Assembly: GCA_000004985.1 (NCBI GenBank)
Contig: GG739078.1
Reading direction: 5' to 3' (one strand)
Length of the DNA: 8,229 nucleotides
Source: Naegleria gruberi
Lineage: Eukaryota
Both the position numbers and the translations under genes were made by a program. Position 1 is the first letter of the stretch. Each line of letters begins with the position of its first letter. Shown piece by piece: positions 1 to 8,229 of this stretch. The notes below the pieces were generated by a model. It saw nothing but the letters and a program-made list of their open reading frames with translations. It searched no databases and was not told the origin of the DNA.

Positions 1-22
1 TTTCATTACTTAAATCATTTAG

Positions 23-313
23 TTCACACTAAATAGAGAAAATAATGAAAAGACCATATTTATTATTTTATGGGGTGGTATTGAATTAGTTGATAAGAAT
101 AACGGAGAAAAAAGTGAATTTGATTTTTGTTGGTTTAGTATTACAAAAGACAGTATGGACTTGTATCTTGGGGAAGCAAAAAGTGGAAGTGAAAATTCAA
201 CAAAGGACCTTCAGGATAAATTTAAGAAATTGGATATTGGTGTTACAGCCAATACTATTGTTTTCCAAAGTCAACCTTATTCATTTGCAAGATTTACAGA
301 TAGAGATGAATAA
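23..313 (+). CDS. Candidate 3'-terminal coding exon of an upstream gene (no start codon in window)
   Basis: Frame 2 is open from the stop at 20-22 to TAA at 311-313, but it has no upstream ATG, so the track omits it. It translates ...ILWGGIELVDKNNGEKSEFDFCWFSITKDSMDLYLGEAKSGSENSTKDLQDKFKKLDIGVTANTIVFQSQPYSFARFTDRDE*. Composition is balanced and globular-like, with about 30% G at first codon positions. This is more protein-like than the overlapping tracked ORF 90..398, which is hydrophobic and I/L/K-rich. AATAAA motifs follow at 417-422 and 447-452. Confidence 0.25.
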   Translation, partial: FTLNRENNEKTIFIILWGGIELVDKNNGEKSEFDFCWFSITKDSMDLYLGEAKSGSENSTKDLQDKFKKLDIGVTANTIVFQSQPYSFARFTDRDE

Positions 314-416
314 ATTTTTCCATTGTTTTCAGCAAAACTCAATATATATTCTTCCATTGCCACTCAAATCGATTTCACTTGAATTATACAAATATTAATC
401 AACACCATGCAGTTAC

Positions 417-452
417 AAATAAAGATTACATTTCCTTTTCATGAACAATAAA
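417..452 (+). promoter_or_regulatory. Two AATAAA polyadenylation-signal motifs downstream of the candidate terminal exon
   Basis: AATAAA occurs at 417-422 and at 447-452, about 105-140 nt after the TAA at 311-313. Such hexamers are common by chance in AT-rich DNA, so this is weak support. Confidence 0.2.
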
Positions 453-714
453 GAATAACTAGAATCAAATTGATTATTTCCTTCAATTGAAATTCTTCGA
501 AAATAAGTGGAAGACGTATGATCTATTGTGCTATTTGACTCAAAAAACAAATTATTTGATAATAATAACACCAGCAATGAAACTAATGTTTCCCAACCAA
601 TGGGAAATTAAATCAAGAGGATTAAATCAAATTATTGAACAAAGTGTACTAGTGCTTCCTTCCCTCCATTAGAAAATCGTCAACTAAAGTTATTATTCAA
701 CTCAAATAAAAAAA

Positions 715-1235
715 ATGTCTTCACCAACCTTTACTTTGATTGATGAGAATCCACAAAAAACCATTGATGAAGTTCTCATTGAACAACAAAGCCACAGTGA
801 AAGATTATTGGACAAACCAATGGAAAAGGGATTTTCCTTTAAATTTGATTATGTTGCAACCATCGGAAAAACTGGACATGAAGGAAATGGACACGATGAA
901 TTTAATAGACCAGACGATGTGATCATTACAAGAGATAGATATTTAATTGTTGCAGATAAAGAAAATGAAAGATTGCAAGTTTTTATTGAAGATTATTCAT
1001 TAATTTGGAAATATTTCACAACCATCAAAACTCCTCAAGTGAAACCATACTGTTTAGAATTGAAAGAAAGTGAAAATGGAGAAGAAACTTTATGGGTCTT
1101 GGGTGATCATTCAAATCAACAAGTGTTGAAATTTTCAAACATTTCACAATTCATTTCTGATATTAACAATGGAAAGGAAACTAAACCAGAACAAGTTGAT
1201 AAAAAAACTAGCGGATCATTTGTTAATTTCCAATT
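715..1235 (+). CDS. NHL repeat-containing protein; N-terminus complete, 3' end lost in assembly gap
   Basis: The frame is open from ATG 715 (context aaaaaaaATGtct) to the gap. The translation contains a canonical NHL repeat, GHEGNGHDEFNRPDDVIITRDRYLIVADKENERLQVF; compare the Pfam NHL pattern sPrGvavd..G.iyVaD..N.rvqvF. A second, degenerate repeat follows: PYCLELKESENGEETLWVLGDHSNQQVLKF. The first ATG follows an in-frame stop. Family assignment is from memory of the NHL consensus, not from a search. Confidence 0.6.
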
Positions 1236-4200
1236 NNNNNNNNNNNNNNNNNNNNNNNNNNNNNNNNNNNNNNNNNNNNNNNNNNNNNNNNNNNNNNNNN
1301 NNNNNNNNNNNNNNNNNNNNNNNNNNNNNNNNNNNNNNNNNNNNNNNNNNNNNNNNNNNNNNNNNNNNNNNNNNNNNNNNNNNNNNNNNNNNNNNNNNNN
1401 NNNNNNNNNNNNNNNNNNNNNNNNNNNNNNNNNNNNNNNNNNNNNNNNNNNNNNNNNNNNNNNNNNNNNNNNNNNNNNNNNNNNNNNNNNNNNNNNNNNN
1501 NNNNNNNNNNNNNNNNNNNNNNNNNNNNNNNNNNNNNNNNNNNNNNNNNNNNNNNNNNNNNNNNNNNNNNNNNNNNNNNNNNNNNNNNNNNNNNNNNNNN
1601 NNNNNNNNNNNNNNNNNNNNNNNNNNNNNNNNNNNNNNNNNNNNNNNNNNNNNNNNNNNNNNNNNNNNNNNNNNNNNNNNNNNNNNNNNNNNNNNNNNNN
1701 NNNNNNNNNNNNNNNNNNNNNNNNNNNNNNNNNNNNNNNNNNNNNNNNNNNNNNNNNNNNNNNNNNNNNNNNNNNNNNNNNNNNNNNNNNNNNNNNNNNN
1801 NNNNNNNNNNNNNNNNNNNNNNNNNNNNNNNNNNNNNNNNNNNNNNNNNNNNNNNNNNNNNNNNNNNNNNNNNNNNNNNNNNNNNNNNNNNNNNNNNNNN
1901 NNNNNNNNNNNNNNNNNNNNNNNNNNNNNNNNNNNNNNNNNNNNNNNNNNNNNNNNNNNNNNNNNNNNNNNNNNNNNNNNNNNNNNNNNNNNNNNNNNNN
2001 NNNNNNNNNNNNNNNNNNNNNNNNNNNNNNNNNNNNNNNNNNNNNNNNNNNNNNNNNNNNNNNNNNNNNNNNNNNNNNNNNNNNNNNNNNNNNNNNNNNN
2101 NNNNNNNNNNNNNNNNNNNNNNNNNNNNNNNNNNNNNNNNNNNNNNNNNNNNNNNNNNNNNNNNNNNNNNNNNNNNNNNNNNNNNNNNNNNNNNNNNNNN
2201 NNNNNNNNNNNNNNNNNNNNNNNNNNNNNNNNNNNNNNNNNNNNNNNNNNNNNNNNNNNNNNNNNNNNNNNNNNNNNNNNNNNNNNNNNNNNNNNNNNNN
2301 NNNNNNNNNNNNNNNNNNNNNNNNNNNNNNNNNNNNNNNNNNNNNNNNNNNNNNNNNNNNNNNNNNNNNNNNNNNNNNNNNNNNNNNNNNNNNNNNNNNN
2401 NNNNNNNNNNNNNNNNNNNNNNNNNNNNNNNNNNNNNNNNNNNNNNNNNNNNNNNNNNNNNNNNNNNNNNNNNNNNNNNNNNNNNNNNNNNNNNNNNNNN
2501 NNNNNNNNNNNNNNNNNNNNNNNNNNNNNNNNNNNNNNNNNNNNNNNNNNNNNNNNNNNNNNNNNNNNNNNNNNNNNNNNNNNNNNNNNNNNNNNNNNNN
2601 NNNNNNNNNNNNNNNNNNNNNNNNNNNNNNNNNNNNNNNNNNNNNNNNNNNNNNNNNNNNNNNNNNNNNNNNNNNNNNNNNNNNNNNNNNNNNNNNNNNN
2701 NNNNNNNNNNNNNNNNNNNNNNNNNNNNNNNNNNNNNNNNNNNNNNNNNNNNNNNNNNNNNNNNNNNNNNNNNNNNNNNNNNNNNNNNNNNNNNNNNNNN
2801 NNNNNNNNNNNNNNNNNNNNNNNNNNNNNNNNNNNNNNNNNNNNNNNNNNNNNNNNNNNNNNNNNNNNNNNNNNNNNNNNNNNNNNNNNNNNNNNNNNNN
2901 NNNNNNNNNNNNNNNNNNNNNNNNNNNNNNNNNNNNNNNNNNNNNNNNNNNNNNNNNNNNNNNNNNNNNNNNNNNNNNNNNNNNNNNNNNNNNNNNNNNN
3001 NNNNNNNNNNNNNNNNNNNNNNNNNNNNNNNNNNNNNNNNNNNNNNNNNNNNNNNNNNNNNNNNNNNNNNNNNNNNNNNNNNNNNNNNNNNNNNNNNNNN
3101 NNNNNNNNNNNNNNNNNNNNNNNNNNNNNNNNNNNNNNNNNNNNNNNNNNNNNNNNNNNNNNNNNNNNNNNNNNNNNNNNNNNNNNNNNNNNNNNNNNNN
3201 NNNNNNNNNNNNNNNNNNNNNNNNNNNNNNNNNNNNNNNNNNNNNNNNNNNNNNNNNNNNNNNNNNNNNNNNNNNNNNNNNNNNNNNNNNNNNNNNNNNN
3301 NNNNNNNNNNNNNNNNNNNNNNNNNNNNNNNNNNNNNNNNNNNNNNNNNNNNNNNNNNNNNNNNNNNNNNNNNNNNNNNNNNNNNNNNNNNNNNNNNNNN
3401 NNNNNNNNNNNNNNNNNNNNNNNNNNNNNNNNNNNNNNNNNNNNNNNNNNNNNNNNNNNNNNNNNNNNNNNNNNNNNNNNNNNNNNNNNNNNNNNNNNNN
3501 NNNNNNNNNNNNNNNNNNNNNNNNNNNNNNNNNNNNNNNNNNNNNNNNNNNNNNNNNNNNNNNNNNNNNNNNNNNNNNNNNNNNNNNNNNNNNNNNNNNN
3601 NNNNNNNNNNNNNNNNNNNNNNNNNNNNNNNNNNNNNNNNNNNNNNNNNNNNNNNNNNNNNNNNNNNNNNNNNNNNNNNNNNNNNNNNNNNNNNNNNNNN
3701 NNNNNNNNNNNNNNNNNNNNNNNNNNNNNNNNNNNNNNNNNNNNNNNNNNNNNNNNNNNNNNNNNNNNNNNNNNNNNNNNNNNNNNNNNNNNNNNNNNNN
3801 NNNNNNNNNNNNNNNNNNNNNNNNNNNNNNNNNNNNNNNNNNNNNNNNNNNNNNNNNNNNNNNNNNNNNNNNNNNNNNNNNNNNNNNNNNNNNNNNNNNN
3901 NNNNNNNNNNNNNNNNNNNNNNNNNNNNNNNNNNNNNNNNNNNNNNNNNNNNNNNNNNNNNNNNNNNNNNNNNNNNNNNNNNNNNNNNNNNNNNNNNNNN
4001 NNNNNNNNNNNNNNNNNNNNNNNNNNNNNNNNNNNNNNNNNNNNNNNNNNNNNNNNNNNNNNNNNNNNNNNNNNNNNNNNNNNNNNNNNNNNNNNNNNNN
4101 NNNNNNNNNNNNNNNNNNNNNNNNNNNNNNNNNNNNNNNNNNNNNNNNNNNNNNNNNNNNNNNNNNNNNNNNNNNNNNNNNNNNNNNNNNNNNNNNNNNN

Positions 4201-6337
4201 NNNNNNNNNNNNNNNNNNNNNNNNNNNNNNNNNNNNNNNNNNNNNNNNNNNNNNNNNNNNNNNNNNNNNNNNNNNNNNNNNNNNNNNNNNNNNNNNNNNN
4301 NNNNNNNNNNNNNNNNNNNNNNNNNNNNNNNNNNNNNNNNNNNNNNNNNNNNNNNNNNNNNNNNNNNNNNNNNNNNNNNNNNNNNNNNNNNNNNNNNNNN
4401 NNNNNNNNNNNNNNNNNNNNNNNNNNNNNNNNNNNNNNNNNNNNNNNNNNNNNNNNNNNNNNNNNNNNNNNNNNNNNNNNNNNNNNNNNNNNNNNNNNNN
4501 NNNNNNNNNNNNNNNNNNNNNNNNNNNNNNNNNNNNNNNNNNNNNNNNNNNNNNNNNNNNNNNNNNNNNNNNNNNNNNNNNNNNNNNNNNNNNNNNNNNN
4601 NNNNNNNNNNNNNNNNNNNNNNNNNNNNNNNNNNNNNNNNNNNNNNNNNNNNNNNNNNNNNNNNNNNNNNNNNNNNNNNNNNNNNNNNNNNNNNNNNNNN
4701 NNNNNNNNNNNNNNNNNNNNNNNNNNNNNNNNNNNNNNNNNNNNNNNNNNNNNNNNNNNNNNNNNNNNNNNNNNNNNNNNNNNNNNNNNNNNNNNNNNNN
4801 NNNNNNNNNNNNNNNNNNNNNNNNNNNNNNNNNNNNNNNNNNNNNNNNNNNNNNNNNNNNNNNNNNNNNNNNNNNNNNNNNNNNNNNNNNNNNNNNNNNN
4901 NNNNNNNNNNNNNNNNNNNNNNNNNNNNNNNNNNNNNNNNNNNNNNNNNNNNNNNNNNNNNNNNNNNNNNNNNNNNNNNNNNNNNNNNNNNNNNNNNNNN
5001 NNNNNNNNNNNNNNNNNNNNNNNNNNNNNNNNNNNNNNNNNNNNNNNNNNNNNNNNNNNNNNNNNNNNNNNNNNNNNNNNNNNNNNNNNNNNNNNNNNNN
5101 NNNNNNNNNNNNNNNNNNNNNNNNNNNNNNNNNNNNNNNNNNNNNNNNNNNNNNNNNNNNNNNNNNNNNNNNNNNNNNNNNNNNNNNNNNNNNNNNNNNN
5201 NNNNNNNNNNNNNNNNNNNNNNNNNNNNNNNNNNNNNNNNNNNNNNNNNNNNNNNNNNNNNNNNNNNNNNNNNNNNNNNNNNNNNNNNNNNNNNNNNNNN
5301 NNNNNNNNNNNNNNNNNNNNNNNNNNNNNNNNNNNNNNNNNNNNNNNNNNNNNNNNNNNNNNNNNNNNNNNNNNNNNNNNNNNNNNNNNNNNNNNNNNNN
5401 NNNNNNNNNNNNNNNNNNNNNNNNNNNNNNNNNNNNNNNNNNNNNNNNNNNNNNNNNNNNNNNNNNNNNNNNNNNNNNNNNNNNNNNNNNNNNNNNNNNN
5501 NNNNNNNNNNNNNNNNNNNNNNNNNNNNNNNNNNNNNNNNNNNNNNNNNNNNNNNNNNNNNNNNNNNNNNNNNNNNNNNNNNNNNNNNNNNNNNNNNNNN
5601 NNNNNNNNNNNNNNNNNNNNNNNNNNNNNNNNNNNNNNNNNNNNNNNNNNNNNNNNNNNNNNNNNNNNNNNNNNNNNNNNNNNNNNNNNNNNNNNNNNNN
5701 NNNNNNNNNNNNNNNNNNNNNNNNNNNNNNNNNNNNNNNNNNNNNNNNNNNNNNNNNNNNNNNNNNNNNNNNNNNNNNNNNNNNNNNNNNNNNNNNNNNN
5801 NNNNNNNNNNNNNNNNNNNNNNNNNNNNNNNNNNNNNNNNNNNNNNNNNNNNNNNNNNNNNNNNNNNNNNNNNNNNNNNNNNNNNNNNNNNNNNNNNNNN
5901 NNNNNNNNNNNNNNNNNNNNNNNNNNNNNNNNNNNNNNNNNNNNNNNNNNNNNNNNNNNNNNNNNNNNNNNNNNNNNNNNNNNNNNNNNNNNNNNNNNNN
6001 NNNNNNNNNNNNNNNNNNNNNNNNNNNNNNNNNNNNNNNNNNNNNNNNNNNNNNNNNNNNNNNNNNNNNNNNNNNNNNNNNNNNNNNNNNNNNNNNNNNN
6101 NNNNNNNNNNNNNNNNNNNNNNNNNNNNNNNNNNNNNNNNNNNNNNNNNNNNNNNNNNNNNNNNNNNNNNNNNNNNNNNNNNNNNNNNNNNNNNNNNNNN
6201 NNNNNNNNNNNNNNNNNNNNNNNNNNNNNNNNNNNNNNNNNNNNNNNNNNNNNNNNNNNNNNNNNNNNNNNNNNNNNNNNNNNNNNNNNNNNNNNNNNNN
6301 NNNNNNNNNNNNNNNNNNNNNNNNNNNNNNNNNNNNN
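1236..6337. other. Assembly gap (5102 consecutive N)
   Basis: An uninterrupted run of n spans 1236 to 6337. Its non-round length suggests an estimated-size scaffold gap. Every ORF-track entry crossing it (715..6345, 1169..6385, 1216..6459 minus) is mostly X and is artefactual there. Confidence 0.99.
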
Positions 6338-6459
6338 ATAAATAGAAAGGAATGCGTCAAATGGATCTTGTTCAATTTTACTTGAGTTTTTTGTTCGTTC
6401 ACAAATTTTCTTCCAATATCCAACTGGTAGTATGATTCGAACGAATCATTTGGCGCCAT
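6338..6459 (-). CDS. Candidate first coding exon of an unknown gene, divergent from the MCM9-like gene; runs into the gap
   Basis: The minus-strand frame opens at ATG (plus 6457-6459, context aaaATGgcg) and reads MAPNDSFESYYQLDIGRKFVNEQKTQVKLNKIHLTHSFLF before the N-run. It has no recognisable domain, only 40 real codons, and only modest first-position G bias. A CCAAT box and a TATA-like run lie at appropriate upstream distances. Confidence 0.25.
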
Positions 6460-6575
6460 TTTTATTCATCAATGTTTACACTGTAAATTCCAAGCCTAGA
6501 GTTTTGAAGAAGGCTTTCTTGATAAAAATAGCGAACTTTTACAACCAATGAGTCCCTCACTGTTAAAGTTGCGTT

Positions 6576-6588
6576 TTAAGGTGGCACT
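6576..6588. repeat. Left copy of an exact 13-nt inverted repeat (ttaaggtggcact)
   Basis: 6576-6588 reads ttaaggtggcact, the exact reverse complement of 7421-7433 (agtgccaccttaa). It lies 117-129 nt upstream of the minus-strand ATG. It is GC-containing, which is unusual in this AT-rich spacer. Confidence 0.6.
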
Positions 6589-6670
6589 GTAGCTGACAAT
6601 AAAAGGAAATTCGGTAAAAATTTTTGGTTAATTATTTTTTACAATTCTTGCTGAATGACGAAGTAATTTA

Positions 6671-7042
6671 TTAAAGTTTGAGAGGTTCTCCTACACTCTC
6701 CTACAAATTTGGAGACTTGGTTAGAAGACAGCATCTTCTCTTATATGTGAATAGTTTATCCCTACTTTACTTTGCTTTACTTTTCACTCTCTTTAGAATA
6801 AATAATGAAATCCCAACATGATCCGATTGTTCTTCATCATCGTAACGGTAAAAAAATTAAAGTTTTAACCTTCTCCTACACTCCAGTAACAAAATTAAAC
6901 ATTGCAAAAAACAAGATATGGTCTAGATGTGTTGTTATGTTTGTACCAACTTTACTTTGCCTTCTTATTGTGTTTCCGTATTGAAAATAAGCAACTAAAA
7001 GTACTATCAAAACCAATTAATTTTATTTTCGGATGTTTCTAC
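6671..7042. repeat. Diverged tandem duplication, two units of ~185-186 bp
   Basis: ttaaagttt sits at 6671-6679 and 6857-6865. The exact 13-mer ttctcctacactc sits at 6686-6698 and 6871-6883. The exact 12-mer actttactttgc sits at 6764-6775 and 6949-6960. Both anchor pairs are offset by exactly 185 bp, and the anchors are 78 nt apart in each unit. Sequence between the anchors is only about 50% identical. The ctcctaca octamer occurs three times (6688, 6698, 6873). A TACTT/TGCTT pentamer-like run follows anchor 2 in unit 1. Confidence 0.4.
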
Positions 7043-7420
7043 AAATTTTAAATGAAATTGCATCACGAAGATAGGATTCAACTGTTTCTGTAGCAAAAGA
7101 GAATATTCTAAGAACAATACTGAATGTGTATGTAGATCACTGGTGGAAATTATGACAAGTGCTATGGAGAAAAAACAAGATGCTAGTTGTAAAATTGACG
7201 AAAGAAGTGCATAGTTTCAGAAACACAATCAACAGAAATTAATTTCCGAAAAAGAAAGAAGAAGAAAATAGATCATGGTGTTTCATGTTCCTGTACTGCA
7301 AAAGTTGTCCTTGTAAATCAGCTCGTGTGTTGTGTGGCAATGATTGTCACAAAGGACAAACAAGATGTAAACTGTTACGACTTGTTATTTTTTTTAAAAT
7401 TTTGGTGAACAATGAACAAT

Positions 7421-7433
7421 AGTGCCACCTTAA
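7421..7433. repeat. Right copy of the exact 13-nt inverted repeat (agtgccaccttaa), 26-38 nt upstream of the MCM9-like ATG
   Basis: Exact reverse complement of 6576-6588. If the core is GGTGGCACT...AGTGCCACC (9 bp), both ends are flanked by TTAA (ttaa|ggtggcact ... agtgccacc|ttaa). Confidence 0.6.
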
Positions 7434-7458
7434 TTTTCCAATTTTTAAAAGAAAAAAA

Positions 7459-8229
7459 ATGCCACCAAAGAAGAGGAATATTAATTATGATGATGACGAT
7501 GCTGATGAAAACGATAATGCAGGAAATGAGAGTTTAATTGTTCGGGAGCGATTAAATTTTGCTAACCGAAGCAGTAATGGATCATCTTCGGGTGGTGGTA
7601 GTGTAGGATCATCGAATAGTACTAATCAGTGGTGTGCTTTTAATATTGGTGATAAATCGGAGAATGATATTGAACGTGTGATGATTGCCTACTTGGAAAA
7701 GTATCACTTGCAAGATATTAGAGATATTTTGTGTCCTCCTCTCACTCTAACAAATGATGATACAATTCACTATAGTGTATTTATTGATGTTTCACATTTC
7801 ATGTCTGCAAATATTGAAATTGGATCAATTTTATTATCATACCCAACAGAATTAATTCCTATTTTTGAGAGAGCACTGATTAAAACACAGCAACGTCACA
7901 TTGAAAAACAAGAAGTTATGAAGGAACAATTTAAATTGAAAACATTTGTGCATGTTAGACTTCATACGTTACCACAATGTTCCGAAGTAACAAAAACATC
8001 AGTGAGATCTGTTAGGAGTTGTGACGCTAATAGATTAATTTCTGTCAGTGGTACTGTCATTAAAACAGGGCCTATCAAAATGTTGGAGTATAAGAAGATT
8101 TATATTTGTAAAAAGTGTAAAAAGNNTCATTTGATATTGTTGCAGATAGAGAACAATTTAATAGTATAACGAAACCAACACAATGCCCAATTGAAGATTG
8201 TGGAGGAAAATCATTTTTCGAGAGAGGAG
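7459..8229 (+). CDS. MCM9: MCM8/9-clade replicative-helicase paralogue, most like MCM9; N-terminal domain, partial (continues past window end)
   Basis: ATG 7459 is the first in-frame ATG after the TAG at 7420-7422, in A-rich context aaaaaaaATGcc. The translation matches human MCM9 N-terminal blocks recalled from memory. ...YLEKYHLQDI..IL... matches YVSEYHKNDILLIL. NIEIGSILLSYPTELIPIFERAL matches [37 protein letters not shown] matches LHARISGLPVCPEL. LISVSGTVIKTGPIKMLEYKKIYICKKCKK matches [30 protein letters not shown]. After the NN at 8125-8126 the homology continues in the next frame: SFDIVADREQFNSITKPTQCPIEDCGGKSFF against [21 protein letters not shown], the C4 zinc-finger region. MCM8 also fits loosely (PTKCPVPVCRGRSFT), so the MCM8-versus-MCM9 assignment is tentative. 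An extra ~60-aa N-terminal extension holds an NLS-like PPKKRN, an acidic run DDDDADENDN and an S/G-rich segment. Confidence 0.7.
8125..8126. other. Two ambiguous bases (nn) that shift the MCM9-like reading frame
   Basis: The tracked ORF runs 7459..8169 and ends ...CKKCKKXHLILLQIENNLIV*. The conserved MCM zinc-finger residues continue from 8127 in the +2 frame through the window end. With nn taken as 0 (or 3) bases the alignment to MCM9 is gap-free: CKKCKK-SFDIVADREQF against [17 protein letters not shown]. Confidence 0.8.

Follow-up and report, generated by a model that had tools for sequence, protein, structure and literature searches.

Why the same 13-nt sequence should stand, mirrored, at both ends of the spacer upstream of an MCM9-like gene in Naegleria gruberi is the question raised by this locus. 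The two copies, TTAAGGTGGCACT at 6576-6588 and AGTGCCACCTTAA at 7421-7433, are exact inverted repeats of each other over 13 nt; 832 nt separate them, and the pair spans 858 nt in all. The pair was first noted in a reading made from the letters alone (the sequence-only reading), which put forward two explanations: a promoter element shared by two divergent genes, or the ends of a TTAA-flanked transposon of the piggyBac superfamily. Examining the window, by which we mean the whole stretch of 8,229 nt that was analyzed, we recovered both copies of the exact 13-mer at the span reported there, with 13/13 complementarity. As set out below, our analysis leans towards a transposon, though of another superfamily: on balance, 6580-7429 is probably one copy of a Kolobok-type non-autonomous cut-and-paste DNA transposon, with its TTAA target duplicated. 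The features of the locus are collected in Table 1.

Table 1. Features of the proposed element and of its flanks, in window coordinates.
Feature	Position	Strand	Remark
40-codon ORF (MAPNDSFESYY...), presumed divergent gene	6338..6459	-	runs into N gap; from ORF listing
Left TTAA, proposed target-site duplication	6576..6579	.	outer 4 nt of left 13-nt arm
Left terminal inverted repeat GGTGGCACT, 5'-GG terminus	6580..6588	+	perfect complement of 7421-7429; begins RR
Interior of proposed element, 832 nt, 31% G+C, non-coding	6589..7420	.	homology and RNA searches without match
Decayed tandem duplication, 185-nt offset	6660..6994 (6660-6809 vs 6845-6994)	+	inside proposed element
Right terminal inverted repeat AGTGCCACC, CC-3' terminus	7421..7429	+	perfect complement of 6580-6588
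Right TTAA, proposed target-site duplication	7430..7433	.	25 nt before MCM9 ATG at 7459
MCM9-like gene, 5' part, flanking gene outside element	7459..8229	+	XP_002668414.1 identity, Pfam MCM9_N

The inverted repeat and its chance expectation

The N. gruberi scaffold that makes up the window is small and gapped: 5.1 kb of N fill 1236-6337, two more N stand at 8125-8126, and its readable DNA amounts to ~3.1 kb. Small, gapped scaffolds are often repeat-rich, and for this reason we counted the setting in favor of a transposon. Within the window, AGTGCCACCTTAA occurs exactly twice, on the minus strand at 6576-6588 and on the plus strand at 7421-7433, and no third copy was found in the window at two or fewer mismatches. 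The similarity of the arms ends with the 13 nt: the next 7 nt agree at 3/7 positions, and gapped local alignment of the 150-nt interiors next to the arms scored no better than shuffled sequence. When the two ends of the proposed element are compared from their tips inward, the first 16 nt agree at 12/16 positions, with a perfect 9/9 at the tips themselves. The motif is much richer in G+C than its surroundings, as had been noted from the sequence. A second perfect inverted repeat, of 12 nt, is also present nearby in the window.

The expectation for such a repeat depends strongly on what is counted. The sequence-only reading had put the chance of a 13-nt inverted match at 1-3%, a figure that proved too low for any 13-nt repeat but too high once composition is taken into account. 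Perfect inverted repeats of at least 13 nt, irrespective of composition, were present in 4.7-5.1% of first-order Markov resamples of the 999-nt spacer and in 10.6% of simulated 1.9-kb segments. The chance repeats in Markov spacers were nearly always AT-rich. G+C-richness and TTAA flanks were adopted as criteria post hoc, when the repeat was already known; of ~1-kb Markov spacers, 0.04% contained an inverted repeat of 13 nt with 6 or more G/C, and 0.135% of simulated spacers an inverted pair of at least 9 nt and any composition with TTAA on both sides. Large simulations were also run (6 x 10 Mb, with Markov orders 1 and 2 and three training sets), in which TTAA-flanked 9-nt repeat pairs of any composition scaled to 50-280 per 41 Mb. 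Real DNA, covering 3 kb of the window and 11.7 kb of a relative, yielded no TTAA-flanked inverted pair other than 6576-7433, even when repeats as short as 6 nt were admitted.

These numbers bear directly on the possibility that the two 13-mers are unrelated and non-functional, lying in an ordinary AT-rich spacer with their TTAA ends and GG/CC termini accidental. Some perfect inverted repeat of at least 13 nt is, after all, present in ~5% of shuffled spacers and ~11% of 1.9-kb segments, the nearby 12-nt repeat is of a similar kind, and the repeat breaks off abruptly at 13 nt. Moreover, the feature was picked by eye among uncounted windows, with the TTAA and G+C criteria set afterwards, and a second copy was not found in the collections scanned, which consisted of metagenome and prokaryote contigs where Naegleria is unlikely to be represented. 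With composition counted, however, the expectation falls to ~4e-4 per spacer, and a TTAA-flanked 9-nt pair with at least 6 G/C was encountered zero times in the 60 Mb of simulated sequence. Chance must also yield RR/YY termini together with a near match to published Kolobok termini (described below). Even with the post hoc choice of criteria allowed for, we consider plain coincidence the less likely explanation, though one that keeps an appreciable minority share of the probability.

Flanking genes and a possible shared promoter element

A promoter reading presupposes two genes. The MCM9-like identity assigned to the plus-strand ORF from sequence was borne out, as this ORF matches XP_002668414.1, a partial predicted protein of N. 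gruberi, at 100% identity and carries the Pfam family MCM9_N. The minus-strand gene fared less well: the ATG of the ORF is preceded by an A-rich context like that of other Naegleria start codons examined, but its 40 codons are cut by the gap, and our searches retrieved neither a Pfam family nor any homologue or annotated protein for it. For this reason, the head-to-head gene pair is treated here as an assumption, albeit a plausible one.

For comparison, we used the sole relative locus obtained, L001, which has six genes and comes from an ENA metagenome contig. The MCM9 encoded there (P0002) is 70% identical to that of the window and carries both MCM9_N and MCM_OB. Upstream of MCM9 the two loci are not syntenic; in L001, MCM9 is preceded at a distance of 93 bp by the end of a PfkB gene, and tblastn with the PfkB and lebercilin-like proteins of L001 gave no match in the window. 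The upstream regions of MCM9 from the window and from L001 aligned no better than shuffled sequences.

In the first of the two explanations offered by the sequence-only reading, a factor would bind AGTGCCACC(TTAA) upstream of both divergent genes and co-regulate them, the motif being cis-regulatory or TSS-proximal. The copies do lie 117 nt from the A of the minus-strand ATG (6459) and 26 nt from the A of the MCM9 ATG (7459), as reported by the convention used there, each upstream of its nearest ORF and in the same relative orientation. Two identical G+C-rich sites mirrored between outward-facing ORFs, much G+C-richer than the surrounding DNA, are also what is seen in bidirectional promoters with inverted cis-elements. 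In addition, the 9-mer has 11 matches at two or fewer mismatches in the window, compared to 2.7 in shuffled sequence, and one weak match, AGTGCTTCC, precedes the third gene start of the window by 56 nt. The geometry described as "sense" towards each gene is correct, but it follows automatically from an inverted repeat that flanks a divergent spacer, and the excess of loose matches consists largely of CCACC/GGTGG, much of it in coding sequence. Unlike the sites of bidirectional promoters, the two copies lack positional symmetry, their distances to the respective ATG (26 vs 117 nt) differing more than four-fold, and the second gene of the pair is putative only. Nor is the motif retained in the orthologous promoter of the relative: the 93 bp in front of the L001 MCM9 lack it, and no copy with three or fewer mismatches over the 13 positions was detected upstream of the NHL-like ORF, which is the third gene start of the window, or of any of the six genes in L001. 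Transcription-factor sites, furthermore, rarely agree at 13/13 positions. The proposal of a shared promoter element was thus left unsupported, with no recurrence upstream of the L001 MCM9 or of the other gene starts in a sample of about nine, a number too small to exclude a promoter motif, and we regard this explanation as improbable.

Ends of the proposed element and its probable superfamily

Taken as a transposon, the proposed element covers 6580-7429 (850 bp). Its ends read GGTGGCAC... and ...GTGCCACC, and the full signature TTAA-GGTGGCACT...AGTGCCACC-TTAA is exact on both sides. Kolobok transposons duplicate a TTAA target and have 5'-RR...YY-3' termini that set them apart from piggyBac (PMC9587614; PMC6004289). 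The candidate likewise has TTAA on both sides, terminal inverted repeats and 5'-GG...CC-3' termini, which conform to RR...YY. Kolobok is listed in Naegleria via a citation to Repbase (PMC9587614, Kojima and Bao 2022), and the supplements of that paper contain no Naegleria sequences. The second explanation of the sequence-only reading, a TTAA-flanked element with 9-bp terminal repeats, is therefore better supported than the promoter element, but with Kolobok rather than piggyBac as the superfamily to which the element would belong. "Non-autonomous element" is a safer wording than "MITE" for a sequence of 850 bp of which one copy has been seen.

A MITE of the piggyBac superfamily, as originally suggested, would share with the candidate the TTAA duplication, present here on both sides, and the short terminal inverted repeats. 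Canonical piggyBac ends are 5'-CCC...GGG-3', in place of which the candidate has GG...CC; the piggyBac assignment fails at this point, and the caveat that had accompanied it, namely that the termini are unlike those of canonical piggyBac, holds. The RR...YY ends are also the character by which Kolobok is separated from piggyBac in PMC9587614. piggyBac-classed fragments are known from the genus, with 29 RepeatMasker table entries in N. lovaniensis (PMC6125883), but the cysteine-rich ORF fragments in the interior of the candidate gave no match to the piggyBac C-terminal zinc-ribbon and DDE families. We consider a piggyBac origin very improbable.

The termini were also compared with published Kolobok consensus sequences. 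The terminal 9-mer is identical or near-identical to the ends of several KolobokP consensus sequences, and the terminal 8-10 nt of the candidate (GGTGGCAC... and ...AGTGCCACC) recur in some of them. At the left end, KolobokP-4N1_DrPo (5'-GGTGGCACactac) and KolobokP-1_PhoAus share 8-10 terminal nt with the candidate; for the latter, the LTDR consensus has the 3' end ...ctattcAGTGCCACC-3', and the right repeat of the candidate is identical to ...cagtgccacc (PMC9587614 supplement). The same supplement gives the termini 5'-gGGTGGCACacc for KolobokP-1_CySi, 5'-GGTGGCAgggg for KolobokP-6_CGi and N2_CGi, and 5'-ggaggcactcc for KolobokP-5_MoPh, while other KolobokP termini are very different (ggtagcag, gggctcag and gagacaag; PMC9587614). 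By our own calculation, the chance of such a terminus match among several hundred published termini is roughly 1-4%. The resemblance is to one subgroup of an animal lineage, and we take it as supportive only. KolobokP elements differ from the candidate in carrying long terminal direct repeats, none of which were seen here.

With respect to length, most KolobokP terminal repeats measure 16-20 nt, with published extremes of 1 and 25 nt, so that the 9 perfect nt of the candidate are short but still inside the range. Short and partly imperfect terminal repeats are also found in the Xenopus Kolobok elements (XKol), whose left and right ends agree at 10-15/16 positions (own count from Table 5 of PMC6004289, Hikosaka et al. 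2018), compared to 12/16 in the candidate. The Xenopus elements begin with AG(GRR), whereas the candidate begins with GG. Among the known non-autonomous derivatives of Kolobok, the Xenopus T2-MITE/Xmix and the KolobokP solo LTDRs come closest to the candidate.

Some features of the locus sit less comfortably with a Kolobok assignment. The sole copy seen so far is at this locus and, in contrast to known Kolobok families, no linked transposase was found with it. The perfect repeat of 9 nt is shorter than the typical 16-20 nt, and the subterminal regions show no significant similarity. An insertion 25 nt before the MCM9 ATG would cut the gene off from most of the DNA that once lay upstream, and selection might act against this. 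For N. gruberi, transposon content was reported as 0.28% by one pipeline and total repeats as 5.1% by another (PMC6125883 for the latter), and given the low transposon content we set a modest prior for a transposon.

Searches beyond the window returned little. A degenerate 23-nt pattern built from both ends had no match in metagenome and prokaryote contigs, collections that are unlikely to contain Naegleria. Literature searches with the motif strings retrieved just primers and unrelated sequences, and those combining Naegleria with transposons, piggyBac or Repbase retrieved general repeat statistics only.

Proposed insertion and interior of the element

Autonomous Kolobok elements encode a DDE transposase in which THAP and H2CH motifs are typical. 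For the candidate, a DDE transposase made from another locus would recognize the terminal repeats GGTGGCACT / AGTGCCACC, excise the element and integrate it at a TTAA. The target would have been a TTAA upstream of both reading frames, in a spacer that then measured ~145 bp, at 25 nt from the MCM9 ATG and 116 nt from the opposite-strand ORF, and the pre-insertion site would read ...AAGTTGCGTT-TTAA-TTTTCCAATTTTT... (GCGTT-TTAA-TTTTCC). Repair of the staggered cuts would then double the TTAA, such that the 13-nt "motif" would be composed of the 9-nt terminal repeat and the 4-nt palindromic target duplication. The perfect repeat, the TTAA flanks, the GG/CC termini, the non-coding interior and the rarity of such a signature in simulated DNA are observations; the origin by transposition and the superfamily are inferred from them, as are further copies in the genome and an autonomous partner.

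If the Kolobok reading is correct, ~850 bp upstream of MCM9 would be mobile-element DNA and not promoter, TTAA-GGTGGCAC... could serve as a terminal motif for annotating related copies, and the insertion might be polymorphic between strains. The locus would add one more Kolobok-type non-autonomous copy to the transposon-poor genome of N. gruberi, for which Kolobok families are already in Repbase; it would be an ordinary kind of feature, of modest practical value, and opens no long-standing question. A transposon origin and a regulatory role might also be combined. The MCM9 ATG and the opposite ORF would be 25 and 116 nt, respectively, from the insertion, which would put both terminal repeats in core-promoter positions, and the two identical ends might have been co-opted as matched TSS or factor-binding sequences for both flanking genes. 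In that case a transposon would have turned the spacer into a symmetric bidirectional promoter, in a protist whose regulatory regions are very compact, but we consider such co-option highly unlikely.

The interior of the candidate has a G+C content of 31%, the same as the surroundings, and composition does not shift at the arms. Given this native composition, we set aside the possibility of a sequencing-vector or adapter artefact, and we know of no adapter or transposon-tagging end that matches the ends of the element. None of the nine spacer ORFs was present in an exact look-up against a collection of 15 billion proteins, and the interior ORF pieces had no match among Pfam families and no word-sharing protein homologue. 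Searches for structured RNAs in the interior found no tRNA and no Rfam score near the gathering threshold. The cysteine-rich, frame-broken ORF pieces at 7056-7419 were considered as a zinc-finger or CXC remnant, a candidate we rejected, as there was no Pfam match and no homologue. Their single HMMER match, in a search of 1.84 billion proteins, was to a bacterial repeat protein that lacks a cysteine motif and scored through nine weak stretches, and is a repeat-inflated artefact. We therefore treated the interior as non-coding.

Finally, we examined the internal duplication. The "185-bp duplication" listed in the sequence-only reading is real, with 6660-6809 matching 6845-6994, but it is old and weak: the units at the 185-nt offset have decayed to about 55-60% identity, compared to a background of 28% +/- 4%. 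Among offsets of 50-500, 185 is nevertheless a clear outlier, with 9 high-identity windows vs a mean of 0.05 at the others. A four-unit tandem array of 185 bp across the spacer was rejected, as just one pair of units is similar. In the Kolobok reading, the duplication would be a decayed tandem repeat, such as these elements commonly contain. Xmix, a Kolobok-related MITE of Xenopus, carries an amplified internal repeat (PMC6004289), and an internal tandem duplication is a feature that the candidate shares with Xmix/Xstir (PMC9587614, PMC6004289).

The scaffold's left end and the assembly gap

Near its left end, the scaffold carries an NHL-repeat-like ORF. This ORF shares 98% identity with P0004, a predicted protein of 239 aa from N. 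gruberi that is placed on a 396,166-bp contig. This match indicates that the left part of the scaffold is, judged by its sequence, a near-identical duplicate or an alternative haplotype of a region of that large scaffold. No second MCM9 copy was found in the protein database. The N gap, which makes up 62% of the window, separates the NHL-like ORF from the spacer that lies between the minus-strand ORF and MCM9. ORFs of >1700 aa across the gap were rejected as artefacts from translated N.

Features of the gap, the facing ORF and the spacer
Feature	Coordinates	Strand	Remarks
NHL-repeat-like ORF	717-1235	+	enters N gap
N gap	1236-6337		further N at 8125-8126
ORF of presumed divergent gene	6338-6459	-	40 codons (MAPNDSFESYYQLDIGRKF...) up to gap
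Start-codon inverted repeat	6449-6467, 7451-7469		16/19; AAAAATGGCGCCAAA vs AAAAAAAATGCCACCAAA
E2F-like motif	6449-6457		TTTGGCGCC
CCAAT pentamers	6545-6549, 7438-7442		in AACCAATGA and TTCCAATTT, respectively
Quasi-copy and left arm, in tandem	6563-6588	+	TTAAAGTTGCGTT followed by TTAAGGTGGCACT; 9/13 identical
Frame-broken cysteine-rich ORF pieces	7056-7419	+	NCFCSKRE..ECVC; KCYGEKTRCSCK; VSCSCTAK / SCPCKSARVLCGNDCHKGQTRCK
Weak similarity	7150-7199 vs 7335-7384		185-nt offset

The ORFs on either side of the spacer

The minus-strand ORF facing MCM9 has an A-run ahead of its ATG, as do the other Naegleria start codons seen here; searches for an annotated protein, a homologue or a family for this ORF returned none. 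At the related locus L001 (ENA ERZ2098899 NODE_562, 8486-11005), a PfkB-family kinase gene precedes MCM9 on the same strand, with a spacer of only 93 bp, and the gene order upstream of MCM9 thus differs from that in the window.

The start-codon regions of the two ORFs flanking the spacer form an imperfect inverted repeat, which brings the number of TGCCACC copies in the spacer region to three. A direct repeat (79%, 37 nt apart) is formed by the right arm of the 13-nt inverted repeat and the MCM9 start. Directly before the left arm lies a 13-nt quasi-copy that likewise starts with TTAA followed by AG, an RR start, the 5´ terminus type of Kolobok. This tandem unit could be due to chance or could be a remnant of an older insertion end.

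Composition of the spacer and candidate promoter motifs

On the plus strand, the left half of the spacer is C/T-rich and the right half purine-rich, each half being similar in composition to the adjoining gene's sense strand. The switch falls near 7000 (within 6688-7337) and may stem from divergent transcription or from remnants of old coding sequence. A search for homologues of the cysteine-rich ORF pieces in the right half found none. A second weak similarity at the 185-nt offset of the decayed internal duplication was also seen here.

The E2F-like motif overlaps the minus-strand ATG, and TTTTTGGCGC adjoins the ATG of an unrelated lebercilin-like gene at the related locus (L001 7568-7577); both are candidate cell-cycle promoter sites. 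CCAAT pentamers are present on either side of the proposed element, a candidate Kolobok-type non-autonomous transposon, in its two short flanks: one is ~86-90 nt away from the minus-strand ATG, the other ~17-21 nt ahead of the MCM9 ATG. Upstream of MCM9 at L001, we found CCCAATTCC.
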